Under the pieces are notes generated by a model that saw only the letters and a program-made list of their open reading frames with translations, was not told the origin of the DNA and ran no database searches. From Halomicrobium mukohataei DSM 12286 (GTDB lineage: Archaea > Halobacteriota > Halobacteria > Halobacteriales > Haloarculaceae): a DNA stretch of 32,000 bases. The DNA is taken from positions 840,001 through 872,000 of the forward strand of contig NC_013202.1 of the NCBI RefSeq assembly GCF_000023965.1, in the 5' to 3' direction. Of the stretch, positions 1-32,000 are shown piece by piece. A program made the translations under genes and the position numbers. Position 1 is the first letter of the stretch. Each line of letters opens with the position of its first letter.

Positions 1-656
1 GCTTGCAGCATGGCGCTGCCCTGAGCCAGCGGAAGCAGTCGGAGTAGGTCGACGCCAGTCGTGGGCACAGCGACGAGGCCAGCCAACGCGAAATTACAGA
101 GGGCGAGCCAACTGTCGACTTTCTTGTAGAGGACCGATATGCCACCGACCGCGAAGCCGATACCGAACACCGAACTGACAGACAGTAGCACGATCGGCAC
201 GATCGTGAGGAGATCCACCTGGAGCTGTTGGCCCGTGATCACGAGCATCCCCAGGAGCATCAACGTCGAAACGAGCCCGGCGAAGACGAGCGTAGCGAGT
301 GCCTTCGTCAGGAGTACGACGTTGAATCCCAGCGGCGTGAGGAAGTGTCGCTCCATCGTCCCCCACTCGGATTCCTTCCAGATCGCTTTCCCCACGTCGA
401 TGAACGCGATCGTCGAAAGCGTCCAGAGGAAAAATCCGACAACGATACTGTCAAGCGACTTGTCGAACCCATCTCCGACGAGGGCACGGCCACCGAGGAA
501 GATCACCCCGAAAATGAGGGCATAGGCGAGTAACAATCCGCCCGTATCGACCGGATATCTGAGATAGACGAGAAGTTCCCGCTTTGCAACAACGCGGATC
601 AGGTTGGCGTACGACGCCCAGCCGCCCACAGCGGATCGGGCCCCCACGTCACTCAC
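1..656 (-). CDS. ABC-2 type transporter permease, partial (3' end runs off the window edge)
   Basis: My own minus-strand translation from GTG at 656 is open all the way to position 1. The GTG forms a GTGA overlap with the stop of the upstream ATPase fragment. Sequence: VSDVGARSAVGGWASYANLIRVVAKRELLVYLRYPVDTGGLLLAYALIFGVIFLGG...LLTIVPIVLLSVSSVFGIGFAVGG.... It has several hydrophobic helices and the usual position behind its ATPase. It is absent from the ORF track because it has no in-window stop. Confidence 0.7.
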   Translation of the reverse strand, partial: MSDVGARSAVGGWASYANLIRVVAKRELLVYLRYPVDTGGLLLAYALIFGVIFLGGRALVGDGFDKSLDSIVVGFFLWTLSTIAFIDVGKAIWKESEWGTMERHFLTPLGFNVVLLTKALATLVFAGLVSTLMLLGMLVITGQQLQVDLLTIVPIVLLSVSSVFGIGFAVGGISVLYKKVDSWLALCNFALAGLVAVPTTGVDLLRLLPLAQGSAMLQ

Positions 657-949
657 CCCCCGTCACTTCAACGAAGGCCTCTTTCATATCAGGGGTGTCG
701 GTCGCGATGTCGACGATCCGTGCGCCTGCATCCTGAAATCGGTTCATGAGGTGGTACAGTCCGTCGCTGTCGACAGCGAGTCGCACGATCGTGCGTTCGT
801 CTCGGGCGTCTATCGTCGCCTGAGGGAACCGCTCGTTGATCGCAGTCCGGACGGAAGTCGGGCAGTTCCTGAGGTCGATCCGGTATTCTTTCGTACCGAA
901 CATATCGAGGAGCGATGAAACGGTGTCGTCGGCGACGATTCGCCCGTCT

Positions 950-957
950 TGCATGAT
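950..957. repeat. Target-site duplication of the IS (left copy, TGCATGAT)
   Basis: The identical 8-mer (9-mer if the following A is counted) recurs at 1955-1962, directly abutting both IS ends. In the gene sense it encodes the duplicated I-M-(H/Q) codons. Confidence 0.85.
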
Positions 958-1954
958 ACGCTCTTGTGAAGCACGTTGTTGATTTTCAGAGTGCGGCGTT
1001 GAGAGCATGTTTGAGTGCTTCGTCACCTGGTTTTCTGTAGAGTTCACGGCGGAGTTCGAAGGCTCTGAGATACGGCGTTAGCTTGTCTTTCGAGACGCCT
1101 CGATGGGGCGAGAGCCACCGTCGCGTCAGCGACGCGTGGCTCTCGCAGCCGTTGACGTGTACTTCGCCATCAGCGTATTCACCGTCGCTGTGGACGACGT
1201 ATTTGCGGGTGAATGAGTCGTCGTCTTCTAGTGGGTCGTAGGCCCGAAATCCGTCCGTATAGACGGTCAGTGACTCCTCTTCGTGGTCAGCAAGCAGGAG
1301 TCGAACGGTCGATTCGTCAGCGGATTTCGCTGGCACGACGTACCGCTCGTCCGAACCACGATCGACGAGCGTGAACACCGGCGGTTTGTCGCCGTCGTAC
1401 GATCCCCGTCCACGCGTGGACAGGCCACGCGAGCGCGACTCCTGGTCACGCTCGCGGCCTTTGAGACCAGCAGAGACGTACACTTCGTCGATTTCGACCG
1501 GTCCAGACAGCGTAATCGAAGGCGCGTCGAGAGTTCTGGCGAACTGCTCGACGTGCCGTCTCACCGTCCGGTAGGAACAATCAAGCTCTGCCTCGATTTG
1601 CCGAATACTCGTGTTGAACCGTAAGAACACGTAGATCGTGAAGTACCATTCTTTGAGCTTCAGCTTCGAGTGAGCGAAGATCGTGTCGGTCTTGTCGTTG
1701 AACGTGCGACCGCAATTCTTACACAGATACCGTTGATACACCCGGTAGCTGCCGTTTCTGACCGTCAGGTCAGAACGGCAGCGGGGGCACTCGACGCCAT
1801 CACGCCAGCGAACCTGTTCCAGCAGGTCCGCTGCAGCCGATTCCGACACGAACCGGCTTATTGGGAACATATCGGGCACCGCTAGCGCGGTGCCCTTGCC
1901 CTCTTCGACTTTCAGCTCCAGCCATCGCTATCAACAATCTCCTTCGCAAGAGCG
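958..1954 (-). mobile_element. IS1595-family insertion sequence (about 1 kb, single transposase gene)
   Basis: The terminal inverted repeats are CGCTCTTGTGAAGCACGTTGTTGAT (959 onward) and, as the reverse complement of the right end, CGCTCTTGCGAAGGAGATTGTTGAT (ending at 1954). They match at about 21 of 25 positions. The element is flanked by the direct repeat TGCATGAT(A) and encloses one transposase ORF. Whether base 958 belongs to the IS or to a 9-bp duplication is ambiguous. Confidence 0.85.
986..1879 (-). CDS. IS1595-family DDE transposase with N-terminal zinc-ribbon
   Basis: 297 aa. The N-terminus has CPRC...CKNC (a transposase zinc ribbon), followed by VEIDEVYV...TDGFRAY...HVNGCESHASLTRRWLSPHRGVSK, which is typical of the IS1595 DDE domain. 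The gene sits between the inverted repeats. Confidence 0.85.
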   Translation of the reverse strand: MPDMFPISRFVSESAAADLLEQVRWRDGVECPRCRSDLTVRNGSYRVYQRYLCKNCGRTFNDKTDTIFAHSKLKLKEWYFTIYVFLRFNTSIRQIEAELDCSYRTVRRHVEQFARTLDAPSITLSGPVEIDEVYVSAGLKGRERDQESRSRGLSTRGRGSYDGDKPPVFTLVDRGSDERYVVPAKSADESTVRLLLADHEEESLTVYTDGFRAYDPLEDDDSFTRKYVVHSDGEYADGEVHVNGCESHASLTRRWLSPHRGVSKDKLTPYLRAFELRRELYRKPGDEALKHALNAAL

Positions 1955-1962
1955 TGCATGAT
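1955..1962. repeat. Target-site duplication of the IS (right copy, TGCATGAT)
   Basis: See the left copy at 950-957. Confidence 0.85.
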
Positions 1963-3059
1963 AATAACTCGATCACAGACGTCCTCAATGACGTCCATAT
2001 CGTGACTCGAAAGCAGTACCGTCATGTCCTGCTGGTCGATCGTGTTTCGGAGTTCTTTCTTGAGTTGCCTGGTGCTTTCAACGTCCAGACCGAGTGTTGG
2101 TTCGTCGATACAGACGATCGATGCGTCGGTGACGAGGACGCTGGCCAGCGAAACTTTCTGTTTCATTCCGCGCGAGAGATTCCGGACCACCTCGTCGCGC
2201 TTCTCATCGATTTCAAACCGCTGGAGAATCTCGTCACACTCTTCGAGAACGGCATCTGGATCCAGACCGCTAATTCCGGCAAAATAACGCAGATTTTCCT
2301 CGACGGTCAGTCGCCAATAGTTGTTCCTCGCCCCCTCGAGCATCGCATCGATCTGTCGGTGGGCGAGTCGAGGACGGTCGTGAACGTCGACGCCACCGAC
2401 CTCGACAGATCCCGAATCCGGAATCACCAGCCCGAGTATGGATTTGATCGTCGTCGTCTTCCCCGCCCCGTTCGGACCGAGCAGCCCCACCACCGAGCCG
2501 GGTTCGACGGTGAACGACAGGTCGTCCACCGCGGTCACCGCACCGTCGTCGAAACGCTTTGTGAGACCGTCGACCACGAGGTCTGGTGCGTCATTTGACA
2601 TTTCTCTGTGATTTATCCGATGTATCTCCGGTATTTATTATCTTCGTTATCACCAAGTGACGACGACCCAGTCTGTCGAGCGGGAGATCGTTCGAGACGG
2701 ATCCGATGACAGCCGATTTATAACTCTGTGAAACGGAGTGCGAGCGGAACGGACCGATCACGATAGTTCCGGGTACCGACACGACCGAGAACGTCGCAAG
2801 CAAGATCGGAGACACGACATTCCGATGGAATGGAGACAGCAATGCGTACGAGTCCTGTCTCGAACAGGGCGTTGTGATCGGACGGGACACAGAGGATGGG
2901 TATCGACGGGTCCACTTGCTCCGTCTTCTGGACTGTCGGCTGGACCCACCACGAGTGGAAAACTTATACTCGTACATCACAAATCACCCACGAACTGATG
3001 GGAACGCCAGTCCGTGATTTCAACGGCGACACCCGATAGCGCGACTATTCTACAGAACA

Positions 3060-3260
3060 ATGAAAGACATCGAAGAGAGCGTCTCGGGCTTCAAGCGTCG
3101 TGGCGGCTGGGTGAACGTCGTCGAGCACGGCGAACGGATCGTCCAGGCGCTGCGCGAGCTGGACGACGAGGACGGCGTTGAGCAGATCGACCGCCCGGAC
3201 CTGCTGGGCGGCGACGAGGCACGGGGCCGGCTCGTCCTGCGCTGGGAGGGCGAGCGATGA
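3060..3260 (+). CDS. Small acidic protein (66 aa), a short paralog of the N-terminus of the 239-aa protein at 10063-10782
   Basis: MKDIEESVSGFKRRGGWVNVVEHGERIVQALREL matches the other protein at 33 of the first 34 residues. The DNA differs at 11 synonymous sites and 1 non-synonymous site in codons 1-34. Weaker similarity continues to about residue 58. Confidence 0.6.
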   Translation: MKDIEESVSGFKRRGGWVNVVEHGERIVQALRELDDEDGVEQIDRPDLLGGDEARGRLVLRWEGER

Positions 3261-3264
3261 AACC

Positions 3265-3306
3265 CCGGGAGCGAACGGTGTGCCGCCGGGAGCGAACGGT
3301 ACGCCA
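3265..3306 (+). repeat. Two tandem copies of a 21-bp unit (CCGGGAGCGAACGGT core) upstream of the ferredoxin gene
   Basis: The 15-mer CCGGGAGCGAACGGT occurs at 3265-3279 and again at 3286-3300. The full 21-bp units match at 18 of 21 positions. They lie between the stop of the 66-aa ORF (3260) and the ATG at 3322. Confidence 0.8.
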
Positions 3307-3321
3307 CCGGAAGGACGAGGG

Positions 3322-3639
3322 ATGACGACGGCGACCATCACCGTCGAGACGCCCGACGGCGCGGTCCGAGAGATCGACTGCGAGGCCGGGCGCGTGCTGC
3401 GGGACGTGCTGGTGGAACACGACCTGTCGCCCCACAGCCGCCTGGCCGTCGCCAACTGCGGCGGGCGCGGACTGTGTGCGACCTGTGGCGTTCGACTCGA
3501 AACGCCTCCCGAGGCCGACCACTGGCACGATCGGCTGGCCGACCGTTTCGGCTACCCGCGACTGTCCTGCCAGATCGAGGTCGTCGACGGAATGGCGGTC
3601 CGGATTCCCGAGAAGCGCGTCTGGGGCCGGCGAGAGTGA
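3322..3639 (+). CDS. 2Fe-2S ferredoxin-like protein (105 aa)
   Basis: MTTATITVETPDGAVREIDCEAGRVLRDVL...NCGGRGLCATCGV...RLSCQIEV has the cysteine pattern and fold signature of plant-type 2Fe-2S ferredoxins. I chose the internal ATG at 3322 because the upstream extension of ORF 3178-3639 is Arg/Gly-rich and overlaps the preceding ORF. Confidence 0.8.
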   Translation: MTTATITVETPDGAVREIDCEAGRVLRDVLVEHDLSPHSRLAVANCGGRGLCATCGVRLETPPEADHWHDRLADRFGYPRLSCQIEVVDGMAVRIPEKRVWGRRE

Positions 3640-3685
3640 CCGTCCGAAGGACAAGCTGTATGCCCGCTCCGGCACAACGGCCGCT

Positions 3686-4297
3686 GTGACCGACGAGGCG
3701 TACGACACCGTCGCGGGCCGGGGGGAGGCGGCCTTCGAGGTGCAGGGCTCCGAGTTTATCGGCCGGGTGTGTCCGGCCCACACCGTCGACGAGGCGGAGG
3801 CGTTCGTCGACGCCGTGAGCGGAGAGTACGCCGACGCGACCCACAACGTCCCGGCCTACCGGGTGCGGGCCGACCCCTTGCGCGAGTATTCGAGCGACGA
3901 CGGCGAGCCGTCCGGCAGCGCCGGCAAGCCCGCGCTCAACGTCCTCCAGCAACGCGAAATCGAGAACGTCGCCGCCGTCGTCACCCGCTACTACGGCGGC
4001 ACGAACCTCGGCGTGGGCGGCCTCGCCAGAGCGTACTCGCGGGCCGTCAAGGACGCTGTCGACGACGCCGGCATCACGACCGAGCGACCCCACGAGCGGC
4101 TGACGGTCACGGTTGACTACGACGACTCGGGAACGGTGCGTGGCATCGTCGAGAGCACCGGCGTCGAGTTCGACGCGAGCTACGAGGCGACGGTGACGTT
4201 CGATCTGCGGGTGCCGGTCGCGGAGGCCGACACCCTCCGTGAGCGCATCGCCAGCGCGACCAGCGGTCGGGCACGGATCGGTTCGTCAGACGACTAG
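3686..4297 (+). CDS. IMPACT/YigZ family protein (UPF0029)
   Basis: ...FEVQGSEFIGRVCPAHTVDEAEAFVDAVSGEYADATHNVPAYRV...SSDDGEPSGSAGKPALNVLQQREIENVAAVVTRYYGGTNLGVGGLARAYS are the hallmark YigZ/IMPACT motifs. The start is set at the in-frame GTG at 3686 (203 aa), and its exact position is uncertain. Confidence 0.8.
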   Translation: MTDEAYDTVAGRGEAAFEVQGSEFIGRVCPAHTVDEAEAFVDAVSGEYADATHNVPAYRVRADPLREYSSDDGEPSGSAGKPALNVLQQREIENVAAVVTRYYGGTNLGVGGLARAYSRAVKDAVDDAGITTERPHERLTVTVDYDDSGTVRGIVESTGVEFDASYEATVTFDLRVPVAEADTLRERIASATSGRARIGSSDD

Positions 4298-4447
4298 ATT
4301 TCCGGGCCGAGAACGGGTTCGATCGTCCGTTCGAAGTTCCACTGGAACTCCTACTGGACCGCCGTGTTGCGGATTTCCACCCGAAGAGAAGGGGTTCGTG
4401 GATCGTCGAACGAACCGGTGATATCCATCCGTCGACCGTCCGGGAAC

Positions 4448-5125
4448 TTAATCAGTTCGGAACGCCCTGTCGCCGGCGTCGCCCAGGCCGGGGACGATGT
4501 AGCCGTCGTCGTCGAGTTCGTCGTCGATCGCGACCGTCAGCAGTTCCGCGCCGGGGTCGGCCTCGTTCAGACGGACCAGCCCCGGCGGCGCGGCCACCGC
4601 AGAGAGCACGAGGAGCTGCTCGGGGTCGGTCCCCTGCGAGCGGATCGCTTCGAGGACCGCGGCCATGGTCGAGCCCGTCGCGAGCATCGGGTCGGCGACG
4701 ATGACGGTGTCGGTCGCGCGGATCTCCGGTAGCTTCACGTAGTCGATCGAGATAGGGAACGAGCCGTCGTCTGCCATCCCGGCGCTCTCGTCCCGGCTGG
4801 CCGAGATGACCCCCTGCCGGGCCCGCGGAAAGGCCTTGAGCAGTCCCTCGACGAACGGCGTGGCCGCCCGCAGAACGTTGACGATCACCACGTCGCCGAG
4901 CCCCTTGACGCGCTCGCCCATCGTATCCGTCAGGGGTGTCTGGATGGCGACGTACTCGGTCTCCATGCGGCCGTCGATGATCTCGTAGCCACAGATTCGA
5001 CCGAGGCGGACCAGCCCCTTCCGGAACTCGACCTGTTCGGTCTCGACGTCACGGAGCCGCGACAGTTCGTCTCGTGCCAGTGCGTGGGTGATCACCTTCG
5101 CCTCGCCACGATCCTCGATAGCCAT
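4448..5125 (-). CDS. upp: Uracil phosphoribosyltransferase
   Basis: [44 protein letters not shown]...[19 protein letters not shown]...[14 protein letters not shown] contains the PRPP-binding and UPRT C-terminal motifs. The start is the internal ATG at 5125; the 72-aa upstream extension in the track is Arg/Thr-rich junk. Confidence 0.9.
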
Positions 5126-5183
5126 GCGCGAAGGCACGAGCGGGCGGCGCTTAACTGTTGATCGATCGCGCCGGAGCAGCGAC

Positions 5184-5426
5184 CTACGCGTCGCCGGCCC
5201 GCGGCGAGAACGACAGGTCGGCCTCCGTCTCCTCCTGTCCGCTCTCGGGCGTCTCCGTCTCGGCTTCGTCGTCGTCCGTCCCGTCGTCGTCCGCGTCGTC
5301 GCCCGCGCCGTCGTCCTCGTCGGTACCGACGGCACCGCCACCGCCGCCGTCGCTACAGCCGGCCAGCAGGCCGATGCTCGTGAGTGCTGTCGCCCTGACG
5401 AACTGTCGTCGAGTGCTGTCGTCCAT
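5184..5426 (-). CDS. Small Tat-signal lipoprotein (80 aa), possibly a 5' remnant or paralog of a TAXI solute-binding protein gene
   Basis: [31 protein letters not shown]... has a twin-arginine motif, an LAGC lipobox and an acidic linker. It parallels MGDHTRRRFIRATGLVSVTALAGCAGDDGGGG of the TAXI protein. The start at 5426 is supported by a shared promoter block at the same spacing. Confidence 0.5.
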
Positions 5427-5450
5427 GCACCCGGTCCTGGGGGTGGGACC

Positions 5451-5471
5451 CATTTCGTTATGCGACTCGAA
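5451..5471 (-). promoter_or_regulatory. Putative promoter (BRE/TATA-like) block shared with the TAXI operon
   Basis: In the gene sense it reads TTCGAGTCGCATAACGAAATG, with 24 nt between the block and the ATG at 5426. The TAXI gene has TTCGGGTCTCATAACGAAATG with 23 nt before its ATG. The two match at 19 of 21 positions. The spacing fits a TATA box for a leaderless transcript. Confidence 0.5.
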
Positions 5472-5543
5472 TCGGGAACAGTTCGCTCTTATCCGACGGT
5501 AAGGACGGGTGGCAGATCGAGAGGCAGTTCTACCCTCGACTTA

Positions 5544-5621
5544 TACTGCCGGCTGTAACTTCGTGAAGATCTTCGCCACCCCGGGGTGGCGAAATTGTTC
5601 ACAGATTTATAGCCGGTAGTA
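5544..5621. mobile_element. MITE-like palindromic element, copy 1 (78 bp), flanked by TTA/TTA
   Basis: TACTGCCGGCTGTAAC...central hairpin CGCCACCCCGGGGTGGCG...TTATAGCCGGTAGTA. The termini are inverted repeats of each other. The 3-bp direct repeats TTA lie at 5541-5543 and 5622-5624. It is intergenic, between the small lipoprotein gene and the stop of the TRAP permease gene. Confidence 0.6.
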
Positions 5622-5634
5622 TTACCGGGCCCGG

Positions 5635-8322
5635 CTACGCGGCGTCGGCGGTCGCTCCGGAATCGCCGCGGGGGGCCGCCCGCCGGTTCTTCGCCAGCAG
5701 CGCGACCAGCATCGCGAGCCCGACGGCCCGGAGCAGCAGGTCGGCGGTCAGAGAGACCGAGCCGCCGCCGAGCCCCAGCAGCGCCGTCACGTCGTAGCCG
5801 GCCGACACCGGGAGCCCGGGAGCCATCAACAGGAGCGAGCTGACCGCCAGCCCGGCCCGTTCCCAGCGGTCGAGGGGCGCGTAGACGAAGCCGATCACGG
5901 TGCCGGCCAGCGCGACGACGCCGAGGAAGACGCCGACGACGGGGACGAACACCTCCGGGAGCGACCAGCCCAGATCCAGCAGATCGGCCGGGGTGGCGAC
6001 GCGAAACTGCTCGCCCAGGGGTAGCTCCGCCGCGTCGTCCTTCTCCCGGAGCAAGACGATGCCGGGGACCAGCACGAACGCGAAGGGGACGATCGCCTTG
6101 TTGAGCGACAGCGAGAACGCCTCGATGCCCGTCTGGAAGGGGTCCGACTTCGCGATGCCCGAGGCCGCGTAGGCGGCGACGGCCACCGGCGGCGTGATGT
6201 CGGCGATGACGCCGAAATAGAGGATGAACAGGTGCGCGGCGAGTTCGGGGATACCGAAGGTCACGAGCGCGGGCCCCAGCATCGACACGAGGATGATGTA
6301 GGTGACCGTCGTCGGCATCCCCATCCCGAGGATGATCGACGCGATGGCGGTGATGACCAGCAGGAGGACCAGCGAGCCCCCGGCCAGCGAGCGGATGAGC
6401 GCGACTAGGTTCGGCCCCAGCCCGGAGACGCTGATCACGCCGGGGATGATTCCCGCAGCCGCGACCGCGACGACGACCGGGACCGCGGTCCGGGCACCGC
6501 TGTCCATCGACTTGAGCACGAAGGTACCGAGCCGAACGAGCCCGTTGTCGCCCGCCGCCGGGCGACCGACGGCCGTCGAGAGCCCGTCGGCGGCCTCGTC
6601 GACCGCGGGATCGAGCGCGAGCCACGACGCGGTCAGGCGCGGCTTCGAGAGCAGTGTCAGGACGCCCGCCGCGATCGCCAGTCGGCCCACGGTGCCAAGC
6701 GTCGCCGCGGCGGCCCCACCGATCGATAGCCCGCCCGGACCGCCGCCGCTCAGTGCGGCGACGAGGGGCGCGCCGGTCGACCACTGTGCGAGGAACTGCC
6801 CCAGGCCGAGCGCCAGGAGGAGGGCGACGAGTCGCCCCCGCGTTTCGTCGCTGTAGGCCGCGACGAGCGTGATCAGCGCGACGATGGCCACGAGCGTGAA
6901 CCACGCCGAGCGCGCGACCGAGAGCCGAGCGCCGATGAGGTAGTACAGCAGGAGGAAGATGGGGACGAGGTAGAACCAGCCCGTCCAGAGGTGTCGCCGG
7001 ATGTCGACGACCGAGTCGGGATCGAGCCCCCCGATACCCAGCCGCGAGGCCTCGAAGTGGACCATCACCCAGACGCCGAAAAAGAAGACGACGGCCGGGA
7101 TCGCGGCGGCGACGATCACGTCGGCGAAGGGCGTCGCGGTGTACTGGACGATCAGGAAGGCCGCGGCACCCATCACCGGCGGGAGGATCTGACCGCCCGA
7201 GGAGGCCGAAGACTCCACGCCACCGGCGAACTCCGGGGAGTAGCCCGACCGTTTCATCAGCGGGATCGTGAACGCGCCGGTCGTGACCGTGTTCGCGATC
7301 GAGGAGCCGGAGATCGTCCCCATGAAACCACTCGCGAGGATCGACGCCTTCGCTGGCCCGCCCTTGCGCGTGCCCGTCGCCGCGTACGCGAGATCGATGA
7401 ACCACTGGCCCGCCCCGGACATCTCCAGGAACGCGCCAAAGAGGATGAAGATGTAGATGAACTGCACCGACACCGTCACCGGAATACCGAAGACGCCGTT
7501 CTCCGTGTTGTACCAGAGGTTCTGGACGATCGAGGGCCAGGTCAGCTCCGGGATCGAGAGGACGCCGACGTAGGCCGCGTCCTGTGGGATCAACACGCCG
7601 AAGCGGGCGTAGACGATGAACGCACCCACGATGAAGACGAGATAGAGACTGATCGCTCGCCGCGTCGCCTCCAGGACGAGCAAGACGCCGACGACGCCCA
7701 GGACGAACGCGTAGGACACGTTCGTCAGCGGGCCGAGCAGGCCGGCAACCGGGTCGAGGAACGTGAACACCTCCTGGATCGGCCGACCGGCGGGCAGCCC
7801 CAGCGCGCGCATGCGCTGGATCTCTCGGAAGTCGGTGACGAAGTACGCGCTCGACAGCACCGTGACTGCGATCAGGAGGAGATCCGACGGCGTCACGCGG
7901 TCGAGGTCGGGATCGACGAACAGCCAGGCCAGTCCGTCACCGATCGCGTCCATCGCCGAGACGAGCGGGCTGTCGGGGCCGAGCCGAGCGGCCGTCCGCG
8001 CTCGGAGTCCGCTGCAGGCCCGCGCGAATCGCCCGTCGCCCGTGCTCCCGGGGTACAGCAGGAACGTCAGCACGAGCGCGAAACCGACGTGAATGGCGTT
8101 GATCTGCAACAGCTGCAGGGAGGCGAGTTCGACCTCGCCGAGGACGGGCAACTCGACGGCGAAGACGAACCCGCGGGCGGCGAACCACATCTGGTAGGCC
8201 GAAAAGAGGATGCCGACGATCGAGACGACGACGCTGGCCACCCGCCGCAGCGAGCGTTTGCGTTCGATCTCCTGGAGCAAGTCGTCGGCCGCGACATCGG
8301 TATCGGTGATGCGAGGAGTCAT
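5635..8322 (-). CDS. TRAP transporter fused permease (TAXI-type, DctQ/DctM-like fusion)
   Basis: An 895-aa polytopic membrane protein with motifs typical of the fused TRAP-T permease (...GGPAKASILASGFMGTISGSSIANTVTTGAFTIPLMKRSGY...). Its ATG overlaps the stop of the DUF1850 gene (ATGA). Confidence 0.9.
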   Translation of the reverse strand: MTPRITDTDVAADDLLQEIERKRSLRRVASVVVSIVGILFSAYQMWFAARGFVFAVELPVLGEVELASLQLLQINAIHVGFALVLTFLLYPGSTGDGRFARACSGLRARTAARLGPDSPLVSAMDAIGDGLAWLFVDPDLDRVTPSDLLLIAVTVLSSAYFVTDFREIQRMRALGLPAGRPIQEVFTFLDPVAGLLGPLTNVSYAFVLGVVGVLLVLEATRRAISLYLVFIVGAFIVYARFGVLIPQDAAYVGVLSIPELTWPSIVQNLWYNTENGVFGIPVTVSVQFIYIFILFGAFLEMSGAGQWFIDLAYAATGTRKGGPAKASILASGFMGTISGSSIANTVTTGAFTIPLMKRSGYSPEFAGGVESSASSGGQILPPVMGAAAFLIVQYTATPFADVIVAAAIPAVVFFFGVWVMVHFEASRLGIGGLDPDSVVDIRRHLWTGWFYLVPIFLLLYYLIGARLSVARSAWFTLVAIVALITLVAAYSDETRGRLVALLLALGLGQFLAQWSTGAPLVAALSGGGPGGLSIGGAAAATLGTVGRLAIAAGVLTLLSKPRLTASWLALDPAVDEAADGLSTAVGRPAAGDNGLVRLGTFVLKSMDSGARTAVPVVVAVAAAGIIPGVISVSGLGPNLVALIRSLAGGSLVLLLVITAIASIILGMGMPTTVTYIILVSMLGPALVTFGIPELAAHLFILYFGVIADITPPVAVAAYAASGIAKSDPFQTGIEAFSLSLNKAIVPFAFVLVPGIVLLREKDDAAELPLGEQFRVATPADLLDLGWSLPEVFVPVVGVFLGVVALAGTVIGFVYAPLDRWERAGLAVSSLLLMAPGLPVSAGYDVTALLGLGGGSVSLTADLLLRAVGLAMLVALLAKNRRAAPRGDSGATADAA

Positions 8323-8801
8323 GTGACGTGATCGATCGCCACCGCCAGCGCCGGCCGGCGCTCGACGGTGATGCGGACGGCGCGTGCGTTCGAACGGTTC
8401 ACCAGGTCGTAGCGCTGGTCGCCGACGTGGAGCCGATGGCCGGCGATCCGGCCCGGCTTGACCGTGATCGTCTCGAACGTCCCCGGCGGATCGTAGACGA
8501 ACGAACCGTTCGCCCGCGTGACGTTGGCGTCGGCCGGCAGTCCCCAGCCGTACGATTCGAAGGTCATCCGGGTCATCTCTAACTGTCCGTCACGGACCCG
8601 GTAGGTGTCGACGACGCGCGTGCGCTCGACGCTGTGGGTGTACGCCAGCGCGACGCGCGTGTCCTCCTCGACCGGCGTCCGGAGGAGTACGTCGCCCGAA
8701 TCGACCGACGAGACGACCAGCGTCTGCTGGGCCGGCAGCGAGACGCCGACGGCCGCCGTCACGAGGACTGCGGCGACCAGTCCGGGACGGAGCCACCCCA
8801 T
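8319..8801 (-). CDS. DUF1850 domain protein (accessory gene of TAXI-TRAP operons)
   Basis: 160 aa with one N-terminal transmembrane segment. It sits between the TAXI binding-protein and permease genes, as is typical. It begins 4 nt after the stop of the TAXI gene and overlaps the permease start. Confidence 0.75.
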   Translation of the reverse strand: MGWLRPGLVAAVLVTAAVGVSLPAQQTLVVSSVDSGDVLLRTPVEEDTRVALAYTHSVERTRVVDTYRVRDGQLEMTRMTFESYGWGLPADANVTRANGSFVYDPPGTFETITVKPGRIAGHRLHVGDQRYDLVNRSNARAVRITVERRPALAVAIDHVT

Positions 8802-8805
8802 CGGA

Positions 8806-9846
8806 TCAGGCGTCGAAGTAGGCCGCAGCGCCGGGATGGAGCTCGATCGACATCCCGTCCTGCGCCGAGTCGACGCCGATGAACTCCGTCTTGATCGTCA
8901 GCGCGTCGACGTTGTCGAAGATCGCGGCCGTCACCGTCTCGACCGTCGCTTCGGGCACGTCGGCGTTGGTCGCGATCATCGCCTGGACGGCGACCGTCTC
9001 CACGTCTTCGGAGACGCCCGAGTACGTCCCGCCCGGGATGGTGTCGTCCGCGAACCACGACGCCGCGTCCTTGACCGCCGTGCGGTTGTCGCCGTCGATG
9101 GGGACGATCGCGACGTCGTTGGTCGTCGCCAGATCCTCGATCGCCCCGACCGGCCAGCCCCCGACGACGAAGGCGGCGTCGATGTCGCCGTTCCGGAGCT
9201 GGTCGGCCGCCTGCGAGAACGAGGCGTTTTGCTCCTCGAAGTCGGTGATGCCGACGGCTTCGAGGATCTGGTTGGCGTTGACCTGCGTGCCGCTGCCCAG
9301 ATCGCCCGTGTTGATCGTCGCTCCCGAGAGGTCAGACAGCTGCGAGATGCCGGTGTCGGAGAGGGTCACGACCGTGATCGTCTCGGGGTACAGCGTCGCG
9401 ACGCCGCGCAGGTTCTCGACGGCGTTGTCCTGGAACGCGTCGATGCCGGTGCCGTTCTTCGCGAAGTACGCGATGTCGTTTTGGATCAGCGCGAAGTCGG
9501 CGTTCCCGTTGGCGAGGCTGCCGACGTTCTCGACGCTGGCCCCCGTCGACTGGACGTTCAGCGTGAAGTCGGTGTTGTCCTCGACGACCGTCTTGAACTC
9601 GTTCGAGAGCGGGAAGTATGTGCCGCCGGTCCCACCGGCGTGCCACGAGAGGCGGGTGTCGGCCTGGCCGTCGCCGCCGTCAGAGGATTCGGTGTCGGTG
9701 GCCGTCTCGTCGCCGCCGTCCATCCCCGTCTCCGTCGGTGAGTCTTCCGCACCGCCGCCGCCGTCGTCGCCGGCACAGCCGGCGAGTGCGGTAACGCTCA
9801 CGAGTCCAGTCGCGCGGATGAATCGTCGTCTGGTGTGATCGCCCAT
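8806..9846 (-). CDS. TAXI-family TRAP transporter solute-binding lipoprotein (Tat signal)
   Basis: RRRFIRATGLVSVTALAGC provides the Tat motif and lipobox. ...GGTGGTYFPLSNEFKTVVE...IQNDIAYFA...TLYPETITVVT...HPGAAAYF is typical of the TAXI/Imp family. Confidence 0.9.
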   Translation of the reverse strand: MGDHTRRRFIRATGLVSVTALAGCAGDDGGGGAEDSPTETGMDGGDETATDTESSDGGDGQADTRLSWHAGGTGGTYFPLSNEFKTVVEDNTDFTLNVQSTGASVENVGSLANGNADFALIQNDIAYFAKNGTGIDAFQDNAVENLRGVATLYPETITVVTLSDTGISQLSDLSGATINTGDLGSGTQVNANQILEAVGITDFEEQNASFSQAADQLRNGDIDAAFVVGGWPVGAIEDLATTNDVAIVPIDGDNRTAVKDAASWFADDTIPGGTYSGVSEDVETVAVQAMIATNADVPEATVETVTAAIFDNVDALTIKTEFIGVDSAQDGMSIELHPGAAAYFDA

Positions 9847-9869
9847 AGACCGGCCGTACCACCGGACGA

Positions 9870-9890
9870 CATTTCGTTATGAGACCCGAA
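9870..9890 (-). promoter_or_regulatory. Putative promoter block of the TAXI-TRAP operon (same motif as 5451-5471)
   Basis: CATAACGAAATG is followed by 23 nt before the ATG at 9846. See feature 5451-5471. Confidence 0.5.
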
Positions 9891-10062
9891 ACAGCCGGTA
9901 AGTCGGCCCTATGCTGGAGCGAGAGGTCGCTGCGATCGTCGGGAACGGGGCCGTCCGTGCCGGTCGGTACCACGCGTCCGACGAAAGCTTATGGTGCTGT
10001 AGCGACAAAATCCGCCAGCATCAACGGATGGACACCACGTCCACTAGCTGTTCTAATCGACC

Positions 10063-10782
10063 ATGGAAGACATAGAAGAGAGCGTCTCAGGCTTCAAGCG
10101 CCGCGGTGGTTGGGTCAACGTCGTCGAACACGGCGAACGGATCGTACAGGCGCTGCGAGAGTTGGCGACCGACGAACGCGTCGACCAGCCAGTCGACGGC
10201 GACGCCCTCGAAGAGTTCGACGAGTGGCGACCGAAGAGCCACGAGCGACTCGACGAGGACGTCAACGAAAAGACCGCCGAACAGGCCCGCGTCGACGAGG
10301 GCAAAGGCGAACAGGCGGGGAAAGACCCCGACGACGACCTCCGGACGGCCGGCGAGAAACTCGCAGACTCCTACGAGAACCTCGACGAGCCCGACGAGGC
10401 CGTCGAGTCGTGGGGCGAGAGCTTAGACTACGTCGCCCGCGCCGCCGACTCGGCCAGCCGCAAGGCCCTGCGGACGGTCGAAGACACCGTCTACAAGAAC
10501 GTGATGACCCAGATCGCACCGTACTACTTCGACAACGCGCTCGTGAGCGCGAACCTCCAGCGGGTCAACGGCGACGACCGCCCCGAGTACGTCTTCGAGA
10601 TCAACGTCAACGACGACGACCTCAAGGAACGAGTCTCCAACCGCCTGGCGGACTTCGACAGCGACGTCGACCGGTGGCACGTCAACACCGAGAAGGAAGT
10701 CGAGGCCGCCGCCACGGCGGAGGGCGTAGAGGTGAGCGAGGAAGAGACGGGCGACGAGGAGACGGATGCGAAGACGAACTAA
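10063..10782 (+). CDS. Acidic hypothetical protein (239 aa) sharing its N-terminal module with ORF 3060-3260
   Basis: A long ORF with haloarchaeal-type acidic composition. Its N-terminus MEDIEESVSGFKRRGGWVNVVEHGERIVQALREL is duplicated elsewhere in the window. I did not recognise a family. Confidence 0.7.
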   Translation: MEDIEESVSGFKRRGGWVNVVEHGERIVQALRELATDERVDQPVDGDALEEFDEWRPKSHERLDEDVNEKTAEQARVDEGKGEQAGKDPDDDLRTAGEKLADSYENLDEPDEAVESWGESLDYVARAADSASRKALRTVEDTVYKNVMTQIAPYYFDNALVSANLQRVNGDDRPEYVFEINVNDDDLKERVSNRLADFDSDVDRWHVNTEKEVEAAATAEGVEVSEEETGDEETDAKTN

Positions 10783-10824
10783 ACGCTGCTCTGTCAGCGT
10801 TTAATTTCGGGTTCGTATCCGGGA

Positions 10825-10877
10825 GACGCCAAAACGAAATTTCGCTCGGCTTCCCTCGCTCAGTTCGTTTTGGCGTC
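10825..10877 (+). terminator. Perfect 14-bp inverted repeat (GACGCCAAAACGAA / TTCGTTTTGGCGTC) with a 25-nt loop, 43 nt after the stop of the 239-aa gene
   Basis: The arms are at 10825-10838 and 10864-10877, read directly from the sequence. Its function (terminator, RNA element or protein-binding site) is not established. Confidence 0.35.
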
Positions 10878-11330
10878 GGAGAGGTGAGAGACGAACCGAC
10901 GCCGTGAGAAACGAGACCAAGTAGCGGAGAATTTCCGGAGAGAGAGAGCGACTGCGGACCCAGATTACGACCACTATTTCTGGAAGAATCGCGGTACCGG
11001 ATCGCACACCCCAGAATTACTCACGGAGTCGTTTCTCTATAATGAAAACACGAGGGTCTTGAGTGTCTTCTGTAAGTCGTTTTGTATCAGTAGATGAATT
11101 TCGTTAATTCGAAGCCGGGCACTTCGGTAACAGTTCCGTACTTCCCGAACGACTGTGTAAAATTATGAAGGACTTATGTGGGATTCTCACAACGTCTCCG
11201 ACGGAGGTTCGGCCCTTCCCGGTTCGCGGCGGCGACCGTCGGGCTGTCGAGCGCCCGGGGTCGTCCGACACACCACTGGCATGGGACGCGTGGGGTTGGG
11301 GCCAAACGACTGCCTCCGAGAGTGACAACC

Positions 11331-12716
11331 ATGGACAATTCACGCAGAGAGTTCATTCGTGCGGTATCGAGTACGTTCGTCCTCGCGGCTGGCGCTGGCA
11401 CGACCGTGGCCGCGACGGACTGTGGCAACGTTGCCGAGTGGGACCCGGACGCGACCTACAACGGCGGCGATCAGGTGACCTACGAGGGGTCCCTGTGGAC
11501 CGCCGAGTGGTGGACTCGGGGCTCCGCCCCCGAAGAGAGTAAAGCCGTCTGGACGCTCGAAGGGTCCTGTGGCGGCGACGGCGGGACGGGCAACGAGGGA
11601 CCGACGGCGTCGGTCAGCGCGTCCGCGACCACGGTCGAGCCCGGAACGACCGTCGACCTCGACGGATCGGGATCGTCCGACGCCGACGGGTCGATCGCCA
11701 GCTACGAGTGGGAGTTGGGCGACGGGACGACGGCGACCGGGGCGACGACGAGTCACAGCTACGACTCGACCGGGGACTACACCGTCACGCTCACCGTCAC
11801 CGACGACGGCGGAGCCACCGACAGCGCGACGACGGGGATCTCTGTCAGCTCCTCGTCGGGCGGCAACAGTGACGCCATCTTCTCCCCGTATCTCGGCACG
11901 TGGGGCGACATCCTCGGCGACACGCGGAACGCGAGCACCGACCGCGTCGTCCTCTCGTTCGTCGGCGACGGCACCGACGACGGGACGGTCACTCCCGCGT
12001 GGCTCACCGCGGACGGCGACCGGCCGCTCTCGGACCACGCCGACAAGATCAGCACGCTGCAAGACGAGGGCTACGACGTGTGGGTCGCCATGGGCGGCTG
12101 GGACGGCCGGATCGTCGCCAGGGACGCGAGCAGCGTCTCGGAGGTCAAAAGCGCCTACGAGACCGTCATCGACACGCTCGGCGTGACTCACATCGACATC
12201 GACGACGAGAACTACGACGAGCCCGGTCGTGACGGCACCTACTACGAGATGCGCAACGAGGCGCTCGCACAGATCCAGTCCGAGCGGCCGGACGTGAAAG
12301 TCACGTACACGGTGGCCGCCAGGCCCTCCGGGATCGTCAACGCCGACCACTGTCCCGGGAAAGACATGATCACCGACGCGCTGGAGAAGGGCGTCGAGCT
12401 GGAGTACATCAACATCATGACGATGGACTGGACCGACGTGGACACGACCCCCGAACGGGTCAAATCGGCCGTCGAGGGCACCGTCGACTGGATGAGCAAC
12501 GTCTATCCCGACAAGAGCGAGGCACAGCGGCGCGCGAAGCTCGGGTTCCTCCCCAACGTCAACGAGTCCGAGTGGTCGGTCAGCGACACCCAGAACGTCG
12601 CCGACTACGCGAAACAGCAGGGGATCGGAAACGTCAGCATGTGGGCGCTGCACCGAGACACCAGCGACTACGGCCACTCCGACGCCCTCTACCCCGTCGA
12701 GAGCGGGAGCAACTGA
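11331..12716 (+). CDS. Secreted GH18 chitinase with a Tat signal, a CBM5/12-type chitin-binding module and a PKD domain
   Basis: MDNSRREFIRAVSS is the Tat motif. AEWDPDATYNGGDQVTYEGSLWTAEWWTRGSAP is a chitin-binding module. DLDGSGSSDADGSIASYEWELGDGTTATG...YTVTLTVTDDGGATD is a PKD domain. The C-terminal TIM-barrel-like domain has the motif HIDIDDEN (GH18 DxDxE type). The start is the ATG at 11331, not the upstream Arg-rich extension. Confidence 0.8.
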   Translation: MDNSRREFIRAVSSTFVLAAGAGTTVAATDCGNVAEWDPDATYNGGDQVTYEGSLWTAEWWTRGSAPEESKAVWTLEGSCGGDGGTGNEGPTASVSASATTVEPGTTVDLDGSGSSDADGSIASYEWELGDGTTATGATTSHSYDSTGDYTVTLTVTDDGGATDSATTGISVSSSSGGNSDAIFSPYLGTWGDILGDTRNASTDRVVLSFVGDGTDDGTVTPAWLTADGDRPLSDHADKISTLQDEGYDVWVAMGGWDGRIVARDASSVSEVKSAYETVIDTLGVTHIDIDDENYDEPGRDGTYYEMRNEALAQIQSERPDVKVTYTVAARPSGIVNADHCPGKDMITDALEKGVELEYINIMTMDWTDVDTTPERVKSAVEGTVDWMSNVYPDKSEAQRRAKLGFLPNVNESEWSVSDTQNVADYAKQQGIGNVSMWALHRDTSDYGHSDALYPVESGSN

Positions 12717-12772
12717 AGCCGTCTCCCGCCAGCCGACAGCCTAATAGGGAGGCCGGCAAAATCCGGTGACAG

Positions 12773-13957
12773 ATGGTCGCTGGGAGTACGCTCGGAACGC
12801 TCGTGATCGCCGCCGCAGCGAGTCTGTTCATGGCCTGGGCGATCGGCGCGGGATCGTCCGGCTCGACGCCGTTCGCACCGGCGGTCGGGGCCAACGCCAT
12901 CTCGGTGATGCGCGCGGGCTTTTTCGTCGGGATTCTGGGTCTGCTCGGAGCGGTGTTACAGGGGGCCAACGTCACAGAGACGGTCGGGAGCGGGCTCGTC
13001 CTCTTTCCCGACGGTGGCGGCCTCTCGGCGATCGCGGCGACGATCGCGCTGCTGACTGCGGCAGTGCTGGTCGCGACCGGCGTCTTCACCGGCTATCCGA
13101 TCGCGACAGCATTTACCGTCACGGGTGCGGTCGTCGGCGTCGGGCTGGCGATGGGGGGCCAGCCCGCGTGGCCGAAGTACCAGCAGATCGTCGCTCTCTG
13201 GGTCGGCACACCGTTCGTCGGCAGCGGCGTCGCCTACGCCACGGCCCGCTTGCTCCGCACAGAGAACGTCCGCGAGCGTCTCTCGATCGGTGGGCTGGCC
13301 GGACTGGTCGGCGTGTTACTGGCGAACGTCGAGTTCACGGGCCTCGGACCCGACGGCGGCCCGGGTGCCCTCTCGGTCGCACTCGCACGCACGTTCGAGG
13401 GCGGAACCGGCGGCCGGGCGCTGGTCTCGCTCGTGCTCGGACTCCTGGTCGCCACGCTGGTGTGGTACGACATCCGCGAACACGGCGAGCGAGCACAGCG
13501 GCGATTCCTGCTGGTGATGGGCGGGCTCGTCGCCTTCTCGGCCGGCGGCAGTCAGGTCGGGCTGGCGATCGGACCGCTGTTGCCGCTGCTCGATACGTTC
13601 ACCGTCCCGATCGTCGCGGTGCTGCTTGGCGGCGGGATCGGCCTGCTCGCGGGCTCCTGGACCGGCGCACCCCGGATGATCAAGGCCCTCTCGCAGGACT
13701 ACTCCTCGCTGGGGCCGCGCCGATCGATCGCGGCGCTGATCCCCTCGTTCATGATCGCACAGACGGCCGTGTTCTTCGGGCTCCCAGTCTCGTTCAACGA
13801 GATCATCGTCTTCTCGATCATCGGGAGCGGCGCGGCCGCTGGCGGCGGGTCGGTCAGCGGCGAGAAGATGGGCAAGACGGTGCTGGCGTGGGTCGCCTCG
13901 CTGGGACTGGCGCTCGGCCTCGGCTACGGCGTCTTCAGCGCCGTAGCCATCCTGTAG
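12773..13957 (+). CDS. PiT-family inorganic phosphate (or sulfate) transporter, paralog 1
   Basis: 394 aa and polytopic. ...AWAIGAGSSGSTPFAPAVGANAIS... and ...GGSQVGLAIGPL... are the duplicated PHO4/PiT signature regions. Confidence 0.85.
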   Translation: MVAGSTLGTLVIAAAASLFMAWAIGAGSSGSTPFAPAVGANAISVMRAGFFVGILGLLGAVLQGANVTETVGSGLVLFPDGGGLSAIAATIALLTAAVLVATGVFTGYPIATAFTVTGAVVGVGLAMGGQPAWPKYQQIVALWVGTPFVGSGVAYATARLLRTENVRERLSIGGLAGLVGVLLANVEFTGLGPDGGPGALSVALARTFEGGTGGRALVSLVLGLLVATLVWYDIREHGERAQRRFLLVMGGLVAFSAGGSQVGLAIGPLLPLLDTFTVPIVAVLLGGGIGLLAGSWTGAPRMIKALSQDYSSLGPRRSIAALIPSFMIAQTAVFFGLPVSFNEIIVFSIIGSGAAAGGGSVSGEKMGKTVLAWVASLGLALGLGYGVFSAVAIL

Positions 13958-14002
13958 CCCACGTCGACGGCGAAACGGCGGTCTCGGACCGATCTCGCCA
14001 AC

Positions 14003-14170
14003 TTATCTCGGTACCCGGGTGTGCGGAACGATCGGCGTCGCATCGCGTTCCGTCGCGCCAGCCGAGCCGTCGGAAGAACAGTCACTGTCGCTCACATCGT
14101 CGTCTACCGCTCGCGTTCGCGTGCCAATCGGGACAGTATCGTCGCACTGGTCTGGGGAGTGAATTGCCAT
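14003..14170 (-). CDS. Possible small acidic protein (55 aa)
   Basis: MAIHSPDQCDDTVPIGTRTRAVDDDVSDSDCSSDG.... A TATATA box lies about 29 nt upstream of the ATG in the gene sense. I recognised no homology. It lies in a lower-GC intergenic stretch. Confidence 0.3.
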   Translation of the reverse strand: MAIHSPDQCDDTVPIGTRTRAVDDDVSDSDCSSDGSAGATERDATPIVPHTRVPR

Positions 14171-14513
14171 ACCAACCAAACGGTTGTCGACTGTATATAT
14201 GATTCTTCGGCCATATAGCAACATATTCCTTATTTCTGCTAGAACACGTCCAGAGACACACCACAGCAACTCAGATATGACATCTTTTCGACCGCAGGTC
14301 TGAGACAGCACCTCGACCAGTACCGAAAGCGTCGGTCCGAGGGCGTCCGGGGACACAGAGACGGTTGTAGACGGCTCCAGTCGACCGCACGCCGACCACA
14401 CTGTGTGGGGGTGTTCGAGAGCCTCTCGTCACCGGTCGAATCGGCGATTTCTGGACGACCAGAGTCGAGCGGCGACGTACAGTCGATCTGGTGAGTGTCG
14501 ACACCGTCGCGTA

Positions 14514-15926
14514 TCACTCGGTCGGCGTTTGTGTGGACGTGTCGCCATCGCTCTCGGTCTCGCCGTTCTCGCCGTCTTCGGGCTCGATACGCGACAGTCG
14601 CGCCTTCATGATGCGGGTGTTCTCGACCCGCTCGACGACGATCTCGACGCTGTCGAACTCGATGCGTTCGCCCTCCTCGACGAGGCGGCCCGCGCGGTTG
14701 AAGATGAAGCCGGCGATGGTCTCGAACTCCTCGCCCTCGGGCAGTTCGAGGTCCATCGCCTCGTTGACCTCCTCGATGTTGACCTCGCCTTTGACGACGA
14801 CCTCGCCGTCGCCGACGAACTCGATCGGCTCTTCTTCCTCGCCTTCGAGGATCTCGCCGACGATCTCCTCGGTGAGGTCCTCCATCGTCACCAGTCCCTC
14901 GGTGGTGCCGAACTCGTCGATGACGATGACCATGTGGAGCCGTTCGCGGCGCATCTCCGTCAGGAGGTCGTCGACGTTTTTCGACTCGGGAACGTGCAGC
15001 GTCGGTTCGATGAGGTCCGCGAGTGCGGTCTCTGCGTCGCTGTAGTCCCGATCCCGGACCAGGTCCCGCAGGTGTGCGATGCCGATGACGTTGTCGAGAC
15101 TCCCCTCGTACACCGGCACGCGGGCGTGGCCGCTCTGGACGCACTGCTGGATCGCCTCCTCGACGGAGGCGTCCTTCGAGATGGCCTCCATGTCCAGTCG
15201 CGGCGTCATCACTTCCTTGGCGATCGTGTTGTTGAACCGCAGCGTCCGCTGGAGCATCTCGCGTTCCTCCTCGTCGAGGACGCCCTCGCGCTCGCCGGTC
15301 TCGATGATGTCCTGGATCTCCTCGCGAGTGACGTACGAGGTCTCGATGGCCGAGCGGCCGCCGGTGACCTTGTTGACGATTCGAGTGAGATAGTCGAACA
15401 GGACGATCAGGGGCAACAGGACCTTCTCGGAGAACTTCAGCGGCTTGGCGATCCGCAGGGCCCACGACTCCGTGTTCTCGACGGCGTAGCTCTTGGGCGC
15501 GCTCTCGCCGAACAGCAGGACGATCGCGGTGATCCCGAACGTCGAGAGCGCGACCGCGAGGCCCTGCTGGCCGCTCCCGAGGTAGTACGTCAACAGCCCC
15601 GTCGCGATCGAGGACATCGCGATGTTGACGAGGTTGTTCCCCACCAGAATCGTCACCAGCAGCCGGTGTGGGTCCTCTTTGAGCCCTTTGAGGGTCTTCG
15701 ACCCGGGGACGGCGTCCTCGACGAGGGCCTCGACGCGGTGGCTGGGCAGCGAGAACATGGCGATCTCCGACGAGGAGAAAAACGCCGACAGCCCGATCAA
15801 GAGGAGAATGATCCCCGCACCGATCCCGAGAAACACGTTCTCGGGCAGTTGGACGGGACCGTAGATGTCGACCTGTAGTGGCAAGGCTACCAGTGAATCG
15901 ACTCCGACAGGGGGGTCAAGAGCCAT
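14514..15926 (-). CDS. CNNM/hemolysin-family protein (DUF21 membrane domain, CBS pair, CorC_HlyC domain)
   Basis: ...LSAFFSSSEIAMFSL...LVTILVGNNLVNI... is the DUF21 domain, ...AKEVMTPRLDM... starts the CBS pair, and ...ETIAGFIFNRAGRLVEEGERIEFD... is the CorC_HlyC domain. The start is set at ATG 15926, which has TTTAAT about 30 nt upstream. ATG 15968 is an alternative. Confidence 0.85.
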   Translation of the reverse strand: MALDPPVGVDSLVALPLQVDIYGPVQLPENVFLGIGAGIILLLIGLSAFFSSSEIAMFSLPSHRVEALVEDAVPGSKTLKGLKEDPHRLLVTILVGNNLVNIAMSSIATGLLTYYLGSGQQGLAVALSTFGITAIVLLFGESAPKSYAVENTESWALRIAKPLKFSEKVLLPLIVLFDYLTRIVNKVTGGRSAIETSYVTREEIQDIIETGEREGVLDEEEREMLQRTLRFNNTIAKEVMTPRLDMEAISKDASVEEAIQQCVQSGHARVPVYEGSLDNVIGIAHLRDLVRDRDYSDAETALADLIEPTLHVPESKNVDDLLTEMRRERLHMVIVIDEFGTTEGLVTMEDLTEEIVGEILEGEEEEPIEFVGDGEVVVKGEVNIEEVNEAMDLELPEGEEFETIAGFIFNRAGRLVEEGERIEFDSVEIVVERVENTRIMKARLSRIEPEDGENGETESDGDTSTQTPTE

Positions 15927-16044
15927 CAACGTCTGAGTTTGCAGAGGGTGTGAATTAAACGTTGCCATGGGGTACCCCGCCGACGCGACACGGAATGCAC
16001 ACACCCGACAGAATTACCGGTCGCTCGCTCCTACGGGCGGGTGT

Positions 16045-16308
16045 ATGAGCGACACCGCCATCACACTCTATCGGCTCCAGGCCTGCCCGTTCTGTGAGCG
16101 GGTCGTCCGTCGGCTCCAGGAGTACGGCCTCGACTACGAGTCACGGTTCGTCGAACCGCTGCACTCCGAGCGCGACGCCGTCAAGCGCCTGTGTGGAAAG
16201 CGAACCGTCCCGGCGATCGTCGACGAGCAGACGGGCGTGACGATGGCAGAGAGCGCGAACATCGTCGACTACCTCGATCGAACCTACGGCGAGGGAGGGG
16301 ACGACTGA
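16045..16308 (+). CDS. Glutaredoxin-family protein (CPFC active site)
   Basis: MSDTAITLYRLQACPFCERVVRRLQEYGL...TVPAIVD... is a thioredoxin-fold glutaredoxin signature. The start is the internal ATG at 16045. Confidence 0.8.
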   Translation: MSDTAITLYRLQACPFCERVVRRLQEYGLDYESRFVEPLHSERDAVKRLCGKRTVPAIVDEQTGVTMAESANIVDYLDRTYGEGGDD

Positions 16309-16823
16309 TGGAGCTCGATTTCGACGTGGTCGATCTCGGTCCCGCAGACCACCCCGAGGTAGGCGAGCGAGCCCCCGACTTCACCCGTCCGCTGGTCACC
16401 GACGAGTACTGGGCGGACGTGTCCCTGTCCGAGCTGGTCGCCGAGGACGACGATCCGACGGTGCTGGTCTGTCACTCCATGGACGGGGCCTTCCCGGCGA
16501 CGTACGCCTGGAACGAGATCCGCGAGCGCGAGTGGCACGCCGACGCCACCGTCGTCGGCCTGTCGATCTCGACGCCGTACGCCCACAAGCGCCTGCTCGA
16601 CGAGCGAGAGCTGGGCGACGACTACCGGCTGTACTCCGATCCCGCCAACGGCGTCGCCGAGGCGTACGGCATCGTCAACGATCTCGACGGGATGAGCGGC
16701 GTGGCCGAGCCCCGGCCGGCCGTGTTCGTCCTCGATAGCGACCGGACGATCGAGTACGCCTGGGTCGCCACGGAGTGGCCCGACTTCCCGGACTACGACG
16801 CGGTCGAGGCGGTCATCCGATAG
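16308..16823 (+). CDS. Redoxin/AhpC-TSA-like thioredoxin-fold protein
   Basis: MELDFDVVDLGPADHPEVGERAPDFTRPLV...VLVCHSMDGAFPATY...PRPAVFVLDSDRTIEYAWV. Its ATG shares 1 nt with the glutaredoxin stop (TGATG), which suggests an operon. Confidence 0.6.
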   Translation: MELDFDVVDLGPADHPEVGERAPDFTRPLVTDEYWADVSLSELVAEDDDPTVLVCHSMDGAFPATYAWNEIREREWHADATVVGLSISTPYAHKRLLDERELGDDYRLYSDPANGVAEAYGIVNDLDGMSGVAEPRPAVFVLDSDRTIEYAWVATEWPDFPDYDAVEAVIR

Positions 16824-16863
16824 CGGTTCCAGCACGCTTTTTCGCGGCCCGGCCCACGTTCGG

Positions 16864-17448
16864 GTGATGAGTGATCTCGACCGCGCGGCCGACGCGATCG
16901 ACGACGGTGAGCTGGTGATCTACCCCACCGAGACAGTGTACGGGCTGGCCGGCGACGCGCTCGACCCCGATGCCGTCCAGCGCGTGTTCGACGTGAAGGG
17001 CCGAGACCGCTCGAAGCCGGTCTCGCTCGCGGTGCCAAGCGTCGACGCGGCGACCGACTACACCGAACCCAGCGAGCGCGAACTGGCGTTCATGCGGGCC
17101 TTCCTCCCGGGCCCGGTGACGGTGCTGGCCAGGCGGCGGCCGTCGGTGCCCGACGTGCTGACCGCCGGGCGTGACCGCGTGGGCATTCGCGTGCCCGACC
17201 ACGAGCTGGCGCTGGCGCTGCTGGAGCGAGTCGCGCCGATCACGTCGACCAGCGCCAACGTCAGCGGGGAGCAAAGCGCCCGGACGGTCGACGAGATCGG
17301 CGAGTCCGTCAGAGAGGGCACAGCAGTGGTCCTCGACGGCGGCCGGACGCCCGGCACGGAGTCGACGGTGGTCGACGTGGCCGCCGACGAGATCGTCCGC
17401 GAAGGGGCCGACTGCGAAGCGATCCGGGAGTGGCTGGCCGAGCACTGA
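16864..17448 (+). CDS. L-threonylcarbamoyladenylate synthase (Sua5/YrdC/TsaC family, short form)
   Basis: ...GELVIYPTETVYGLAGDALDPDAVQRVFDVKGRDRSKPVSLAV...GIRVPDHELALALL...PITSTSANVSGE... are canonical YrdC-domain motifs. Confidence 0.85.
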   Translation: MMSDLDRAADAIDDGELVIYPTETVYGLAGDALDPDAVQRVFDVKGRDRSKPVSLAVPSVDAATDYTEPSERELAFMRAFLPGPVTVLARRRPSVPDVLTAGRDRVGIRVPDHELALALLERVAPITSTSANVSGEQSARTVDEIGESVREGTAVVLDGGRTPGTESTVVDVAADEIVREGADCEAIREWLAEH

Positions 17449-17506
17449 GTGGCGCGCCGTCCGTTGCGTCCCGCTCGACCGGCGTCGTGTCTGCCGACGC
17501 CGGCTC

Positions 17507-18178
17507 CTACGAGAGCATGCTCGCAAGCGAGCGGGTCGTCGTGCCACACGTCTCGCGGTACTCGCAGGGGGCACACTTCGCGTCGCTGTCGACACGCGAG
17601 GGCGGGCCGTCGATCGTCTCGGCCGTCCTGACGGCCTTCCTGTAGGCCGCTTTCCGCCTGACCGTCAGGTCGATCTCGCGGACGACGCCGTAGGCCGGAT
17701 ACTCGGCGACGGCCCGCTCGACCGTCGTCTCGTGCTCCCAGGCGAGGGCCTTGGCCGCGGCCACGAGCCGGACGGTCTGGGGCTCCCAGACGCCTTCGTC
17801 GGGCGGCTCACCGGCGAAGACGAGCGACGGGACGAGCGGCGCTTCGAGCACCTTGTGAGCGATCCCGCGACACTCCCGGCCGGTCAGGAGGGCGTCGCGT
17901 CGCGGCGGGTCGACGAGCGCGTCCCAGTAGTCGAGCCGCCGTGCGAGCCGCCCGAGCCGCTCGCGGTAGGTGCCGGGCGAGACCTCGATGGGAGCGGCGA
18001 GCAGCGCCGCGTCGACCGACCGGAGAGTGTCGTACTCGAAGGCCAGCCGTCGCACGTCGTCGACGCCGTCGGGGATCGTGGGCTCGCCGTCGCGCCGTCG
18101 GTAGTAGAGCTTTCGCGGACAGTACGCCGCCGTCGCCAGGTCACGGAAGGTGTGCACGGACGCCCCTGGCCCCGTCAC
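17507..18178 (-). CDS. Cas4-like PD-(D/E)XK nuclease superfamily protein (DUF83-type, stand-alone)
   Basis: The N-terminus has YCPRKLYY and the C-terminus has KCAPCEYRETC, giving the four-cysteine pattern of the Cas4/Dna2-type Fe-S nuclease fold. No other cas genes or CRISPR array occur in the window. Confidence 0.6.
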   Translation of the reverse strand: MTGPGASVHTFRDLATAAYCPRKLYYRRRDGEPTIPDGVDDVRRLAFEYDTLRSVDAALLAAPIEVSPGTYRERLGRLARRLDYWDALVDPPRRDALLTGRECRGIAHKVLEAPLVPSLVFAGEPPDEGVWEPQTVRLVAAAKALAWEHETTVERAVAEYPAYGVVREIDLTVRRKAAYRKAVRTAETIDGPPSRVDSDAKCAPCEYRETCGTTTRSLASMLS

Positions 18179-18247
18179 GGGTCATAAACGTGTGGCGCTT
18201 CCCGCTCGCGAGCAACACTTATCCCCGACAGTTCGAAACGAAGGGAC

Positions 18248-19108
18248 ATGCCCGACGGCCATCTCGTTCTCGTCTTCGACGACGGCTACGCGGCGGACTA
18301 CGAACAGCTCTTGCCCGTGTTGCGCGCTCACGGCGCGCCCGCGGCGGTGGCGGTCGTGCCCGAGTGGCTGGGCGACGACGACCACCTCACGGTCGATCAG
18401 CTCGCTGCGCTGGCCGAGGCCGACTGTGAGATCTGCTCGCACGGGAGCCGCCACCGCTACCTCCAGGCCCACCACCTCGCGGCCGACGTGACCCCGGGCG
18501 AGGAGCGGGTCACCGTCGCCGCCGGCCACGTGTTTCCGGGGGAAGAACACGGCGTGCTCGCTGGCGATCGCTACGAGGTGACCGACGGCGACCGGACGAC
18601 GACAGTGACGCTGGGGGAGCCACTCGCCGTCGGCGAAGAGACGGTCACCCTCGGCATCGAGCGCGAGATCGACGCCGCGTTCGACGGCGAGGAGGCGGTC
18701 CTGCGCCCGACAGAAGCGACGCTCAGAGACGAGATCGCCGGCGTTCGCTCGGCGTTCGATCGACTGGGCTACGATCCCGACGCCTTCGTCTTCCCGTACG
18801 ACGCGGCCGACCCGCGAGCGTGGGCGCTGGCCGCCGAGACCTACGACGTGCTCCCCAACGCCGCCGTACGCTCACTGCCCAATCGGCCGGACACCGCACC
18901 GACGAGCTACCAGCGGTGCTACCTCGAACGGAGTCACCTCCGGCGAGCAGAGATCGAGACGTACCTCGACAGCGTCGCGACCCAGGGCGGACTGGGCATC
19001 CTGGCGGGCCACTCCGCCTGGGAGACGGTCCCGCCCGAGCGGGTCGCGTTCGTCATCGAGGCCGCGCGCCAGCGCGGGATCGAGGTGACGACCTTCTCCG
19101 GGCTCTAG
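18248..19108 (+). CDS. Polysaccharide deacetylase (NodB homology) family protein
   Basis: [31 protein letters not shown]...ICSHGSRH... matches the NodB motifs (DD...H.SH). Confidence 0.7.
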
Positions 19109-19623
19109 AGCATCTCCGCGGCCTCTTCGACGCCGAGGTCGCCCCGGTCGAGCGCGGCCAGGATGTCGAGTGTCGCCTGGTCGGGGCCGTCTTCGCCGCC
19201 GATCTCGGCCAGCGTGACCTTCTCGCTGTGGCCCACGAACTCCTCGAAGTCGGTGCCCTCCGCGAGCGCCGTCTCCTTCTTGACGCGGTAGTTGCCGCCG
19301 TCGGTGGTGTAGAGGTCGCCGGGGTGGAAGAAAAACCAGTCCTCGCGGTCGAATCGCACGCCGATCCGGGGCTTCGCGCCGAAGTTCCGGGCGAAAAAGA
19401 GCAGCGCCTCGACCTCCTCGCCGTCGAGGTAGATCGGGTCGCCCGCGCTCGACTTCGCTTCGACGGCGTAGAACCGCTCGCCGTCGCCGGCCAGCACGTC
19501 CGGTAGTTCCCGTTCGGTCGCCGAGCCACTGGCCGGCGCGCGCATCACCGCGAAGCCCGCCTCGTCCAAGGCGTTGACGAGTTCGCGCTCGCGGCGGTCC
19601 CCTTTGGCGTTCGAGCCTACCAT
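19105..19623 (-). CDS. hjc: Holliday junction resolvase Hjc with a C-terminal extension
   Basis: [34 protein letters not shown]...[19 protein letters not shown]...[27 protein letters not shown] are archaeal Hjc motifs. TTAAATA lies about 30 nt upstream of the ATG at 19623. The longer ORF in the track was rejected. Confidence 0.8.
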
Positions 19624-19902
19624 TACTCGACCGGTCGGTCTCGACGTATTTAAGCGCACGTTCGGCGCGTCGAGTGGAATCGGGAGTCGCATCGTAAGCT
19701 GGTAGCATGTAGATATGCTTTCATTCAGGGCGTTGTAGCTGCTTACCGGTGAGCGTCTTCCCCGTAGCGACGCTCGCCGGGGCAGTCCGACAACCGTCCG
19801 TATCAGAGTCAACATCCTCGAAAAAAGAAAGCAGGTGATCTTTCCAGCAGGGGCCAGAGACAGAGCTCCAAGCGCGACGATAGGATACTCGAACAGAAGT
19901 CA

Positions 19903-19980
19903 TACTGCCGGCTGTCACTGTGTCACGATAGTCGCGACCGCGGGGTCGCAATGTTCTGTACAGACGGACAGCCGGCAGTA
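19903..19980. mobile_element. MITE-like palindromic element, copy 2 (78 bp), flanked by TCA/TCA
   Basis: TACTGCCGGCTGTCAC...GTCGCGACCGCGGGGTCGC...GACAGCCGGCAGTA has 15-bp perfect terminal inverted repeats. The 3-bp direct repeats lie at 19900-19902 and 19981-19983. Its orientation is inverted relative to copy 3. Confidence 0.65.
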
Positions 19981-19984
19981 TCAC

Positions 19985-20137
19985 CTACATCATGGCCTCG
20001 TAGAAGATGCTCAGCGCCAGCACGAAGCCACCAGCTAGTCCGATACCAATCGCGGCAAAATCGTTCCCTGGGATCCCACTAGCTATAATCGCCAGAAAGA
20101 GACTCACCGCGATTCCGAGTTTTGTATCGTCTTTCAT
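19985..20137 (-). CDS. Possible small membrane protein (50 aa, two hydrophobic segments)
   Basis: My own translation is MKDDTKLGIAVSLFLAIIASGIPGNDFAAIGIGLAGGFVLALSIFYEAMM. It is below the ORF-track size cutoff. It lies next to the AT-rich island, and its stop is 1 nt from the MITE copy 2 flank. Confidence 0.35.
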   Translation of the reverse strand: MKDDTKLGIAVSLFLAIIASGIPGNDFAAIGIGLAGGFVLALSIFYEAMM

Positions 20138-20340
20138 ATCTGCATTTTAACATCTTAGATTTATAAATTGCACTTATTATAGACAATCATATGGTTGTTT
20201 CTTTCAATTTATACTGTGTTCTATCTGTCAGACTGAATATTCAATAGAGGTAGGATTTTGTCTGAGTCTCGATCCTGTAAGCTTCGAGTAGAACCGCATG
20301 TACGCTCCACGACGACGGTTAATTTCACGCGAGTTCGGGA
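20138..20340. other. AT-rich island (by eye about one third G+C) in divergent-promoter position
   Basis: It contains runs such as TTTTAACATCTTAGATTTATAAATTGCACTTATTATAGACAATCATATGG, in strong contrast with the window composition. No credible ORF is present. Confidence 0.6.
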
Positions 20341-20358
20341 GCGACAGTTTCTTGCCCC

Positions 20359-20374
20359 CTGACTGGATAGTCAG
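20359..20374 (+). promoter_or_regulatory. Candidate TetR operator: palindrome CTGACT-GGAT-AGTCAG, 6 nt upstream of the tetR ATG
   Basis: The 6-bp inverted arms with a 4-bp spacer were read directly. TetR regulators typically bind palindromes overlapping their own promoter. Confidence 0.4.
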
Positions 20375-20380
20375 TCAACA

Positions 20381-20986
20381 ATGACCACTGACGACGAGAT
20401 CATGGAGGCCACGTTTGCGGCTCTGTGCAAGCACGGCTATGCGGATCTGACGATGCAGTCGATCGCCGACGAGTTCGAGAAGAGCAAGTCGCTGCTGCAC
20501 TACCACTACGACTCGAAAGAGGACCTGATCGTCTCGTTCATGGAGCATCTCCTGGAGAACTTTCTGGAGGAGTTCGACGAGGACAGCGACGCAGAGCCCA
20601 TGGACCAGCTGCTTCGCATGACCGAGATCGTCGTCGAGGGAGACGACAGCGAGGGCCCCGACGACGTGCACATGGCGCTGCTGGGGCTGCGCGCACAGGC
20701 ACCCTACGACGAGGCGCTGCGCGCCCAGCAGGTCCGCAACGACTGTCATATCCGCGAGCTGATCGCCGACATCGTCCGGGACGGCATCGAGCAGGGCCAG
20801 TTCCGCGACGACGTGGATCCCGAGCGGTTCGCCGCGGCGTTCCGGTCCGCGATCGAGGGAGCCCAGTCACACGACGTGATCCTCGGCGCGGACGCGCCGA
20901 CCGAGACGGCGCTGGCGGGCATCGAGGAGTACCTTCTCCGGGGACTTCTGGCGGACGGTGAGACCCTGGAGGGACGGACCGCGTGA
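20381..20986 (+). CDS. TetR/AcrR family transcriptional regulator
   Basis: MTTDDEIMEATFAALCKHGYADLTMQSIADEFEKSKSLLHYHYDSKEDLI is the canonical TetR N-terminal helix-turn-helix. Confidence 0.9.
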   Translation: MTTDDEIMEATFAALCKHGYADLTMQSIADEFEKSKSLLHYHYDSKEDLIVSFMEHLLENFLEEFDEDSDAEPMDQLLRMTEIVVEGDDSEGPDDVHMALLGLRAQAPYDEALRAQQVRNDCHIRELIADIVRDGIEQGQFRDDVDPERFAAAFRSAIEGAQSHDVILGADAPTETALAGIEEYLLRGLLADGETLEGRTA

Positions 20987-21120
20987 GCGAGACGGCAGAC
21001 CGGGACCTCACAGAGGGATCACTGCTCGGGCCGCTGGTGGCGCTGGCCGCACCGATCGTCTTCACCCAGCTGTTGCAGGTCCCGTACAACCTCGTCGATA
21101 CCTTCTGGGTCGAGCGCACG
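20983..21120 (+). pseudogene. N-terminal remnant (about 45 codons) of a MATE-family efflux transporter gene
   Basis: A GTG start overlaps the tetR stop (GTGA). SETADRDLTEGSLLGPLVALAAPIVFTQLLQVPYNLVDTFWV matches the conserved MATE/NorM N-terminus. After about codon 45 the frame becomes Arg/Pro-rich and overlaps the opposite-strand DUF2237 gene. Confidence 0.6.
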
Positions 21121-21124
21121 GCGC

Positions 21125-21514
21125 TCACCGATCGTACGCGTGGGCTTCCAGCGTCGCCAGCTCGACGGTGTCCAGGACGGCCTCGTTGGTCGCGTCGAGC
21201 ACCACCGGCGGTACCGTCGTCTCGGGGAGTTGCTCGCGGCGCGTCGCCCGGAGGGCCTCGACCCACCGCCCCAGACAGAGACACCAGCGATCGCCGGGTT
21301 CCAGACCGGGAAAGTCCAGTTGCGGTCGCGGTGTCAGCAGGTCGTTGCCCCGCCGTTTGCTGAACTGGAGGAACTCGTCGGTCATCACCGCACACAGTTC
21401 GTGGCGGCCGCGATCCTGCGGATGCTCGCCACAGCAGCCGTCCCGCTCGAAGCCAGTCTCCGGGTCGGTGCTGCACGGTTCGAGTGGCTCGCCCAGCACG
21501 TTCGTCTCGCTCAT
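21125..21514 (-). CDS. DUF2237 family protein
   Basis: NVLGEPLEPCSTDPETGFERDGCCGEHPQDRGRHELCAVMTDEFLQFSKRRGNDLLTPRP...FPGLEPGDRWCLCLGRW matches the DUF2237 consensus as I remember it. Confidence 0.8.
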   Translation of the reverse strand: MSETNVLGEPLEPCSTDPETGFERDGCCGEHPQDRGRHELCAVMTDEFLQFSKRRGNDLLTPRPQLDFPGLEPGDRWCLCLGRWVEALRATRREQLPETTVPPVVLDATNEAVLDTVELATLEAHAYDR

Positions 21515-21538
21515 ACCGATAGATGGGCGAGTAGTGGG

Positions 21539-22327
21539 TTATGTCTGGCGAGAGACGGACTCGCCTGGCACCGCGACGAACCGGAGTCGTCGGTAGTCCG
21601 CGGTCCAGGTCTCGGTGTCGGGGTCGTACTGCTCGGGACGGAGCCGATCCTCGACGGCCGCGACGACGGCGGCTCGCTCGGCGTCCGAGAGCGGTGCGAA
21701 CAGCGAATCGCCGAACACGGCCAGCCACTCCCGCAGGCCGTCCGGGCCGTCGAGGTCGGTCGGCCGGTCGAACACCGTCGCCGACCGCACCGCGAAGCCG
21801 TGGCGCTCCAGCAGCGTCGCGTGCTCGCCGATCGTCGGGAAGTACCAGGGGTCGGCGGCGTCGTACCCCCGGTCGCGGAGTTCCGTCCGGACCGCCGCGA
21901 CGATGGCGGCGACGTTCCCGCTCGCGCCCAGTTCCGCGACGTAGCGACCGTTGGGGGCCAGCGCCGCGGCGACGCGTTCGGAGACGGCGTCCTGGTCGTC
22001 GATCCAGTGCAGCGCGGCGTTCGAAAACACCGCGTCGAATCGCTCGTCCGTCTCGAACGCCGTGGCGTCGACGCAGTCGAACCGCAGGTCGGGGTATGCC
22101 GCGCGTGCCTGCCGGATCATCTCGCTCGACGCGTCGATCCCCAGTACGTCGCCCGCACTGCCGACCGCGTCGGCGACGGTCGCCGTGAGGTGACCCGTTC
22201 CACAGCCCAGATCGAGGATGCGCTCGCCGGGTCGCGGGTCGAGCAGGTCGACGACGCTGTCGCCGTAGTCGGTCACGAAGCCGGCTGCGTCGTCGTATCG
22301 TCCACCGTCCCACTCGTTGTCTGTCAT
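21539..22327 (-). CDS. Class I SAM-dependent methyltransferase (trans-aconitate methyltransferase-like)
   Basis: ERILDLGCGTGHLT is motif I, ...GIDASSEMI... follows, and ...DAVFSNAALHWI... is typical of Tam-like enzymes. The start is the ATG at 22327. The gene ends 24 nt upstream of the DUF2237 gene, so the two probably form an operon. Confidence 0.85.
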   Translation of the reverse strand: MTDNEWDGGRYDDAAGFVTDYGDSVVDLLDPRPGERILDLGCGTGHLTATVADAVGSAGDVLGIDASSEMIRQARAAYPDLRFDCVDATAFETDERFDAVFSNAALHWIDDQDAVSERVAAALAPNGRYVAELGASGNVAAIVAAVRTELRDRGYDAADPWYFPTIGEHATLLERHGFAVRSATVFDRPTDLDGPDGLREWLAVFGDSLFAPLSDAERAAVVAAVEDRLRPEQYDPDTETWTADYRRLRFVAVPGESVSRQT

Positions 22328-22414
22328 AGATTCGCTTCGTCCGGCCCCGTACAAACGGTGTCGGTACCGGCCGGAAGCAGAACGCATACGGGGCCGGGCG
22401 GCCATCGTCCGGGC

Positions 22415-22708
22415 ATGAGCGAGTTCGCCGACGACGTGCAGGCAGTGTTCGAATCGACAGGGGCAGACGAAGCGACCGCGGCGACAGCCGCCGAGAAGCT
22501 CGCGGCCTTCCGCGAGGAGTACGACGAGGAACTGACCGCCGACGCCGTCGAGCAGCAGTTCGCCGACGCGCCCGACGAGGCGTTCGTCCACGCCTACGAC
22601 TGGCTGGTGGGCCACCTCGCGGCCGCGAACGACGACTGCACCGACTCCCGGGAGTACCGGCTCGAAGGGTTCGACAGCTTCGCGGCGGACCCCGAGGTCG
22701 GCGCGTGA
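22415..22708 (+). CDS. Small acidic hypothetical protein (97 aa)
   Basis: MSEFADDVQAVFESTGADEATAATAAEKLAAFREEYDEELTADAVEQQF... has haloarchaeal acidic composition. It is the terminal segment of the otherwise spurious ORF 21140-22708. It ends 13 nt upstream of the DUF123 gene. Confidence 0.5.
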   Translation: MSEFADDVQAVFESTGADEATAATAAEKLAAFREEYDEELTADAVEQQFADAPDEAFVHAYDWLVGHLAAANDDCTDSREYRLEGFDSFAADPEVGA

Positions 22709-22721
22709 GCGTCGTCCTGCG

Positions 22722-23135
22722 ATGAGTGAGGGCGGCACCTACACCCTCCTAATCGAGCGGACCGAGGACGGCACACTCGAAGTGGGCGCGCTCGGTTCGC
22801 TGTCGTTCCCGTCGGGATGGTACGCCTACACCGGGAGCGCGCTGGGCAGCGGCGGCTTCAGCCGCGTCGACCGTCACGAACGCGTCGCGGCGGGCGACCA
22901 CGACGTGCGCCACTGGCACGTCGACTACCTGCTGGGCGCGCCCGGGACCCAGCTCGATCACGTCGTCTGCTCGGCGGGCGTCGACATCGAGTGTGCGGTC
23001 GCCGACGCCGTCGCCGGCAGCCGCGTCCGCGAGTTCGGGAGCTCCGACTGCGACTGTGAGTCCCACCTCGCCTTCCACCCCGACCGGACGACGCTTCTGG
23101 ACGCCGTCGATCGAGCACACCGGGCGAACCGGTAG
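22722..23135 (+). CDS. DUF123 domain protein (GIY-YIG nuclease superfamily)
   Basis: GTYTLLIE...GWYAYTGSALGSGGFSRVDRHERV......HWHVDYLL... is the GIY-YIG-like core characteristic of DUF123. Confidence 0.7.
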   Translation: MSEGGTYTLLIERTEDGTLEVGALGSLSFPSGWYAYTGSALGSGGFSRVDRHERVAAGDHDVRHWHVDYLLGAPGTQLDHVVCSAGVDIECAVADAVAGSRVREFGSSDCDCESHLAFHPDRTTLLDAVDRAHRANR

Positions 23136-23148
23136 CGTCGGCCGGTCA

Positions 23149-23214
23149 TACTGCCGGCTGTCCGTCTGTACAGACCGTGGTCGCGAATATCGTGAAACGG
23201 TGACGCCGGCAGTA
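23149..23214. mobile_element. MITE-like palindromic element, copy 3 (66 bp, with a 12-bp internal deletion relative to copy 2), flanked by TCA/TCA
   Basis: TACTGCCGGCTGTCCGTCTGTACAGA...GGTGACGCCGGCAGTA. Its first 26 bp are identical to the reverse complement of copy 2. The direct repeats lie at 23146-23148 and 23215-23217, and the right one is the TGA stop of the thioesterase gene on the minus strand. The element fills most of the 79-bp gap between two convergent genes. Confidence 0.65.
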
Positions 23215-23667
23215 TCAGGAACTGTTCCCGTCGGTCTCGGCGTCGGCGAGCGCCGCGTCCCGCAGTTCGCGTTCGGCGTCGGTCTCGGCCGTGAGTTCGG
23301 GGACACCGGTCGGCTCGCCGTCGTCGAGCGCGACGAAGACGAAGTGGCCTTCGGTCGTGACCTCCGTCTCGCCGGTCGTCGGATTCTCTCGTTCGGCGCG
23401 CACGCGGACGCGGACGCTCGTCCGTCCGGAGTCGTAGACGTACGCCTCCGTGAGCGCGGTGTCGCCGACGGGGATCGGGCGACGGAAGTTCAGTCCGTCC
23501 ATCCGGGCGGTCACGCAGGGGTGGCCGGCAAAGCGCATCGCCGACATCGCGCCGATCTCGTCGAGCCACTTCATCACGATCCCACCGTGTGCGGTGTCGT
23601 AGTTGTTGGCGTGGTTGGGCTGGACGCGGTAGCGGTTCGTCAGATGGGTCGAAGCCAGCGTCGGCAT
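23215..23667 (-). CDS. Acyl-CoA thioesterase (hotdog fold, YciA/4HBT-like)
   Basis: ...VQPNHANNYDTAHGGIVMKWLDEIGAMSAMRFAGHPCVTARMDGLNFRRPIPVGD... is typical of hotdog-fold acyl-CoA thioesterases. Confidence 0.8.
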   Translation of the reverse strand: MPTLASTHLTNRYRVQPNHANNYDTAHGGIVMKWLDEIGAMSAMRFAGHPCVTARMDGLNFRRPIPVGDTALTEAYVYDSGRTSVRVRVRAERENPTTGETEVTTEGHFVFVALDDGEPTGVPELTAETDAERELRDAALADAETDGNSS

Positions 23668-23689
23668 GCGAGGCGCTTCGAGAGAAGCG

Positions 23690-23752
23690 GGGAAAAAGGC
23701 GCGGCTGTCGACTGTGTGTTGGCCGACAGCTTCGCCGCCCGTAGCGGCGAAG
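23690..23752 (-). terminator. Two adjacent GC hairpins followed (in the minus sense) by T5: a likely terminator of the 92-aa gene
   Basis: CTTCGCCGC-CCGTA-GCGGCGAAG (23730-23752) has a 9-bp stem. GCTGTCG-N13-CGACAGC (23704-23730) has a 7-bp stem. A5 on the plus strand at 23690-23694 is T5 in the transcript sense. Confidence 0.4.
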
Positions 23753-23779
23753 CGCTCCGCGAGGCGACGGTCGGCAGTG

Positions 23780-24058
23780 TCAGACCGCGACGCGCTCGAC
23801 GCCGGGCTCGATCTCCTCGGTCTCGTAGTCGGACTCGCTCTCGCCCCGGCGCTGGCGGAGCCAGCGTGCGGCCAGCCCGATCGTCACGACAGCGGCGACG
23901 AGCCCGAGGAGCCACAGCGCTGAATTGCCGCCCGCGTCCGCCGTCGCCGAGTCGGCGACCGGTTCGTCCGGCTCGCTCGCGGGTTCGGCGTCGGTGGTCT
24001 CGTCTCCCAGGGGGTCCGCGACGTTGATCTCGAACAGGGTGACGTTGTCGAATGCCAT
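23780..24058 (-). CDS. Small acidic protein with one C-terminal-half transmembrane segment (92 aa)
   Basis: MAFDNVTLFEINVADPLGDE...ALWLLGLVAAVVTIGLAARWLRQRR.... TATATATAAG lies about 28 nt upstream of the ATG. I did not recognise a family. Confidence 0.55.
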   Translation of the reverse strand: MAFDNVTLFEINVADPLGDETTDAEPASEPDEPVADSATADAGGNSALWLLGLVAAVVTIGLAARWLRQRRGESESDYETEEIEPGVERVAV

Positions 24059-24124
24059 ACGAGAACCGAGGAGTGCCAGCGTCTTATATATACACCAACA
24101 GGAGCGAGTCCCACTGTGGATCGA

Positions 24125-26884
24125 TCACGTGATGTGGATGGCGGGCTTGTTCGGCCGGGCTCTGTGTGCCTGCTCGCCGTCGGGCTCGGCTCGCCTGACG
24201 ACCACGTCCGCGTCGAACTCCTCGGCGAACAGCCACGACGCCTGTTCCAGCACCGTCAGCTCCCGCTCGGGAGCCAGCACTGGCTCGAACCCGCCCGAAC
24301 GGTCGGCCAGCTCGGCCGCGTAGTCGGCCGCCGCCTCGGTGCCGGGCACGGCGTCGGCGTCCATGATACGACCGACGACCGCCCCGTCTGCCGGCTGTCC
24401 CGCGGGTGTACTGCCGTCCCGAGAGCGACGGCTCCCCTCGCTCGCGGTCGAGTCTGGCTCCTGGTTCACCTCGCGAGCGATCTCGTAGGCGCGATAGCTC
24501 CAGTCGGGCGCGACGACGAGCTCGATCTCGTCTGGATCGGTGATCTCGACCACGTCGGTGATCTCGCGCACGTCAGCGAGCGTCGTCCGGACGAGTTCGC
24601 GCTCGGTGCGGTAGTCGGGGATGTCGTGCAGCGGCGTGGGCCAGTCGGCACCGGCGATCAGCCCCTCGCCGTCCAGCGCGGACCACAGCTCCTCGGCCAG
24701 ATAGGGGGCGAGCGGCGCGAGCAGTTTCGTCAGCACGCGCAGCCCCCGACTGTACGCGAAGCGGTACGGGGTCTCGTACTCGCGGTAGCGTCGCAGCAAC
24801 TGGGCGAACTGCTGGAGTTCGGTGACGACCCGGTGGAAGCGAAAGCGGTCGTACTCGTCGGTGACCGCGGCGATCGTCCGATCGATCTCCCGTTCGAGGT
24901 AGGCGTCGTGCGGTCTGCTCTCGGTCCGACCGCCGGCACCGTCGGTGAACGACAGCACCATCCGGTACACGTCCTGCTGGAACTCGTAGGCGTTGCTCAC
25001 GTCCGTCGCCGTCCACTCGAAGTCCTGGCCGGGGTGTGCCGCCGAGAGGACGAACAGCCGCGTGGTCTCCGCGCCGTACTCGTGGGGAGCCACGTCGTTG
25101 CCCTTCGACTTGGACATCTTCTCGCCGCCGTGCAACACCGTCCCCTGGTTGACCAGCCGGTCGACGGGCTCGCGCCGGTCGAGCAGACCCAGGTCCGCCA
25201 GCGCGCGGGTGAAAAAGCGGATGTACAGCAGGTGAAGCACCGCGTGCTCGTCGCCACCGACGTACACGTCGACCGGGAGCCAGTCGTCGGCGACCTCGTT
25301 CTCGAAGGGAGCCGTCGAGAGGTCGGGGTTCAGGTACCGCAGGAAGTACCAGGAGGAGTCGACGAAGGTGTCCATGGTGTCGGTCTCGCGTTCGGCGGGG
25401 CCGCCACAGTCGGGACAGGTCGTCTGGACGAACTCGTCGCTCGCGGCCAGTGGGTTCCCCGTGGTCTGGACGAACTCGGGAAGTTCGACGGGGAGGTCCT
25501 CGTCGGGCACCGGCACCGCGCCACACTCCTCGCAGTGGACCATCGGGATCGGCGTCCCCCAGTAGCGCTGTCGTGAGATGAGCCAGTCCCGGAGCCGGTA
25601 GGTTGTCGCCGCCGTCACGGCGTCGTGGTCCAGCAAGCGCTCGCGGGCGGCCGCGCTCGCCAGCCCCTCGTAGGCCCCGTCGGCGACGATCATCCCCTCG
25701 TCGGTGTACGGGAGGGGCTGGCCGTTACGTTCTCCGTGTTCGCCGTCGTTGGGCGCGACGACTCGCTCGACCGGGAGGTCGTGTGCCGTGGCGAAGGCGT
25801 GGTCGCGCTCGTTGTGGGCCGGCACGCCCATCACCGCGCCCGTCCCCACGTCAGAGAGGACGTAGCTGGCGACGTAGACGGGGATCTCCTCGCCGGTGAC
25901 CGGGTTCGTCGCGGTGAGGCCAGTGTCGACGCCGGCCGTTCCCTCGGCTCGGCCGTCCGCGGCGCGGTCGTGGAAGTCGTCGACCGCCTCGCTCGCTCCC
26001 GAGGACGTGCGCTGGGCGAGTTCGCGGGCGACCCCGTGGCCCGGCGCGAGGGCCAGATACGTCGCCCCGAAGACGGTGTCTGGCCGGGTCGTGAACACGT
26101 CGATCGGATCGCCGTCGATCTCGAAGGTGATCTGGGCACCCTCGCGGCGGCCGATCCAGTTGCGCTGGATCTCGCGGACGCTTTCGGGCCACCCGTCGAG
26201 GGCATCCAGGCCGTCCGCGAGTTCGTCCGCGTAGTCGGTGATCGTGAAGAACCACTGGTCGAGTTCGCGGGTCTCGACCGCGGTGCCACAGCGCCAGCAG
26301 ACCCCCTCGCCGTCGGCGTGTCCCGGCGTGTCGTCGCGCACGTCGGCGTGACCGTCGCCCTCGTCGACCTGTGCGTCGGCCAGGACGGTCTCGCAGTCCG
26401 GGCACCAGTTGACCTGCGCGCCGGTGTACTCGACGAGATCGTTCTCGTAGAAGCGGGTAAAGAGCCACTGGTTCCACCGGTAGTACTCCGGCTCACAGGT
26501 CGTGATCTCGCGAGACCAGTCGTAGCCAAACCCCATCCGTTCGAGTTCGTCGCGCATCTGCTCGATGCACGTTCGAGTCCACGACTCCGGGTCGGTGTCG
26601 CGCTCGTAGGCGGCGTTCTCCGCCGGGAGCCCGAAGGCGTCCCACCCCATCGGGTGGAGCACGTCCTCGCCGTTCATCCGCCGGTAGCGAGCGACGGCGT
26701 CGGTGATCGCGTAGTTGCGGATGTGGCCCATGTGCAGCGAGCCCGACGTGTAGGGGAACATCCCCAGCACGTAGGTCCCCTCGCCGCGGTCGATCGCCGC
26801 GTCGTCGAGTTCGTACACGCCCTCGCGGTCCCAGACGTGTTGCCAGTACTCCTGGACGCGGGCGTGGTTGTAGCGGTTCGACAT
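24125..26884 (-). CDS. leuS: Leucine--tRNA ligase
   Basis: ...[21 protein letters not shown]... is the HIGH region, ...[10 protein letters not shown]... is the KMSKS motif, and a CP1 editing domain is present. The start is ATG 26884 ([15 protein letters not shown]). Confidence 0.95.
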
Positions 26885-27090
26885 CGTCGTGCCCGGATGG
26901 TGGGAGGGTGGCACCATCACTGTTCTGCCAGCGAGAGCGTGACGCCGAGCGCGTGGGAGTCGACGAACGGAAACCTACATGATCTTTCGCAATGGTTCGG
27001 GCAGAACCACGGCGTCGGCGACGGCGAACGCGGGGCTGGCCCCATCTGTTGGGCGGCCTTTTTTGTACACCGAGCCGGAGTATACTCACA

Positions 27091-28146
27091 ATGACCGGAG
27101 TGCCGCAGCAGGCGACGCTGGCTGACGATCGGACCTGGGCGTTCGAGGCCGTCCAGTCGGTCTCCCGGACGTTCGCGCTGAGTGTCGAGTTGCTGGACGA
27201 GCCGATGACGGAGTGGGTCTGTACCGGCTATCTCCTCTGCCGGACCGCAGACACGATCGAGGACGAACCGACGATCCCGATGGGCCGACGCGCCGAGCTC
27301 TTAGAGACCTTCGACGCGATGCTGGCCGAAGAGTCGGAGACGACCGTCGAGGACTTTCTCTCGGCCGTCGAGCCGGAGACGCCGGCCGACGGGGGCGACG
27401 ACTGGGCCGTCCTCGGTCAGACCGACCGGATCGTCCGCCTCTGGCGGTCGTTTCCCGACCCCGTCCAGGACGGGATGCGCTCGATCACCCGCGAGATGGC
27501 GACGGGCATGGCGGACATCCTGCGCCGCCACGAGGACAGCGGCGGCCTCCGTCTGGAGACGCTCGACGAGCTCGAAGAGTACTGCTGGTACGTCGCCGGC
27601 ACCGTCGGCCAGCTGTTCATGAAGCTCCAGACCGCCCGAGCCGACCCCGACGACCCCACGCCGGACCCCGAAGACGCCCGCGCGTTCGCACTCCTGCTCC
27701 AGCTCGTCAACATCGCCAAGGACGTTCGCGCCGACTGGGACGAAGAGCACAACGTCTACCTGCCCGGCGAGTGGCTCGCCGAGGAAGAACTCGACCACGA
27801 GGCCGTCGCCGAGCCCGAGCACTCGACCGCGGTCGCCCGCGTCGTCGGCCGGGTCGTCGACCAGGCCGCCGACTACGCACACGGTGCCCAGCGGTACCTC
27901 TCGACGGTCCCGGAGGGAGACAACGGCGGTCTCCTGGAGGCGACGGCGCTGCCCTACCTGCTGGCACTCGGGACGATCCGCGAACTCCGCGAACGGACCG
28001 TCGACGCCGTCGAACAGCCCGACGCGGTCAAGCTCGAACGCGAGGAGGTCGAGGCGCTGTTCGCCGAGGCCGAGGACGGCTTCACCCGCGACCAGGTCCG
28101 CGATCTCGCAGCCACGGTGCGAGCCGGTCCGTACCACGAGCAGTAG
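27091..28146 (+). CDS. Squalene/phytoene synthase family protein (probable squalene synthase-like prenyl diphosphate condensing enzyme)
   Basis: YLLCRTADTIEDE is the first Asp-rich motif, followed by YCWYVAGTVGQLF. LQLVNIAKDVRADWDE is the second Asp-rich motif. The start is ATG 27091, with a T-rich box about 30 nt upstream. Confidence 0.8.
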   Translation: MTGVPQQATLADDRTWAFEAVQSVSRTFALSVELLDEPMTEWVCTGYLLCRTADTIEDEPTIPMGRRAELLETFDAMLAEESETTVEDFLSAVEPETPADGGDDWAVLGQTDRIVRLWRSFPDPVQDGMRSITREMATGMADILRRHEDSGGLRLETLDELEEYCWYVAGTVGQLFMKLQTARADPDDPTPDPEDARAFALLLQLVNIAKDVRADWDEEHNVYLPGEWLAEEELDHEAVAEPEHSTAVARVVGRVVDQAADYAHGAQRYLSTVPEGDNGGLLEATALPYLLALGTIRELRERTVDAVEQPDAVKLEREEVEALFAEAEDGFTRDQVRDLAATVRAGPYHEQ

Positions 28147-28213
28147 CGACCGACGACCCTGGCGCGAACGCTTTTGACAGTGCCCGTCGAACGGCCGGCA
28201 TGGACCGGAATCG

Positions 28214-29422
28214 ATGACCGGGGTCGCGTTCTGGTCGCTGGTCGGCCTCGCCTCGCTGACGAGCCTCGTGACGGCGTGGGCCCTCGGTGCGAACAGCAAC
28301 TCCCCGCCGTTCGCGCCAGCGATCGGTGCGAACGCCATCTCGACGATGCGGGCGGCCTTCCTCATCGGTATCCTCGCCGCCCTCGGCGCGTTGACACAGG
28401 GCGGCGCGATCTCCGAGACCGTCGGCGCGGGGCTCATCGACGGCGTCCAGATCACGTCGCTTGCGGCGACGGCGGGGCTGCTCACCGCGAGCGCGTTCAT
28501 GGCCTTCGGGGTCTACAGCGGCTATCCCGTGCCGGCGGCCTTCGCCACGACCGGCGCGATGGTCGGCGTCGGGCTCTCGCTGGACGGCGATCCCGCGATG
28601 GCCACCTACTGGCGGATCGGGACGTTCTGGCTCCTCGTGCCGCCTGTCTCGGGCGGCCTGGCGTATCTCACGGCGACGATCCTGCGCCGGGACGACATCC
28701 CCGAGACGGTCGGGGTCCCGCTGCTCGCGGCCATCGTCGGCGGGATCGTCGCGAACGTCCAGCTCGGCGTCGTCCCGACGCCCCCCGGCGTCCAGCAGGG
28801 TTCGATCGCCGGGTTTCTGGCGCGACAGGTGCCCACGCCGATCGTCGGCGGGCTCGACCTCGGCGTCGTCGGGTTCACGCTGGTGTTCGCGGCGGTGAGC
28901 TTCCAGTGGATCCGCCGCCGCACGCTGGCCTCGGTGGACCGCGGGATCAAGACCTTCCTCGTCGTGCTGGGCAGCGTCGTCGCGTTCTCCAGTGGCGGCA
29001 GTCAGGTCGGGCTGGCGACCGGACCACTGGAGAACCTCTACGGCGCCCAACTCGAACTGCCGGGGATCGTCCTGCTGGGACTCGGTGCCGCCGGCATCCT
29101 CGGCGGGGCGTGGATGGGCGCGCCGCGACTGCTCCAGGCGACTTCTCGGGAGTACGCCCAGCTCGGTGTCCGCCGGTCGATCGCCGCGCTCGTCCCCGGT
29201 TTCATCATCGCCCAGACCGCGATCGCGCTGGGGATCCCGATCTCGTTCAACAACATCATCATCTCCGGCGTGATCGGCGGTGGGCTGGCCGGCGGCTCGG
29301 CGGGCGTCTCCAGGCGAAAGATCGGCGTCACGCTGGCGTTCTGGGTGATCACGCTCGTGACCTCCATCGGGATCGGCTTCGGCCTCTACCGGCTCCTCGC
29401 GACGGTGCTCGGCGTCACCTGA
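28214..29422 (+). CDS. PiT-family inorganic phosphate (or sulfate) transporter, paralog 2
   Basis: ...AWALGANSNSPPFAPAIGANAIS... and ...GGSQVGLATGPL.... By eye it is roughly 50-60 percent identical to paralog 1 in the conserved blocks. Confidence 0.85.
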   Translation: MTGVAFWSLVGLASLTSLVTAWALGANSNSPPFAPAIGANAISTMRAAFLIGILAALGALTQGGAISETVGAGLIDGVQITSLAATAGLLTASAFMAFGVYSGYPVPAAFATTGAMVGVGLSLDGDPAMATYWRIGTFWLLVPPVSGGLAYLTATILRRDDIPETVGVPLLAAIVGGIVANVQLGVVPTPPGVQQGSIAGFLARQVPTPIVGGLDLGVVGFTLVFAAVSFQWIRRRTLASVDRGIKTFLVVLGSVVAFSSGGSQVGLATGPLENLYGAQLELPGIVLLGLGAAGILGGAWMGAPRLLQATSREYAQLGVRRSIAALVPGFIIAQTAIALGIPISFNNIIISGVIGGGLAGGSAGVSRRKIGVTLAFWVITLVTSIGIGFGLYRLLATVLGVT

Positions 29423-29870
29423 CGACGGTGACGGTCACCGGGGCCTCGCGGACGACCGCCGTCGCGACCGTCCCGAGCAGGCGCTTCGCGAGATCGCTGC
29501 CGCCGCCGTGACCGCCCATCACGATCTGGTCCGCGTCGTTGGCCTCGGCGTAGGCGACGATCGTCTCGGCGGGGTCACCCTCCTCGACGACCGTCTCGAC
29601 GGGGTCACCCTCCTCGACGACCGTCTCGACGGGCTGGTCGGTACCGGCGGCCTGCTCTCTGGCGGCGTCTATCACGTCCGCCGCGTGCTCGCGAGCCGCG
29701 CCTCCCCGCACCTCGTCGGTCAGCACGCCGCTCTCGCTCATCGCGGCGTCGATCGGCGTCACGACGTTCAACACCGTGATCGGACAGTCGAAAACGTCCA
29801 GCGCGTGGGACAGCGCCGCCTGCGAGAGCGGCGAGCCGTCGAGGGGGACGAGGACGTGTGAGGGTCGCAT
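29415..29870 (-). CDS. Universal stress protein (UspA family) carrying a 10-aa internal tandem duplication
   Basis: MRPSHVLVPLDGSPLSQAAL...VETVVEEGDPVETVVEEGDPAETIVAYAEANDADQIVMGGHG...LGTVATAVVREAPVTVTVV. The start is ATG 29870. The gene has an 8-nt convergent overlap with PiT paralog 2. Confidence 0.85.
   Translation of the reverse strand: MRPSHVLVPLDGSPLSQAALSHALDVFDCPITVLNVVTPIDAAMSESGVLTDEVRGGAAREHAADVIDAAREQAAGTDQPVETVVEEGDPVETVVEEGDPAETIVAYAEANDADQIVMGGHGGGSDLAKRLLGTVATAVVREAPVTVTVVR
29571..29630. repeat. Perfect 30-bp tandem duplication inside the usp gene
   Basis: GGGGTCACCCTCCTCGACGACCGTCTCGAC occurs at 29571-29600 and identically at 29601-29630. It is in frame and adds VETVVEEGDP. 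Confidence 0.95.
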
Positions 29871-29965
29871 ACCGGAACCGTCGTCAGCCGGGATCAAAGA
29901 GGTGGGTGCTCGTGTCAAGTGCTATGGGTCGGCGAGTGTGCTCGCCGGGAAATTCGTCGCAAAAA

Positions 29966-30334
29966 TAGTCCATCCTGGATATCGAACCGGAGCAAGACGG
30001 TCGCTCACTACGTTCGCGCTGCGACTTGCAGGGCTCGAATCCACTCCGTCGACGATTCCGCGGCTCGCGAGTTTGCGAGCCGCAGGAATAGTCCATCCTG
30101 GATATCGAACCGGAGCAAGACGGTCGCTCACTACGTTCGCGCTGCGACTTGCAGGGCTCGAATCCACTCCGTCGACGATTCCGCGGCTCGCGAGTTTGCG
30201 AGCCGCAGGAATAGTCCATCCTGGATATCGAACCGGAGCAAGACGGTCGCTCACTACGTTCGCGCTGCGACTTACAGGGCTCGAATCCACTCCGTCGACG
30301 ATTCCGCGGCTCGCGAGTGTGCTCGCCGCAGGAA
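29966..30334 (-). repeat. Three tandem 123-bp units contiguous with tRNA-Gln, each ending (in the tRNA sense) with a copy of the tRNA 3' half
   Basis: The units are 29966-30088, 30089-30211 and 30212-30334. The first two are identical, and the third differs at 4 positions. TAGTCCATCCTGGAT recurs at 29966, 30089, 30212 and 30335, the last being the real tRNA. Confidence 0.95.
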
Positions 30335-30407
30335 TAGTCCATCCTGGATTCGAACCAGGGTCGAAGCCCCCAGAAGGCTTCAGGATTGGCCACTACCCCA
30401 ATGGACT
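30335..30407 (-). tRNA. tRNA-Gln (anticodon CUG)
   Basis: A manual cloverleaf fits. The acceptor stem is AGTCCAT/ATGGACT. U8 and A14 are present, with a GG in the D-loop. The anticodon stem is AAGCC/GGCTT with loop TTCTGGG (C34 U35 G36). The T-arm is CCTGG-TTCGAAT-CCAGG and the discriminator is A. No CCA is encoded. Confidence 0.9.
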
Positions 30408-30493
30408 GTGTACCCCATCGTATCCGGCAGTCGCATATCAGTGTTACGGACGAGACGGTTCCGTGTGACCGTCTGCCATCCGATCGCCGGGGG

Positions 30494-31213
30494 CTACAGC
30501 GACACCGTCTCCAGGGACTCGGAGATCTCCTGGACGTGGTCGTTGTAGGCGGCGACGAACGCGCTCACGTCGTCGGCGTGGGCTCGCAGGTCGTGGGCGT
30601 CCGGGGGCTGGTACTGCGAGAGGAGGTAGACGCCGCCCTCGCCGCCGACCCGGAGGTAGTCCGCCCGCCCTTCCTCCCAGTTGAGTTCCCAGCGCGAGCC
30701 GTCGATCCGAGTCGTGAAGGTACCGTAGCTGTCGCCGCTGTAGCGGTAGAGCTGCTGGGCCATGGCGTCGGCGGCCTCCCGGAGCTCCGAGAGGATCGCC
30801 TGGCGGGTAGCGACCACGTCGTCGACGGTGGCGATCTCGGGGAACTCGGTCGAAACGTCGTCGAGGACGCCGTCGAGCGAGCGAACGTGGTCGTTGAACG
30901 CGGCGACGAACGCGTCGTAGTCGCTCATCGCCGTCGCCAGAGCGGACGGTTCGGGCGGTTGCTGGGTCGAGACGACGTAGATCTCGCGACCGCCCCGTTC
31001 GTAGCGGAGGTACTGCACGTCGCCGGCCTCGTATTTCAGCGTCCAGGAGGCGGCGTCGGTCTCGAAGGTCGCCTGTCCGTAGTCGCCGCCCTGGAGGCGG
31101 GCGAGTTCGCGGGCGATCTCACCCGCGTGGTCTGTGACCGCGGCGACGATCTCGTCCCGGCGCGCGGCGGCCGCGTCGGTCCCGACCACGTCGGCGTCCA
31201 GCCCCTCGATCAT
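30494..31213 (-). CDS. Hypothetical protein built from two tandem homologous ~115-aa domains
   Basis: 239 aa and acidic. The two halves align clearly: GDYGQATFETDAASWTLKYEAGDVQYLRYERGGREIYVVSTQQPPEP...AFVAAFNDHV against GDSYGTFTTRIDGSRWELNWEEGRADYLRVGGEGGVYLLSQYQPPDA...AFVAAYNDHV. Confidence 0.7.
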   Translation of the reverse strand: MIEGLDADVVGTDAAAARRDEIVAAVTDHAGEIARELARLQGGDYGQATFETDAASWTLKYEAGDVQYLRYERGGREIYVVSTQQPPEPSALATAMSDYDAFVAAFNDHVRSLDGVLDDVSTEFPEIATVDDVVATRQAILSELREAADAMAQQLYRYSGDSYGTFTTRIDGSRWELNWEEGRADYLRVGGEGGVYLLSQYQPPDAHDLRAHADDVSAFVAAYNDHVQEISESLETVSL

Positions 31214-31362
31214 CGTCCACAGCGAAGGGTTCGAACGGCATAACGGCGGTGACTTCGGACGGGCGCAGAAAGACGAGCGTACCGTCGTGGCGGGGCGAAT
31301 ACGCCCGGATTATCCCGTGAACGATCGAGACAGTATAGCACCGGGCGGCCCCGAGTCGATGC

Positions 31363-31818
31363 ATGGCTTCCGAAACTCCCGCTTCGAGCGTCGGCCGCGA
31401 CGGGACGCCCGCCGTCTCCTCGCCGTGGGTGCGCGGCCTGGCGGCCGGACTGATCGGCGGGCTCGAGACGGGCGTGTTTCTGACAGTCGCCGCACCGGCT
31501 GTCCTCTCGGAGACGTTCCCGGCACTGGTCTTTGCGAGCGGGCCGGTCGTGGGCTGGCTCGTGCTCGCGGTCGCCAGCGCCGCGGCCGGGATCGTCTTTA
31601 CGACCGTCGTCGAGCGACAGGCGCTCTCGACGACGGTCGTCCTCGGAATCGGATACAGCGTCGCGCTGTGGCTCGTCGCCGCGGTCGCGCTCCCGACCTG
31701 GCTCGGGGCGGTCGGAGCCACCGCCCCGCCGTTCCCGTGGTTCGATCCGACGCTGCTGGCCGGACTGGCCCTCTACGGTATCGTCCTCGGAATCGGACAC
31801 TGGCTGTTCGGCCGGTGA
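31363..31818 (+). CDS. Integral membrane protein (about four transmembrane segments), function unknown
   Basis: 151 aa with hydrophobic segments [58 protein letters not shown] and [19 protein letters not shown]. Confidence 0.6.
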
Positions 31819-31864
31819 CGGGCAAAATCGACACCTCCTTACTTCGACCGCCGAACGAACGGAT

Positions 31865-32000
31865 ATGTACGTTGGACGGTTCGTCGTCGTCGGCCCGCAG
31901 GTCGGCGCGTACCGCGTCTCGTCGCGATCGTTCCCGAACAGGAGAGCCCTCGACCGTGACGGCACGATCACGGTCGGACCGACCGAAGACGCTCCCGAGA
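31865..32000 (+). CDS. purO: IMP cyclohydrolase, archaeal type (partial, 5' end only)
   Basis: My own translation is [45 protein letters not shown]..., which matches the conserved archaeal PurO N-terminus. The gene runs off the window. Confidence 0.75.

Follow-up and report, generated by a model that had tools for sequence, protein, structure and literature searches.

Three short palindromic elements in the genome of Halomicrobium mukohataei DSM 12286 are, with a probability that we put at about 0.9, copies of a 78-bp non-autonomous DNA transposon (MITE) of haloarchaea. They lie in a window of 32,000 nt, which is the whole stretch of DNA that was analyzed. The triplets flanking the family members match on their two sides and three loci have a precise empty site in a close strain, which together strongly support a MITE with a 3-bp target-site duplication. 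The elements are small, non-coding and dispersed, with terminal inverted repeats, a duplication of fixed length and precise empty sites, all features of MITEs; the one MITE feature not found in the collections searched is a transposase-encoding transposon with the same ends. An earlier reading of the letters alone (the sequence-only reading) had proposed transposition, with REP-like or terminator hairpins as the alternative. The matching TNA flanks and the precise empty sites speak for transposition, and the elements are neither REP-like nor canonical terminator hairpins.

Copies in the window

Copy 1 is a full-length 78-bp element on the plus strand at positions 5544 to 5621 (nhmmer E=2e-24), with its A-type end on the left. 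Its duplications, TTA at 5541 to 5543 and at 5622 to 5624, were read from the sequence and are borne out by the empty allele, and the whole stretch from 5541 to 5624 reads TTA-TACTGCCGGCTGT...ATAGCCGGTAGTA-TTA. Copy 2, likewise 78 bp long and on the plus strand, occupies 19903 to 19980 (nhmmer E=7.5e-18) between TCA at 19900 to 19902 and TCA at 19981 to 19983, both read from the sequence, so that 19900 to 19983 reads TCA-TACTGCCGGCTGT...ACAGCCGGCAGTA-TCA. Copy 3 is a 66-bp element on the minus strand at 23149 to 23214, delimited by the orthologues in relatives and by a profile search, and 23146 to 23217 reads TCA-TACTGCCGGCTGT...GACGCCGGCAGTA-TCA. Its left duplication (23146 to 23148) was read from the sequence and from the orthologues, and the right one (23215 to 23217) is, by the gene calls, the TGA stop codon of a 4HBT thioesterase gene on the minus strand. 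The positions and the direct TTA or TCA flanks thus agree with the sequence-only reading. Its estimate of about 70 percent identity between copies 1 and 2 at equal length comes to 74% over 84 nt with 78 bp each, and the first 26 nt of copy 3 align, as it had said, as the exact reverse complement of the last 26 nt of copy 2.

All three copies are intergenic by public gene calls, as had been claimed, with the right flank of copy 3 coinciding with the 4HBT stop codon. Copy 1 follows the TAG stop codon of a TRAP-transporter DctM gene (5635 to 8322, minus strand) at a distance of 13 nt. Copy 2 lies 4 nt beyond the stop codon of a 50-aa open reading frame within an AT-rich, strain-specific segment of about 650 bp. 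Copy 3 takes up the whole space between two convergent genes, DUF123 (22722 to 23135, plus strand) and 4HBT (23215 to 23667, minus strand).

The 13-mer terminus TACTGCCGGCTGT, with up to two mismatches allowed, has 8 occurrences in the window where 0.48 would be expected, and at least 8 occurrences were seen in 0 of 100 shuffles. Two matches, at 16620 and 24386, were set aside as chance, both being within coding genes. A profile built from 71 copies yields exactly copies 1 to 3 in the window plus a decayed fourth copy, a relic, at 23704 to 23779 on the minus strand (nhmmer E=0.085 in the window, with alignment to the consensus). The relic has degraded termini but still has its inner palindrome. 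It abuts the TGA stop codon (23780 to 23782, minus strand) of a 92-aa gene, and a counterpart is found at the same place in four relatives with nhmmer E values of 0.002 to 0.005.

Two other features of the window were recorded. The AT-rich segment that holds copy 2 extends from 19663 to 20338 between the TetR and Hjc genes, carries the 50-aa hydrophobic open reading frame (19985 to 20137, minus strand), stands in place of 13 nt in five close relatives and has no repeats at its ends. At 29964 to 30356, a 123-bp unit is repeated 3.2 times with 98% identity, adjoining a tRNA-Gln(CTG) gene at 30335 to 30407 (minus strand). The 3' half of this tRNA gene forms the start of the unit, which may have multiplied by tandem duplication or through repeated integration at the tRNA.

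Hosts and abundance of the family

We searched a collection of one genome per prokaryotic species with the pattern TACTGCCGGCN{40,70}GCCGGYAGTA, which leaves the flanks unspecified. At least 120 stretches matched, across genera. Among the matches listed, 99 are clearly palindromic members of the family; 71 of these are 78 bp long and the rest 70 to 80 bp. The pattern demands near-perfect termini, so the census is biased toward young copies.

The hosts in the Haloarculaceae are Halomicrobium, Haloarcula, Halovenus, Halapricum, Halorientalis, Salinirussus and Salinibaculum, together with many unclassified Halobacteriales MAGs; the Natrialbaceae contribute Natrarchaeobius and Halostagnicola. BLAST searches added copies on megaplasmids of Halomicrobium, Haloarcula, Natribaculum and Haloplanus. 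The complete 224-kb plasmid of Halomicrobium sp. LC1Hm (NZ_CP044130.1; loci L129 to L131, L151 and L152) carries 13 copies or relics, several of which begin directly after the stop codon of a gene, e.g., at 12941 and 70887. No family members were found in phage genomes or IMG/VR contigs.

In the MAG QS_5_68_33, identical 78-mers occur at different loci (L079, L088 and L091) with different duplicated triplets, which indicates recent movement. The family is compact, abundant and evidently recently active in Halomicrobium, Haloarcula, Halovenus, Halapricum and some Natrialbaceae. One weak similarity, between position 13770 of locus L124 and 9957 to 10006 of the window, proved to be the conserved promoter region of a DUF5828 gene and not a copy.

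Duplication of a TNA triplet

Among the 99 members listed, the left and right flanking triplets are identical in 81, most often as TCA (36) or TGA (34) and less often as TTA (6) or TAA (4), and most of the exceptions differ by one base. The expectation that copies in other genomes would have consistent 3-bp flanks is thereby borne out, in the TNA form. Two controls were used. The next-outer triplets are identical in only 4 of the 99 members listed, and the flanks are identical in 0 of 16 non-family chance matches of the same pattern (15 bacterial and one in Haloarcula vallismortis). The context extends further outward: C stands at position -4 in 61% and G at position +4 in 59% of the 99 members listed, and both together enclose the TNA in 35 of the 99 targets, compared with 4% of background TNA sites, which makes C-TNA-G the wider target.

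The elements begin and end with TA, and IS630-type MITEs are common in prokaryotes (PMC11602168), so we considered whether the family might be of the IS630/Tc1-mariner type, with TA at the tips of the repeats as the real duplication and the outer triplets as a mere target preference. Duplication of TA alone predicts that the flanks are independent of each other, whereas 80 of the 99 members listed have matching middle bases in their left and right triplets, and all four bases are in use there. A variable base that is copied shows that the duplication is the whole triplet, not TA alone. The empty sites described below carry TAA or TCA once, with no additional TA, and we give an IS630-type origin hardly any weight.

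Filled and empty sites in close relatives

Orthologous loci from five close relatives were retrieved through the proteins flanking the copies; for scale, the CNNM proteins of the window and of Halomicrobium sp. LC1Hm share 97% identity. Three clean filled-versus-empty comparisons were obtained among close Halomicrobium strains, each with one TNA in the empty allele, so that the empty sites foreseen at orthologous loci do exist.

The first is the site of copy 1. In the window genome, in strain KBTZ05 and in H. mukohataei GCA_012726095 it is filled, as TAA-[78 bp]-TAA on the other strand. A JGI metagenome contig and Halomicrobium sp. LC1Hm have no element and a single TAA, both reading ...GCCGGGCCCGG-TAA-GTCCAGCG... 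at this place. The other two are insertions private to GCA_012726095. One is a 79-bp member (L133, 20107 to 20185, compared with 12695 to 12792 of the window) that sits on the stop codon of a chitinase-like gene with the triplet duplicated; the window has no element there and a single TGA, the stop codon of the GH18/CBM5 chitinase-like gene on the plus strand at 12714 to 12716, which is an unoccupied target by comparison with GCA_012726095. The second private copy (L140, 6494 to 6571) coincides precisely with the stop codon of a gene for a ferredoxin, where the window genome, LC1Hm and KBTZ05 have no element. At both of these loci, the empty alleles of the window genome and of others hold a single TCA.

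Copies 2 and 3 have different histories. The segment of about 650 bp around copy 2 is wholly missing from the five relatives, and copy 2 therefore has no clean empty site. Copy 3 is an old insertion common to six Halomicrobium genomes, and its orthologues in the five relatives (L132 to L136) retain 78 bp. The shortfall of 12 bp in copy 3 that the sequence-only reading had noticed is thus explained as a loss of 1+11 bp in the window.

These comparisons also bear on the possibility that the elements are REP-like or PATE-like palindromes, which would leave the target unduplicated and owe their spread to recombination or to a Y1/HUH transposase (RAYT or IS200/IS605 TnpA). The elements resemble REPs in being short, strongly palindromic and just downstream of genes, and the failure to find a DDE partner is in keeping with such an origin. 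HUH-mobilized elements have neither target duplications nor terminal inverted repeats, whereas the family has true terminal inverted repeats, a direct 3-bp duplication with a co-varying middle base in 81 of the 99 members listed, and empty alleles with exactly one triplet. We therefore regard spread by an HUH enzyme or by recombination as very improbable.

Structure and folding of the element

The family consensus is TACTGCCGGCTGTAACTTCGTGAAGATATTCGCCACCCC in the left half and GGGGTGGCGAAATTCTTCACAGACTTACAGCCGGCAGTA in the right half. The element is made up of two transposon ends of about 39 bp placed head to head, with a slight left/right asymmetry. Each end starts with a terminal inverted repeat of 15 to 16 bp, TACTGCCGGCTGTAA, followed by a slightly asymmetric spacer and then by an inner GC-rich stem. 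In the terminal inverted repeat, positions 1 to 15 pair with 64 to 78 and are nearly invariant; no variation is seen among 71 copies at positions 1 to 4, 6 to 10 and 13. The left and right 39-bp halves are similar but differ at positions 16 to 19 and 27 to 29, which gives the element a left and a right end as in an IS. Conserved mismatches lie within positions 16 to 28, and the inner stem is formed by positions 29 to 37 with 42 to 50.

Copies 1 to 3 fold at -29 to -49 kcal/mol (z of -4 to -9), in line with the earlier description of the whole elements as palindromic hairpins. Over 65 distinct sequences, 79% of the cells pair, 21 of the 37 pairs have changed on both sides, and the true pairing register is better than all slid registers. 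Compensatory changes are found in the inner stem, where 7 pairs have 5 to 18 double changes each, counts that are inflated by the relatedness among copies, and where several independent types (CCA/TGG, CCG/CGG, CGA/TCG, CTA/TAG and GCA/TGC) occur. Some of the covariation would follow from a need of both ends to be bound by one transposase. A plain transposase-binding model does not need the compensatory changes of the inner stem, and these hint at an added constraint on the structure of the hairpin. In an Rfam search, the window had no match at the gathering threshold, and copy 1 had only sub-threshold matches to generic hairpins (miRNA precursors).

Size variants were found in metagenome contigs, two of 57 bp (L145, 1763 to 1819; L147, 141 to 197) and one of 94 bp (L148, 7770 to 7863). 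They have only the outer ~16 bp and the TGA duplication in common with the 78-bp form; their termini of about 16 bp are the same and their interiors differ. The variants in L147 and L148 are flanked by TGA on both sides, and that in L145 by TGA on one side only, its second end being degraded. Since nothing else is shared, the outer inverted repeat is probably the part required by the transposase.

Insertion at stop codons

The duplicated triplet is the stop codon of the incoming gene in 32 to 36 of the 99 members among the matches listed. With a crude gene caller, stop codons were the targets of 26% of the elements and made up 6.4% of intergenic TNA sites (p=4e-10). Within the 60-nt 3' flanks of genes, they accounted for 59% of targets against a background of 32% (p=8e-4). 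The excess also persists when each C..G context class is taken separately. Stop codons are occupied by copy 3, by the relic and by two of the three strain-polymorphic insertions. At a few loci, the reading frame continues into the element and ends at TAA (positions 13 to 15) or TGA (positions 21 to 23). Orientation relative to the neighboring gene is unbiased (11 versus 7).

TGA and TAA, like their opposite-strand forms TCA and TTA, fit TNA. Since the triplet is restored by the duplication, a gene hit at its stop codon stays intact. Because a stop codon is already 32% of the sites in the 60-nt flanks, we infer that a TNA target and the survival of insertions in short 3' flanks account for most of the bias, with a 1.8-fold excess left over.

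A position right behind stop codons and very stable folds could also mean that the elements are functional hairpins, that is, 3'-end, terminator or protein-binding palindromes that resemble each other through shared selection and not through mobility. The compensatory changes in the inner stem (7 pairs with 5 to 18 double changes, and at least one in 21 of 37 pairs) fit such hairpins as well. Mobility is nevertheless what the presence and absence of the element among near-identical strains, with the triplet duplicated, demonstrates. No T-run follows the stem, a scan for bacterial-type terminators gave no excess of terminator-like sites, and the lack of an orientation bias (11 versus 7) and of an Rfam family match also speaks against a conserved hairpin function. 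Old copies decay, as seen in the 12 bp gone from copy 3 and the degraded ends of the relic. We consider it improbable that selection on function explains the family, slightly less so than the HUH or IS630 origins. Some copies of the MITE may have been exapted as functional hairpins, and the long hairpin may have a role in shaping mRNA 3' ends.

Search for a partner transposase

By the mechanism that we propose, a DDE transposase supplied in trans would bind the outer ~16 bp of the element, cut the target with a 3-nt stagger and insert the element; integration duplicates the 3-bp T-N-A within C-TNA-G. Duplications of 3-bp TNA are made by the IS5-family subgroup IS1031, by some members of the subgroups IS427 and ISL2 and by PIF/Harbinger elements. 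The TNA duplication thus points to an enzyme like those of the IS5 subgroups or PIF/Harbinger, and such a transposase is suggested here by analogy in this one feature. ISH51, which may also make 3-bp duplications, plays no part in this argument. The termini start with TAC and not with the GG or GA of IS5-group ends, which leaves the class of the transposase a guess.

No transposase gene bounded by the family termini was found in about 1 Mb of loci around copies. A search of these loci for the termini, with two to three mismatches and either unpaired or paired at 0.5 to 3.5 kb, gave only truncated or degenerate MITEs or pairs of MITEs that enclose ordinary genes, e.g., the DUF5828 gene in L013. 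All-against-all BLAST of the loci revealed no repeated DNA of IS size, and a screen of the loci for low-GC open reading frames gave no transposase except one IS6. The complete LC1Hm plasmid has no intact transposase annotated and none with these ends; an ISH3-family fragment at 219796 to 220476 has unrelated ends. BLAST against PLSDB plasmids gave no partner, and the one extra match of a half-element BLAST against plasmids (18 nt, inside a Natronorubrum hydrolase gene) was due to chance.

We also designed a partner pattern that retains the 32-bp end and forbids the MITE center; in local tests, it matched 120 ends and let through 0 complete MITEs. It had no match in IMG/VR viral contigs, and among the matches listed in JGI metagenome contigs it found only the size variants, one truncated end and one chance match. 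The full-length IS with family ends for which the sequence-only reading had suggested a search did not materialize: no full-length autonomous IS ending in TACTGCCGGCTGTA was found in the loci, plasmids, viral contigs or metagenome matches listed. The size variants suggest that the parent may share only about 16 bp with the MITE, and the partner searches could therefore have missed it.

The transposases near copies are an IS1595, an IS6 and the ISH3 fragment, none of them flanked by family ends. The IS1595-family gene (294 aa) lies at 986 to 1870 on the minus strand, between the gene for an ABC-transporter ATPase and the genes for its membrane components, and is unrelated to the MITE; the gene calls agree with the earlier statement that it is the sole transposase gene in the window. 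A generic screen for TNA-flanked inverted repeats picked up an unrelated 1.3-kb element in a Patescibacteria MAG (L008, 4460 to 5771), whose 14-bp inverted ends, ATGTTAGCGTACCC, match perfectly and which is flanked by TAA on both sides.

Relation to known elements

Elements of the IS5 subgroups, PIF/Harbinger elements and Tourist-type MITEs resemble the family in their terminal inverted repeats, 3-bp T-N-A target, short non-coding derivatives and high copy number. Harbinger elements target T-W-A, whereas C or G predominates at the middle target position in the family, and the family host is archaeal. IS5-group ends have G-rich starts (GG or GA), unlike the family termini TACTGCCGG, and no transposase of any class was found with family ends in the collections searched.

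Whole-length imperfect palindromes of 70 to 150 bp near gene ends, which can fold in mRNA, are known as Correia/NEMIS elements in Neisseria, ERIC and RUP. Correia elements duplicate TA, and ERIC and RUP have other targets. The family shares with them the palindrome over the whole length and the position near gene ends, but they are bacterial, their sequences are unrelated and their targets differ. REP/BIME sequences with RAYT are likewise short GC-rich intergenic palindromes downstream of genes, but REPs have neither the terminal inverted repeats nor the target duplication of the family. REP/RAYT systems and IS200/IS605-derived PATEs insert beside a fixed oligonucleotide. PATEs also lack both target duplications and terminal inverted repeats (PMC3119063).

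MITEs have been described in haloarchaea, namely, MITEHsal1 to MITEHsal14 and ISH2 in Halobacterium and the HqIRS MITEs in Haloquadratum, which are non-autonomous, mobilized in trans and strain polymorphic, with inverted terminal repeats (PMC7002104; PMC3119063). MITEHsal2 and MITEHsal3 are about 370 to 410 bp long including duplications and ISH2 is about 520 bp, the duplications are longer (e.g., 7 bp for MITEHsal2), and the parent ISH class has been assigned by the termini (PMC7002104; PMC3119063). The family is also non-autonomous and strain polymorphic with inverted terminal repeats, but in contrast to these elements of several hundred base pairs it is 78 bp long, makes a 3-bp duplication and has no parent found. 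The SMR of Haloquadratum walsbyi is short, has inverted terminal repeats unrelated to known transposons and is mobilized in an unexplained way, with no target duplication reported (PMC3119063). It resembles the family in its size, its inverted repeats and the lack of a transposon relative found, whereas the family makes a regular 3-bp duplication.

In the literature searched, no named haloarchaeal MITE has this terminus, size or duplication, so the earlier claim of an apparently undescribed family stands within that literature. There, the terminus string occurred only in unrelated primer lists, and no papers tying a named MITE to Halomicrobium or Haloarcula were found. A 2024 automated census reports that archaeal MITE counts peak in a Halovenus genome and in that of an unclassified member of the Haloarculaceae (PMC11602168). 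These peaks fall in the same family and genus as many of our matches, and the census may therefore list these sequences unnamed. We conclude that the family is a new and probably unnamed member of a well-known kind of element.

Implications

Insertions of the element can serve as strain-level markers. The element also explains assembly breaks and spurious "hypothetical protein" calls over the repeat: short-read Logan contigs stop inside copy 1 (L003, at 12757) or at the end of copy 3 (L128, 66 nt past the 4HBT gene), showing that the repeat breaks assemblies. The many natural filled and empty alleles, e.g., those of the ferredoxin and chitinase-like genes in Halomicrobium strains, can be compared to learn how a 78-nt hairpin affects the 3' ends of archaeal mRNAs.

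Two testable questions follow, namely, which archaeal transposase is behind the TNA duplications and whether insertion at stop codons is due to targeting or to survival. We also entertain, as a speculative idea that is unlikely though not far-fetched, that the family is an orphan MITE homing to stop codons. Its archaeal transposase would prefer C-TGA-G or C-TAA-G at gene ends, where the stop codon is rebuilt, and the conserved hairpin, with the compensatory changes of its inner stem, would be kept for its action on DNA in transposition or on the 3' end of host mRNA. If this were true, the element would be a safe-harbor transposon that also shapes 3' untranslated regions across the Haloarculaceae.

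Follow-up and report, generated by a model that had tools for sequence, protein, structure and literature searches.

Three tandem units carrying direct and inverted copies of a tRNA end follow tRNA-Gln(CUG) in Halomicrobium mukohataei

Analyzing a stretch of 32,000 nucleotides from Halomicrobium mukohataei DSM 12286 (the window), we found a single tRNA gene, a minus-strand tRNA-Gln(CUG) called by ARAGORN and scored by Rfam model RF00005 at 49.5 bits (E = 2.7e-9; gathering score 29), with both the cloverleaf seen by detectors and the anticodon expected of a canonical tRNA. Its sequence is 100% identical at all Halomicrobium loci and at the metagenome loci L018, L029, L033, and L034. At these four loci the tRNA is also preceded by the block CCGTAACACTGATATGCGAC, which we infer, from known haloarchaeal promoter geometry, to be the putative tRNA promoter; a promoter and terminator scan of the bacterial type, which is unsuited to archaea, gave no match here. 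The next gene on the same strand, encoding a universal stress protein (Usp), has its own box, CTCTTTGAT, at 29893-29901, about 28 nt before the ATG and conserved in relatives. Gene and box are context and lie outside the array described below (Table 1).

Directly after the tRNA come three units, U1 to U3, where Tandem Repeats Finder reports a repeat at 29964-30356 with period 123, 3.2 copies, 98% matches, and a score of 751. All units share the end CTTGCTCCGGTTCGATATCCAGGATGGACTA; a 23-mer from the unit end occurs three times in the window and not once in 100 shuffles, which excludes chance. U2 and U3 show no differences in direct comparison, and U1 departs from them at three hairpin positions (11, 12, and 16 of the unit) and at position 61 (window coordinates 30324, 30323, 30319, and 30274, in that order). 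Each unit consists of a short trailer hairpin, H1, and a long hairpin of ~86 nt, LH2. The H1 of U1 is imperfect and of a type common to the related LC1Hm and IBSBa, and that of U2 has a perfect 9-bp stem, GCGGCUCGC/GCGAGCCGC; the three clustered substitutions that make the latter a perfect palindrome look like templated repair.

The last unit is followed by a T5 run (A5 on the plus strand at 29961-29965) and a tail hairpin. A T run with a CGACGAC motif also stands directly after the tRNA in L018 and after a unit in L013 and L033. The tail hairpin is related to a GGCGAGCACCGCGTGTGCTCGCC hairpin that is perfectly conserved in L013, L018, and L029, and the array stops within the tail hairpin, where it also stops in H. 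katesii. On these sequence relations we read TTTTTGCGACGAA as the start of the ancestral tRNA trailer and the tail hairpin as the remnant of the ancestral trailer hairpin, an identity that an earlier note on this DNA, made from the letters and their reading frames, had missed. What that note described is confirmed, with one refinement given below: ARAGORN and RF00005 agree on the canonical minus-strand tRNA, Tandem Repeats Finder and direct comparison on the three in-phase 123-bp units, and direct comparison on the identical distal units and the proximal unit with four differences, three of them in the hairpin; the T5 run after the last copy only and the tail hairpin are both present, and the resemblance it saw between that hairpin and the proximal unit's is reflected in the relation to H1. 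Coding potential across the repeat was rejected, since the open reading frames begin inside the tRNA or shift frame with unit length (114-125 nt) and are thus spurious.

Table 1. Features of the tRNA-Gln(CUG) locus and its array, in window coordinates
Feature	Coordinates	Strand	Basis	Remarks
tRNA-Gln(CUG) gene, 73 nt, no encoded CCA	30335..30407	-	ARAGORN; Rfam RF00005; identity across loci	
Conserved upstream block CCGTAACACTGATATGCGAC	30430..30449	-	sequence	TATA-like GATAT ~30 nt before tRNA 5' end
Unit U1, 123 bp	30212..30334	-	sequence; covariance model R1, 101.8 bits	H1 30302-30334, LH2 30214-30299
Unit U2, 123 bp	30089..30211	-	sequence; R1, 103.8 bits	H1 30179-30211, LH2 30091-30176
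Unit U3, 123 bp	29966..30088	-	sequence; R1, 103.8 bits	H1 30056-30088, LH2 29968-30053
X arm of U2, UGGAUUCGAGCC	30155..30166	-	folds, pair counts	U1 30278-30289, U3 30032-30043
Stem 2 (GCAAG/CUUGC) and variable apex, U2	30115..30152	-	compensatory changes	U1 30238-30275, U3 29992-30029
3'* arm of U2, GGUUCGAUAUCCA	30099..30111	-	folds, pair counts	U1 30222-30234, U3 29976-29988
T5 run and CGACGA motif, TTTTTGCGACGAA	29953..29965	-	sequence	present here only after last unit
Tail hairpin CGGCGAGCACACTCGCCG, CGGCGAG-CACA-CUCGCCG	29930..29947	-	sequence	related to H1
Universal stress protein (Usp) gene, 151 aa	29415..29870	-	gene call; Pfam PF00582 in L001	next same-strand gene

The exact identity at the tRNA/unit junction covers 25 nt, ATCCAGGATGGACTA plus 10 nt of trailer, and the last 15 nt of the tRNA, including the discriminator A, end every unit exactly. 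Before this identity stands GGTTCGA with a 1-nt insertion (GAAT to GATAT), and in L018 and L027 the match is exact from GGTTCGA through GGAC, about 20 nt. Upstream of the T-stem only weak similarity remains, which confines the copied block to the segment between T-loop and 3' end: the tRNA 3' copy in each unit is real, but its extent is not positions ~40-73 as first described. The units in this way carry a direct repeat of the 3' part of the tRNA gene, as att repeats do for their target tRNA. In addition, an inverted copy lies upstream in every unit, which the earlier note did not see. This X arm repeats the tRNA T-loop region in inverted orientation and forms the 5' strand of a 12-bp helix in LH2, whose 3' strand is the 3'* arm, a direct copy of the same region with one extra U bulged; LH2 therefore pairs an inverted with a direct copy of the T-loop-to-3'-end segment. 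In L018, the 5' arm reads AGTCCA..GGATTCGAACC, which apart from a 2-nt deletion is the tRNA end in reverse complement; the module there folds at z = -5.4. The X and 3'* arms (AGTCCA/TGGACT in L018) also have the form of terminal inverted repeats.

The LH2 fold is conserved among relatives. In a MAFFT alignment (A1), 97.9% of cells are paired and three pairs have changed on both sides, with a covariation score reached by none of 500 shuffles and slid controls pairing only 25-46%. A model-fitted alignment (A3) has 96.8% of cells paired and five pairs changed on both sides, and RNAalifold reproduces this fold and adds a 2-bp stem at the apex, in GC, AU, and GU variants. One covarying position shows four pair types, and a bulge and asymmetric internal loops are conserved while the stems covary. 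The structure is conserved via compensatory substitutions, as in structured RNAs, over the 12 distinct sequences of this one model-fitted alignment, some of them paralogous. Some of the "compensatory" differences are paralogous types swapped by recombination, so that independent events are fewer than the cell counts. Together, folds and alignments show a two-hairpin structure in which H1 derives from the ancestral trailer hairpin and LH2 is a rod with inverted and direct tRNA-end arms. Wobble cells number 11 for G.U or U.G against 4 for C.A and none for A.C, a weak bias to the tRNA-sense strand. The overall divergence of LH2 is close to that of four-fold degenerate sites; apex and stem 2 outpace synonymous sites between close relatives, and only the arms and the pairing look constrained. 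Complementary changes could also arise by DNA-level templated repair of quasi-palindromes, without RNA selection.

Searched at permissive thresholds with the window, L018, L027, and L029, Rfam 15 returned only sub-threshold chance matches (E ~1.4 or worse). A T-arm hairpin was rejected as the conserved fold for poor pairing and lack of covariation, and inspection disposed of a split, permuted, or intron-containing tRNA (no D arm), an H/ACA guide (no ACA box or pocket), and a C/D guide (no C or D box).

The module is not specific to H. mukohataei. It follows tRNA-Gln(CUG) directly at 12 of the 12 related loci recovered, which include H. katesii, LC1Hm, IBSBa, and the metagenome loci L017, L018, L027, L029, L033, and L034, and none of the relatives examined has lost it, even where the protein of the neighboring gene is only 77% identical. 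On sequence evidence, the 3' flank of tRNA-Gln(CUG) consists of this module both in Halomicrobium and in the uncultured lineages closest to it. Halomicrobium urmianum (L022) and a 72%-identity relative (L030-L032) lack a tRNA-Gln beside the profilin-fold gene, and the synteny trail therefore stops there. A match on a Salinibaculum plasmid turned out to be a tRNA-Gln within a 9-tRNA cluster, without the module. Scanning a genome collection with the 19-mer GGAGTGGATTCGAGCCCTG gave one chance bacterial match and did not return the source species, whose genome apparently lies outside that collection; relatives differ by 1-2 nt in this word.

Copy number varies among the related loci (1, about 1.7, 2 dispersed, or 3), and L013 and L014 have different unit types beside an identical flanking protein. 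The surrounding DNA varies as well: L033 has a low-GC insert of ~700 bp between the X arm and a degenerate 3'*, L029 has ~300 bp between two units, and in L013 a peptidase S9 gene follows a truncated second module, all without mobility genes or clean att boundaries. For the abhydrolase gene of L018 and L034, an ancestral origin is possible.

In-phase, head-to-tail, near-identical copies whose number varies between relatives are the pattern of tandem expansion. The finished chromosome record CP045142.1 (L001) agrees with the window over 11.5 kb with 0 mismatches, all three copies included, and is perhaps not an independent assembly. Five short-read assemblies break off exactly 46 nt past the tRNA, at the point where sequence specific to U1 gives way to sequence that it has in common with U2 and U3, and two more (L004 and L007) collapse to a single unit joined directly to the T5 tail. 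Breaks and collapses of this kind are expected of a real repeat with at least two unit variants. The collapsed assemblies could be taken to mean that a single unit is genuine and its triplication an error of assembly; however, the four differences between U1 and U2/U3 mean that at least two unit variants exist, the five assemblies break as at a repeat branch, the finished record agrees, and four other Halomicrobium assemblies have tandem or partial second units. An artefact is thus extremely improbable.

At 11 of the 12 loci, the stretch from the tRNA through the first LH2 contains no run of four or more T, the exception being L018 with a T4 between tRNA and module, and this makes read-through plausible. 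A T4-T6 run follows LH2 at a distance of 2 nt here and in L033 and of 18 nt in L034; several Halomicrobium loci have no T run at all after the module, so a trailer terminated after LH2 is not universal. Co-transcription of the tRNA and LH2, with the latter as a structured 3' trailer, is plausible on this pattern. In the predicted minimum-energy fold of the tRNA plus U1 (-85.0 kcal/mol), X sits on the real T arm, compared with -69.7 when the cloverleaf is enforced, and without the 3'* copy the corresponding values are -60.7 and -41.8; these energies leave aside tRNA modifications, tertiary contacts, and co-transcriptional folding.

The explanation we favor, although we place it a little short of probable, is that an older hairpin module, derived from the end of tRNA-Gln and serving as a structured trailer with a built-in decoy, was recently triplicated in place in H. 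mukohataei to give the array. The T-loop-to-3'-end segment of tRNA genes is the crossover site of tRNA-targeting tyrosine integrases, and its TTCGAA core is palindromic here. This segment would have been duplicated in both orientations or, alternatively, copied by fold-back at the trailer hairpin. Unequal recombination or slippage between the 25-31-nt repeats would then gain, lose, and swap units; unit comparisons show expansion as such events would produce it, which would account for the identity of U2 and U3 in this genome.

As for function, the lack of an oligo-T terminator between tRNA and module makes it probable that the pre-tRNA carries the module as a structured 3' trailer, which tRNase Z would probably remove by cutting at the genuine 3' end of the tRNA. 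In sequence, the X arm is antisense to the T arm of the tRNA that it follows, and selection may hold X locked in pairing with the neighboring 3'*, with stem 2 nucleating the helix. Such selection would explain the compensatory changes, and it would make the 3'* copies decoy pairing partners within the rod, not tRNA-like processing sites. A counterpoint is that plain deletion of X would be an easier evolutionary fix.

Other readings share part of this evidence. The units had been proposed to be att-like footprints of integrase recombination, later amplified. Amplification by unequal crossing-over is well supported by the identity of U2 and U3, the varying copy number, and the different unit types of L013 and L014; an att origin is plausible in form only, with a T-loop-to-3'-end block and variable adjoining DNA but no integrase and no donor found. 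Taken further, the array would be a neutral relic, old integration scars of lost elements with no RNA or other function, whose hairpin complementarity is a by-product of DNA palindrome origin or repair (fold-back copying or template-switch correction). Partial duplication of tRNA genes by integrating elements is common in archaea (PMC9897764), and an archaeal integrase able to invert DNA between att sites (PMC5495485) offers a route to inverted copies. The extent of the copied block, the variable inserts beside modules in L013, L029, and L033, the clustered substitutions that give a perfect-palindrome H1, and the near-synonymous rate of LH2 overall also agree with a relic. However, Pfam annotation of 4-10 kb on each side at ~12 loci found housekeeping genes only and no integrase or mobile-element gene. 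Nor was there a real match to an attP-like donor in IMG/VR (exact patterns of the unit interior, the 3'* copy, the true tRNA end as 22-mer and 18-mer, and the conserved trailer hairpin) or in the INPHARED phages and PLSDB plasmids (BLASTN with the Halomicrobium and L018 modules); an 18-mer virus match is due to chance, in a coding region of a 30%-GC virus. Moreover, the module is retained in all relatives examined, down to 77% identity of the neighbor protein, 97% of cells pair compared to 25-48% in slid controls, and bulge and asymmetric loops persist where palindrome correction would erase them. The unit predates the genus, compensatory changes have preserved its hairpin, and it is no scar in decay; we consider a wholly neutral origin somewhat unlikely. 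Known att repeats of tyrosine-integrase elements, which may also accrete in tandem at one tRNA, are similarly direct repeats of the segment from T-loop to discriminator downstream of an intact tRNA, have variable DNA beside them in relatives, and recombine. In contrast, the repeats described here are only 92 bp apart with no integrase, cargo, or donor found, each direct copy pairs with an inverted one in a hairpin kept by compensatory changes, and the module is conserved across the genus and beyond instead of being strain specific. We consider it very unlikely that LH2 is a miniature non-autonomous mobile element of the MITE or small mobile repeat type that inserts specifically at the tRNA-Gln 3' end. 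It does have the right form (80-95 nt, imperfect ~20-nt inverted terminal repeats, and a hairpin-forming body), comparable 80-110-bp haloarchaeal repeats exist with inverted ends, no target duplication, strong target preference, and unexplained mobilization (PMC3119063), unit types are out of step with the flanking protein, and the insert between X arm and degenerate 3'* in L033 resembles cargo. Yet model R1 found no dispersed copies in ~220 kb of related sequence, only those beside tRNA-Gln(CUG), and all real metagenome matches with upstream sequence adjoin this tRNA (L028 ends at a contig end). LH2 is flanked by no target-site duplication, no transposase lies nearby, and the right "terminal repeat" is merely the tRNA end. 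The MITEs, PATEs, and SMRs of Haloquadratum (PMC3119063) are likewise non-coding, 80-120 bp long, and bounded by inverted ends or palindromic, with strong site preference and, in the SMRs, no target duplication; they differ in being multi-copy and dispersed, whereas the module is seen at one tRNA locus with tRNA sequence itself as one end. Bacterial REP/BIME clusters, with short imperfect palindromes in alternating orientation, short linkers, intergenic position, and alternative fold registers, are also similar, but they belong to another domain of life, are spread genome-wide, and are mobilized by RAYT, and neither dispersal nor such a gene is seen here.

The earlier note's second proposal, in which the 3'* copies serve tRNase Z or RNase P as processing signals of the t-element type and ~120-nt hairpin RNAs are released from a ~450-nt read-through transcript, also appears improbable to a high degree. 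Consistent with it, no terminator separates tRNA and units, the T5 run follows the last unit, and the exact last 15 nt of the tRNA with the discriminator A recur at each unit end. In L018 and unit 2 of L029, the rod is closed by a 6-bp acceptor-like stem, with a double change from A-U to C-G between the two. The premise that the units are tRNA-like, however, fails: across the window, L018, L027, and L029, neither ARAGORN nor RF00005 (to E = 10) found a tRNA-like fold in any unit. A C.A mismatch sits at the center of the T-stem copy, whose loop in Halomicrobium measures 8 nt, the T-arm copy is sequestered in the 12-bp helix of the conserved fold, and the 5' acceptor-like strand has decayed to 3 bp in Halomicrobium. 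The t-elements of Haloferax are treated in the literature; in work by Holzle and colleagues from 2012, a tRNA-like element upstream of the 5S rRNA is reportedly a proven tRNase Z signal, and other predicted Haloferax elements chosen for testing are said not to have been cleaved in vitro. Like t-elements of plant mitochondria and of the Haloferax 5S rRNA, the units place tRNA-derived sequence, with the exact 3' end and discriminator, by a real tRNA in a probable polycistronic transcript. Unlike them, they are silent to tRNA detectors and lack a cloverleaf or acceptor/T-arm minihelix, and the predicted fold, which covariation supports, hides their T-arm copy inside a long rod. A further view, which we consider unlikely, is that H1 and LH2 constitute an undescribed structured RNA family from the pre-tRNA-Gln trailer, either switching X between the tRNA and 3'* or persisting as a stable sRNA. 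X-tRNA pairing would then block folding and processing of the tRNA, with 3'* as the built-in decoy. If true, the module would act in cis to control or quality-check the maturation of tRNA-Gln(CUG), or would be a source of a stable trailer-derived small RNA, and H. mukohataei would have three doses of trailer RNA. The 3'ETS-leuZ of E. coli is an sRNA sponge from a tRNA 3' external transcribed spacer. The module would resemble such functional spacers as a structured RNA released from a pre-tRNA 3' trailer, but differs in that its sole obvious complementarity is to the tRNA itself.

Fragments of tRNA genes beside tRNA genes are usually dismissed as integration scars. At this locus, direct and inverted fragments became a hairpin module that is kept beside an invariant tRNA and is still expanding and contracting. 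If transcribed, it would be a natural pre-tRNA trailer with an antisense to its own tRNA plus a decoy for that antisense, and would bear on the folding and processing of archaeal tRNA precursors. If not transcribed, it would indicate that long palindromic scars can persist and mimic RNA covariation, a caution for ncRNA screens. On a practical level, the repeat at this locus breaks short-read assemblies.

The three units beside tRNA-Gln(CUG) are, in our assessment, duplications of the tRNA end that have become a conserved hairpin module. ARAGORN finds this tRNA gene to be the only one in the window, and the Rfam tRNA model recovers it at 49.5 bits. By direct comparison, three 123-nt units (U1, U2 and U3, counted from the tRNA) follow in phase with its 3' end, and with Tandem Repeats Finder the period comes out at 123 bp (3.2 copies, 98% matches). 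U2 and U3 do not differ, U1 departs at four positions, three of them within the first hairpin, and all three units share an identical 31-nt ending; a 23-mer of this unit end occurs three times in the window versus 0 in 100 shuffles. The earlier note had described the tRNA gene, the phased units with these differences, the terminal T5 and the hairpin beyond it in just this way. It had also taken each unit end for a copy of tRNA positions ~40-73, which holds for the block from T loop to 3' end, ATCCAGGATGGACTA, to which exact identity is limited and which is preceded by GGTTCGA plus one inserted T, but the likeness is weak upstream of the T stem.

Positions of features in the window and in related or metagenomic sequences
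Sequence	Feature	Position	Strand
Window	tRNA-Gln(CUG)	30335-30407	minus
Window	U1	30212-30334	minus
Window	U2	30089-30211	minus
Window	U3	29966-30088	minus
Window	123-bp tandem repeat, span	29964-30356	
Window	A5 (T5 in tRNA sense)	29961-29965	
Window	Extra hairpin	29930-29947	
Window	GATAT of TATA-like box upstream of tRNA	30435-30439	
Window	Copy in 3' arm of long hairpin (example)	30099-30111	
Window	Purine-rich loop motif (example)	30115-30152	
Window	30-bp tandem repeat in Usp gene	29555-29633	minus
L018	Purine-rich loop motif (example)	5551-5562	
L033	Low-GC insert	~2900-3600	
L011 (H. katesii, KB905378.1)	Usp and PHO4 remnants	~7086-7700	
L028	Partial unit, hairpin, second element	first ~150 nt of contig	reverse
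L030	Intergenic region after profilin-fold gene	10747-11247	
L035 (NZ_CP129994.1)	tRNA gene cluster	132981-135924	

The profilin-fold protein that flanks the array is identical to H. mukohataei entries, and the finished chromosome record CP045142.1 carries the same three units, with 0 mismatches across 11.5 kb. Five short-read assemblies with the same flanking gene end exactly 46 nt past the tRNA, where U1-specific sequence runs into sequence common to U2 and U3, and two further ones collapse to one unit. An assembly artefact is an unlikely source of the three copies, because a real repeat that exists in two or more variants breaks and collapses in this way in short-read assemblies.

Each unit consists of a short trailer hairpin, H1, and a long hairpin, LH2, which folds as a rod of ~86 nt. 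H1 has a stem of 5-9 bp, and among lineages its sequence is of three or more unrelated types; that of Halomicrobium is related to the trailer hairpin GGCGAGCACCGCGTGTGCTCGCC, which is perfectly conserved in the related loci L013, L018 and L029. In LH2, a 12-bp helix joins the 5' arm, X (UGGAUUCGAGCC), to the copied T-loop region GGUUCGA-U-AUCCA of the 3' arm, 3'*, with one bulged U in Halomicrobium; inward of it lie a small asymmetric internal loop, a 5-6-bp stem 2 and a variable apex that often bears GAGCGAAGCGAG. The L018 5' arm, AGTCCAAC-GGATTCGAACC, is the reverse complement of the last 21 tRNA nt with a 2-nt deletion, and its rod is closed by a 6-bp acceptor-like stem (z = -5.4), which has decayed to 3 bp in Halomicrobium. 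Thus, LH2 is made of two copies of the tRNA end, one inverted and one direct, and the array presents tRNA-end copies in alternating orientation with hairpins between them. The array tail, T5-GCGACGAA followed by CGGCGAGCACACUCGCCG, matches the trailer found directly 3' of the tRNA in L018 and after the unit in L013 and L033, and is therefore the ancestral tRNA trailer, whose 13-nt T-run segment has been lost from the internal unit junctions.

Orthologous loci were fetched via the flanking protein, and metagenomes were scanned with a degenerate pattern. The 12 loci so recovered all have an identical or near-identical tRNA-Gln(CUG), and the module lies directly 3' of the tRNA in every one. L027 and L034 have one unit each, H. 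katesii has one and the start of a second, and the LC1Hm group (L010, L014, L016, L017) has one and ~0.7 of a second. In the IBSBa draft (L013), one unit is followed by the ancestral trailer and then by another, truncated module; in L033, by a second module split by ~700 bp of low-GC DNA; L029 has two units with ~300 bp between them. The most complete form is that of L018, whose neighboring protein is 79% identical. Since all 12 loci share the module, it is older than the genus, and its array in H. mukohataei is an expansion specific to that lineage. L013 and L014 have different unit types beside an identical flanking protein, so some of the variation comes from paralogous units being exchanged or differentially lost rather than from in-place point substitution.

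Pairing within LH2 is conserved. In a MAFFT alignment of 10 distinct units with 19 proposed pairs, 97.9% of cells are paired and three pairs are changed on both sides; none of 500 shuffles scored as high in covariation as the alignment itself, and pairing falls to 25-46% when the partners are slid by 1-3 columns. A second alignment, extended by L033 and L034 to 12 distinct sequences, gives 96.8% and five such pairs, including a C-G to U-A change within the 12-bp helix, in a covariation sample that is small and, for this alignment, fitted to the model. Stem 2 occurs as GCAAG/CUUGC, GUCAG/CUGAU, GCCAG/CUGGC, AGCAG/CUGCU and GCAGAC/GUCUGC, and as GAAGAC/GUCUUC in the partial copy of L028. Independently, RNAalifold arrives at this structure too and adds a 2-bp stem at the apex (GC, AU and GU variants). 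The stems vary while the bulge and asymmetric loops stay conserved; as a caveat, overall divergence of LH2 is about that of four-fold degenerate sites. Wobble cells (11 G.U/U.G versus 4 C.A) favor the tRNA-sense strand, which hints weakly at constraint on the RNA. Folding the copy like a T arm gives poor pairing and no covariation, and this fold was rejected as the conserved structure.

While the structure, age, pairing conservation and copy-number dynamics of the module are established, several readings of it compete. The earlier note had suggested a co-transcript with tRNA-like processing signals; ARAGORN makes no call in the units, RF00005 does not match them at E up to 10, nor does any Rfam family, and the conserved fold is not tRNA-like, which weakens that proposal. 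Its other suggestion, amplified att-like footprints, is borne out as to copy-number dynamics, but for integration it is plausible only in form: no integrase or mobility gene lies within 4-10 kb at any locus examined, and no donor sequence was found in IMG/VR, INPHARED or PLSDB. A tRNA-specific miniature mobile element is likewise weakened, as no dispersal was seen; across ~220 kb of related sequence, every copy that an LH2 covariance model detects adjoins tRNA-Gln(CUG), and LH2 has no target-site duplication. A serious alternative is a purely neutral scar whose complementarity comes from the formation and correction of palindromes in the DNA itself: the three clustered changes that make H1 of U2 a perfect palindrome appear templated, whereas the conserved asymmetries of the hairpin argue against it.

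In form, the module is like integration-derived tRNA-gene fragments, t-elements, haloarchaeal small repeats (MITE, PATE, SMR; PMC3119063), REP/BIME clusters and functional tRNA 3' spacers, but it departs, on a defining test in each case, from att repeats with an element, from t-elements and from mobile repeats. Neither Rfam nor the literature searched yielded a description of this architecture. An 18-mer match in an AT-rich virus was dismissed as chance, and ORFs across the repeat as spurious.

In 11 of the 12 loci no T run of four or more interrupts the stretch from the tRNA to the end of the first LH2, and a T4-T6 run follows LH2 at 2 nt in the window and L033 and at 18 nt in L034. The conserved module would then be transcribed as the 3' trailer of pre-tRNA-Gln, which tRNase Z would remove at the real tRNA end. 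X is antisense to the T arm of the same tRNA, and unprocessed tRNA plus U1 folded in silico favors X with the real T arm (-85.0 kcal/mol versus -69.7 with the cloverleaf enforced), a preference that is larger without the 3'* copy (-60.7 versus -41.8). The covariation is explained most economically, we infer, if selection holds X in its pairing with the neighboring 3'* decoy and stem 2 nucleates that hairpin. If transcripts or a part in tRNA-Gln maturation were shown, the module would gain in interest.

As to origin, the copied block is the segment that reportedly serves tRNA-targeting tyrosine integrases as crossover site (Williams 2002). In archaea, integration commonly leaves partial tRNA duplications (PMC9897764), and an archaeal integrase is able to flip the DNA lying between att sites (PMC5495485). 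Given such inversion and the palindromic TTCGAA core of the copied block, integrase action is a plausible source of tRNA-end copies in both orientations; alternatively, they could stem from fold-back copying at the trailer hairpin. Inserts without mobility genes lie beside modules in L013, L029 and L033, and would fit a recombination-prone site. The H. mukohataei triplication probably arose by unequal recombination or slippage between 25-31-nt repeats.

Several further features were seen at these loci. In the 3'* copies, one extra T converts the T-loop copy TTCGAAT to TTCGATAT, whose GATAT equals that of the TATA-like box upstream of the tRNA; it might act inside the array as a weak promoter for the unit that follows, or be coincidental. 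In several loci, loops of the LH2 apex and of H1 contain a recurrent purine-rich motif, GAGCGAAGCGAG or GUGAGCGAC, which can form a GCGAAGC mini-hairpin with tandem G.A pairs at its flanks; H1 of L027, L029 and L034 is similar to the H. mukohataei LH2 apex, and GAAGCGAG-like strings occur in a long intergenic region of L030. Salinibaculum sp. KK48 has, on a 560-kb plasmid (L035) and without an LH2-like module, nine tRNA genes within 3 kb (Gln-CUG, Asp, Gln-UUG, two Glu, two Val, Asp and Ala), none listed in the PLSDB gene table.

The tRNA-Gln locus turns over faster than its flanks in L013 versus L014, which share the profilin-fold protein P0122: downstream of the tRNA in L013, a type-A unit is followed by the hairpin of the ancestral trailer, by a second module that is truncated and by a peptidase S9 gene of 2 kb, and L014 has a type-B unit and a partial second unit without the peptidase gene. 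The ~700-bp insert of L033 (31-55% GC versus a background of 62-70%) encodes a 173-aa ORF with no Pfam match and lies inside the second module, between the X arm followed by TAGTCCAT and a degenerate tRNA-end copy, GGTATCCAGTAGTGAC. At the L028 contig end, a partial unit is followed by an H1-like hairpin and a second element with the same loop motif, GAGTGAAGCGAG, and a different tRNA-like ending, GGCTCGAATCCTCCCCAGCATTA, then T4; this element may be a diverged copy or derive from another tRNA, and the gene context downstream differs too. Less than 400 bp from the tRNA array, the universal stress protein (Usp) gene contains a second recent tandem duplication (2.6 copies, 95% matches), which doubles the 10-residue stretch PVETVVEEGD, the protein having 151 aa in the window versus 142 aa in LC1Hm- and IBSBa-type relatives. 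In H. katesii, Usp is cut to 78 aa and the adjoining PHO4 phosphate-transporter gene is mostly gone, and a deletion appears to have fused their remnants just 3' of the tRNA module.
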